Shown here: positions 1 through 64,000 of the stretch, one piece after another
Position numbering within the stretch: the stretch's first letter is position 1
How the letters are laid out: each line of letters begins with the position of its first letter
NCBI RefSeq assembly: GCF_035084215.1
Contig: NC_090347.1
Span: 45,818,001 to 45,882,000, forward strand
Direction of reading: 5' to 3'
Length of the DNA stretch: 64,000 bases
DNA from: Heptranchias perlo
Lineage: Eukaryota
Made by a program: the position numbers and the translations under genes
The notes under the pieces: generated by a model
The model's input: only the letters and a program-made list of their open reading frames with translations
What the model was told of the DNA's origin: nothing
Database searches by the model: none

Positions 1-1057
1 TTAATGCCATAGAGAGCGTACAGTGTAGATTCACCAGGATGATGCCAGGGATGGGAAACTATAGTTATGAGGAGAGACTTGAGAAACTGGGACTATTTCC
101 ACTGGAGCAGAGAAGGGTAAGAGGAGATTTAATCGAGGTTTTAAAATTATGAAGGGTTTTGATAGTGATTGGATAGGCCTGGAGCTGGTGGTGTTTAGAG
201 AGGAACCAGGGACTTTCCAATGGTGGAGGCCCAGACTAGTGGTGCTAGTAGCTAGGGAGGAGACTAGGCCAATGGGTGGCCAGAGGCCAGGCATGGTAAG
301 AAACCAGGCAACTGAAGAAAATACTGTCGAGGCCAGGAGGTTGGGAAAAAAACGGGAGTGAAAAGGTGTGGGGAGGCCTGGACTGAGAACTTGTGGGAAG
401 GCTGAGGGGATTAAAATACTCAGAGTGGGAAGGTGTAGGGAGGCCAGAAAATTTAACCATGGGCCTCAGGGAAAGTGATAAAGAAAAGCACTACAGAAGT
501 GAATGAAGGAATAACAGAGCTAAAGGTCACATGGGAGGAAGCAGACAATCCAAGGTGAGGTAGCCTATTGATAAGATTATTCCAGTTTGGGAAGGACCAG
601 GGGACATGTGTTTAAACTACGCAAGAGTAGGAATAGACTGGATGTTGGGCGGTTCTTCTTTTCCCAGAGAGCAGTGAACCTTTGGAATACATTGCCGGCT
701 GGTGTGGTGGGTGCTGACTCTTTGCCTTCAAGAGAGAGCTGGGGCAGGTATTGCATAATATCGAAGGTAAATGCTTTTACAGATAACACATGGTCAATGT
801 GATCTTCTGGTTTCGATCGTCTGAGGGCATCGGAGAGGAATTTTCCTGAGTATTTGTTTCCCTTATTGGCCCTGGGATTTTTTCTCTTTATTATGACTCT
901 TCCAAGAGATTACATGGCTGTGCGGAGGCGGTGGGGCGGGGGGGGTGGGAGGGAGGGAGGAAGAGTTTAGTCACGATGCTCTGGCCATCATGAGTGTGGG
1001 GCGGGTTTGATGGACCAGCTAGGTCTTTTTCTGCCCGTCATTTTCGTATGTTCGTAT
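1..1057 (+). mobile_element. CR1 LINE 3' fragments (1-165 and about 575-1057)
   Basis: RFTRMMPG..YEERLEKLGLF..RGDLIEV; [23 protein letters not shown]; tail ttcgtatgttcgtat. Confidence 0.75.
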
Positions 1058-2640
1058 ATAAGTTGAAGCCTTGATTTAAAATATCAAAAAGTGTGACACC
1101 TGTGCATGAGAAAATGTGGCAGAAATGTGACAAGAAATGCGCTAAGACGCAAGACTTAATTTTTTAGAGGTTTTTTAAATTTTATTGTTTGATTTAGGCT
1201 GAGAGGTCAACAATGTCTTCATAGAATCATAGAAAGTTACGGCACAGAAGGAGGCCATTCAGCCCAATGTGTCCGTGCCGGCCGGTAAAGAGCTATCCAG
1301 CTGTTTATTGTCAGATAACTCGGCCTAGACCGTGAGGACCTATGATGGCCCTGGATGGTTGAATCACACCAGGTCGTATATTGACACACTCATCCAATGA
1401 GGTGAGCTATGGGCTGGTGGACCTTCATTCCCCCTTCTACATTGGGCAAAATGAAGACATGGAAATGGATAAAACTAAACTTTCATCAGGTACATCTAAA
1501 CCAACCCTGTTACATCAAGCTACCTCAGGGCCATCTCAAGGGCTTATTTGGTATTGGCATCATAATAACTGAGCCGTACAGACCAGAAGGTTCCAGGTAT
1601 GTGCCGAGTTAACTGATCTCGGCCAGGACAGCAGTTGGATGGCTATGATTGGCTCTGTGCCCCTGGACTAGGGAGGGGCAAGATCAGCTAGGGTTCTGGC
1701 CTTTGGTCATTGACCCCTGGAAGGTGAGGCTAGGATTGGGCTGTGACGCTCATGTCCCCGAACTCTTCTTCTCCCTTCCTCCCTCCATCACCCCCCGCCC
1801 CCCCCCCCCCCCCACCAACCACACGCTGGTCAACAAGGCTACTAAGACTTGCATCTTATCTCGGCTCACCCATGAAGAATGGTCACCTGGCTGCTGATCC
1901 TCATAGACCTGTGCCCCAGCGAAACAGGAAAGGGGAGAAAACTACCAGCAAATAAATAATGAGAAGGTTCCCTTTGAATGATATGAAAAATATGTTTTTA
2001 TTGATAGACTTGCAGCAAGTAAAGTGCAAAAGAGTTGCTCAGCAATTCACACTTACTGGAGATGAGAATGTCAGCTTGGCAGCAGAAATTATTCCCGAGA
2101 CATCTTTTTAAGGCCCGTAATCTCTCTTGGGCCACGTTAAGAGTGACCTGCACTAGGGTTCTACTAATCTTTTATATACAGTGGCTTCAGCATGAAGATA
2201 AAATATTACAGCAACCCCTCGCAGCATCCCACACGACATGAGACGATAATCTCTCCGCCACTCAATGATACTTCCCTGACCAATAATCATTTCTTTTAAG
2301 GATAAATTTTGAATCTTTTAATTGTGCTGTTACTGCGGAGAAGAGGATGCTCTGTGTCTGGTAGTGAGGCAGCTAAAGGCTCGTGTGTGCTCATGAATAT
2401 CTGGCTTGGAAGTACCTTTGCCCTTTCTTCAGGATGGTGTTGAGATAGGTAAAAGGGAAGGTAATATTGGAGATAGCTGGAGGCAGGTTTAGTCCATTTT
2501 TATGTTGCAATGTAGATTTTGAACCATCTCAATTGAAGGATTTGCATGAAATAAAAATGGAGGTAATGTATTGGCGTTCTCGGTGTTACCATCTTTGATG
2601 TTACTGCCCTAGCTGCTCACTCAGCTCACCTGTTGTCATA

Positions 2641-2902
2641 TTTTTTTTCAGTTTTGGGATATGGGCGTCGCTGGCAAGGCCAGCATTTTATTGCCCATCC
2701 CTAGTTGCTCTGCAGTCCGTGTGGTGAAGGTCAGGTAAGGAGTTCTCAGATTTTGACCCAGTGACGATGAAGGAACGGCGATATATTTCCAAGTCGGGAT
2801 GGTGTGTGACTTGGAGGGGAACGTGCAGGTGGTGTTGTTCCCATGCACCTGCTGCCCTTGTCCTTCTAGGAGGTGGAGGTCATGGGTTTGGGAGGCGCTG
2901 CT
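2641..2902 (-). mobile_element. 3'-end fragment of the same LINE family
   Basis: Shares gggcgtcgctggcaaggcc...gatgaaggaacggcgatatatttccaagtc with 34370-34660. Confidence 0.85.
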
Positions 2903-3314
2903 AGATGTTTAAAATGGTATATTAAGATCTTTCCTTTTCACTTGGAAGACATAGGATCTATTTAGGGACTTCCTTGCCAGCCCCCCTCGGCTGGATATTC
3001 GAGTCCCAGAACGTGCTGATACACCAACCAAGATTCATCTGCTCTCGGGCGAAGCGGCCCCTCGACCTGTCCCACCTCTTCAGGCAGATTACTACAACCC
3101 AGTCAATGGCCGTTACCATTCAGAGGGGAAATTTCCACTTACAATTAAACAGAGGAGTGAGACTTGGGATCTTTCACTGTGGTTGCTGATTGACCATGGT
3201 GCTATGGATTACATAGGGCAGCGCACACCTTCAGTAGAGCTGCCTCATGTAGTTATAAGGGGTTTCATTGATTGACGGGCCTTGCTTCAGAGTGCGGCAA
3301 AGGGGGAATATCAT

Positions 3315-3547
3315 AGGGGTGATTTTAAACCCCAAGAACGGGTGGGTTGGGGGCGGGTGGGAGTTGGGTTTTTTGGGTCGTAACCGCAAAATTTTCAGAC
3401 TTAGCATTTTGAGTGGGAAGCCTGTACTTTTCCATCCCGACATTAAACCCGGAAATAAAGCCTGGTTGTGGTTGCGACCCAAAAACAACTATTTTCAACT
3501 CCCACCCGCCCCCAACCCACCTATTCTTGGGGTTTAAAATCACCCCT
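3315..3547. mobile_element. MITE with long terminal inverted repeats (Harbinger-like)
   Basis: aggggtgattttaaaccccaagaa..ggtgggttgggggcgggtgggagttg is mirrored at 3496-3547; 3-bp CAT on both flanks. Confidence 0.88.
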
Positions 3548-3820
3548 CATGAGTCACTGGTGATGTCTACCCTGCTCTGCGCTGCAGTAAGACTATCAAC
3601 GACCCACCTCCTACTTGCAGAGTCTCAGCCACAGCGAACTCTGTAGTTCACCAGTCGCCTGCATCCCCCCAGGAGTGAGATTTCTCTGAGTTGGAAGATA
3701 AGAGAAGGGCTAAAAAAAATCCAAATGAAAATTGATTCTAAACTCCAGCCACAAGTTCCACTGGGCAGTCGATTAGATACACAAGGTTAAACTGTGTAAA
3801 ATTTAAAATGCACATTTTAA

Positions 3821-4187
3821 GGGCAGGGTATGTAAAGCTCCCTCTACACTGTCCCATCAAACACTCCCAGGGCAGGTACAGCACGGGTTAGATGCACAGT
3901 AAAGCTCCCTCTACACTGTCCCATCAAATACTCCCAGGGCGGGTACAGCACGGGTTAGATACAGAGTAAAACTCCCTCTACACTGTCCCATCAAATACTC
4001 CCAGGGCGGGTACAGCACGGGTTAGATACAGAGTAAAGCTCCCTCTCTATATGTCCCATCAAACACTCCCAGGGCAGGTACAGCACGGGTTAGATACAGA
4101 GTAAAGCTCCCTCTACACTGTCCCATCAAACACTCCCAGGGCAGGTACAGCACAGGTTAGATGCACAGTAAAGCTCCCTCTACACTG
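3821..4187. repeat. 67-bp minisatellite, about 5.5 units
   Basis: Unit gtaaagctccctctacactgtcccatcaaacactcccagggcaggtacagcacgggttagatacaga starts at 3832, 3899, 3966, 4033, 4101 and 4168. Confidence 0.95.
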
Positions 4188-4420
4188 CCTTGACAATGTT
4201 TCTCAGCCCTAACCTCGAATGCTCTGGTGTGACATTGTTCCATTTCCCAAATCAGCTGTCCTGAGAATTTGAAACTTTGTGCCAGTTAGTACCATATTTG
4301 TGTAATATAAGAACTGGGTTGTCAAGGCCCAAACCCATTTAATGTAGGATCTTTACAGCCAGAAGTGAGCAAACTTACACTCCTGTCAGTCTGGCCTGGA
4401 TTCAGTCTCTTCACTCAGCC
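3821..4420 (-). mobile_element. LF-SINE-like element with a tandemly amplified 3' segment
   Basis: The minus strand reads gaatccaggccag...tggctgt..cctacattaaatgggtttgg..ccagttctta..tggtactaactggcac...ggttagggctgagaaacattgtcaaggcagtgtagagggagct, colinear with the LF-SINE consensus as I recall it. Confidence 0.65.
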
Positions 4421-7334
4421 CGTGGGCTTTTTAAAAATAAATACACTTTTGATTTAAATTGTATAGACTGTGTGCTGTGGAGATCTCAAGATCTTGAGAA
4501 ATTTGCATGGCCTCCCTCTTTTTTTTCTGTTGTCCCACATTGATTTTTTTTTCTTCAGAGTTCATGTAAATTTACAACTACTTGGAGGTTCAGGGGTTGC
4601 TGCTCTGTAGGTGCGTGTGTGTGTTTTTGTATAAGATCTGGGTGCAAGGGTCCAGCGGATTGAAGTCCAATGGACCAGTGAGAAAATGTTAAAGACCATG
4701 ACTGGACAGTGCACCAACTGAAGTAATGCAGCGATGCAGCAGTGCAGCATCTAATGGGCTGGACATCAGGATGGCTAAGTTAGTTTTATGTAGGCTGTGT
4801 GGGTCTGTACCATCGACCCTGCAAAGCCAGGTGTAAAGTTTCAATCCCTGTTCCCGTTAATGGTCAGTTATCGCAGTTGCTGATATTAACTGATCTCAGT
4901 GCTCTCATTTAGGATTTATCCACCAGTGAGGCAATAGCCCTTTCCAAACCACCCGGCCTACAAATTCCAAACAGGACAAACCAGCGAATAAGAAATATCT
5001 GTGTAAATAGGACATGTTGCCTGAGCTGGGGGTTGGGGGCTGTCGGTTGGACACCAATACTGTATATTGCCACTGAATGCTGTGAGCTCCTAATTCAGAA
5101 TGCTTACTGTCATTCCGTTTCTCCTTTTAAGTAAATTCACAGAAGAATGAGACAGAACTTTGTCCGTCTTGGTGTCTGTGTCCTGCCTGTGGGCTTGTTA
5201 ACTAAATTGATAAAATGAAATAATTAATTTATAAACCTGCAGGCTACACTGGGATTGTCTGGTCAGATTACTGGGACTTTAAATTGTTTAAAAGTGCTGA
5301 TCGCAAGGCTCTGTAGGCCCCATATGTCTGGTCTCTCCCGCACAGGATCAGACTCACTGATTTCTCTGAAGGGGAGGGATTGACAGTTCTAGTCATCGTG
5401 CAATCACAAAAACTCTCAGCACAATGTTGGAACCTGGCGAGTGTTTCCTCCCCAGTCTTCTAAAAGTCACCAGGGGTTTGGAGGGTCAAGAGTCAGCCCG
5501 TGCAAACTGGACGGAGGTGGGGCTGGACATTTGAGAACTCCACAATGGGACCCCTGGAGCAGGCACTGTTCACCAACATTTAGACTTGCTGTGAGGTTTT
5601 TGATTAGATCGATGTGAGGGCACTGCAGATCCCAGCCTGCGACAGGCAGTCGCACTAATCTCCAATCTCTGCGGATACTCTCACACGTTCTGGAAACCCC
5701 TATGAGCTCTCCCACTGAGCTGGAGTTCACTTGCTTGTTGAGGGGGTGGTAAATGCTGATCCCCGCCCAGCCACATTATAAATATGTCACTCGGTAAAAT
5801 AACTGAGAAGAAAGTTAAAGAAACACAATGACAGACTTTTCTCGTGATATTTGCACTGATCAGGTCAGGGGACTTTGATGCTGGGAAATGGAACCCAGTG
5901 TTAGCATCAATGCAGAGTAAAACATTCCCATTTCTAACAATGACCAGCCATCCTGTGGCCTGTCTGAGTAACATTGCCAGCTAGGGGCAGTTTTGAACTG
6001 TGGGTCCATGTCTTGTACACTGTCCAAACTCATCTCATACAGAACCTTTCAAGAGAGCAGACAGAGGAGCTTATCAGACTGGGTTGGATTAGAACCCAGG
6101 TGCACAGACACTGCTTCACCTAGAATCCTTCCCTCCCCCATTTGTTCTTAAATCACATAATGGTTCTTTCCACTGTGAAATTTCTCACTTGGGGGTAAAT
6201 ATAATATTGCAATGTTGACGGTGTGTTACTGACACTCAAGTGTAGGCAACTCAAAAACCTTCATATTCTTACCCATTGCATTTTGTACCCTTACAAATGT
6301 CATGGACATAGATTGAATCTAATATCAGTTGGGTACCGGCTAACTAGATGAGACCATGATGTAGAGCACAACTACCATCACACGCAAGTTAAAAACTAGT
6401 GGGTTGCGAATGAGAAAGGAATTGGGGCAAATCTTTTGTCACCCAAAAAGGCCATTGAGTTGCAGAATAAGTTGGCAAGAAGGACATCCTAAGCAAACAG
6501 TATAAAGTAGGTTCAAGAGACAATTGAATGCGTTTGTGCAGAGATGGGATTGAGAACTTAGGTAGCTGGGGCTGAATTTGGAATCAGGAAGGGCCAATGG
6601 GCCCAATGCACCTGTTCCTTTTACCAAAGAGGTACTTTTACAGAGGAGTAGGGCGTAGCATTAACTGGCATGGCGGGGGGTGGAGGAAATCTCCAACAGA
6701 GAATCTAAATCCCAATGTTCTATATGTGTACATAAATATATATGTATATATAGTAGTAATCCTGACAAAAGCCTGTGTACGTCTCCTTGAAGAGATGCTT
6801 CCAGTTAGAAATGTGTTTGCCCCATTTTTTTGTTTGTTAAACTACTCGATATCCTTTGCTGTTTCTAAGTGCTGAGATGTTGGACGTAGATTGAATCTAA
6901 TATCAATGGTTTACACACACTTGGACAGTGAAGAAATATTGCTGCGCTGAAGCTTCAATCCATTATGCGCTTTTCAAAGGTATGAGGAATTTGTAGCTGA
7001 TTCACAATTACCATGGAGGGTGACTGAGAAATTCCTTCCATGTGTGTGGGAAGTGGCTGTGAGGAGTCAACAGTTGGCATGGTCAAACGAGGAGCCAGTC
7101 TCCAGGACGGACATTCTCATCACCTACTGGAAAAACAAAGCTAGTCAGAGAGCTAAGACCTGAAGGAAGAGCCCTGTGGGGCAGCAATTACTCCATATTC
7201 TTCTTGTCACTTTTGCCCTTTCATAGGAACAAGAGTAGGCCATTCAGCCCCTCGAGCCTGTTCCACCATTCAATTAGATCACGGTGATCTGTATCTCAAC
7301 TACATTTCCCTGCCTTTGATCCATATCCCTCGAA

Positions 7335-7780
7335 TCCCTCCAGTCAGGTTTCCAGCCCAGCCACAGCACTGAAACAGCCCTTATCAAAGTGACTGTGACC
7401 ATGGTAAACTATCCCTCCTTTTCCTTCTCGACCTGTCTGCAGCCTTTGACACAGTTGACCACACCATCCTCCTACAACGCCTCTTCTCCGTTGTCCAGCT
7501 GGTTGGGACCGCCCTCAGATGGTTCCATTCCTATCTATCCAGTTGCAGCTAGAGAACCTTCTGCAAAAGCTTCTCTTCCTGCTCCCGCACCGTTACTTCT
7601 GGAGTCCCCAAGGATCTATCCTTGGCCCCCTCCTATTTCTCATCTACATGCTGTCCCTCGGTGACGTCACCCAAAAACACGACCTCAGATTCCACATGTA
7701 CGCTGACGACACCCAGCTCTACCTCACCACCACCATCTCTCTTGACCTCACCACTACCTTTGATTTGTCAGACTGCTTGT
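7335..7780 (+). mobile_element. L2 LINE RT fragment
   Basis: [36 protein letters not shown]. Confidence 0.88.
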
Positions 7781-7840
7781 ACGGTTCAGTTACAAAGCCT
7801 CCATTCCGATGTTGTTGGGCCCGGTCCCTCACGTACCTGC

Positions 7841-7979
7841 TTAGAGTGTGTTCTTTCTGTTGCGCTTCGCGCGTCCTTGGCAAGTCCGGAAGGCAGAGGT
7901 TTCCCGGATCTGCTGACCTCGGTATTGGCTTGGAGAAGCGCAGACTCCATCTGGACGATTCCTGCTGGTGTCCATCCAT
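7841..7979 (-). CDS. CHAD: Chondroadherin coding exon 3 (LRRCT end and basic tail)
   Basis: Acceptor ctacgtacag|A completes the AGA codon from exon 2; [48 protein letters not shown] at 7843-7841; followed by GCAG|gtacgt donor. The spliced CDS is 1074 nt (357 aa). Confidence 0.95.
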
Positions 7980-8739
7980 CTGTACGTAGGGAGCAGTGAA
8001 CAGCAATTCATTATCCATGACTTGTTCTCATACAAGAGGACAGTGGACTAAACAAAAGATGATTAAAGCATGATCGCTGTATCTAATGGACAAGCCGATC
8101 GTAGTGTATGAAGGAGGCTATAGCTGAGAAATAATGGGGCAGCATCATCGTTTAAATCTATGTTCTTTAGCACATGTAATGAGAGAGGTCCTCGTGTGAA
8201 GTAACAGGCTATAGAATTTCAGAAATTAAAGGACAGAAGGAGGCCATTCAGCCCATTGTGCCTGTGCCAGTACTGGCTCTTCAAGTGGAGCGGTCTACTC
8301 TGATCCCAATTCCTCGCCCTTCAAAATATTTACCGAATTTGTTTTAAGTGGTGATATATTTTCTGCTTCAATAGCCCCCTGTGGTAAAACATTCCCTGTT
8401 CTAATAACCCACTGTGCAAAAACATTTCTAACTTCCCTCTTCATTCTTATAGTGATAATACTCAGTCCATTCCCTCATTCCTGATTCACCAACCACTGGG
8501 AACAGTCCTTCACTACTTACCCTCTCAAAACCCTTCAGAATTTTGCAAACCTCTGTTTGATCCCCCCCCCGCCCCCAACCTCTGTTCCACAGAAAATGTT
8601 CAAATTCTTTGAATCTTCATAGCTATCAATCCTGGTATCATTCCAGCAATCTTCGCTCTTCCTGTCTTACAATGGGGTGTCCAGGATTTTATGCTGTACT
8701 CTAACTGTGGCCTAACCAATTTTGTTCCAATTTAACATC

Positions 8740-10060
8740 ACTTCCTTCCTTTTGAATGTTTTCTCGCCTCCCAAATCCGTGCCCACCTTTCCTGCAACTC
8801 CATGTTTCAATCCATCCAATCAGGTTTCCACCCCTGCCACAGTACTGAAATGGCCCTTATCAGTGACAATGATATCCTTTGTGACTGTGACCAGGGTAAA
8901 CTATTCCTCCTCTTCCTTCTCCACCTGTCTGCAGCCTTTGACACGGTTGCCCATACCATCCTTCCCCAATGCCTCTCCTCTGTCGTCCAGCTGGGTGGGA
9001 CTGCACTCGCCTGGTTCCATTCTTATCTATCCAGTCGTAGCCAGAGAATCACCTGCAATGGCTTCTCTTCCCGCTCCCGCTCTGTTATCTCTGGACTCCC
9101 CCACGGATCTATCCTTGGCCCCCTCCTATTTCTCATCTACATGCTGCCCCTTGGCGACATCATCCGAAAACAAGTCAGATTCCACATGTACGCTGACGAC
9201 ACTCAGCTCTACCTCACCACCTCCTCCCTCAACCCCTCCACTGTCTCTGATTTGTCACATTGCTTGTCCAACAGCAAAAAGTTCCTCCAATTAAATATTG
9301 GGAAGACCGAAGCCATTGTCTTGGGTCCCCGCCACAAACTCCGTTCTCCAGCCACCGACCCCACCCCTCTCCCTGGCCACTGTCTGAGGCTGAACCAGAC
9401 CACTCACAATCTTCGTATTCTATTTAACCCTGAGCTGAGCTTCCGACCACATATCTGCTCCATCATCAAGACCGCCTACTTCCACCTCTGTAATATCGCC
9501 CGTTTCCACCCCTGCCTCAGCTCATCTGCTGCTGAAACCCTCATCCATGCCTTTGTTACCTCTAGACTTGACTATTCTAATGCTCTCCTAACTCGCATTG
9601 TCCTGTTCACCCATCACCCATGCTCGCTGACCTACATTGGTTCTCGGTCCGGGAACGCCTCGATTTTAAAATTCTCATCCTTGTTTTCAAATCCCTCCAT
9701 GGCCTCGCCCCTCCCCATAGCTGTAACCTCCTCCAGCTCTACAACCCTCCGAGATCTCTGCGCTCCTCCAATTCTGGCCTCTTGCATATCCTACCGATTT
9801 TCATTGCTCCACCATTGGCGGCCGTGCCTTCAGCTGTCTAGGCCCTGAGCTCTGGAATTCCCTCCCTAAACCTCTCTACCTCTCTCTCATCCTTTAAGAT
9901 GCTCCTTAAAATCTACCTCTTTGACCAAGCTTTTGGTCACCTGTTCTAATATCTCCTTATATGGCTCAGTGTCAAATTTTGATTGAAAATTGCCCCTGTG
10001 AAGTGCCTTGGGATGTTTTACTCCATTAAAGGTTCTATATAAATGCAAGTTGTTGTTGTT
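8740..10060 (+). mobile_element. L2 LINE, 3' 1.3 kb
   Basis: [44 protein letters not shown]; tail aaatgcaag(ttg)n. Confidence 0.92.
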
Positions 10061-10920
10061 TTATATTCAATCCCTCTCCCTTTTTTTTAATAGCCTTTTC
10101 TATCCGCACTCCTACTTTTTAAAGACATCTATGTCTGTACCCCTCTGTTCCTCTGTTTAGGATATATTTTTATTTTATCCTTTCCCTCCAAAATGTACTT
10201 CACCTTTCTCTCGTTCAAACAGCATCTGCAACCCATCCGCCCATTCCACTGACCTCTCTGTGGCCTCCTGCAGTCTCCTGTGTCCTTCTCACAGTTTGCT
10301 ATGCTCCCTAATTTGGTATCTTTAGTAAACTTCAATATCAGTCCTCTTGTGCCTATGTTCAGGTTATTAATAGAAATAGAAATAAACAAACAAACACCAC
10401 TACCCACATCTCATCAACCTCACGGACTTGCTGACCCGTTGCTTTCAATCCCCAGCTCACATTTATCTCCACGTAACTATATTTTCTTTAATATAATGTG
10501 CCTTAATTTTTATAACAAATCTCTTATGAAGCACCTTATCAAATGCCTTCTGAAAATCCAAAGATACAACACCCTCTGTATTCCTCTTTTCTGTACAATC
10601 TTTGATCTCCTTAAGCAATTCTGTTAACTTAGTCAGGTCCCTTACAACTCAATGCTGACTGTTCCTGATTAGCCCACGTCTCACTGTGTTCACTAAATTC
10701 ATCCAATATTATGGACTCTCAAAATTTACCCATGACTGAGATATGAATGACTAACTTATAATCTTTGGCTGATCCCTTCTATACTTTTATATCAGTTTTT
10801 TTTCCCTGCATTACCTATTCCCCACACATTTTTATCATGCGCCTGTTTTTAAAAATGATTTCATGTTTGCTGTAAGCTCTATTTATTCATGGAGCCTTGC
10901 CTTTGGCATACCAAATGTAG

Positions 10921-11360
10921 ACCTGGCTCTGTGGGTAGCACTCTCGTCTCTGAGTCAGGAAGTTGTGGGTTCAAGTTCCACTCCAGAGACTTGATCATAA
11001 AATCCAGGCTGACACTCTCAGTGCAGTACTGAGGGAGTGCTGCACTGTCGGAGGTGCCGTCTTTCGGATGAAACGTTAAACTAAGGCCCCATGTTCCCTC
11101 TCAGGTGGACGTAAAAGATCCCATGGCACTATTTAGAAAAAGAGCAGGGGAATTCTCGCGGTGTCCTGGGCAATGTTTAATCGCTAAACTGACAAAACCA
11201 GAAGAAACTAACTGGCCATTATCTTGTGCTGTTTGTGGGATCTTACTCTGCACAAATTGACTGCTATGTTTGCTTACATAACAACAGTGACTGCACATCA
11301 CAAAAGGACTTCATTGACTGTAAAGCGCTTTGTAATGTCCTGATCACATTAAAAGCTCTA
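10921..11360 (+). mobile_element. tRNA-derived DeuSINE (SacSINE1/AmnSINE1-like)
   Basis: A/B boxes (tggctctgtgg, ggttcaagttcc) and Deu-domain text ctctcaggtggacgtaaaagatcccatggcactattt. Confidence 0.85.
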
Positions 11361-12788
11361 AATTTTAAAAAGCTGACTTTTTTACCCCCCATTGTGTTTT
11401 TGGGTCTTTTTTAAAAAGTTTTTTTGACTTTCGTGATTCAGACTACTTTATCTATGTTCCAGATATCTAGGTGAAGTGTAGTGTGCCCAGCGATTGAACA
11501 GAGAACCCTCTGGTTTTATTCTTGGGTTTTCATGGGATCCTGTAGTCTTCAGAAAGCACCAGAATAAAACTACACTGGACTTTGGTTGGGCTTTAACCAT
11601 CAATCACATTTACTAAACAATAAAAAACAAGTAAATAGTAGCAGTTACATATTCATACAGTGGTTAAGCCAAGCTAGCCCTTTGTGGAGTAAAAAATGAT
11701 ATTTACTAAACACTTCCATGGTGTTTCCTTTCTCTTTTGAATAAACATCTCCCACTGCTAGGTCACTGTCTGATCTAACATTTTTTCCCAACCCATCAAT
11801 TGGGACTCAGTCCCTTTCCATCCCACTGAAATCAGCTTATTTTCCACTTTCTCTTTCACACCTTTTTCCTTTATTTTCAGTGTGAAATAATTAGGTTCTG
11901 GCATTACCTGTCCTGCTTTGTTATCCAAAACCAGATCTAAAGCTGTATCCTTCCTGTTGGATAGGCAACATTCCTCGAGTGCATTTCAAGAACCCCCTCC
12001 CCATTTTGACCTCAAACGTTTCTTCCAGTCTCACGTTAGGGCAACCAAAGTATCCTAAAATTACAACTCTGTTACAGGAAGATGATGATGGGCAGGACAG
12101 GTGTCCTATAAGGATAAAGGTCTGTACCCTGAGGCCTGTACCCTGAGGTGATAGATTTGCAAAGAAAAACACATGCAAAGCCAAAGCTGAGATGGTAGCA
12201 CAACGCAGGAGAGCAGCTGACTGGAAGTGTGGCAATAGCAAGAGAGCTGTGGGAGTTGGCAGAGAAGAGAGTGTGAATGGTGAGCTATTGTCCCAACATT
12301 GAGCGTAGGCCCATTTGATTGAAAATTGGAACATTGGCCATGTAGAAGTTTGGGGACTTGTCTACTTTGTCGCTACAAATTAAGACTTATATAGGGGACA
12401 ATGTGGGAGGAACCAAGGATCAGAAGACATGGAGAGTTCAGGACATGGAGAGTCCGGGACAACCTGGGGGGTCCGGGGCCAACGAGGGGGCCCGGGGCAA
12501 TGAGGTAAGACTTGGATGATGATAAAACAGCAGTATGTAGGGAAACTACAGATCAGATTAAATATGGGCAGGTTAATAACCTGCTCTTTGAGAAAGCTTG
12601 ACAGAGAAAGAAGACATCTAAGACGAAGATTAATTACCACCTGGTCACCCTCAATCCTGGGACTAGGAGTGTGTGGCATAAATGCAGCCTAATGTGTAAA
12701 ATATGGAAATCTGGGTACCGACTTAAAGGACAGTACTATATTAAATAAAGGGAGGAGAGTTTGGAGCTTGACTTGGTGAATACTGTAC

Positions 12789-12952
12789 CTTCGTACTGCA
12801 GCGAGTGAGCAGGAACACTGCCAGGGGTTGTTGGAGAGAGTCATGTTCCTCATTTTGGTCAAGATGAGGCTTTGAGGCAGAGTCTCCAATTTGTTGTCGT
12901 TCAAGTGGAGGGCGGAGAGGGCGGTGACACCATTGAACGCTTCATCTGAAAA
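12789..12952 (-). CDS. CHAD: Chondroadherin coding exon 2, 164 nt
   Basis: Acceptor tgtttag|TTTTCAGAT; translates FSDEAFNGVTALSALHLNDNKLETLPQSLILTKMRNMTLSNNPWQCSCSLAAVR-R; donor AG|gtacag (phase 2). In frame with exon 1 and contains the NPWxCxC start of the LRRCT. Confidence 0.95.
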
Positions 12953-13602
12953 CTAAACACAACAGTTTAGTTAGACCTCTTTCAATTCTACAATTGTTTT
13001 TAATATATATGTGTATTGTGTAAAATAGTTTCAATATTTTTAAAGTAAATCAACAATTCAACAGAATAATTTTAACCCTTAGACTGCCGGTAGCTCCAGA
13101 GACATGGCAGTCTGTTTCCTCCAATCCCTTTTGCAAGCTTACGGCTGGGACACTAATATTATAGTCATAAGTCACTGAGCCATCAGTTCAACTGATTTCA
13201 ACTTTTTTTTCTACCTAATGTTTTGTTTTCTAACCTTTCTTTAGTTACCTGCTGGTGTCTTTATGAATTCTGTTGGCCATTTTGACATTGGGAGCAACTT
13301 TCAACAAGTTCCAATGAAACGTCTCCGCCCCAAAACATTACCGCTCTTTCCAGATGTGGACAGACCTGCTGTACATTTTCGGCAGGTTTTGTTCATTTTC
13401 AACAAGATGGTTTTGGTTTGGTGATAAATTGTCTCCAAGGGACATTTTTTAAAGTCAATCAAACGCCAAAATTATGATTGATACGATAAAATCGGGTCTG
13501 TTCATGACTTGTGTTTAATGCATTGAGACTGAAAAGGGCTACCAAGGGTTGAGAGTAATGGTGTGACTGGACAAGTAAACTCCTCTATGGTACACCAAGG
13601 AT

Positions 13603-13960
13603 TACGGTCGCCAACCCTCCCGGTTTATCCTGGTGGCCCCGAGAATTAAAGATTAATTTCCTGGACACTCCTGCAAGCAACCCGGGACAAAAATCATACA
13701 GACATTTTCTTCTCCTGTTCCGCTCACAACAAACAGCACCCATAATGCAATCTGGCCCTGGCACATGTGCGCTCTGATAAAATCATGCAATGGATAGAGT
13801 GGTTTCTGGAGCGCAGAGAATTATGGGTATTGCAGCCACCATTGTTGACTGATTGACGTATCAGACAACGAATGGCAGGAGCGTGGGGGCGAGACGGTTG
13901 GAGGTGGGATGTCGTGATGAAACCCCCTGGAATACATTCCCACCAGAGTTGGCGACTCTA
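13603..13960. mobile_element. Non-autonomous hAT-type DNA transposon
   Basis: TIRs tacggtcgccaaccct / agagttggcgactcta; 8-bp flanks ccaaggat and gtaaggat (6/8 match). Confidence 0.7.
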
Positions 13961-16900
13961 GTAAGGATTAAGTTCACGACAATCACCTTGGCTTTAATTT
14001 CTAAAGTTATATTGTTACCCTTTTAGCACTTGGTCTGTTCCAATGTATGATGTCATAAATTGAACAGATAATGTTGGAGCAAAGCTGAGGTAGAACCTAT
14101 GACCTCATTAATGGATTAGTCCACTGAGAATAGGGAGGGCCACGTATTTTGGGATAAAATTATAACTGTATATTGATAGAATGCTTAACGCTGAAGTGAG
14201 GAATTGGCCAGACAGTAATGTAGTGTGTGATGGTGAGAAGATCGTGATGGGAATGGTACATGTGTTCTATAAAATTCAGAATGGGTGAGTAAAGGTCATG
14301 TGAAAACCAAAACTGAGGTGGTGGCACTGAATGGAGGACGATCTGAATGGAAGAACGACATTGGGCGAAGGGTGTCTGTGATACTTTAAATAAGAAACTT
14401 GTACTAAAATGGTTCACCACCTTCTACTACATATTCTAAATCATATGGGGGGCTGTTAGTAAAAATTCATGGCAGGATGACTAATAGTTTGTTGAGGACC
14501 CAACCAGCCTGAGGACCAGTCTCAGGTAGCTGCAGCAGACAGACACATAGTGGTGGGCCATGGATCTGTGCCTGATTCCCCCAAATCGTGAGCTCCTGAT
14601 TTCAATCATGTCACAGTGGGCAGATACCAAGTGTAGACCAGGCTTTCACAGGAGAAAGGGAGGGGAAAATAGGACCAATAATCCCATTCAGATGTTGTAT
14701 TTTAATAGGACCGTTTCACTTGCTCTATGGACTCTGGGAAAACTCTACCTCCCTTGCCACCTTTTTGGAGAGATGAACGATAGAACAAGCACCGAATCCC
14801 AACCTGACCAAATCCCATAGTCAGCAGGCCACGAGTGGAGGCTCAAGGACACATGGAGCAGCAAGTCTGCTGAAGGCCACAAGTGAGCAGGAGACAAAGC
14901 TGTAAATGGCCTGAGGCCTTATTCTGAGCACCACTGAACACCATGGTCCTCCCTAGCTTCAGCCTAGTCAGTTATGATCTCGCTCTCGAGTGGATTACAG
15001 GTTTGTAATTCACTCACTGTCATCTTTATGTATTATACAGTGAGTGTAGCAATTCCTGATGTGAAGTAAATCATTCATTCAGTAGACTCTGTCATGTCAT
15101 CCCCGCTACACCAAAGGGATGGAGTGTAGTGATAGTTCTAACAACTGCCATCAGCACGGAATTACAATCAAAACTGAATGAAATCTCTCAAATGTTCATG
15201 GCGTATATATTTATTATTAAAAACACCCCTCAATGTTCAGTTTTGGTTTAGAATCCCCTTAAAGGGCTTGAGTTTTTGTTCTATGCCGGGTCACTAGGTT
15301 GAGTATTTCACAGCCAAGGAGATTTCCATATCTGACCAGATGGAAAAGGGGTGAGGGGGTCAGGGTGATGGAGGGATCCCAGCCTCTGTTAGCTGATCAA
15401 AGTGTAGTTAGACTGTAACTCTGACCCTTCCAGCCTCTCACAAGGAGGAGGATGCAGGGTAACCAATGGCATTAGTTGGGATTTTTATTTATTCCTTTTT
15501 TTGCCGATCCCTTGTTACCCCGAGGGTGTTAAGAGTGTGACAGTCACATGTAGGCCAGACCAGATAAGGGGAGGGCGGTAGGTTTTCTCCTTTGAACAAC
15601 ATTAGTGAACCAGTTGGGTTTAACAACATTTTGGCACCTGCCTCCAGACCACAAATGACCAGATTTATGGAATTCCCTTGTCATGGTGGGATTTGAACTC
15701 ATGACCTCTGGGTTGATAGCCCAGGACCAGAATCAACAGGACCAGAATCACCCATTACGAAGGTTAGAGGGGGGAAAAACTGTTAATTAAAAAGGCTACA
15801 ATTTCTAAACAAGCATTATTAAATGTGTGTAGGTGAGGTTCTGACGATGGCTCAAGGAGTAACTGCAGTGCTGGCCTGGTACTGACCCACACACACCAGC
15901 AGGTTTTATCCCCGGTCTGTGCTGAGTGGGCTGGTTTGAACCAGGACAGTAGTCGACCTGCTGCAATTGGTCTCCGTGTCTCAGAGCCAGGGAGGAGAAA
16001 AGAGCAGCCAGGGCTCCAACTCTGGATCATTATTCAGGGAAGTGTGGCTGTTGAGTGAAAGGGTTCAGCTATGCAGCCCCCTATAGTTAAATGGCCTACC
16101 ACCACCCCCTGTCTAGATTCACACATGAAGAACGGCCACTCCGATAAGGTGCCTGAGAATACCAGCACCTGTACAACTGTCCCCCAGCATCTTCAAGTGA
16201 TAAAAAGAGGATTAATGTGAATGGGTCTGGCTTGCTCCTAGGTGGAATGAAATTCAGCATACAAAGGGTTAATCTAAAGACCTCAGTAACTCTTCTGTCT
16301 TCAAGCTTCAGTTTGGCAAAACTTGAACCTGAAAATCTGAAAACAATTTTCTCGTCTGTTTTCAGTCTTGGCTGCGATCACTGACTATATTATAGCACTG
16401 ATGCTATAAAACTTGCCCTTCAGTGTGAAGCCACGGACACTGTAGCAGCAGTCGGCTGGTACTTGTTTGTACAGGATACTGACGTGGAAATTGGCCTGGG
16501 TTTTTTCCACAACTAAACAAGTGGAAATTTCCAGTGGAATTCTATCTTTGACTAGGCGATGTTGTTCAAGTCAGGTGGAGAGGAGTGAGGATGTGTCCTT
16601 ATTCTATATCACAAAATCAGATTAAATTCCTTCACCCAATAATGTGTGTTGAAAAGTTTGGACAGGGGCCTACCCCAAGGATGGGCAGAGAGGGAGAGGT
16701 GCAGGGTCAAAGCCTAGCTCTGCCGAGTTCCCAATCTCAGCTACTGTAGGGAGGGAGCCCATTGCCAGGCTGCTGCTCCGTGCCAAACAATCCATCCCCC
16801 GGCCCCAGCAACATGTTCAAAAGTGCAAGCTGGTTTCCCACCTAACCTCATGGCACAAGAGGGTACCTAACCCCGCAAGGGCAGAGCAGGGGAGGAAACC

Positions 16901-17132
16901 AGGTGGGACGAGGCGAAGAAAGTGAGGAGTAAAAATTCTGATGTCAGCTGGTTTCAGCCAGGCCAACAGCAGGAGCTACAGTTGACCTCCACGTGCTTGG
17001 CTTAAGGCAAAGGAAAATCACCTAGGACTCATGCTTCCAATCACTGTCAAATGATAACCACTGACCTCCAGATCGTGAGAAATTCCGGCTTTACAGAGTT
17101 ATGATACTCATGTGAATACCAGGTAGTTGTGG

Positions 17133-17545
17133 TGTCAGCCATGGCTCAGTGGTAGCATGCTCGCCTCTGAGTCAGAAGGTTGAGAGTTCTAAGCCCCACC
17201 CCAGAGGCTCCAAAGCCATAGTCCAGGCTGACACTCCCAGTGCTGCACTGTCAGAGGTGCCGCCTTTTAGATGAGACGTCTGCCCTCTCAGGTGGATGTA
17301 AAAGATCCCACGATACTATTTGAAAAAGAACAGGTGAGTTCTCCCTGGTGTACTGGCCAATATTTATCCCTAAAATAACAGATTATCTGATCATTATAAC
17401 ATTGCTTTTTGTGGGATCTTGCTGTGTGCGAATTAGCTGCCATGTTTCCTACATTACAACAGTGACTACACTTCAAAAGTACTTCATTGGCTGTGAAGCA
17501 CTTTAGCACCTCCTGAAAGGCGCTATAGAAATGTCAATCTTTCTT
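17133..17545 (+). mobile_element. DeuSINE copy
   Basis: Colinear with 10921-11360. A further partial copy lies at 18898-19185. Confidence 0.85.
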
Positions 17546-17761
17546 TCTTTTTATAAAGCTTGCAGGATGTAGGTGGTGCAGTAGACTTGAGGATGAATGC
17601 TCCTCGCTGCCTGTAATTCTTTGAAAACATTTTTTGCCATAATGTACACAGATTTCTATTTTTCCATCGTTTACCATCTGTTTACCATTGGAACTTTTAT
17701 ACCCCCCTCATTACAATAGTCACTACACAAACTACTTCATTAGCTGTAAAGCGCTTTGGGA

Positions 17762-18393
17762 CATGGGAACAGGTGTAGGTCACTCAGACCCTCGTGCCTG
17801 TTCCGCCATTCAGTGAGATCTTGGCTGATCTGCATCCTAACTCCATTTACCTGCCTTGGCTCCATATCCCTTAATACCCTTGGCTAGCAAAAATCTATTG
17901 ATATTGGATTTAAAATTGTTAATTGAGCTAGCACCTACTGCTTTTTTGCGGGAGAGAGTTCCACACTTCTACCACCCTTTGAGTGAAGAAGTGTTTCCTA
18001 ATTTGTCTCCTGAATGGCCTGGCTCTGATTTTAAGTCCACTTGTCCCAGACTCCACCACTAGCGGGAAATGTTTCTCTCTATCTACCCTATCAATTCCTT
18101 TCAAAACCCTAAAAACTTCAATCATATCATCCCTTAACCTTCTATACTCCAGGGAATACAAGCCTAGTTTATGTAATCTCACCTCATAATCTAACCCTTG
18201 GAGCCCTGGTAACATTCTGGTGAATCTGCGCTGCACTCCTTCCAAGGCCAATATATCCTTTCTAAGGTGCAGTGTCCAGAACTGTACACAGTATTCCAGA
18301 TGTGGTCTAACCAGGGCTTTGTATAGCTGTAGCAAAACTTCCTCCCCTTTATATTTTAGCCCTCTAATTAGGCTCACATTCCATTAGCCTTTT
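17762..18393 (-). mobile_element. CR1 LINE 3' end in CHAD intron 1
   Basis: LYKALVRPHLEYCVQFW..FFTQRVVEVWNSLP. Confidence 0.9.
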
Positions 18394-20786
18394 AGCAGAA
18401 GCAGAAGACCCCGGCCAAGGCCTCCGTACTTGGACTGAACTCAGTCTGAATGTAGTCTGGAACAATATGAATTCCATTCATAGAGCAAATTAAGCTTACG
18501 TTCTATAGTGAACCCAGAATACTTCAAATGAATTCCATGACTGTGCCTGACTGCACACATCCACCTCTGCACGGAGAAACACGTCTGAATGTCATCTTTC
18601 TTTCAGGAGCAAGCACAAGTCAATGGCCCACTTGTTGTAGACCCAGGTGGACATTAGTGGAGCTGCATAGAGCTGAGCTTGTGTCGTGTGTTTAAAGGGT
18701 ACTATAATTTGTATCGTCTCCTGAAGGACCCTCCTCTGGGTTTGGAGAAATGTTTGTTTGTTTAGTTTATTTTTAAACAGTAATGATGAATTAGGAGGAA
18801 ATTATTGGCAGTTCACAGTAGAGCAGATCTGCTTATCCTGATTGATCAATATGGTGGATGTCAATTGGCTCTGCAGAGTAGACTATTGCTACCTCCCCGT
18901 CTGCCCTCTCAGGTGGACGTAAAAGATCCCACAGCACTATTTCGAAAAAGAACAGGGGAGTTCTCCTTGGTGTCCTGCCCAATATTTATCCCTCAATCAA
19001 CATCATTAAAACATTATCTGGTCATCCTCACGTTGCTGTTTGTGGGATCTTGCTGTGCACAAATTGGCTGCCATGTTTCCTACATTACGACAGTGACTGC
19101 ACTTCAAAAGTACTTAATTGGCTGTAAAAGTGCTTTGGGTTGTCCCGAGGTTGTGAAAAGCGTTGTATAAATGCAGGTCTTTTCTCAACTGGAAACTCTA
19201 CTGTCCCCTTTAAGGGGCAGTTTTCTCCCCTGTTCTAAAGGGACTGACTCTTGCTGGGGTCAGTGCTATGGGTCCTTCAGAAACCCACTCAAGCAGACAA
19301 TTTTCATGCATGAGCCCAGATGGCATTAGCAGGCTATTTGACCATGATCTACATTACAGCTAAACATCATCCTGTCCATACATAAACACATCCACAAGGG
19401 TTGCTTGATGGTGACCAGGAGCAGGAAGCCCAGCTGATGTACACCCCCCCCCACTTTCCAGAGACACTGAGGCCAATGGCAGCACCCCAACTATGGCGCT
19501 AGCTGAAAACCACTAACTCAGCACAGACCAGGCACTAAACTTGGGACAGTCTGGTTTGTATGGCTTAGAATCACAGCACACATTTACCAAAAACCATCGG
19601 ACAACTACATTGCTGGTTGCTGACTGAGCTGTCTATTTACCAGGAAGTTTTGGTGAATTCTTTAGAGGGGTATCTTCTCATGCCTCTCTACACTCTAGGA
19701 CATTTATCATGCTTGGCAAAGGAGATTATGGAAGAACACAACTGGTGATGCAGGTGTCATGGTGTCACCGGTTGTTGTTGCTACTACAAACTTATACTTT
19801 TTATTTAATGTTCTAACCACCAGCTAAGATTGCAAATGATAAAGGTTTGCATTGCAAAAGACTGGACAGAGATACCACAGTCTGCTGACAGAACAAATTA
19901 AACTAGATACAGCCATTAACTCATCAAGCCTTTCCCTTATGACCGATGCACATTCTACCCTATCATGGACTCTACCCCACATATTTAATCCCTTCTATGC
20001 CCCATGTACACTCTACCCTAGATTCTATCTACCCATTTAATCCCCTTTCATAGCCCATGTATACTCCACCTTATTATGGACTCTACCCATCCATTTACTC
20101 TCCTGTAAGAAAGTTCAGTATAATATTCCCTGATTCCCAAAGGGAACTGAGCAAAACTCCAGAATAGTGAATCATTCCTGATCTCCATTATTGTACCCTG
20201 GCCTGTAATCCTCCAACCTTCTTCCTCTTCCCTCCCGGGTCAGCCCATTGGTGTAGCAGTTATCGTGTCCCATGGAGCATTTGATTATCTCAGTCTACAA
20301 TCTCCAATACAGTCCCTGACTAGCTATCTATGTGCCTCCTCTTTGAAGTGATTAATCGTCACACCATAAGTTGGTTGGGAGATGTTCCACCTATTTGTTG
20401 CTCTGTGGATATCTTCGAATTTGTAGTCTCACAATTTTACTGTAGTGTCCCCTAGTTCTGCAGCCCAGCCTAAATCAAATAGCTAACTTCTGCTATGCTT
20501 TGAGTGAGTTAATTTGGAGAGGCTTGTCCTGGACCAAGCACTCCTCAATCCCTAAAATGTCAGCTTCACAACTTAAAAAAAATTAGAAGACATTATTCAA
20601 TACAATCAGAGATTGGGCTTCAATTTTCACAGCAGCCACAGCTGGGTGTTGGGTGCTGAACCCGACTGGCCAATTCTGTTCTACCAGCTGACCCAAACAG
20701 GACGCGCTGATCAATGCAACGGAAAATATCTCTCACCGTGTTGAGTAAAATGATACCGGCGAGAGCAGGTAACACGTTGATCTTAC

Positions 20787-21557
20787 CCTCTGCAGCCCCA
20801 TGTTATTGAGCCAGATGCGCTCAACGTATCTCCCAAATGACCGGAAGGCGTTGTCGGGGATGGTCCTGATGGAGTTGTAGGAAAGGTTTAGCTCTTCCAC
20901 CACCCTCAGTTTGCTCAGTGCCGCTGCCGGGTAGGTGTTCAGCATGTTCTTGTCCAGGTAAAGGGTTGCTAAATTCTCCACATCATCCAGGGCGCCGGGC
21001 AGAATGGATGTCATCCCATTACCAGTCAGATGGAGCCATCTCAGTTCCTTAGCACCTGCGAAGGTCCCTGGTTTGACCTGGTTCATCCTGTTGTTGGTCA
21101 GCTGCAGGAGAAACAAGCTCTTCAATGGTGTTAGAAGACCTTTGGCGAGCTCGCTGATTCTGTTGTTATCCAGGTAGAGGTAGGTTAATTGTGAAAGATC
21201 CTGGAAGGCCCCGGGCCTGATGTTACTAATTTCATTATTGGACAAGTATAGATACACGAGCTTCCTCAGTCCACGGAAAGCGTTGGGTGAAATCTCTCGA
21301 ATGTGACAATCCTGAAGATGTAGGGAAATTATGCTCTTCATGGAGCTGAATCCATTGGAAGGGAGGATGGGGTAGTTGTTCTGCTGCAGACTGAGGAGCC
21401 GGACTTTGTTGGGAACTCTTGGGATCTTCTTCAGCCCCTTGTTCTCGCAGACTACATGGAGCAGGTCCCCCAGACAGTGACAGCCGGTAGGGCAGCGGGG
21501 GGCTGCTGTCACCATGGCCAAGAGCGGAGCGACCAAGAGCCAGCTGAGTTTCTGCAT
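20787..21557 (-). CDS. CHAD: Chondroadherin coding exon 1 (signal peptide, LRRNT, LRRs), 771 nt
   Basis: ATG at 21557 (MQKLSWLLVAPLLAMVTA signal peptide), class IV SLRP cysteine cluster CPTGCHCLGDLLHVVC (Cx3CxCx8C), tandem LRRs, and CHAD-typical GALDDVENLA...LSKLRVVEEL...IPDNAFRSFGRY. Ends NNMGLQR|gtaaga (phase 0 donor). The ORF-track extensions on both sides are 5' UTR/promoter and intron. Confidence 0.96.
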
Positions 21558-21649
21558 TGTCCAGGCTGGAGAGTGTGAGGAGTTGAGTGAGTGTCTGACG
21601 GAGCTTGAATCGTGCAGCCCCAAACTAACACCACAACCTGCAGCACCGC

Positions 21650-21700
21650 TATTTATAACCTGCAAGCCTCACCTTCGGGGAAGAACCTCAGTGGGCGGGG
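21650..21700 (-). promoter_or_regulatory. CHAD core promoter: TATA box (TATAAATA, 21657-21650) and GC box (GGGCGGGG, 21693-21700)
   Basis: Canonical TATA about 95 nt upstream of the ATG, with an Sp1-type box about 40 nt further upstream. Confidence 0.7.
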
Positions 21701-24104
21701 ACAGAGGACACCTCCTGTCTATTTAACAGCTTAGAAGCCAGCGAGAAGTTCTCCTTTCTCTGTGCGTGTAGATAAATAGGTCAAGGCGTTGGCGATTCAT
21801 ATAGGGTACAAACATGAAAGTTAGACACCCAGTAAGTTCTAAGTTAAATACATCGCCAAGGAGCCTGGTCTCAGCCTGGCTCCCAAACGATCTTTACTTC
21901 ATTGCCTGAGAGGAATAACAGAAACAGAGAGTAGGGGAACACAGGGAAACTCCTTGCTTGTACATTATCAAGGAGTGACTCACGGCTCAGAGCAAACAGC
22001 CTACATCCTTTGAAAAAGCTGGAATTATAAGATCAGTACCTATAATTATGCTGTGTTTTCTGGAAATGGCTTTTAATAAAACTTTTTTCACTCAAAAACA
22101 GAAATCATAAGGAAAGTCAATTGGCCTTCAAGTCTCCCTTTCTTTAAAGTTTTAAAGACTTGGAATTGCAATTCTTGCCTTCAGGGACCTGGCAGAGACC
22201 CTGGACCAACCTTTTTCATACTTATGTAATCTGTGAAATATGTTATTAATCCTCCAGATTTTAAATGTGCTGCAAAAATGACTGCCCCAGATCCAAAATA
22301 GTTGGGAAAGGCAAAGAAAGAGCACATTTTACAGGCAGAAAAAAATACATTTTTGGGCAGTTAGCTCACACCTTATATAACAAGTGCAGAATTCAAGCTT
22401 TCCTAGAAATGTGCCTTCCCCAGGTTATTTTAATACTACCTTTTAAAGATTTATTTAAAATTCTCCCTTCGTTTCTCCTCTCATGTGCCCCACTATTCCT
22501 TCACTGGTGTGGTGAACGATTGTCCATCGGTCAGTCACTTAGGACTGCATGTGTTAGCTTGTCCTTTAATTTAATTTTATAATGTTACTGTCCCTCCTCC
22601 CGCTGTGTATAAACCTTTTGAGGTCAAGAACCTTTTATTTTTTGTTGTTGGTGAGAAACCAAGGTGAGGGGTCAAGGCCATTGTGTGGGACAGCAGCAAG
22701 GTTGAAAGGAGATAACATGGTGTATATCAGCTATTAAGTGATTAGGTGACACCAAGTATGGATTGTAAATATCTGGATTGTAGGAGGAAGGGAAGACGGA
22801 GGTGAAGAATCCAACAGATTTGAGATCCTGGGAAAGAATGAGTTAGAGGAGGAGATGGTGCGATGACTCTTAATGTGAACGCTGTTGTTAAAATTTCTGT
22901 TTTTTATAGAACCATTTTTTCTTTCCATGGTTCTTAAATGGACCTTGTCTCTTATAATCTGGAATCTTTACCTTTTCTATAAATTTACTGGATTAAACAG
23001 TCCCATGGTATTCCACCAAACTGTCAAAATGCAGCGATTACTCACACTAAAGCAAACTAAAGCAACTTATATTTATTTACAATGAAATAGCAATATTAAG
23101 CACACAAATTTACAAATATTAAAAGCACTATAAATGTGTATAGTATAATATATGTAATATAATATAAATCAGTTACTCGTCATAAGAACTTCTTTATCTG
23201 GAATGTGTTTTTTTTGGTAATGACAGATTAAGTTGTTTCTTTGTCTCATAACGCTCTCTGTATCTGCAGATGACATTGTACATAGTCCATTGTATATGTT
23301 CACATTGAACAATATTTTAATATATTGAGAGGGACAGGAATTGCTTGGCTGTGCCTGCAGACTCTCACCATAACTGTGCTTGGATGGCCATATGCCGGGT
23401 CCTGAGCTTGAGCTGGAGTTTCCTGTGATCTTGTTTTGGCAGCAGAGCCTTTGCCCGCCTCAAACAAGGCCACTGGTGTGGAGGAGGTGGGACAGAGGAT
23501 GGGGCCTTCCTGCCCTGGGAGTTCTCATATCCTTGACCTTACAGGGACCTGGTGTAAGTTTGGAGGCCATTACCAAGTGAGATGAGGCATAGTGACCTTC
23601 TGAAGGGCAAAGGTGGGCCCAATTGGAGAGGAAGGGGACTGTAGGCCATGGGTAGCTGGGATGCCCAAAGGCTTTCAAGAAGAGTAGGATTAGTGTGGCC
23701 CCCTTATAAAGGGGGCAGCTTGGGGCCAATGTGTCTATACTTCTAGGGCAGGACCCTCCAACACTACCCCTTACTTAGCAGCTGGTTGGATTTCCCAGCA
23801 GCTTGGGACAGGCAGGCACCTGAGGTATGCCCACCGGCACTGTGCAAATTAGGGGTCCTCCCCTGAACCCGCATTCTGTGGCAGGGTCAGTGCTGGAGGG
23901 CACCAGCGAGCACGACCCTGGTGGGATCACAGCCCATGGAGATAAGGGGCCAGAGCCTTTTACCTGGTCTAATGCTTTTGGAAGGAATTCCATGCCTGTT
24001 GCTCTTAAACTAGCAGATGTCAGTGCTCCCCCAGAGCAGTGACAAGGGAAAAGCCGTGGAGGCCCATTACATCCGGTCTCCACCCCCACAGCACTGTCCC
24101 AGGA

Positions 24105-25660
24105 TCTCCTGGAACTTCCCATATGACATCTCCCAAATCCATGCCCATCTCTCCTGCAACTCCCTGTTTGAATCTCACCAATCACCAATTGTCCATCCCT
24201 CCCACCGCTCCAAAACGGCCCTCATCAAAGTCATAAACAATCTTCTCTGTGACCGTAACCATGGTGCATTATCCCTCCTCGCCCTCCTCAACCTCTCTGC
24301 ATCCTTTGACCGGGTCAAGTACACCATCCACCATCCTCTAATGCCTTCCCTCTGTTGTCCAGCAGAGTGGGACTGCCCTCACTTGATTCGACTCTTACCT
24401 ATCCGATCATAGCCAGAGCACCTCCAGCAATGGCTTTTTCTCAGTCCTCATACTGTCACCTCTGGAATCCCCCAACGCTTAATCATTGGCCCCTTCCTCT
24501 TCCTTTTCTACATGCTGACCCTTGGCAACATCATCCGCAGACATGGGGTCAGCTTCCATGTAAACACTGACGAACCTCTCCATCACCTCTCTCTGTCTCT
24601 GTGTTCTCAGACTGCTTGTCCGACATCCAGTCTTGCTTGATTCGCGATTACCTCCGGTTAAACATTGGGAGGGCCAAAGCCATCGTCTTCGGCCTCCGCT
24701 ATAAACTCTGTATCCATGCCATTCATTCCATGCCCCTCTCCACTGTCTCAGGCTGAACCAGATAGTTCGCAAACTCGCCATTGTGCTGGTCATTAAACTA
24801 AGCTTCTGACCCCATATGGGGATAGTGGAGGAAAATGGCGTTGAGGTTGAAGATCAGCCATGATCTTGTTGAATGGCGGAGTAGGTTTGAGGGGCTGGAT
24901 GGCCTACTCCTGCTTCTATTTCTTATGTTCTTATGTTCTTGTATCATTACATAGAATTACATAGAATGTACAGCACAGAAGCAGACCATTCGGCCCAACT
25001 GGTCCATGCTGGTATTTATGCTCCACACGAGCCTCCTCCCTCCCTTCTTCATCTTACCCCATCAACATAACCTTCTATTCCTTTCTCCCTCATGTGTTTA
25101 TCTAGATTCCCCTTAAATGTATCTATGCTAGTCACCTCAACTACTCCTTGTGGTAACGGGTTCCACATTCTTACCACTCTCTTGGAAAAGAAGTTTCTCC
25201 TCAATTCTCTATCGGATTTATTAGTGACTTTCTTATATTTATGGCCCCTAGTTCAGGTCTCTCCTGCAAGTGGAAACATATTCTCTACGTCTACCCTATC
25301 AAACCTTTCCATAATCTTAAAGACCTCTATCAAGTCACCCTTAGTCTTCTCTTTTCTAGAGAAAAGAGCCCTGGCCTGTTCAATCTTTCCTGCTATGTAT
25401 AACCTCTCAATTCTGGTATCATCCTAGTAAATCTTTTTTGTACCTTCTCCAGTGCCTCTATATCCTTTTTATAATATGGAGACCAGAACTGTTCACAGTA
25501 CTCCAAGTGTGGTCTAAGCAAGGCTCTATACAAGTTTAACATAATCACCTCCATCATACTGCCTACTGCCCACTTCAGCCCATCTCTAGCTGAAACCCTC
25601 ATCCAAGTCTTTATAGACTTAATTATACCAGTGATCTCCTGGTCGGCCTCCCATCTTCCA
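24105..25660 (+). mobile_element. Decayed L2 (24105-24817, 25546-25660) interrupted by two CR1 3' ends (24818-24940 +, 24945-25545 -)
   Basis: HRSKTALIKVINNLL..LNLSASFDRV; CR1 LYRALLRPHLEYCEQFWSPY on the minus strand. Confidence 0.75.
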
Positions 25661-26144
25661 CACTGAAGACAGTAGAGCAAAGAACACCACGGAATCAAGA
25701 AGGACTGAAGATGGATCCTTTAAAGGGAAAAGGTGGAAGCTGTTGGTTAGGCTTATAAGAGACATGAAGAAACCAGGTCTTTGAAGAATTGAAAGAAACC
25801 AGATTTTCATTACTTCATTGAAGAGAATGGAAAGAATCCATAATGTAATTCAACCATTGCACTCTGATTGTGTGCAATGTGGTGGCCAATTGAAGCAAGT
25901 TGATGAATGTGGATTGTATCGGGGTTAAATTCGATAAGGCCCGATACTGGGCGCGGAGGTCGTGGTGCATGGTTAATCTGCTGTATGCTCATTACCATGA
26001 TTCCCAAATGCAGCCAGCGCTACCCGCACCGTTGAGTGGCTGAACCCACCAGCAGGAGGCCCGATATAGGGCGTGGCCAACACTAGGTAAAGGCAGCATG
26101 CACCTCTTAAAGGGGAGGTGCACTGTCAATGGAAGCAGTGCAGG

Positions 26145-29100
26145 ATGGCAGACAGAATGGGTGGAGCGGTAAGAGAGCATGGCCCAAGGTTCTCCGTCAG
26201 CGCACTGGAAGCCTTAGTGGAGGGAGTGCAGGAACGGAGAGCCATCCTATGGTGGCAGGAGACCGTCCAGACATCAGCTGCGGAGGCAGTGGGAGGAAGT
26301 GGCCGTGGAGGGGAATGGCACCACGCACGTGGATACAGTGCCGGAAAATGTTCAATGATTTGACACCAGTGGTCAAGGTGAGTAAATGTAAGTGTCGAGT
26401 GGCACATCCTACCAACTGCACCACTGCTCCACGCCCCCTCACCCACCCACCAACAAACACAGCCCATCGGTAAGCAAAGCTGCACTTCAGATGCTGCATC
26501 TCACCCTTACATAGTAGCACACTTGCAATCCACCCACCCGCCACTCACAGGTCACACACACTGGCAGCTATTCAACCATGACAGGCACATCACCCAAACA
26601 TGTTGCAGGACACTCACTGACACACTTCCCTCTGTCTTGCAGGAGAAGGTGGCGCATAACAGCCGGCAGACCGAAAGACCACAGAGAGGACAAAATTAGT
26701 CTCCACTTGGAGAAGCAAGGATTAATCAGGGATAGTCAACATGGCTTTGTCAAGGGAAGATCATGTCTGACTAATTTGATTGAATTTTTTGAGGGGGTGA
26801 CTAGGCGTGTGGATGAGGGTAACGCAGTGGATGTGGTATACATGGATTTCAGTAAGGCCTTCGATAAAGTCCCCCACAGGAGACTGGTCAAGAAGGTACG
26901 AGCCCATGGAATCCAGGGTGCCTTGGCACTTTGGATACAAAACTGGCTTAGTGGCAGAAGGCAGAGGGTGATGGTCGAAGGTTGTTTTTGTGACTGGAAG
27001 CCTGTGGCCAGTGGGGTACCACAGGGATCGGTGCTGGGTCCCTTGCTGTTTGTGGTCTACATTAATGACTTGGATATGAATGTAAAAGGTATGATCAGTA
27101 AGTTCGCTGATGATACAAAAATTGGTAGGGTGGTAAATAGCGAGGAGGATAGCCTCAGTCTGCAGGACGATATAGATGGGTTGGTCAGATGGGCGGAACA
27201 GTGGCAAATGGAATTTAACCCGGAAAAGTGCGAGGTGATGCACTTTGGAGGGACTAACAAGGCAAGGGAATACACAATGAATGGGAGGACCCTAGGCAAG
27301 ACAGAGGGTCAGAGGGATCTTGGTGTGCAAGTTCACAGATCCCTGAAGGCGGCGGAACAGGTAGATAAGGTGGTAAAGAAGGCATATGGGATACTTGCCT
27401 TTATTAGCCGAGGCATAGAATATAAGAGCAAGGAGGTTATGATGGAGCTGTATAAAACACTGGTTAGGCCACAGCTGGAGTACTGTGTGCAGTTCTGGTC
27501 GCCACACTACAGGAAGGATGTGATCGCTTTGGAGAGGGTGCAGAGGAGATTCACCAGGATGTTACCAGGGCTGGAGCGCTTCAGCTATGAAGAGAGACTG
27601 GGAAGATTGGGTTTGTTTTCCTTGGAGCAGAGGAGGCTGAGGGGGGACATGATTGAGGTGTACAAAATTATGAGGGGCACAGATAGGATGGATACTAAGG
27701 AGCTTTTTCCCTTCGTTGAGGGTTCTATAACAAGGGGACATAGATTCAAGGTAAAAGGCGGGAGGTTTAGAAGGGATTTGAGAAAGAACTTTTTCACCCA
27801 GCGGGTGGTTGGAGTCTGGAACTCACTGCCTGAAAGGGTTGTGGAGGCAGGAACCCTCACAACATTCAAGAAGCATTTGGATGAGCACTTGAAATGCCAT
27901 AGCATACAAGGCTACGGACCAAATGCTGGAATATGGGATTAGAGTAGACAGGGCTGATGGCCGGCGCGGACACGATGGGCCGAAGGGCCTCTCTCCGTGC
28001 TGTATAACTCTATGACTCTATGACTATGAGGACAGGCACGCCTACACGTCCTCACTCCCTTGGAGGAGACCGTGCTACGCATCCTTGGATGGACCGTCGC
28101 TGCGGCTGTGGAGGACCCAATGAAGGGTGTCTCTGCATACCTAATCCTCCTTCTCGTTTCCCACAACTCCCTCATCATCTCTTCTGACTCATGTGCTGCA
28201 GATGGTGTCAGTAGTACTGTCCGAGGAGGAGAAGGAGGGGGACACCGATAACGAAACCACACTGTCACTCGATCTGACACTCACCTCCACCAGCTCAGAG
28301 TACATCCTCTAGAGGCTCGGTTAGAGGAGGGATCGGCACGTGGTGAGACACTGGGCACAAGTGCGCAGGAGCTGGGGCGGGGGGAACTGATGGTACAGGT
28401 GCCAGCTCACTGGAGGGCGAGGTCACACAATGGTTCTGCAGCTAAGGCGTCAGACGATGACTTCGATGGGCCAGGCTACAGAAGACGGCTGATGGGCGTA
28501 CACCACCAAACGCTTTGTGTACTGGAAAGCCTGCCAGAAAGCCTGCGCACAATGTCAAGGGGCATGGAGGAGTCCAACTCGAACTTGGCACAGGGCTTCG
28601 CGAAGAGCTTGGAGCCCATCCTTACCCACATGGAACGGATGGTCACCTCAATCAGCGCACCTGTGGAACCCACCATGATGGCGGATGTTGCGGCCTCCAT
28701 TGCAACACAAACCAACGTCATCAAAGGTCTGCAAGCTTCAGTTGAAGCTCAGACTGCTGCAATGACAGCTCAGACTGCTGCTTTGGAAGCGCAGATTGCT
28801 GCTATCGTGGCTCTGGGGACCACTGTGGAATGGGGCTTCCAGGGCATCACAGCACTCCAGCAATCCGTTCTCCAGCTGATTACATGTGTGTCGTGAGGGC
28901 CCCCCACCGTGTGAGTGGCAGTGGCGCCAAGGCAATCCGGATGACAGCATTCAGGCTCCCACCCCTGCCATTCCACCAGTGCTCTTGCTGTTGCCTGTCA
29001 GTCAGCCAGGCCAGACTCTTGCAGCCCAGGCCGAAATGGTGCAGTCTGAAGCCAGGCCCTCCTGGCCCAGAGGTGGTCGAGGCCATCTGCACGCTCCTCC

Positions 29101-29188
29101 ATTGATGGCCAGTACCCTTCCACCACTCATGCTCCAGCCACTAGGGATGCACCTGGTAGGAGCACTAGGAAAGGAAAAGGCACACTAA
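26145..29188 (+). pseudogene. Harbinger Myb/SANT-like DNA-binding protein gene; spliced, decayed and CR1-interrupted
   Basis: PRFSVSALEALVEGVQERRAIL...WEEVA...RTWIQCRKMFNDL|gtgagt (26377); ttgcag|EKVAHN (26643); resumes at 28028 (QARLHVLTPLEE); coiled-coil-like part at 28390-28896. Confidence 0.75.
26693..28027 (+). mobile_element. Young 5'-truncated CR1 LINE with an uninterrupted RT frame
   Basis: SQHGFVKGRSCLTNL, YMDFSKAFDKVPH, GVPQGSVLGP, KFADDTK with no stops to 27942; (CTATGA)-type tail; candidate TSD GAGGACA at 26686-26692 and 28028-28034. Confidence 0.93.
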
Positions 29189-29418
29189 TGACAGGCACTG
29201 AGGGAATGCACAAGAGTGAATAGTGTAATGTGCTACTACAGTTAATGTGTTACGTTATAAATTTGGATTTGAAGTCGCAGTTGGTGGTGATTTTTATTGA
29301 TGTGATGAGCTGCGGGAGGAGGCAATGTGTAATCACATGGAGAACGATGAGATGGTCATGAGGGAGAGGACAGGTGGGGAGTGTAGGACTGTTGTTGACT
29401 TGGGAGGTGTCGTTGAGG

Positions 29419-30609
29419 TTAGTGATATCGCTCGCAAATAAGGTGAGCACGCAGAGCCCTGGCAGACAGGACTCGTGCACTTCGTTGCCTCCCTGCGTCT
29501 TCCTCCACTTCCTCCTCCATTTCCTTCTCTTCCTCCTCAGCCTCTTCTTCCTCTGCCACTTCCTCCTTTTCCTCTTCATCCTCCTCCTCCACTTCTTCCT
29601 CATCTTCCTCTTCCTCCCCCTCTGCCTCTTGCTCAGGTTCTCGCCTGATAGGCGGTGGCAAGGGCTGTTCCCTCATAAGGGTGAGGTTGTGAAGTGTGCA
29701 GCACACCACGATGAATCTTGACACCCCCTCGGCGGAGAACTGCAGGGCTCCGCCAGAACGGTCCAGGCAGCAGAAGCGCTGGTTTAGCAGGCCTATGGTG
29801 TGCTCGACGATGTTCTTTGTGGTTGCATGGCTCTCGTTGTACGCCTGCTCTGCACACGTGCTTGACCGGGGCGATGAGCCACCTCATGAGGGGATAACCC
29901 TTGTCACCCAGTAGCCAGCCTTTGACTTGCCAGGCCAGTGCAAAGATATTTGGGATGTCGTCGTGACTGCTGTCAGGATAGTGGGCATTGACCTCCAGGA
30001 TGCGGTGTGTGCGGTCGCACACCAGCGGCAGATTGAGGGAGTGGAACCCCTTTCTGTTTGTAAAGATGGCTGAGTTGAGATGTAGAGCACACATGGCTAT
30101 ATGCGTGCAGTCAATAGCACCCTGCTCCATGGGGAAGCCTGCAATGTGCTCGCTTGTTCTGTTTGTCTCTGTCAAGAGGGAACGTGATGAACCTGTTGCG
30201 CAGCTCATACAGAACCTCTGTGACTTCCCTTATGCAGCAGTGCACTGCAAACTGTGAGATGCTGCACATATCGCCAGCAGAGGCCCGAAAGGATCCAGAG
30301 CCGTGAAAGTTCATGTTTACCTTGACAGCCACAGACAGCCCCGCCCTGAGGCTCCAGTTGTGGCTGCAGCAGTTGACAAATCTCCGTCATAACCTCTTTG
30401 GTGAACCGCAGTCTTCAGATGCACTGATCTTCGCTCATGTTGAGGTAAGAGTATTGTTCCCTCAAGGCCCTCATGGGATATGACCTCCTGCTCAGTGCCC
30501 TGCGTCTCCTCCTCCTCCCTCTCCTTGCAGCTTGACCTGCTCTGCGTGGCCATTCTGCATGCTCCCAGTCGTGTTCTATGCCCAGTGGGAGACCTAGCAG
30601 ACCACCCAT
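29419..30609 (-). pseudogene. Harbinger (HARBI1-like) DDE transposase, frameshifted
   Basis: Fragments YLNMSEDQCI*RLRFTKE, GAIDCTHI, NRKGFHSLN, YPDSSHD, WLLGDKGYP, VCCTLHNL, then a Glu-rich tail. Confidence 0.9.
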
Positions 30610-31459
30610 GGTTGCCTGGAATCTTGTTCAGCTCACTGTTGTAAATGATACCAACAGTAATGCAGGACCTGCCTAACCATATACTATCCAAGTATAGGAA
30701 GCTTCAACAAACACGTACAATTGTATCAGCAGCCAGTAGCAGTAATCCAGCCACTAACCTGCAACACCTGCATGATCCCTTCAAATAGCGCTGTTGGAGG
30801 GCAGGGGGGAGGTCCACTAGGCCGTCTAAGACATGTTCAGCTGTTTGGTTCAGAAAGTTTGTTGGCTGGAGCGTTGAGTTCCAAAATCCCTTTAAATCAC
30901 GTTGCATACCGATCTAACGCATATTCTCCCTACTTCACATGCTGCCGGCGTTCGTTATCTGCGCGTGAGCAAACGCCTTTACCAAAATGGCTTCCGGTGC
31001 CCGTCACGCGAGAAGCATGCGTGTGCATTCCAAACGGCATTCTGGGTCCTTAGGAGGCCGCGTAGCACCTGAGAAATGGGCGCTACACAGCCCAATTTCT
31101 AGCCCTATGTCTTTAGCTCAAGAGTGGATAGGGTTGGATAATGAGTGCAAAAGATCATTGATATGGGGAAGGAACAGAGTGATAAAGCTTCCTGGAGTAC
31201 CCCATCCCTGAGTTGATGGGGAAAGAATCATAGGATGAGCCTTCGTTTAGCACAGGTTGGAGAGGACACTTGATAGTGTAGTTAACATCATTCATACTAT
31301 CCTTTGGAACATTCATTTAAATTTTTAACACTTTAATTGGCCATTGCAGCATGCAATATTCTGACTACCAATCGCTTTTACAGCAACTTACCACGACTAA
31401 GGAAAGTTGAAGTAAAACTGATTGATGCCAAAATACTTCAGCCATATTGGTACATTTTC

Positions 31460-31737
31460 GGCTATAAGTACAAGATAGTCACTAATAAATCCAATAGGGA
31501 ATTCTTTACCCAGAGAGTGGTTAGAATGTGGAACTCGCTACCACAAGGAGTAGTTAAATTGAATAACATAGATGTATTTAAGGGGACGCTAGATAAACAC
31601 ATGAGGGAGAAAGGAATAGAAGGTTATACTAATAGGGTTAGATGAAGAGGGGTGGGAAGAGGCTTTTGTTGGAGCATAAACACTGGCATCGACCATTTGG
31701 GCCAAATGGCCTGTTTCTGTGCTGTACATTCTATGTA
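31460..31737 (+). mobile_element. CR1 LINE 3' end
   Basis: FFTQRVVRMWNSLPQGVV; same subfamily as 46930-47297 and 49550-49825. Confidence 0.8.
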
Positions 31738-31860
31738 ATTCATATTCAAAATGTGGAATGCACTCTCTTTTCATTGATTTTGTGCAATATTGACCTGAAG
31801 GAAAGAAAGCCAATGTTACAACTGACACTAGTCAACCCCCCCTCTACACGAATATATCGT

Positions 31861-32629
31861 TTTTTTTATTTGTTCATGGGATGTGGGCGTCGCTGGCGAG
31901 GCCGGCATTTATTGCCCATCCCTAATTGCCCTCGAGAAGGTGGTGGTGAGCCGCCTTCTTGAACCGCTGCAGTCCGTGTGGTGAAGGTTCTCCCACAGTG
32001 CTGTTAGGAAGGGAGTTCCAGGATTTTGACCCAGCGACAATGAAGGAACGGCGATATATTTCCAAGTTGGGCTGGTGTGTGACTTGGAGGGGAACGTGCA
32101 GGTGGTGTTGTCCCAATGTACCTGCTGCCCTTGTCCTTCTAGGTGGTAGAGGTCGCGGGTTTGGGAGGTGCTGTCAAAGAAGCTGCAGTGCATCCTGTGG
32201 ATGGTGCACACTGCAGCCACGGTGCGCCGGTGGTGAAGGGAGTGAATGTTTAGGGTGGTGGATGGGGTGCCAATCAAGTGGGCTGCTTTGTCCTGGATGG
32301 TGTCGAGCTTCTTGAGTGTTGTTGGAGCTGCACTCATCCAGGCAAGTGGAGAGTATTCCATCACACTCCTGACTTGTGCCTTGTAGATGGTGGAAAGGCT
32401 TTGGGGAGTCAGGAGGTGAGTCACTCGCCACAGAATACCCAGCCTCTGACCTGCTCTTGTAGCCACAGTATTTATGCGGCTAGTCCAGTTAAGTTTCTGG
32501 TCAATGGTGACCCCCAGGATGTTGATGGTGGGTGATTTGGCGATGGTAATGCCGTTGAATGTCAAGGGGAGGTGGTTAGACTCTCTCTTGCTGGAGATGG
32601 TCATTGCCTGGCACTTGTCTGGTGCGAAT
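31861..32629 (-). mobile_element. 5'-truncated copy of the same APE-RT LINE family
   Basis: Near-identical to 34351-35135, including the 3' UTR and A-tail. Confidence 0.9.
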
Positions 32630-34350
32630 ATGAGTTATGAACATGTTATTAGGCAGGCAAGTACAGCAACATAGCAAGGTCCTACAAAGAGCAGTGCGAT
32701 GAAGAGCCAGTTAATCTGTTTTTGATGGTGTCGTTCGATGGAGGAATGTTGGGCAAACCCTCTTGCCCCTTTTCGAATAGTGTCATGGGATCTGTAACAT
32801 CCATCTGAACAGCTAGATTTAAATCTGAAAGATGGCACTGTTAGGTTTTCAGGGTTATATGTATGATTCTTGGGCTAGATATCATTGACCACTGCTGTAG
32901 GTGGACCTTGTGTATCCTTTGAACTGGAATGTGCCTTTACTTGGCCAATATCCAGGTGAACGTAACAACTCAGGGATCAATCAAATAACTCTGATCACTA
33001 TACTCTGACCTACTGGAATACATTATGCATTGTCATGTGACCTCCATATCTTTGGTCGGCAGAGTAAATAGACACTCTAACAGATCAAGGCTCCATCTAT
33101 GAACTGACAGATGAATTTGTTTAACACTGAACAGGTATCTGTGCAGTACAAACATTTATAAACTTTATTATTCTCAAATGGCCAAAACAACAAAGATACT
33201 TCTCCTGCTCTACTTCACAACATAAAATTGGTCTTTGAAACTTGATCACTCACTTCTTCTGTGATGAATCATTCCCACGGAGCCTCCGTCCAGCCAGCTA
33301 CAGACTGAGTGCCGAGCTGAGCTAAAGTAGCCAGATGATGGCAGCTGATGATCAGAAGGTCCATTGTCCATCAAAGGGACTACAAAGAAATGTTGGCCCC
33401 ATTCCTCTCACAGGCCGAACCCATGTCTTCGGCCCAGATATAGCTGTCAATCGAAACCGCTACCCCATGGTGACAGTAACCGAGGATGTTCGGAATTGAG
33501 CCTTGATTCATTGCTCTGCCCCACATACTTGGAATGGATTATTGGATGGTCCCCATCCAGTTATAGTGTGAACAATCCAACCATGCACACCAAGGATGGC
33601 CAGAACTACACACGTCCCTGGCTTTCCCCTGTGGTGTGAATATTAGCCAGACCATAATATGTATCCCACGCAACTGGAAAAAACAGCGAGCAGTGACCGT
33701 AACCCTACATGTGTACATTGGCCTACAATAAATAATCCAATACAATAATGTAACAAAGACAAAAACGTTCCAATAATGAAACACTCCCTCAGAAACTGAC
33801 TGATCTGCGGAGACAGGAAGGATATTGTTTCTTTTCAGTGCTTTGATCTAAGTTTGTATTGGAAATTAGATGAACTGCTGCAAACACCGGAAAGGCACAG
33901 AATAATTTATGCAGCCAAATTGCAGCAAAGGAATGTGGATACTGAATCCATATGTGCATGTATTAATGGGGTTGCCAGTTGATATTAATGAGCTGAATTT
34001 TTTTGAAGGTTCATAGTGCAGGAAACCATAAAGGAACAAGGAGGAGGGGAGAAAATGAGGCCAATCAGGAGGCAATGATTAAGGTTTTAAAAGCCTGTAA
34101 ATTATAGAAGGAAGGGAGGACTGAGGGAGGTGAGGAGTTTTGAAGTCCTGCTGAAGTAGGAAGCAGTGAAATAAGTTTTGATTTTAACACAGTGAGGATG
34201 CAGGGAGGAGGGAAGAGATTTGGATTTAGGTGCACTATATGGAGAAGTTCTTTACCATTTACCAAGCTGTTCAGACCCTGTACTGTCGGTCTTGTGGAGC
34301 AGATGGATTTGCTTGGTGATTGTTTGCTTAGGTCAAATAAGATTGCTTCT

Positions 34351-37300
34351 TTTTTTTTTATTCGTTCACGGGATGTGGGCGTCGCTGGCAAGGCCGGCAT
34401 TTATTGCCCATCCCTAATTGCCCTTGAGAAGGTGGTGGTGAGCCGCCTTCTTGAACCGCTGCAGTCCGTGTGGTGACGGTTCTCCCACAGTGCTGTTAGG
34501 AAGGGAGTTCCAGGATTTTGACCCAGCGACGATGAAGGAACGGCGATATATTTCCAAGTCGGGATGGTGTGTGACTTGGAGGGGAACGTGCAGGTGGTGT
34601 TGTTCCCATGCGCCTGCTGCTCTTGTCCTTTTAGGTGGTAGAGGTCGCGGGTTTGGGAGGTGCTGTCGAAGAAGCCTTGACGAGTTGCTGCAGTGCATCC
34701 TGTGGATTGTGCACACTGCAGCCACAGTGCGCCGGTGGTGAAGGGAGTGGATGTTTAGGGTGGTGGATGGGGTGCCAATCAAGTGGGCTGCTTTATCTTG
34801 GATGGTGTCGAGCTTCTTGAGTGTTGTTGGAGCTGCACTCATCCAGGCAAGTGGAGAGTATTCCATCACACTCCTGACTTGTGCCTTGTGGATGGTGGAA
34901 AGGCTTTGGGGAGTCAGGAGGTGAGTCACTCGCCGCAGAATACCCAGCCTCTGACCTGCTCTCGTAGCCACAGTATTTATATGGCTGGTCCAGTTAAGTT
35001 TCTGGTCAATGGTGACCCCCAGGATGTTGATGGTGGGGGATTCGGTGATGGTAATGCCGTTGAATGTCAAGGGGAGGTGGTTAGACTCTCTCTTGTTGGA
35101 GATGGTCATTGCCTGGCACTTATCTGGCGCGAATGTTACTTGCCACTTATGAGCCCAAGCCTGGATGTTGTCCAGGTCTTGCTGCATGCAGGCTCGGACT
35201 GCTTCATTATCTGAGGGGTTGCGAATGGAACTGAACACTGTGCAGTCATCAGCGAACATCCCCATTTCTGACCTTATGATGGTCATTGATGAAGCAGCTG
35301 AAGATGGTTGGACCTAGGACACTGCCCTGAGGAACTCCTGCAGCAATGCCCAGGGGCTGAGATGATTGGCCTCCAACAACCACTACCATCTTCCTTTGTG
35401 CTCGGTATGACTCCAGCCACTGGAGAGTTTTCCCCCTGATTCCCATTGACTTCAATTTTACTAGGGCTCCTTGGTGCCACACTCGGTCAAATGCTGCCTT
35501 GATATCAAGGGCAGTCACTCTCACCTCACCTCTGGAATTCAGCTCTTTTGTCCATGTTTGGACCAAGGCTGTAATGAGGTCTGGAGCCGAGTGGTCCTGG
35601 CAGAACCCAAACTGAGCATCGGTGAGCAGGTTATTGGTGAGTAAGTGCCGCTTGATAGCACTGTCGACGACACCTTCCATCACTTTGCTGATGATTGAGA
35701 GTAGACTGATGGGGCGGTAATTGGCCGGATTGGATTTGTCCTGCTTTTTGTGGACAGGACATACCTGGGCAATTTTCCACATTGTCGGGTAGATGCCAGT
35801 GTTGTAGCTGTACTGGAACAGCTTGGCTAGAGGCGCAGCTAGTTCTGGAGCACAAGTCTTCAGCACTACAGCTGGGATGTTGTCGGGGCCCATAGCCTTT
35901 GCTGTATCCAGTGCACTCAGCCGTTTCTTGATATCACGTGGAGTGAATCGAATTGGCCGAAGACTGGCTTCCGTGATGGTGGGGATATCGGGAGGAGGCT
36001 GAGATGGATCATCCACTCGGCACTTCTGGCTGAAGATGGTTGCAAACGCTTCAGCCTTGTCTTTTGCACTCACGTGCTGGACTCCGCCATCATTGAGGCT
36101 GGGGATGTTTACAGAGCCTCCTCCTCCCGTTAGTTGTTTAATTGTCCACCACCATTCACGACTGGATGTGGCAGGACTGCAGAGCTTTGATCTGATCCAT
36201 CAGTTGTGGAATCGCTTAGCTCTGTCTATAGCATGTTGCTTCCGCTGTTTAGCATGCATGTCGTCCTGAGTTGTAGCTTCACCAGGTTGGCACCTCATTT
36301 TTAGGTACACCTGGTGCTGCTCCTGGCATGCTCTTCTACACTCCTCATTGAACCAGGGTTGATCCCCTGGCTTGTTGGTAATGGTAGAGTGAGGAATATG
36401 CCAGGCCATGAGGTTACAGATTGTGCTGGAATACAATTCTGCTGCTGCTGATGGCCCACAGCGCCTCATGGATGCCCAGTTTTGAGCTGCTAGATCTGTT
36501 CTGAATCTATCCCATTTAGCACGGTGGTAGTGCCACACAACACGTTGGATGGTGTCCTCAGTGCGAAGACGGGACTTCATCTCCACGATGACTCTGCGGT
36601 GGTCACTCCTACCAATACTGTCATGGACAGATGCATTTGCGACAGGTAGATTGGTGAGGACGAGGTCAAGTAAGTTTTTCCCTCACCACCTGCCGCAGGC
36701 CCAGTCTGGCAGCTATGTTCTTCAGGACTCGGCCAGCTCGGTCAGTAGTGGTGCTACCGAGCCACTCTTGGTGATGGACATTGAAGTCCCCCACCCAGAG
36801 TACATTCTGTGCCCTTGATACCCTCAGTGCTTCCTCCAAGTGGTGTTCAACATGGAGGAGGACTGATTCATCAGCTGAGGGAGGACGGTAGGTGGTAATC
36901 AGCAGGAGGTTTCCTTGCCCATGTTTGACCTGATGCCATGAGATTTCATGGGGTCCAGAGTCAATGTTGAGGACTCCCAGGGCCGCTCCCTCCTGACTGT
37001 ATATCACTGTACCGCCACCTCTGGTGGGTCTGTCCTGCCGGTGGGACAGGACATACCCAGGGATGGTGATGGAAGAGTCTGGGACGTTGGCTGAAAGGTA
37101 TGATTCTGTGAGTATGGCTATGTCAGGCTGTTGCTTGACTAGTCTGTGGGACAGCTCTCCCAATTTTGGCACAAGTCCCCAGATGTTAGTCAGGAGGACC
37201 TTGCAGGGTCGACTGGGCTTGGTGTTTTGCCGTTGTCGTGTCCGGTGCCTTGTGGTCCGATGCCGGGTGGTCCGTCCGGTTTTATTCTTATTATGACTTT

Positions 37301-37668
37301 TCGTAGCGAGATTTTACAACTGAGTGGTTTGCTTGGCCATTTCAGAGGGTGATTAAGAATCAACCAACATTGCTGTGGGTCTGGAGTCACATATAGGCCA
37401 GACCGGGTAAGGACGGCAGGTTTCCTTCCCTGAAGGACATTAGTGAACCAGATGGGTTTTTACGACAATCCGGTAGTTTCATGGCCATCATTGCTGATAC
37501 TAGTATTTTAATTCCAGATTTTTATTTAATTAATTTAATTTAATTTATTAATTAATTGAATTTAAATTCGCCAGCTGCCGTGGCAGGATTTGAGCTCATG
37601 ACTCTGGATTTTAGTCCAGGCCTCTGGATTACTAGCCCAGTAACATAACCACTATGCTACCATACCCG
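34351..37668 (-). mobile_element. Near full-length APE-RT LINE (CR1 group, Zenon-like) with a tRNA-derived 5' head
   Basis: APE (NIWGL, LTESYL, GDFNVHH) and RT (YRPISLLS, ALDIKAAFDRVWH, GVPQGSVLGP, FADD) in frameshifted pieces 37172-34414; poly(A) at 34351-34359; A box TAGCATAGTGG and B-box-like GAGCTCAAATCC at 37585-37660; GCTTCT flanks both ends (34345-34350, 37669-37674). Confidence 0.9.
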
Positions 37669-37974
37669 GCTTCTCTTTGGCACCATAGGACTGAACCTGA
37701 CCCTCACTCCTTGCCCTGACCGCAAGTGTGGATTCACGGGTGTGCAGCCTTGAACTAGCAGACCATGACGGGGGAGGGGGGGTGGGGGCGGGATTCCACA
37801 AGCCACACTAGCAGGGATCACAGGTCGGAGATAGACCTGCAGCATTTTAACCCCATTCTTTGACTTGTGCTGCCTGTGAGCGTAACCTCACTGGGAGCGA
37901 ATGATTGTGAAATTACCCTACAGGGCATGGTATGACTGTAATTGCTGTCTGTACACAATGGCCTGGTTACACAA

Positions 37975-38702
37975 TGGGCCAGATCTTGCTGAGAAAATGA
38001 CTGCATCTGAATAACACACATTAATGCGCAAATCGGCCAGCAACTTGTGGCGAGGAAGAGATATCCTGTGAATTGCGAATTGCCGCAAGTTGCTGGTCAG
38101 TTTGTGCCTCTCCGCCGTTAGCCTCGTGAAAATGGCCGTGATTTTCATGAAGTTGCTGCATTTGCACATTAATTACCCATTAAACTCGCCACAGAGAGTT
38201 AGGTCTAGTAATTAACAGCGTAAGTACCCTTTTAACAACATGATAATTATTAGACTGCCAATCAACCTCTCTTGCCCAGAAAGTGACCAATTATATGTGT
38301 GGAGTCTCATTCCTTCAGGTTGTGAATTGTTTTAGGAGATTTTAAAAATGTCAAATTTTAAATTTTTAAAATTTTTTTCTTAATTTTCCTTTCTGTCTCT
38401 CTTAATCCAATCTTTCCCTCTTATTTCTCTTTCTGTGCCTGATTTGACATTGAATTCACCCCCTTTAATTCAGTCCTTGCTCTGTTTATTTCTCAATCCT
38501 TTAATCTCATTGGTGAAGGAGATAGACTGTTTGCCCTATTGTTCACCAAGGTCCCAGATGCCCGGTTGTCCTTGCCACGCTGTTATCAGCTCACACTTCC
38601 AGCAACTTCATGGGCAAACAATTTTAAAACCTAAACGTGCAATTATTAATCTAACTAACGGGGCACGCTGCTAGATGGCCCATCTCAGCAAAATCTGGTC
38701 CA
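37975..38702. mobile_element. Non-autonomous TIR element (Harbinger-like termini)
   Basis: tgggccagatcttgctgaga / tctcagcaaaatctggtcca. A related, oppositely oriented copy lies at about 63093-63695, cut by a CR1. Confidence 0.75.
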
Positions 38703-39324
38703 AAGTGCTGAAGGCTGTTCCAGCTCAGGGATACAAGCTGCAACGAATGAGTTAAACTTTTCCTGTGCTCTGTATTCCCAGTTGGAAGACCTGTTTTTGG
38801 ACTTGAATATCTCCGTTGTGTCACTGTTCTGGATGAACCTGGCAGGCGGCTGCAATCTGCCGTTCGCTCATGATATTTCACATCTGAATATAAATGAACA
38901 CCAGCCTTTCAGTCAGAGTGTCGCACCAGTGCTCCATACAGCGCGAGCTGGGAGTTATGTAATGCGCCTGTGGTTTGGGTCCACAGCTCACCTTTAAATT
39001 CAACACCGTGGGCAAACATCGCAGATTATTTATTCATGCTGAGATTTATGTTGGAGAGCTGGCCGTCTGGGAAAGTGAAAAACAAGGATGAGTCTCCCAG
39101 AGCTGACTCACCAGTGGGTTGAAACCGCCCATGCGCACACGAAAGGGGCCACACAGCCAGCGGTGACACATATCGCAAATCTGGGCATGTGCTCCGTGCA
39201 ATTTTCGGACCATAATGGTTGGAAAATGGTGCACAGCCCATTCCTGAATTCCCTGCAGGTGAGGCTTCCCCTGGAATTCCTAAGTTGGAATTTCACCCAT
39301 CAAGTGATTGTTAACGGACTGTAA

Positions 39325-51636: not shown

Positions 51637-51915
51637 TGTAGGAGCTTTACTCTCTATCTAACCCGTGTTCCACCTGCCCTGGGAGTGTTTGATGGGACAC
51701 TGTAGAGGGAGCTTTACTCTCTATCTAACCCGTGCTGTACCTGCCCTGGGAGTGTTTGATGGGACACTGTAGAGGGAGCTTTACTCTGTATCTAACCCGT
51801 GCTGTACCTGCCCTGGGAGTGTTTGATGGGACAGTGTAGATGGAGATTTACCCTGCATCTAACCTGATCTGTTCCTGCCCTGGGAGTGTTTGAAGGACAT
51901 TATAGAAGAAGCTTT
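51637..51915. repeat. Second array of the same 67-bp unit, opposite orientation, about 4 units
   Basis: ggagctttactctgtatctaacccgtgctgtacctgccctgggagtgtttgatgggacagtgtagag repeated. Confidence 0.93.
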
Positions 51916-52164
51916 AGGCAGCGTAAGTCAGTAGGCTATTTGACTGGAGAGGGCATCATAGCCTAACCCTGTACTCGCCTACCATCCACCAATGTGGACT
52001 TTGCATTATTTTATCCTAGGAGGACGCGGGGGGTGGCTGTGTCCAATTGCAGCAAACTTGTGGCCAACCCAAGTGAGGTCAGCTAATCCATGCCGGGAAT
52101 CGATCCCAGGCCCTTCTGTTCTGGGCGAGTCATGAGATGGCCAGTATATTTACCCCCGTGGTAG

Positions 52165-52817
52165 TGCCGAAAACTTAAACTTAATATTACTTATTCTATA
52201 CAATGCATTAACACCCAAACACTTAATTCAGACAAGCGAGAATTTATTAAGAAACTTGTACAAGTGGAAGAGTGCCTCAAACAATGGTTGAGGCTACGTC
52301 TTCGCTGAGTTCAAGAAACAGCTCACGTTTATACAGTTCAGTAATGACGCCCACCTGTCATAGAATATGGGCGTACACGTACATTCTTTATTGGTTCAGG
52401 TAGTTGGTCAATCAAGTAGTGAGCCTTCCCCCCTCCGAATGTCCATAGCCCTTTTTTATCTTGGCACGTAGGCCTCGTAGGCCTGAGCATTCTCATCCTC
52501 CCCACATTTCTGTCCTGGTTATCAGTAGGGCTGAAGTCAGTCTTAAGGCCACATGGCCTTTCAAGAAACTGTATTCTCATTATATTTTTGTAGTCAGCAA
52601 TACCCTTATCTGCTAGGGGGGCCAGACGGTACTAAGCACCTGCTCAGCTAACTTAAATGTCAACATACCAAGGCTTAAATGTAATTACACAATTGTGCTT
52701 CTCTGTGTGTGCTGTAGCTACCCCATTATGTGAGCTAACAAAGAGTTAATATGGTCAGATATCCCTTCATGCATTGCTACATTAATATGGTCAAGTATCT
52801 CTTTATGCATTTCCACA
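52165..52817 (-). mobile_element. Solo LTR (653 bp; Gypsy- or ERV-type)
   Basis: TG...CA termini and 4-bp TSD GTAG (52161-52164, 52818-52821). On the minus strand, CCAAT (52394-52390), TATAAA (52333-52328) and AATAAA (52248-52243) occur in LTR order. Confidence 0.75.
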
Positions 52818-52999
52818 GTAGCTAGCTTTGGGGTTATACATGTGATGCTGTTGACTGTATGCTAGGAACAGTCATAGATCTTAATGACAATCCTTGTGTT
52901 AGACTTCATCAATCTTCAATCTGTCTGTGTGCTTTCCCGTGATATCTGTGTGGCTAAAAGTCATTCTAAATCGTGATGCACAAATCTTAACTGTGGTTC

Positions 53000-53548
53000 T
53001 GGATGGGCCTCAGCTGGAGTATTGTGTCCAATTCTGGGCACCATACTTTAGGAAGGATGTCAAGGAGATTTACGCGAATGGTACCAGGGATGAGGGACTT
53101 CAGTTATGTGGAGAGAGTAGACAAGCTGGGGTTGTTCTCCTTAGAGCAGAGAAGGTTAACGAGAGATTTAATAGAGGTTTCAAGATTATAAGGGGTTTTG
53201 ATAGAGTAAATAAGGAGATACTGTTTCCACTGACAGGAGGGTCGGTAACCAGAGGACACAGGTTTAATATAGTTGGCAAAAGAACCAGAGAGGAAATGAA
53301 GAGAATTTTTTTACACAGCGAGTTGTTATGATCTGGAATGCACTGCCTGAAAGGATTGTGGAAACTGATTCAATAGAAACTTTCAAAATATAATAACTTT
53401 CAAAAGGGAATTGGATAAATATTTAAAAAGGAAAGATTTGTGGGGTTATGGGGAAAGAGCATGGGGAGTGGGACTAATCTTTCAAAGAGCCAGCACAGGC
53501 CCGATGGGCCAAATGGCCTTCTGCACTTTACAATTTTATGATTCTATG
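53000..53548 (+). mobile_element. CR1 LINE 3' end
   Basis: PQLEYCVQFWAPYFRKDV; tail tatgattctatga. Further copies at 58141-58398 (+) and 63696-64000 (-). Confidence 0.85.
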
Positions 53549-54290
53549 AATAGCTAAAGAGCATCAAGTGACACCTTATCTGTTTTTGTGCCTGACTTCC
53601 TGTTGATTGTATTGCTTAGTTTCTATTTCCTGATCGTAAATGTTCAAAACCCAATGATGACAGAACTCGCAGTCTATTAGCAGATACAGCAACCCCCACC
53701 GCCGCCATGATTGCAGTTCCTGTTGTGCTCCTGCCTCCCCTCGCCCAAGGTAATCTCCCCAGTTGAAAGCTCAGTGTTGGCAAGGTCCAGCTCCTCTGTT
53801 CTGAGGGGCTTGTGCAGGAGGGTCTGTTTCACTTGGCTCTGTAACAAGGCCGTAACAGCAAAGCGTTAGGGACAGTTTTATAATGTGGATTCTCACTAAC
53901 CAGGAACTGAATTGAGACTGGCCAAATTACTTTCACCCAGGACCCTAACAGCCAGAAACTAGACGAGGCTTTCACATGAACAGTCTGGAGTTACATCCAT
54001 GTCCTGTAAGTGAAGGGACAAAATGGTAACTCACTGCACATCAAGTCCAGATACCTACTGATCATTCTTAATTGCTCTGAGCTACTTTTCTTTCTACGGT
54101 ATTTGTTCTTGAGATGTGGCGATTTGGTCATGTTTGTTGCCCAGAGAAGATGGTGGTGGACCTTCCTCTTGAACTGCTGGAGTCCAGGAGGTGATGGTGT
54201 TAGTTAGGGAATTCCAGGATATTGACGATGAAGGAACGGCGATATATGTCCAAGTGTTGCCAGAACCTTGTTGCTGTTGTTCTTCTTGGT

Positions 54291-54496
54291 GTGGAGATGC
54301 CGGTGATGGACTGGGGTGTACAGATGTAAGGAATCTTACAACACCAGGTTATAGTCCAACAGTTTTATTTGAAAATCACAAGCTTTCGGAGGCTTTCTCC
54401 TTCGTCAGGTGAGTGACGAAAGAGAAAGCCTCCAAAAGCTTGTGATTTTCAAATAAAACTGTTGGACTATAACCTGGTGTTGTAAGATTCCTTACA
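54291..54496 (-). mobile_element. Miniature fold-back PLE insertion (3' end only)
   Basis: PLE 3' tail (54291-54324) plus 83-bp inverted arms 54325-54407 and 54414-54496 with a 6-nt spacer. TSD GTTCTTCTTGGT at 54279-54290 and 54497-54508. Confidence 0.92.
54376..54412 (-). ncRNA. Minimal hammerhead ribozyme motif in the mini-PLE
   Basis: TCAC-CTGACGA-A-GGAGAAAGCCTCC-GAAA-GCTT-GTGA. The plus-strand mirror copy has lost core bases (gTGACGA, AAAA). Confidence 0.82.
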
Positions 54497-55699
54497 GTTC
54501 TTCTTGGTGGTAGAGGTCACAGGGGAGAGAGGTGTTATTGAAGTAACCTTGGTGAGTTGCTGAAGTGCATCCTGTAGATCGTACTTACTGCAGCCAAAGT
54601 GTGCCGTTGGTGGGGGAGGTGCATAGTGAGTTCAGTGAACTGAACAAGTGAAATGCTTTGTCCTGGATGATGTTGAGCTTCTTGAGTGTTGTTGCAGCTG
54701 CACTCATCCAGGTGAGTGGAGAGTATTCTATCACACTCCTAACTTGAGCCATGTAGGTGGCTTTGAGGGGTCAGGAGATGAGCCACTCATCACAGAGAAC
54801 CCAGATTCTGCCCTGCTCTTGCAGTCACGATGTAGTTATGGATGGTTCAGTTCAGTTTCTGGCCAATAGTGACCCACCAGGCTGGCATTATCAGTGGAGT
54901 TGTGAATGGAACTGAGCACTGGAATTGTCAGCGAACAGACCCACTTCTGACTTTATGACGGAGAAAAGATCATTAATGAACCAACTGAAGATGGTTGGGC
55001 CTAGGACGCTGCCCTGAGGAACCCGTGCAGTGATGTCCTGGGGCTGAAGTGAGTAGCCTTTGATAACCACAACCATCTTCCATTGCGTCAGGTGTAACTC
55101 CAATCACTGGAGGGTTTTCACCTTTGACACCTATTGACCTCAGTTTTGCTAGGGCTCCTTGGCCTGATACTCGGTCGAATGCTGCCTTGATGCCAATGGC
55201 AGCTACTTGAGGATTTGGAATTCAAATGCTATCAGGAGCCTGAACTCCAAACCTCTCTCAGTAATGTTTAAGAATGAGTAATAGTTCCATCAGTTTGCAA
55301 TGCAGATCAAGATCTAATTTTTGGCAATAAATCCTTACTTCTGCGGGCATTGTTGCTGAGTTCTCGGCCCCTTGTCAACCAACCCACCCAAAGTCTGATC
55401 ATCCAAGTCATTTAGCCAGACTGCTAGACCTAGTCCTCACCTTAAATCCTAACTCTTAAACTTCTCATCACTAGGCTCTCACTGCCACTATCTTCATATC
55501 TACCTCTTGCAGAATATCTTGCAACAAATTGTACTCTGATGCTAGTGCCAAGCAAAAAGCGACTCGTTTACAATCGTAGGGAAGGTCTTTAAGAATTCTT
55601 TGCAACTTTTCCCTTGTCCAGCTGCTTTTTTCAATCTGCAGACTCTTCCAGGGACGTGACTGATGTGACTCTGGCTTCATGTTTCAATCTCACTCTTCC

Positions 55700-57800
55700 C
55701 CTTCTGCCAGATCTATCAGTTTAGTTTACTTCAGTCATTCCTGCTGTCTGCTAACTCCTAGAACATTCTGGAGATCACATCTGGTATGTGGATCAGCCTG
55801 AAGTATCTGGAGCCAACTTGATCTCTGCTCAGAACTTCTGTAAATCTATTATTACAGCTGCCAAATCCAACTTTATTGAAAAAAAAGAAAGACTTGCATT
55901 TCTATCGCTCCTTTCATGACCTCAGGGCATCCTAAAGCGTTTTACAGCCAATGAAGTACTTTTGAAGTGTAGTCACTGCCGTAATGTAGGAAACGTGGCA
56001 GCCAATTTGAGCACAGCAAGGTCCCACAAACAGCAATGTGATACTGAGCAGATAGTCTGTTTTTAGGTGTTAGTTGAGAGATAAATATTGGCCAGGATAC
56101 CGGGGAGAGCTCCCCTGCTCTTCTTCAAAATAATGATCTTTTATGTCCACCTGAGAGAGCAGACGGAGCCTCAGTTTAATGTCTCATCCGAAAGTCGGCA
56201 CCTCTGACAGTGCAGCACTCCCTCAGTACTGCTCTGGAGTGTCAACCTAGATTTTATGCTCAAGTCCCTGGAGTGGGACTTGAATCCGCGACCTTCTGAC
56301 TCAGAGGCGAGAGTGATATCACTGAGTCAAGGCTGACAAAAAGGGCCGTCTACTTTCTTCCTGACTCTAATAGCTGCTCCTTTTCTTGCTGTCCAAAAGT
56401 GTCTCTCATAACTTCTTCTTGATGATACAGTTGCTGGCTCTTCTACAATGAAAACTGAGCCTTTACACTCATTATTTCTCTTCTAACTCTAAACTCAATG
56501 ATCTTGGTAAGGACCCTCCCTCCATTCTGTTCAACCATTCTGACCAACGTCAGGTTTTGTCCTCAGCTGTTGGATTCTTCTCACTCTTGGCCTCCAATGT
56601 GGCCTGTAGTTCTGAGGGTATCCTTCTCATTGTCCTCAACATGTGTACCTCCAAACTTACCCCGTCCTCTGCAGTGTCTTTAATCTCTGTTGCTCCAAGT
56701 CTTTCTTGGAAATGTGCTTGTGTTCAGCCCAATCCTAAGAAAGGTGCTTCCTCTCACCTTTCAAACTCCTGCCCGGTTGCCCTTACACTGGTGCTCTCTA
56801 AAGTTATAGAAGCTGTTGTTGACATTATCTCAATTCCAGCTTAATGATCAGGAAGATGGTTTTCAGAATGGCTGTTCCACTGGTGATGTTGTTGCCTGTG
56901 TTACACACTTCTGAAACTCTGCTCTTGAACACTTTAGTGAATCATCTGTTATTGCCTTGGACATCTTCAAACGCTTCGATGGGATGTGGCACAGTAATCA
57001 TTTAGCCTCCCACCAAGGCTTGGTTTCGGGCTAATTTCTTCTCAAGTTGCTCTACCGTTGCTGTGGCTGATGGGCCATGCTCTGACTCTTTTTCCACTAA
57101 CTCACGGTTCCCCAGGACTCTGTCAACTCTCCCACTCTGTTTTCATAACACTGACCTCCCCCATTCACCATCCCACCTGATCCATTCAATAATCGCCAGT
57201 TTATAATCCCTCAGTGCTCCTAACCTTACTTCATCTCTCAGTGCAAAGGCAGAATCCCTACATCGTGTTCCTGTCCACACCCTTCAATGGAGTAACAAAA
57301 ATCTGTTTTCTTCCAATTCTTCAAGGACGGTTTTAACAACAACGTGCTTTAATATAGGGAAACCCCCCAAGGGGCTTCGAAGAGGCATAATCAAAAACCA
57401 TGGCAAAAAAGGAGATATTAGAAGGGATGACCAAAACCTTGGTCAAAGAGATGGGTTTTAAGGAAAGTTTTAAAGGAGGAGAGGGAGCTGGAGAGCATAA
57501 GGCCTAGGCAGCTGAAGGCACGGCCACCCATGGTGGGATAGAGGGAGGGTGGTGCATGGGCAAGAGGTCATGTCATCATGTCTCCTGCAAGTTTAACCAG
57601 CAGAAACCACCTCTTTGGTATCTTTACACTTATCCTTTATCCTTTCACATTCTTCTTTGATTTCAAACAGAACTCCTACATCTCCTCCATTACGAAAGCT
57701 GTGTCCAAGAAGCTCTGTTTACTCTCTTGTGCTAAACACCTCTTTTCCCCTCAACAAATGTTGACTATCCAGGAGCTGAGGTATGCTGCCATATTCAAGG
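55700..57800 (+). mobile_element. Very old CR1-group (Zenon-like) LINE remnant
   Basis: WKCACVQPNPKKGASSHLSNSCPVALTLVLSKVIEAV, ALDIFKRFDGMWH-like segment, SITKAVSKKLCLL; interrupted by a DeuSINE and an L2 tail. Confidence 0.65.
55890..56338 (-). mobile_element. DeuSINE copy inserted in an old LINE
   Basis: Reverse complement of the 10921/17133 family. Confidence 0.85.
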
Positions 57801-59799
57801 AGTCTTTTCTAGTACCTCTCCAAAGAAAAAGCTTGTGTAGCATGCTTGGGAGGAACAGGTGACTTTGGACCTACGGTTCCCAAAGCTCTCCACCACTGGG
57901 GGTTTTCCTCACCTCCTGTCTGGGTCTGTTGTAGACTCACTGATAGAGATTAATTGCTATGATTAGTCAACAACTCCATTATCGTTGTATCATGTGATCA
58001 CCAGGGTGGGAGAAGGTGAAGTAGATGGACCTTGGTCTTTTGTCATCTAGCAGTTCCTATGTTCCTATCTAATAGGTGATCTCTCTCCAATCTCTAGCCT
58101 CCAACTTCACTTAGTTGCAACTTTTCCTGTGTCTCTTATTTTGGCAAAGGAATCAGAGGGGAGATGAGGAGAATTTTTTTTCCACAGTGAGTTGTTATGA
58201 TCTGGAATGCACTGCCTGAAAGGGTGGTGGAAGCAGATTCAATAATAACTTTCAAAAGGGAATTGGATAAATACTTGAAAAGGAAAAAATTGCAGGGCTG
58301 TGGGGAAAGAACAGGGGAGTTGGACTAATTGGATAGCTCTTTCAAAGAGCTGGCACATGGGCTGAATGGCCTCCTTAGGTGCTATATGATTCTATGATTC
58401 TTTGCTGCTGTGAGCTCTCCACTCTTGTGCCTTCTAAGATCCAAAAATGTAATTCTCAGCACTCTTCCTCCTCGCTACATACTATATTAAAAGCAAGACT
58501 CATTGCAGAGTCCACATGCAGGAAACCAGCAAGGTTGAAAAGGATAGAGAAAGGCCTCTTTGAGATGCAAAAGTCAAGCTCCGATGATGTCATTCAGACC
58601 CCAACATTATTTTAACCCTGGACCATGCGCACAGTGTCGATTTTGCCCGAGGAAGTAGGCGTGAGGAGGCTCGAGGGCCACAAGAGGTCCAGGTAAGTAA
58701 AAATTAAAACATTTTGGAAAGGTTTCCGTGTGGGTCAGGAAGGGCAGGAGTGCTCTTCTGAGCCCTGCGTGTAATTCTTGGGCATTCCCTGCCCCGGGCT
58801 CCCATTCCCCTTCCCATGATCATGATAGGCTTAGACCTCTCTCCCTGCCACCGCCCCCCCCCATTGCTAACCTTCTGCCGGGGACCATTCCTTTGGGTCT
58901 CCAGCAGAGGCCCACTGCCGCCCGATCTCCCGCTCCCACCACGTTCTGGCGGGATTCGGGTCTAGACGATGGTTAATGAAGCCCAAGAGTTACAATGGCC
59001 TGGTCTCACGTCAACAGGTCGCAGCAAGCATGCCGCTCACCTTTAGCGCTGAACTCCTGCCTGGGTTAAAATCGGGGCTTGAAAGCCTGAAGTTTGGAGA
59101 AGCCAGGGAAGTGAGGTTGGAGGTCCTGGGAAAGAACGAGATGGAGTAGGAGACAGAGTGATGAGTCTTTCATTCAACACAGCGAGGATACAGAAGGAAG
59201 AGTCTGTGAGATGGAAACTTACTTTCCAACTCCATGGATACATCTGTGTCTTGTTAATGCTCGCCAATTTCACAGTTTATCCTGGGACGCTGTATCTGGG
59301 TCAGATTTAGAATAGAAGCAGAGAGGGATCGAGAAAGAATATCAGATATAGCTGATTAGAATAGCTAGTATCAGAATGACCATATGTTGGCCAATCAGTT
59401 GGATTGGGGCCAGGATCTCGGTATAATGGGAATGTAGGGAGTTGGTTTATTAGAACGTTGGGCTTTGATCCGTATTTCTCTGCAATGTGAGTGAGCAGGA
59501 ATGGTTCATTGGAATGTTATCTTTGGAAGGGATTTCTACACAATCCAAGTGAATGGGAGTGATTTATTGGAATGTTTTGCTTGGATCCGACCAGGATTTC
59601 TGCAGACTCCAGCCCGGCAGTGTGGTGTTGAGTGTCAGCAGTCGGATCAGACTGCAGCTGCCGTTTTCTTAAATTTACTTTATACATCCCATCATATGGC
59701 AGAGATCACGGAGAGGGGGACTCGTGGCTGCTGCCCGTGTGGCCAGTGCCACAGGTGGTTATTGCGTGATGCCTGGCACAGATTTGCACAAGAGTCATC

Positions 59800-60200
59800 C
59801 AAAACTCTGCAACCTGTATCCTAACTTGCACCAAGTCCCATTCACCCAATTCAAATCCCTCCATGGCCTCGCCCCTCCCTATCCTCCTCCAGCCGTACAA
59901 CCCTCCGAGATCTCTGCATTCATCCAATTCTGGCCTCTTGTCCATCCCCGATTTCCATCGCCCCACAAGTGACGGCCTTGCTTTCAGCTGCCAAGGCCCC
60001 AAGCTCTGGAATTCCCTCCCTAAACCTCTCCTCCCCTCTACCTTGCTCTCCTTTAAGATGCTTCTTGAAACCTACCTCTGTGACCAATGGTCACCTGTCC
60101 TAATATCTATTTATGTGGCTCGGTGTCAAATTTTGTTTGATAATCGCTCCTGTGAAGCACCTTGGGACGTTTTACTACATTAAAGGCAATTTTTGTTGTT
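59800..60200 (+). mobile_element. L2 LINE 3' end
   Basis: LQPYNPPRSLHSSNSGLL..GPKLWNSLP and the L2 3' UTR. Confidence 0.82.
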
Positions 60201-61633
60201 GAGACTGGCTCACATTTATACTGCCCCATGGAGTGAAGGATGTGTTCCAGACTGCAGCAAGTGCTAACTATAGCGGCACAAAGCAAGACCAGGGCTTTCT
60301 ATTTATTTGCTCCCTCCCGACCACCCAAAAAATGAATTATCTGAGAACAGACTGAGGGAAAATGTAGTGGGTAAACAAAGGCAATTTACCTCAGGGACCT
60401 GGCTTCAAGTCAAGCCCACAGTGGCTTTCTTCTCATGTGCATTGCTTAACAATGGCTGTTGATAGGCAATTCGACCATGGTGGGAATCACAGCCGAGCTC
60501 GATCCTCTCCACACCTCCATATTTTCAAGCAGGGCTCGGTAGATGGTGATAAGGAGCAGGGACCCTGGCTGATTTTCTTGCTCCCTAAACCCAAGAGTAA
60601 TGAGACCAGTTGTAGTGCCCTGACTGCTGCTTGGGCTGAAATCAGCTAACTCAACACAGGCCAGAGATTGAGCTCGGCATCTTCTGGTCTGCATGTTTTG
60701 GCTACTCAAGGGTTAGCTGTGGCTTAGTGGTCCCTCTCTCCCCACTGAGTCAGGAATCATGGGTTCAAGCCCCACTCCAGAGACTTGAGCACATAACCTA
60801 GGCTGACACCCCAATGCAATACTGAGCGGGTGCTGAATTTATCGAGGGGTAACTGTGAATCAGATTGACTGACCCGAACTTTAGTAGTGCATCATCAACT
60901 GCTACACTCAAGGCAGCACCCGATACTCAAACCAGTTTGGCCATCAGAGGGATTAGAGGAGATCTGATTGGTGAGATCCCTGAGCTGCATGGAGGCAGAT
61001 GTGTGGTTGGGTAGAATCTTGTCGCGAGCACCTTGGAGTGAATGGAGTGAATCATTACATATTCTCATTTGTAATTGCTCCAAGCTGCTAATTTAATAAC
61101 TTGGTTACCAGGTTTGGGTAAAATTCTTCTTTTGGCTACTTTAACAGTGCTGGTAACCCACTGATTTTAAATGCCAGTGTCCCTCTATCTCTCTTCTGTT
61201 GTACCTGGCGTTTGATTTAAAGCTGTTTTTGAAGTAGTTCCAGCTGCCAGTGTTGTTCAGACGGTTCAAACCTTTTTTCCTTGCATGAGTTGGTTATGCA
61301 GAATGAGACTGAACAGTGAGATGGACGGCTTTTCACAAACTTGCTGTCACAAAGGATACAGCAGTTAACAGTGACTGAAAAGGCCCCACAAATAGTTAAC
61401 TTGAGAGTGAGGTGAATGGTCTCCGATTCCGACAAAAGATTTTATAATTGTCTGCTTGCTGTTCCTTTTCTTTGGTGTTTCCTTTTTTTTATCCTGTTTT
61501 TGCAAAGAAAGTCAAATTTTTTAATGTGTCATTTACTCAACGCTCTGGATTGTTCAGTTTTCTGTTCTCACCTCAGACCTGGACTCACTTCATGAAGTAA
61601 GGTCTTGGTATCCATTCTCCTTCACTGTTTTAG

Positions 61634-62036
61634 GCCTGACTGTCACCCACGGCCTGGCTCCCTGCGGTCCTGGTTACTATGGTGACTGGCGTACTCATCA
61701 GTGGAACGTCACCTGATATCTTCTGTTCTGAGCTCTGTTCGTGCAATGCCAAATACAGACACGTGGACTGCAACAACGGGACAATCGACGGATGTCCAAG
61801 AGACTTGTCTTCCAACACAAACAAACTGGAAGCGAAGATGGGAAATATCTCCAAGCTCGCTCGGCAACATGATGTACCTCGTTTCCCTTCGCGTAGATAG
61901 CCGCAGAGTGACCGACCTTGTGAGCATCAAGTATCTCGATCTGAAAAGTAATCAGCTGGAGACAGAATGTTTCAGAGGTTAGCAGCTCACACTTCTCTAT
62001 ATCTGGATGGAAACAAGATGGCGGAGATCCCAGAAG
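61634..62036 (+). pseudogene. Decayed exon of a secreted or cell-surface LRR protein gene
   Basis: Acceptor ttcactgttttag| and donor GAAG|gtaagc. Encodes the hydrophobic leader AWLPAVLVTMVTGVLISG and LRRNT CSELCSCNAKYRHVDC..CPRDLSSNTNKL. After frameshifts near 61860 and 61980 it continues IKYLDLKSNQLET and TSLYLDGNKMAEIPE. Confidence 0.75.
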
Positions 62037-62078
62037 GTAAGCCGGCTGAAAATAAAGGCAAGGGTCGAAATTAGAAGT

Positions 62079-62575
62079 TTTTTTTATTATTTATTCTCAG
62101 GATGTGGGCGTCGCTGGCAAGGCCAGCATTTATTGCCCATCCCTAATTGCCCTCGAGAAGGTGGTGGTGAGCCGCCGCCTTGAACCGCTGCAGTCCGTGT
62201 GGTGAAGGTTCTCCCACAGTGCTGTTAGGAAGGGAGTTCCAGGATTTTGACCCAGCGACAATGAAGGAACGGCGATATATTTCCAAGTCGGGATGGTGTG
62301 TGACTTGGAGGGGAACGTGCAGGTGGTGTTGTTCCCATGTGCCTGCTGTTCTTGTCCTTCTAGGTGGTAGAGGTCGCGGGTTTGGGAGGTGCTGTCGAAG
62401 AAGCCTTGGCGAGTTGCTGCAGTGCATCCTGTGGATGGTACACACTGCAGCCACTGTGCCCCGGTGGTGAAGGGAGTGAATGTTTAGGGTGGTGGATGAG
62501 GTGCCGATCAAGTGGGCTGCTTTGTCCTGGATGGTGTTGAGCTTCTTGAGTGTTGTTGGAGCTGCACTCACCCAC
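62079..62575 (-). mobile_element. 3'-end fragment of the same LINE family
   Basis: ORF MSAAPTTLKKLNTIQDKAAHLIG...HHHLLEGN and matching 3' UTR. Confidence 0.9.
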
Positions 62576-62739
62576 TCATCCAGGGGAGGAGCATGGAGGA
62601 AGGTCAGGAGAAACGTTGTAGTGTAGGCACATACACCATTGACATTGAGGGAAATCTTGAGGCTAATTGTCTCACCCCATTGCTGCCCGAACTGAGACCA
62701 GCGACCAAACGCAACCTCAGGTAGGGTAGCATTAAAAGG

Positions 62740-63075
62740 TGCTATAATCTGCCTGAATGCCCCTGGGCTAGAAGGGGGATTGGGGGATGGGTGGAGAATC
62801 AGTCAGGGTCCCTGCTCCTGATCACTGTTCAGTGACTCTTCCTGAAAGTGTACATGTGTGGACATCTGATGAGGATAGGATTAGGTCAGGTGTGATGTCC
62901 GTCAGTGTGGGATAGCCTGTTGACACTCATTGACTAGGCCCACAAATGAAAGACTGGCCAGATCTGGCATAAGAGGGTGACTGACACCTTATGGCACCAT
63001 ATCCCAGCACCTACAAGAGGGTGACTGACACCTTATAGGACCATATCCCAGCACCTACAAGAGGGGAGAGGATAC
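62740..63075 (+). repeat. Old interspersed SINE-like family copy with an internal 44-bp tandem duplication (62971-63058)
   Basis: Shares motifs (attggcctcagtgcccctggg, cctgctcctgatca, gaagaatggccact) with copies near 1575-1945, 15855-16210, 19195-19600, 46140-46440, 51920-52150 and 60430-60710. Confidence 0.65.
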
Positions 63076-64000
63076 ACTAAAGGGAAAAGACATTGGGCCG
63101 AATTTTGCTATGAGCGGCAAATGAACGGCAGCCGCTGTTCATTGGACTTGCACTTGCCTGCAGACTTTCTCTGGGGTTTTGTAAATTAGAGACCCATTCA
63201 GCACGGCGCCCTCTACAGGGTATCTGAGACCTGTGAGAACAGGGCCAGCAGCTGTGTATCTCTTTAACCAATCAGATGGAAGAATCGTTACTGAGCAGCG
63301 CAGCGTCTGAAACCAGGAAGTGTAAGCTCGAATAGTGAATTCAATGTCAAATCAGGTACAGAAAGAGAAATGAAGAGAGGGTAAGAAAGATTGGATTAAG
63401 AGACAGATAAAAGAGACAGAAAGAAAAAGGATTTCATTAAAAAAAAATTTAAATGTCCAACAATAATTAAAAGCTGAAGGATTGAGACTCCACACTTGTA
63501 AAAGTTAATTTTCAGTGCCAGAGAGGTTGTTTGACAGTAATTAAGACTTACCATGCCGTTAAAAGGGTACTTACACTGGATTGGACAAGCCCTAACTTTT
63601 TTTGGTGAGTTTAGTCCGTATCTATGAGATAAGTACAAGAACTTCACACCGTTCAATACATTTGAATGGTGAGTCAGACAACAAGATGCCGTTTTAGAAT
63701 CATAGATAGGTTACAGCATAGAAGGAGGCCATTTGGCCCATCGAGTCTGTGCCGAGCAATCCAGCTAGCACCACTCCCCCACCCTATCCCCATAGCCCTG
63801 TAAATTTTTTCCTTTCAAGTCCTTATCCAGTTTGCTTTTGAAGGCCATGATTGAATCTGCCTCCACCACCCCCTCGGGCAGTGCAATTCAGATCCCAACC
63901 ACTCGCTGTGTAAAAAGGTTTTTCCTCATCTCACCTTTGGTTCTTTTGCCAATCACCTTAAATCTATGTCCTCTGGTTCTTGACCCTTCCACCAATGGGA

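Follow-up and report, generated by a model that had tools for sequence, protein, structure and literature searches.

The window analyzed here, a 64,000-nucleotide stretch of the Heptranchias perlo genome (NC_090347.1, positions 45,818,001 to 45,882,000), carries on its minus strand, at 34345..37674, a LINE that can be identified as a broken copy of the elasmobranch Zenon, a member of the CR1 group. A decayed copy of an older related SINE lies at about 15.5 kb. The features are listed below in their 5' to 3' order.

37669..37674, minus strand: 5' TSD copy (AGAAGC), with one extra C at 37668, before the head
37586..37667, minus strand: tRNA-Gln-like head, starting at 37667
37649-37659, minus strand: A box TAGCATAGTGG within the head
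37624-37640 and 37604-37619, minus strand: two tandem anticodon-arm hairpins within the head
37586-37597, minus strand: B-box-like GAGCTCAAATCC, a damaged allele with one substitution in the window copy
37500..37575, minus strand: AT-rich linker of variable length, free of T4
37361..37470, minus strand: conserved structured body, from the MFE fold (z -1.65) and pair counts
37443-37452 with 37380-37388, minus strand: predicted helix P1, enclosing hairpin P2 (37405-37430)
37364-37379, minus strand: small predicted hairpin of the body, after P1/P2
37345..37360, minus strand: 5' strand of a predicted end-to-end duplex, two pairs of which are broken in the window copy
37320..37345, minus strand: hairpin with a 7-nt anticodon-format loop, CUAGCAA in the family and CAAGCAA (37329-37335) in the window copy
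37302..37319, minus strand: variable spacer, including an in-frame TAA (37314-37316)
37302-37307, minus strand: conserved GCT AC(G/A), the predicted codon mimic and first codon
34414..37313, minus strand: the one APE-RT frame, 973 codons long where intact
~36587-37199 (APE), 36578-36580 (first Met) and ~35056-35917 (RT), minus strand: parts of the APE-RT frame
34410..34425, minus strand: 3' strand of the predicted end-to-end duplex, running across the stop codon
34350..34413, minus strand: 3' UTR, with AATAAA at 34400-34405 and an A10 tail at 34350-34359
34345..34350, minus strand: 3' TSD copy
15475..15740, minus strand: decayed copy of an older related SINE, with a tRNA head of one arm, a related body, and the beginning of a Zenon tail

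The window copy is dead, owing to a 14-nt deletion near 36681, a stop at 36200-36202, and an 8-nt deletion near 35282. The GCTTCT repeats noticed in an earlier, sequence-only reading do flank the unit, as AGAAGC on the minus strand at 37669-37674 and 34345-34350. By itself, a 6-bp TSD is weak evidence: among 1406 mismatched flank pairs, 0.5% match over at least 6 nt, and TSDs of at least 5 nt are found in only 8 of 38 copies, versus 2.6% of mismatched pairs.

The assignment to Zenon is based on the first 400 nt of the named elasmobranch consensuses (CarCar, HypSab, RhiTyp, ScyCan, and SquAca _Zenon; Stuart et al. 2026, PMC13343379), to which the element is nearly identical; SquAca_Zenon-1 differs from the window family at ∼4 positions over 147 nt of the body, as counted by eye. 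Both Pfam domains, Exo_endo_phos and RVT_1, are matched in the Zenon frame, ORF1 is absent, and the poly(A) tail of the Zenon class is present. A quick RT tree, in which no named Zenon RT was included, placed the element apart from the canonical CR1 (31%) and L2 (30%) of the same window, and matches in a PDB search were limited to L1 ORF2p and R2. Zenon makes up about 5% of the H. perlo genome. An Ingi/Vingi identity was rejected in favor of a CR1-group Zenon. Searches for two further traits gave no match: no ribozyme family in Rfam matched as the HDV-like 5' ribozyme typical of Ingi/Vingi or RTE, and no 2A (NPGP) motif was detected N-terminal of the APE. The sequence-only reading had held that some Ingi/Vingi elements have tRNA-like 5' ends, which PMC5786205 did not bear out; SINEs with Vingi-derived parts are described there, rather than a tRNA-headed autonomous Vingi.

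That the head, linker, body, and APE-RT move as one unit, as had been suggested from the flanking repeats, is demonstrated not by the TSD but by other copies: of 39 other copies with the head, 38 extend to the same poly(A) end at 95-97% identity, with unrelated flanks. The 5' border is sharp, 29 of 40 copies starting with GGG at tRNA position +1. The first copy search was baited with the head, so the copy set is biased toward headed copies, which could favor the view that the window holds a chance SINE-LINE juxtaposition or a nonautonomous chimera whose mobility is supplied in trans by a LINE of conventional build (ORF1, AUG); the short and frequently absent TSDs could be read in the same way. 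However, in 400 kb taken from arbitrary round coordinates, all four copies spanning the ORF start continue into the body or the head. Older copies (70-78% identity) likewise join the body to the APE, three of them (L192, L207, and L213) extending to the head, and all seven published elasmobranch Zenon consensuses begin with the head, three carrying a perfect B box, GGTTCGAATCC. The head is constant in full-length copies of the young and old subfamilies and across five shark and ray species, and no copy with a different 5' end was found. Together with purifying selection on the frame (see below), these observations largely refute juxtaposition or mobilization in trans, which are now highly improbable.

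The A box is present in 35 and the B box in 32 of 40 copies, the intact B box reading GAGTTCAAATCC, and both boxes are conserved in five shark and ray species. The head has the anticodon stem and T arm in common with the host tRNA-Gln. With the Rfam tRNA model it scores 18.7 bits (E 0.3-0.4), which is under the gathering threshold, and ARAGORN found no tRNA in the 64-kb window. The head can be regarded, almost certainly, as integral to the element, and it is old. By contrast, the hagfish and coelacanth Zenons (3 of 3) have no head and contain T4 within the first 400 nt, as judged by eye. Among 73 related LINE loci from metagenomes (2 of 64 parts scanned, many loci without 5' ends), no B box and no upstream tRNA head were detected; ARAGORN, run on 55 of 80 related metagenome loci, reported one tRNA-Ile, on the minus strand. 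No tRNA-headed autonomous LINE was found in the literature covered, which did not extend to Repbase entries, subscription papers, bioRxiv supplements, or consensus sequence past 400 nt.

An intact APE-RT frame of 970-973 codons, starting at nt 351, is found in 9 of 38 copies. With ∼350 nt ahead of the frame, there is no space for an ORF1, as had been proposed, and the copies examined reveal neither a conventional ORF1 nor a conventional ATG in the consensus. The two conditions under which the sequence-only reading would have been refuted, full-length copies without the head and a consensus of conventional ORF1-plus-ATG build, were both checked, and both results favored that reading. The reported lack of ATG between the TAA and the NIWGL motif holds family-wide (TAA in 38 of 40 copies, no ATG in 38 of 40), but an AUG in frame is present immediately upstream, in the sequence AUG GCC UAG, parted from the APE frame by two stops. 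The first Met is codon 250, past the endonuclease, in all nine intact copies. Variants shared among copies comprise 7 synonymous and 0 replacement changes in codons 1-247, which points to purifying selection on the AUG-less part of the frame. The endonuclease is thus likely translated without an AUG of its own. In the RT domain, on the other side of the balance, the shared variants are 5 replacement and 2 synonymous. Two candidate starts were rejected: ACG is not universal, as four of five species and the old subfamily carry ACA or AAA instead, and the ATG found within GAATGAAA in other species does not share the APE frame (HypSab, by eye to the NI motif), the window family having ATA at that place.

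Depletion of TTTT terminators, which the sequence-only reading had named as a check, was confirmed for the sense strand. It contains no T4 in 2,920 nt and 5 T3 versus 17 expected. T4 is present in all 73 related LINE loci (lowest 0.76 per kb, median 6.1), none of which has so low a T3 ratio, and CR1 (taken from individual loci), L2, and Penelope of the same genome have 1.7-5.5 T4 per kb versus 0.02 in the element. With T making up just 19% of the strand, no more than 3.3-4.4 T4 would be expected; the absence has a P of 0.005-0.016 in base shuffles but only 0.05-0.13 in synonymous-codon shuffles. The copies of a single family amount to one data point. Among 58 young tails, 5 have T4 followed by AA, and among 36 old tails, 8 do (controls, 1 and 0), a weak case for a terminator in the tail, as tail slippage could account for it. 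The number of 5' G residues is 3 in 28, 2 in 5, and 4 in 1 of 40 copies, and just one copy of 29 shows a G at -1, which leaves no clear trace of a cap.

The boxes, the 5' border, and the loss of T-runs suggest that the element is probably transcribed by Pol III. Known Pol III SINEs, however, span 100-700 bp (PMC10886601). LINEs are described as normally Pol II transcribed (PMC5786205, PMC10886601), which favors a rather unlikely alternative: a SINE 5' end captured on a capped, polyadenylated Pol II transcript (from an internal promoter or read-through), with the frame reached by reinitiation after upstream ORFs or at a near-cognate codon. An AATAAA precedes the A-tail, two upstream ORFs (one of 33 codons and AUG GCC UAG) are in frame, codon 4 of the young subfamily is ACG with a purine at -3, and on this T-poor strand the T4 deficit is borderline against synonymous shuffles. 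Against it speak boxes conserved in five species and a 5' border at tRNA +1, a T3/T4 loss exceeding that in all 73 relatives, the lack of a clear cap trace, and the replacement of ACG in most species, and the nine AUGs upstream of the frame would impede scanning.

Translation likely starts without an AUG, and the hairpin just 5' of the frame offers a candidate mechanism. Its loop, CU-AGC-AA, has the format of an anticodon loop and complements the first conserved codon. The combination of an anticodon loop and its complement occurs once per 3.3 kb, at the ORF start, in all five copies scanned; its chance in shuffled leaders is 0.0014, for a motif defined post hoc, after being seen. All seven published consensuses conserve GCTA and six of them the loop, and the spacer varies; in two Squalus consensuses, the GCT is off-frame relative to the downstream basic peptide. 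Compensatory change is seen at two base pairs: pair 37:109 is U-A in 38 of 38 young copies versus A-U in 22 of 29 short copies (U-A in 4), and pair 68:76 is G-C in 21, A-U in 14, and G-U in 3 of 38 copies. One stem pair is A.C in all 38 young copies, and the loop-codon pairing, only 4 bp long, shows no compensatory change among copies. Rfam returned no IRES match up to an E value of 10.

Initiation by tRNA mimicry is possible, if slightly doubtful. An improbable alternative, a Pol III RNA without such mimicry, involves UAG readthrough (AUG GCC UAG CAA), terminating ribosomes handed over by the duplex described below, or an unrelated IRES at a near-cognate codon. It fits the missing covariation, the proximity of the stop codon to the start hairpin in the duplex, and three published consensuses in which AUG GCC UAG is in frame with a basic N-terminal peptide, with a single stop (by eye). 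Readthrough, however, would run into the second stop (TAA), which blocks it in 38 of 40 young copies, among them 9 whose frame is intact. Older copies have GUG in place of the AUG (24 of 30 and 19 of 29), and a shift of 1 nt occurs within the spacer of the whale-shark consensus; recycling presupposes an initial round of initiation.

A 16-bp duplex is predicted between the leader and the stop-codon region, with 11 perfect pairs (P 0.004, best among 982 windows). In the old subfamily it contains 4 mismatches, and 4 of 35 young copies, the window copy among them, have two of its pairs broken; it adjoins the deletion points of short SINE-like copies. In these head-body-tail derivatives, 28 junctions fall into 13 lengths. 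Internally deleted SINE-like derivatives of the family do exist, as proposed; the segment at 15480-15730, previously taken for such a product, is not from this subfamily. It shares the B-box region and body with the element (73% over 94 nt), the linker is different, and it can be assigned to an older sister SINE rather than to the Zenon subfamily of the window copy. That family normally bears a Zenon tail, and the A-tail noted earlier is the beginning of it, not a poly(A) end.

The combined reading, to which we give roughly even chances, is that the window holds a dead copy of a headed Zenon whose family is likely transcribed whole by Pol III and likely translated without an AUG via the tRNA-mimic leader hairpin; the SINE head, the lack of T-runs, and the lack of an AUG before the first domain are the reasons for it. 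Pol III, driven by the A and B boxes of the head, would start at tRNA +1, traverse the 3.3 kb, as no internal terminator is present, and halt at a T-run in the flank. The uncapped RNA would load ribosomes via the body, loop UAGC would pair with GCUA past an 11- to 12-nt spacer, and decoding would begin at or beside GCU ACR. The 16-bp duplex would close the RNA ends across the stop codon; the protein would copy the RNA from the A-tail by target-primed reverse transcription, and a jump over the loop base would yield a complete SINE in one step.

LINEs are usually regarded as Pol II transcribed, capped, and coding, and SINEs as Pol III transcribed and noncoding. An abundant element, kept across sharks and rays, in which the two were combined would break this division; Pol III would then be able to make a functional 3.3-kb mRNA, and SINEs could arise in one step. 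The full scenario, an autonomous retrotransposon with a 3.3-kb coding Pol III RNA, a factorless tRNA-mimic IRES, duplex-closed ends, and a single template jump from LINE to SINE, is tentative and less probable than its parts; it would amount to a cellular IRES similar to type 6 and a direct path from LINE to SINE. The 190-nt leader, short and with its base pairs specified, offers a small system in which to test initiation of non-LTR ORF2 proteins in the absence of an AUG, and the intact copies allow an assay of every proposed step.

Among known systems, IGR IRESs in non-LTR elements have been raised as a possibility (PMC3894237). Like the type 6 (dicistrovirus IGR) IRES (PMC12221177), the shark element has a structured leader of ∼150-190 nt directly 5' of a non-AUG frame, with a loop complementary to codon-side sequence past a variable spacer and a GCU/ACA start. 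It has nested helices, but of the type 6 core only the PKI-like part is seen, a 4-bp pairing that does not covary, and the element has no Rfam IRES match; PKII, PKIII, SLIV, SLV, and L1.1 were not identified, and the strand in the PKII position finds its best pairing partner in the element's own 3' end. The elasmobranch Zenons of PMC13343379 (∼3.3 kb, with a poly(A) tail and no ORF1) are the same family as the window element. The main text of that paper, which has no matches for "tRNA" or "polymerase III," does not make the point that their consensuses start with a head, and its accessible text does not mention the head, T4 loss, absent AUG, or leader structure. The tRNA-derived SINEs (SINE2; PMC5786205, PMC7245038, PMC5499810) similarly combine a tRNA head with A and B boxes, a body, a LINE-type tail, and no internal T4, but are noncoding and 100-700 bp long, whereas the element is coding and 3.3 kb long, and only its short derivatives are like SINEs in this respect. 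In Kojima's model for bipartite-LINE SINEs, the head joins after the deletion, whereas the autonomous coding element of sharks is already headed. Lepidopteran Zenon likewise has a single ORF, 3.1-3.7 kb, and poly(A), and with its SIDE Persaeus provides a parallel for internal-deletion derivatives arising repeatedly and independently (PMC6740152); Persaeus is described there as having no tRNA homology or Pol III promoter, whereas deletion in the shark element yields a complete SINE with a tRNA head.

Six copies of Zenon, a LINE of the CR1 group, lie in the window. One has the parts listed below, and five further copies are truncated, with identities of 70-95%.

37667-34350, minus strand: Zenon LINE copy, with head, AT-rich linker, body, APE-RT frame, short 3' UTR, and A10
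31860-32629, minus strand: 5'-truncated Zenon copy
62080-62574, minus strand: 5'-truncated Zenon copy
45498-45717, minus strand: 5'-truncated Zenon copy
2656-2900, minus strand: 5'-truncated Zenon copy
54137-55202, minus strand: 5'-truncated Zenon copy of an old subfamily

The element at 37667-34350 is bounded on both flanks by AGAAGC, has a body of 150-190 nt, and encodes endonuclease and RT domains that are recognized by Pfam. This copy shares 97% identity with an intact one and carries a 14-nt deletion, one stop, and an 8-nt deletion. Its closest protein matches are shark protein fragments (78-82% identity), which points to a cartilaginous fish as host, and relatives beyond these show ∼40% identity. 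In a quick RT tree, constructed without named reference RTs, the element was placed apart from the canonical CR1 and L2 of the window. Elsewhere in the window, an open frame on the minus strand (20733-21668) encodes a signal peptide and leucine-rich repeats, ends at a likely splice site, and is presumably a chondroadherin-type host exon. Two nearly intact RT/GIY-YIG frames in opposite orientation (41876-44401) were labeled by motif and are taken here to be Penelope-type, and fragments at 28252-30229 (minus strand) seem to us to resemble a PIF/Harbinger transposase and its partner ORF.

The head must be old, since it is shared by sharks and rays, lineages that split roughly 250 to 300 Myr ago. 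The Zenon family itself is already in print, described from five elasmobranchs as having a poly(A) tail and no ORF1 (Stuart et al. 2026, PMC13343379). As judged by eye from the first 400 nt of the consensuses in that source, all seven from sharks and rays open with the head and body, which are absent from this stretch of the two hagfish consensuses and the coelacanth one. The terms “tRNA” and “polymerase III” do not occur in its main text, and no description of the head, the loss of T runs, the missing AUG, or the leader was found in searches of the open literature.

A genome search with the head and ORF start as bait returned 4021 candidates, and 40 of these received scores. The proposal of the sequence-only reading that head and LINE form a single unit was borne out, as 38 of the 39 non-self copies reach the same 3' end (36 uninterrupted, 1 with an internal deletion, and 1 with an insertion), the single exception ending at nt 898. 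The copies compared have a sharp border and mutually unrelated flanks; target site duplications are short, reaching at least 5 nt in 8 of 38 copies versus 2.6% of control pairs. Because a bait that includes the head favors headed copies, 40 segments of 10 kb were also sampled at round coordinates. Zenon accounted for 19.4 kb of these 400 kb, and all four copies that include the ORF start continue into the body or head (two complete, two with 5' truncations inside the body or head). A pattern built from older copies gave 281 matches; among the 30 fetched, ∼7 have the body joined to APE-RT (70-78% identity), with the sequence extending back to the head in three of these, and the remainder are mostly short deletion forms. 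The frame of 970-973 codons is intact in 9 of 38 trimmed copies. The anatomy of the element can be considered firm. Directly 5' of two genomic copies, L050 and L063, lies a short inverted copy of the first bases of the head, as if the cDNA end had folded back. The base preceding the head is C in 16 and G in 1 of 29 complete copies; this extra base could be either untemplated or templated.

The lack of an ATG before the NIWG motif, first seen in the window copy, is family-wide, holding in 38 of 40 copies; both exceptions are ACG-to-ATG changes. An in-frame TAA precedes the APE-RT frame in 38 of 40 copies. Variants common to at least 3 of 36 copies, with CpG and TpA contexts left out, comprise 7 synonymous and 0 replacement changes in codons 1-247 (sites 501:1519; P ∼6e-5), and private changes in this region are close to neutrality (APE omega 0.82). 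Such shared variants, together with the position of the earliest Met at codon 250, beyond the APE domain, indicate that the endonuclease is made without an AUG of its own, as had been suggested from sequence. The purifying signal is uneven, since shared variants in the RT domain number 5 replacement to 2 synonymous. Read-through from AUG GCC UAG is barred by a second stop, and this AUG reads GUG in most older copies. ACG was rejected as the universal start codon, as it is not conserved.

Host tRNA-Gln genes (129 pattern matches; 5 of 6 loci called tRNA-Gln) match the head in the anticodon stem (CTGGA/TCCAG) and in the T arm (GAGTTCAAATC), and the anticodon arm of the head is duplicated in the present lineage. 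Of 40 copies, 35 retain an intact A box and 32 an intact B box; the start of the element lies one base ahead of the tRNA +1. The expected depletion of TTTT on the sense strand was observed: 30 of 38 copies have none, and in the other 8 it lies in the tail (4), an insertion (1), a mis-trimmed flank (1), or internally (2). This absence has a P of 0.005-0.016 against base shuffles and of only 0.05-0.13 against synonymous-codon shuffles, a control that retains the TTC-over-TTT bias (16:3); TTT is still found 5 times versus 12.5 expected under the latter. TTTT occurs at 0.02 per kb in the element versus 1.7-5.5 in the CR1, L2, and Penelope elements of this genome. Among 80 related metagenomic LINE loci, all 73 with at least 1.2 kb of match contain TTTT, and their lowest TTT ratio is 0.46 versus 0.29 in the element. 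Phe makes up 2.0% of the element protein, within the lowest 1% of 116 homologues. No fixed terminator was found in the element tails. These indications are indirect, and transcription by Pol III stands as a probable prediction. Arrays of tRNA-Gln(TTG)-type matches with ∼3.11-kb spacing were seen at ∼2.5-8.9 Mb of the genomic sequence G000:C38.

In the minimum free energy fold of one young copy (z -1.65), a long helix P1 surrounds hairpin P2, followed by a small hairpin; the last hairpin bears a loop of 7 nt. At the P1 pair 37:109, all 38 of 38 young copies have U-A, and 22 of 29 short copies have A-U. These positions are switched in 82% and 87% of depth in contigs of another organism; the same ancestral subfamily may underlie this. 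The P2 pair 68:76 is G-C (21), A-U (14), or G-U (3), and at 62:80 whale shark has G-C and stingray has G-U (by eye, published consensuses of PMC13343379). In all species viewed there, the 3' segment of the head contains GGCA, complementary to TGCC of the P2 loop; these could pair, and an alternative partner is located 4 nt beyond P2.

The loop of the last hairpin reads CU-AGC-AA, the layout of a tRNA anticodon loop. Its UAGC is complementary to GCUA beyond a spacer of 11-12 nt, in which the stops and the indel fall, and the conserved frame opens with GCT AC(A/G). The element contains this motif a single time; among shuffled leaders, 0.14% have it (3.2% if any 7-nt loop is allowed). Pairing of an anticodon-format loop with the codon-side GCUA resembles the PKI of type 6 IRESs; most of these start at GCU, and type 6f at ACA (PMC12221177). 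Against this likeness, the pairing is only 4 bp, the motif was defined post hoc, no covariation was observed in the loop-codon pairing, Rfam gave no IRES match, and two Squalus consensuses are out of frame at this point (by eye, PMC13343379). Initiation by a tRNA mimic is a tentative prediction, with chances slightly below even. Compared with other TA sites, CTAG has its T replaced by A, C, or G at a much higher frequency (several sites in copies L031-L069; mean 14%, maximum 44% of copies), independently of subfamily. This is a context-dependent mutation process of the Heptranchias perlo genome, and it affects the U in the loop of the anticodon-like hairpin.

The 16 nt directly before the last hairpin are predicted to form a duplex with 16 nt across the stop codon (11 perfect pairs; P 0.004 versus shuffled tails; top of 982 windows). 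The old subfamily has four mismatches, none of which is found in the young one; selection or template-switch correction could account for this difference. Short copies, consisting of the head, body, and last 75-110 nt, are common. Their junctions fall into 13 lengths among 28, detection being limited by the baits used; in some copies the initial codons of the ORF are retained, and the diagnostic sites at the 5' and 3' ends of the short copies mostly agree on one subfamily. Body-tail bridging was also found in contigs of three other organisms. The pattern fits repeated deletions from the LINE that would have occurred near the base of the end-to-end loop. The segment at 15.5 kb, previously regarded as a derivative of the present subfamily, belongs instead to a family that is older still and whose head has a single arm. 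Repeated deletion derivatives are likewise described for Persaeus (PMC6740152); however, those have no Pol III promoter, whereas the short copies of Zenon carry the tRNA-like head.
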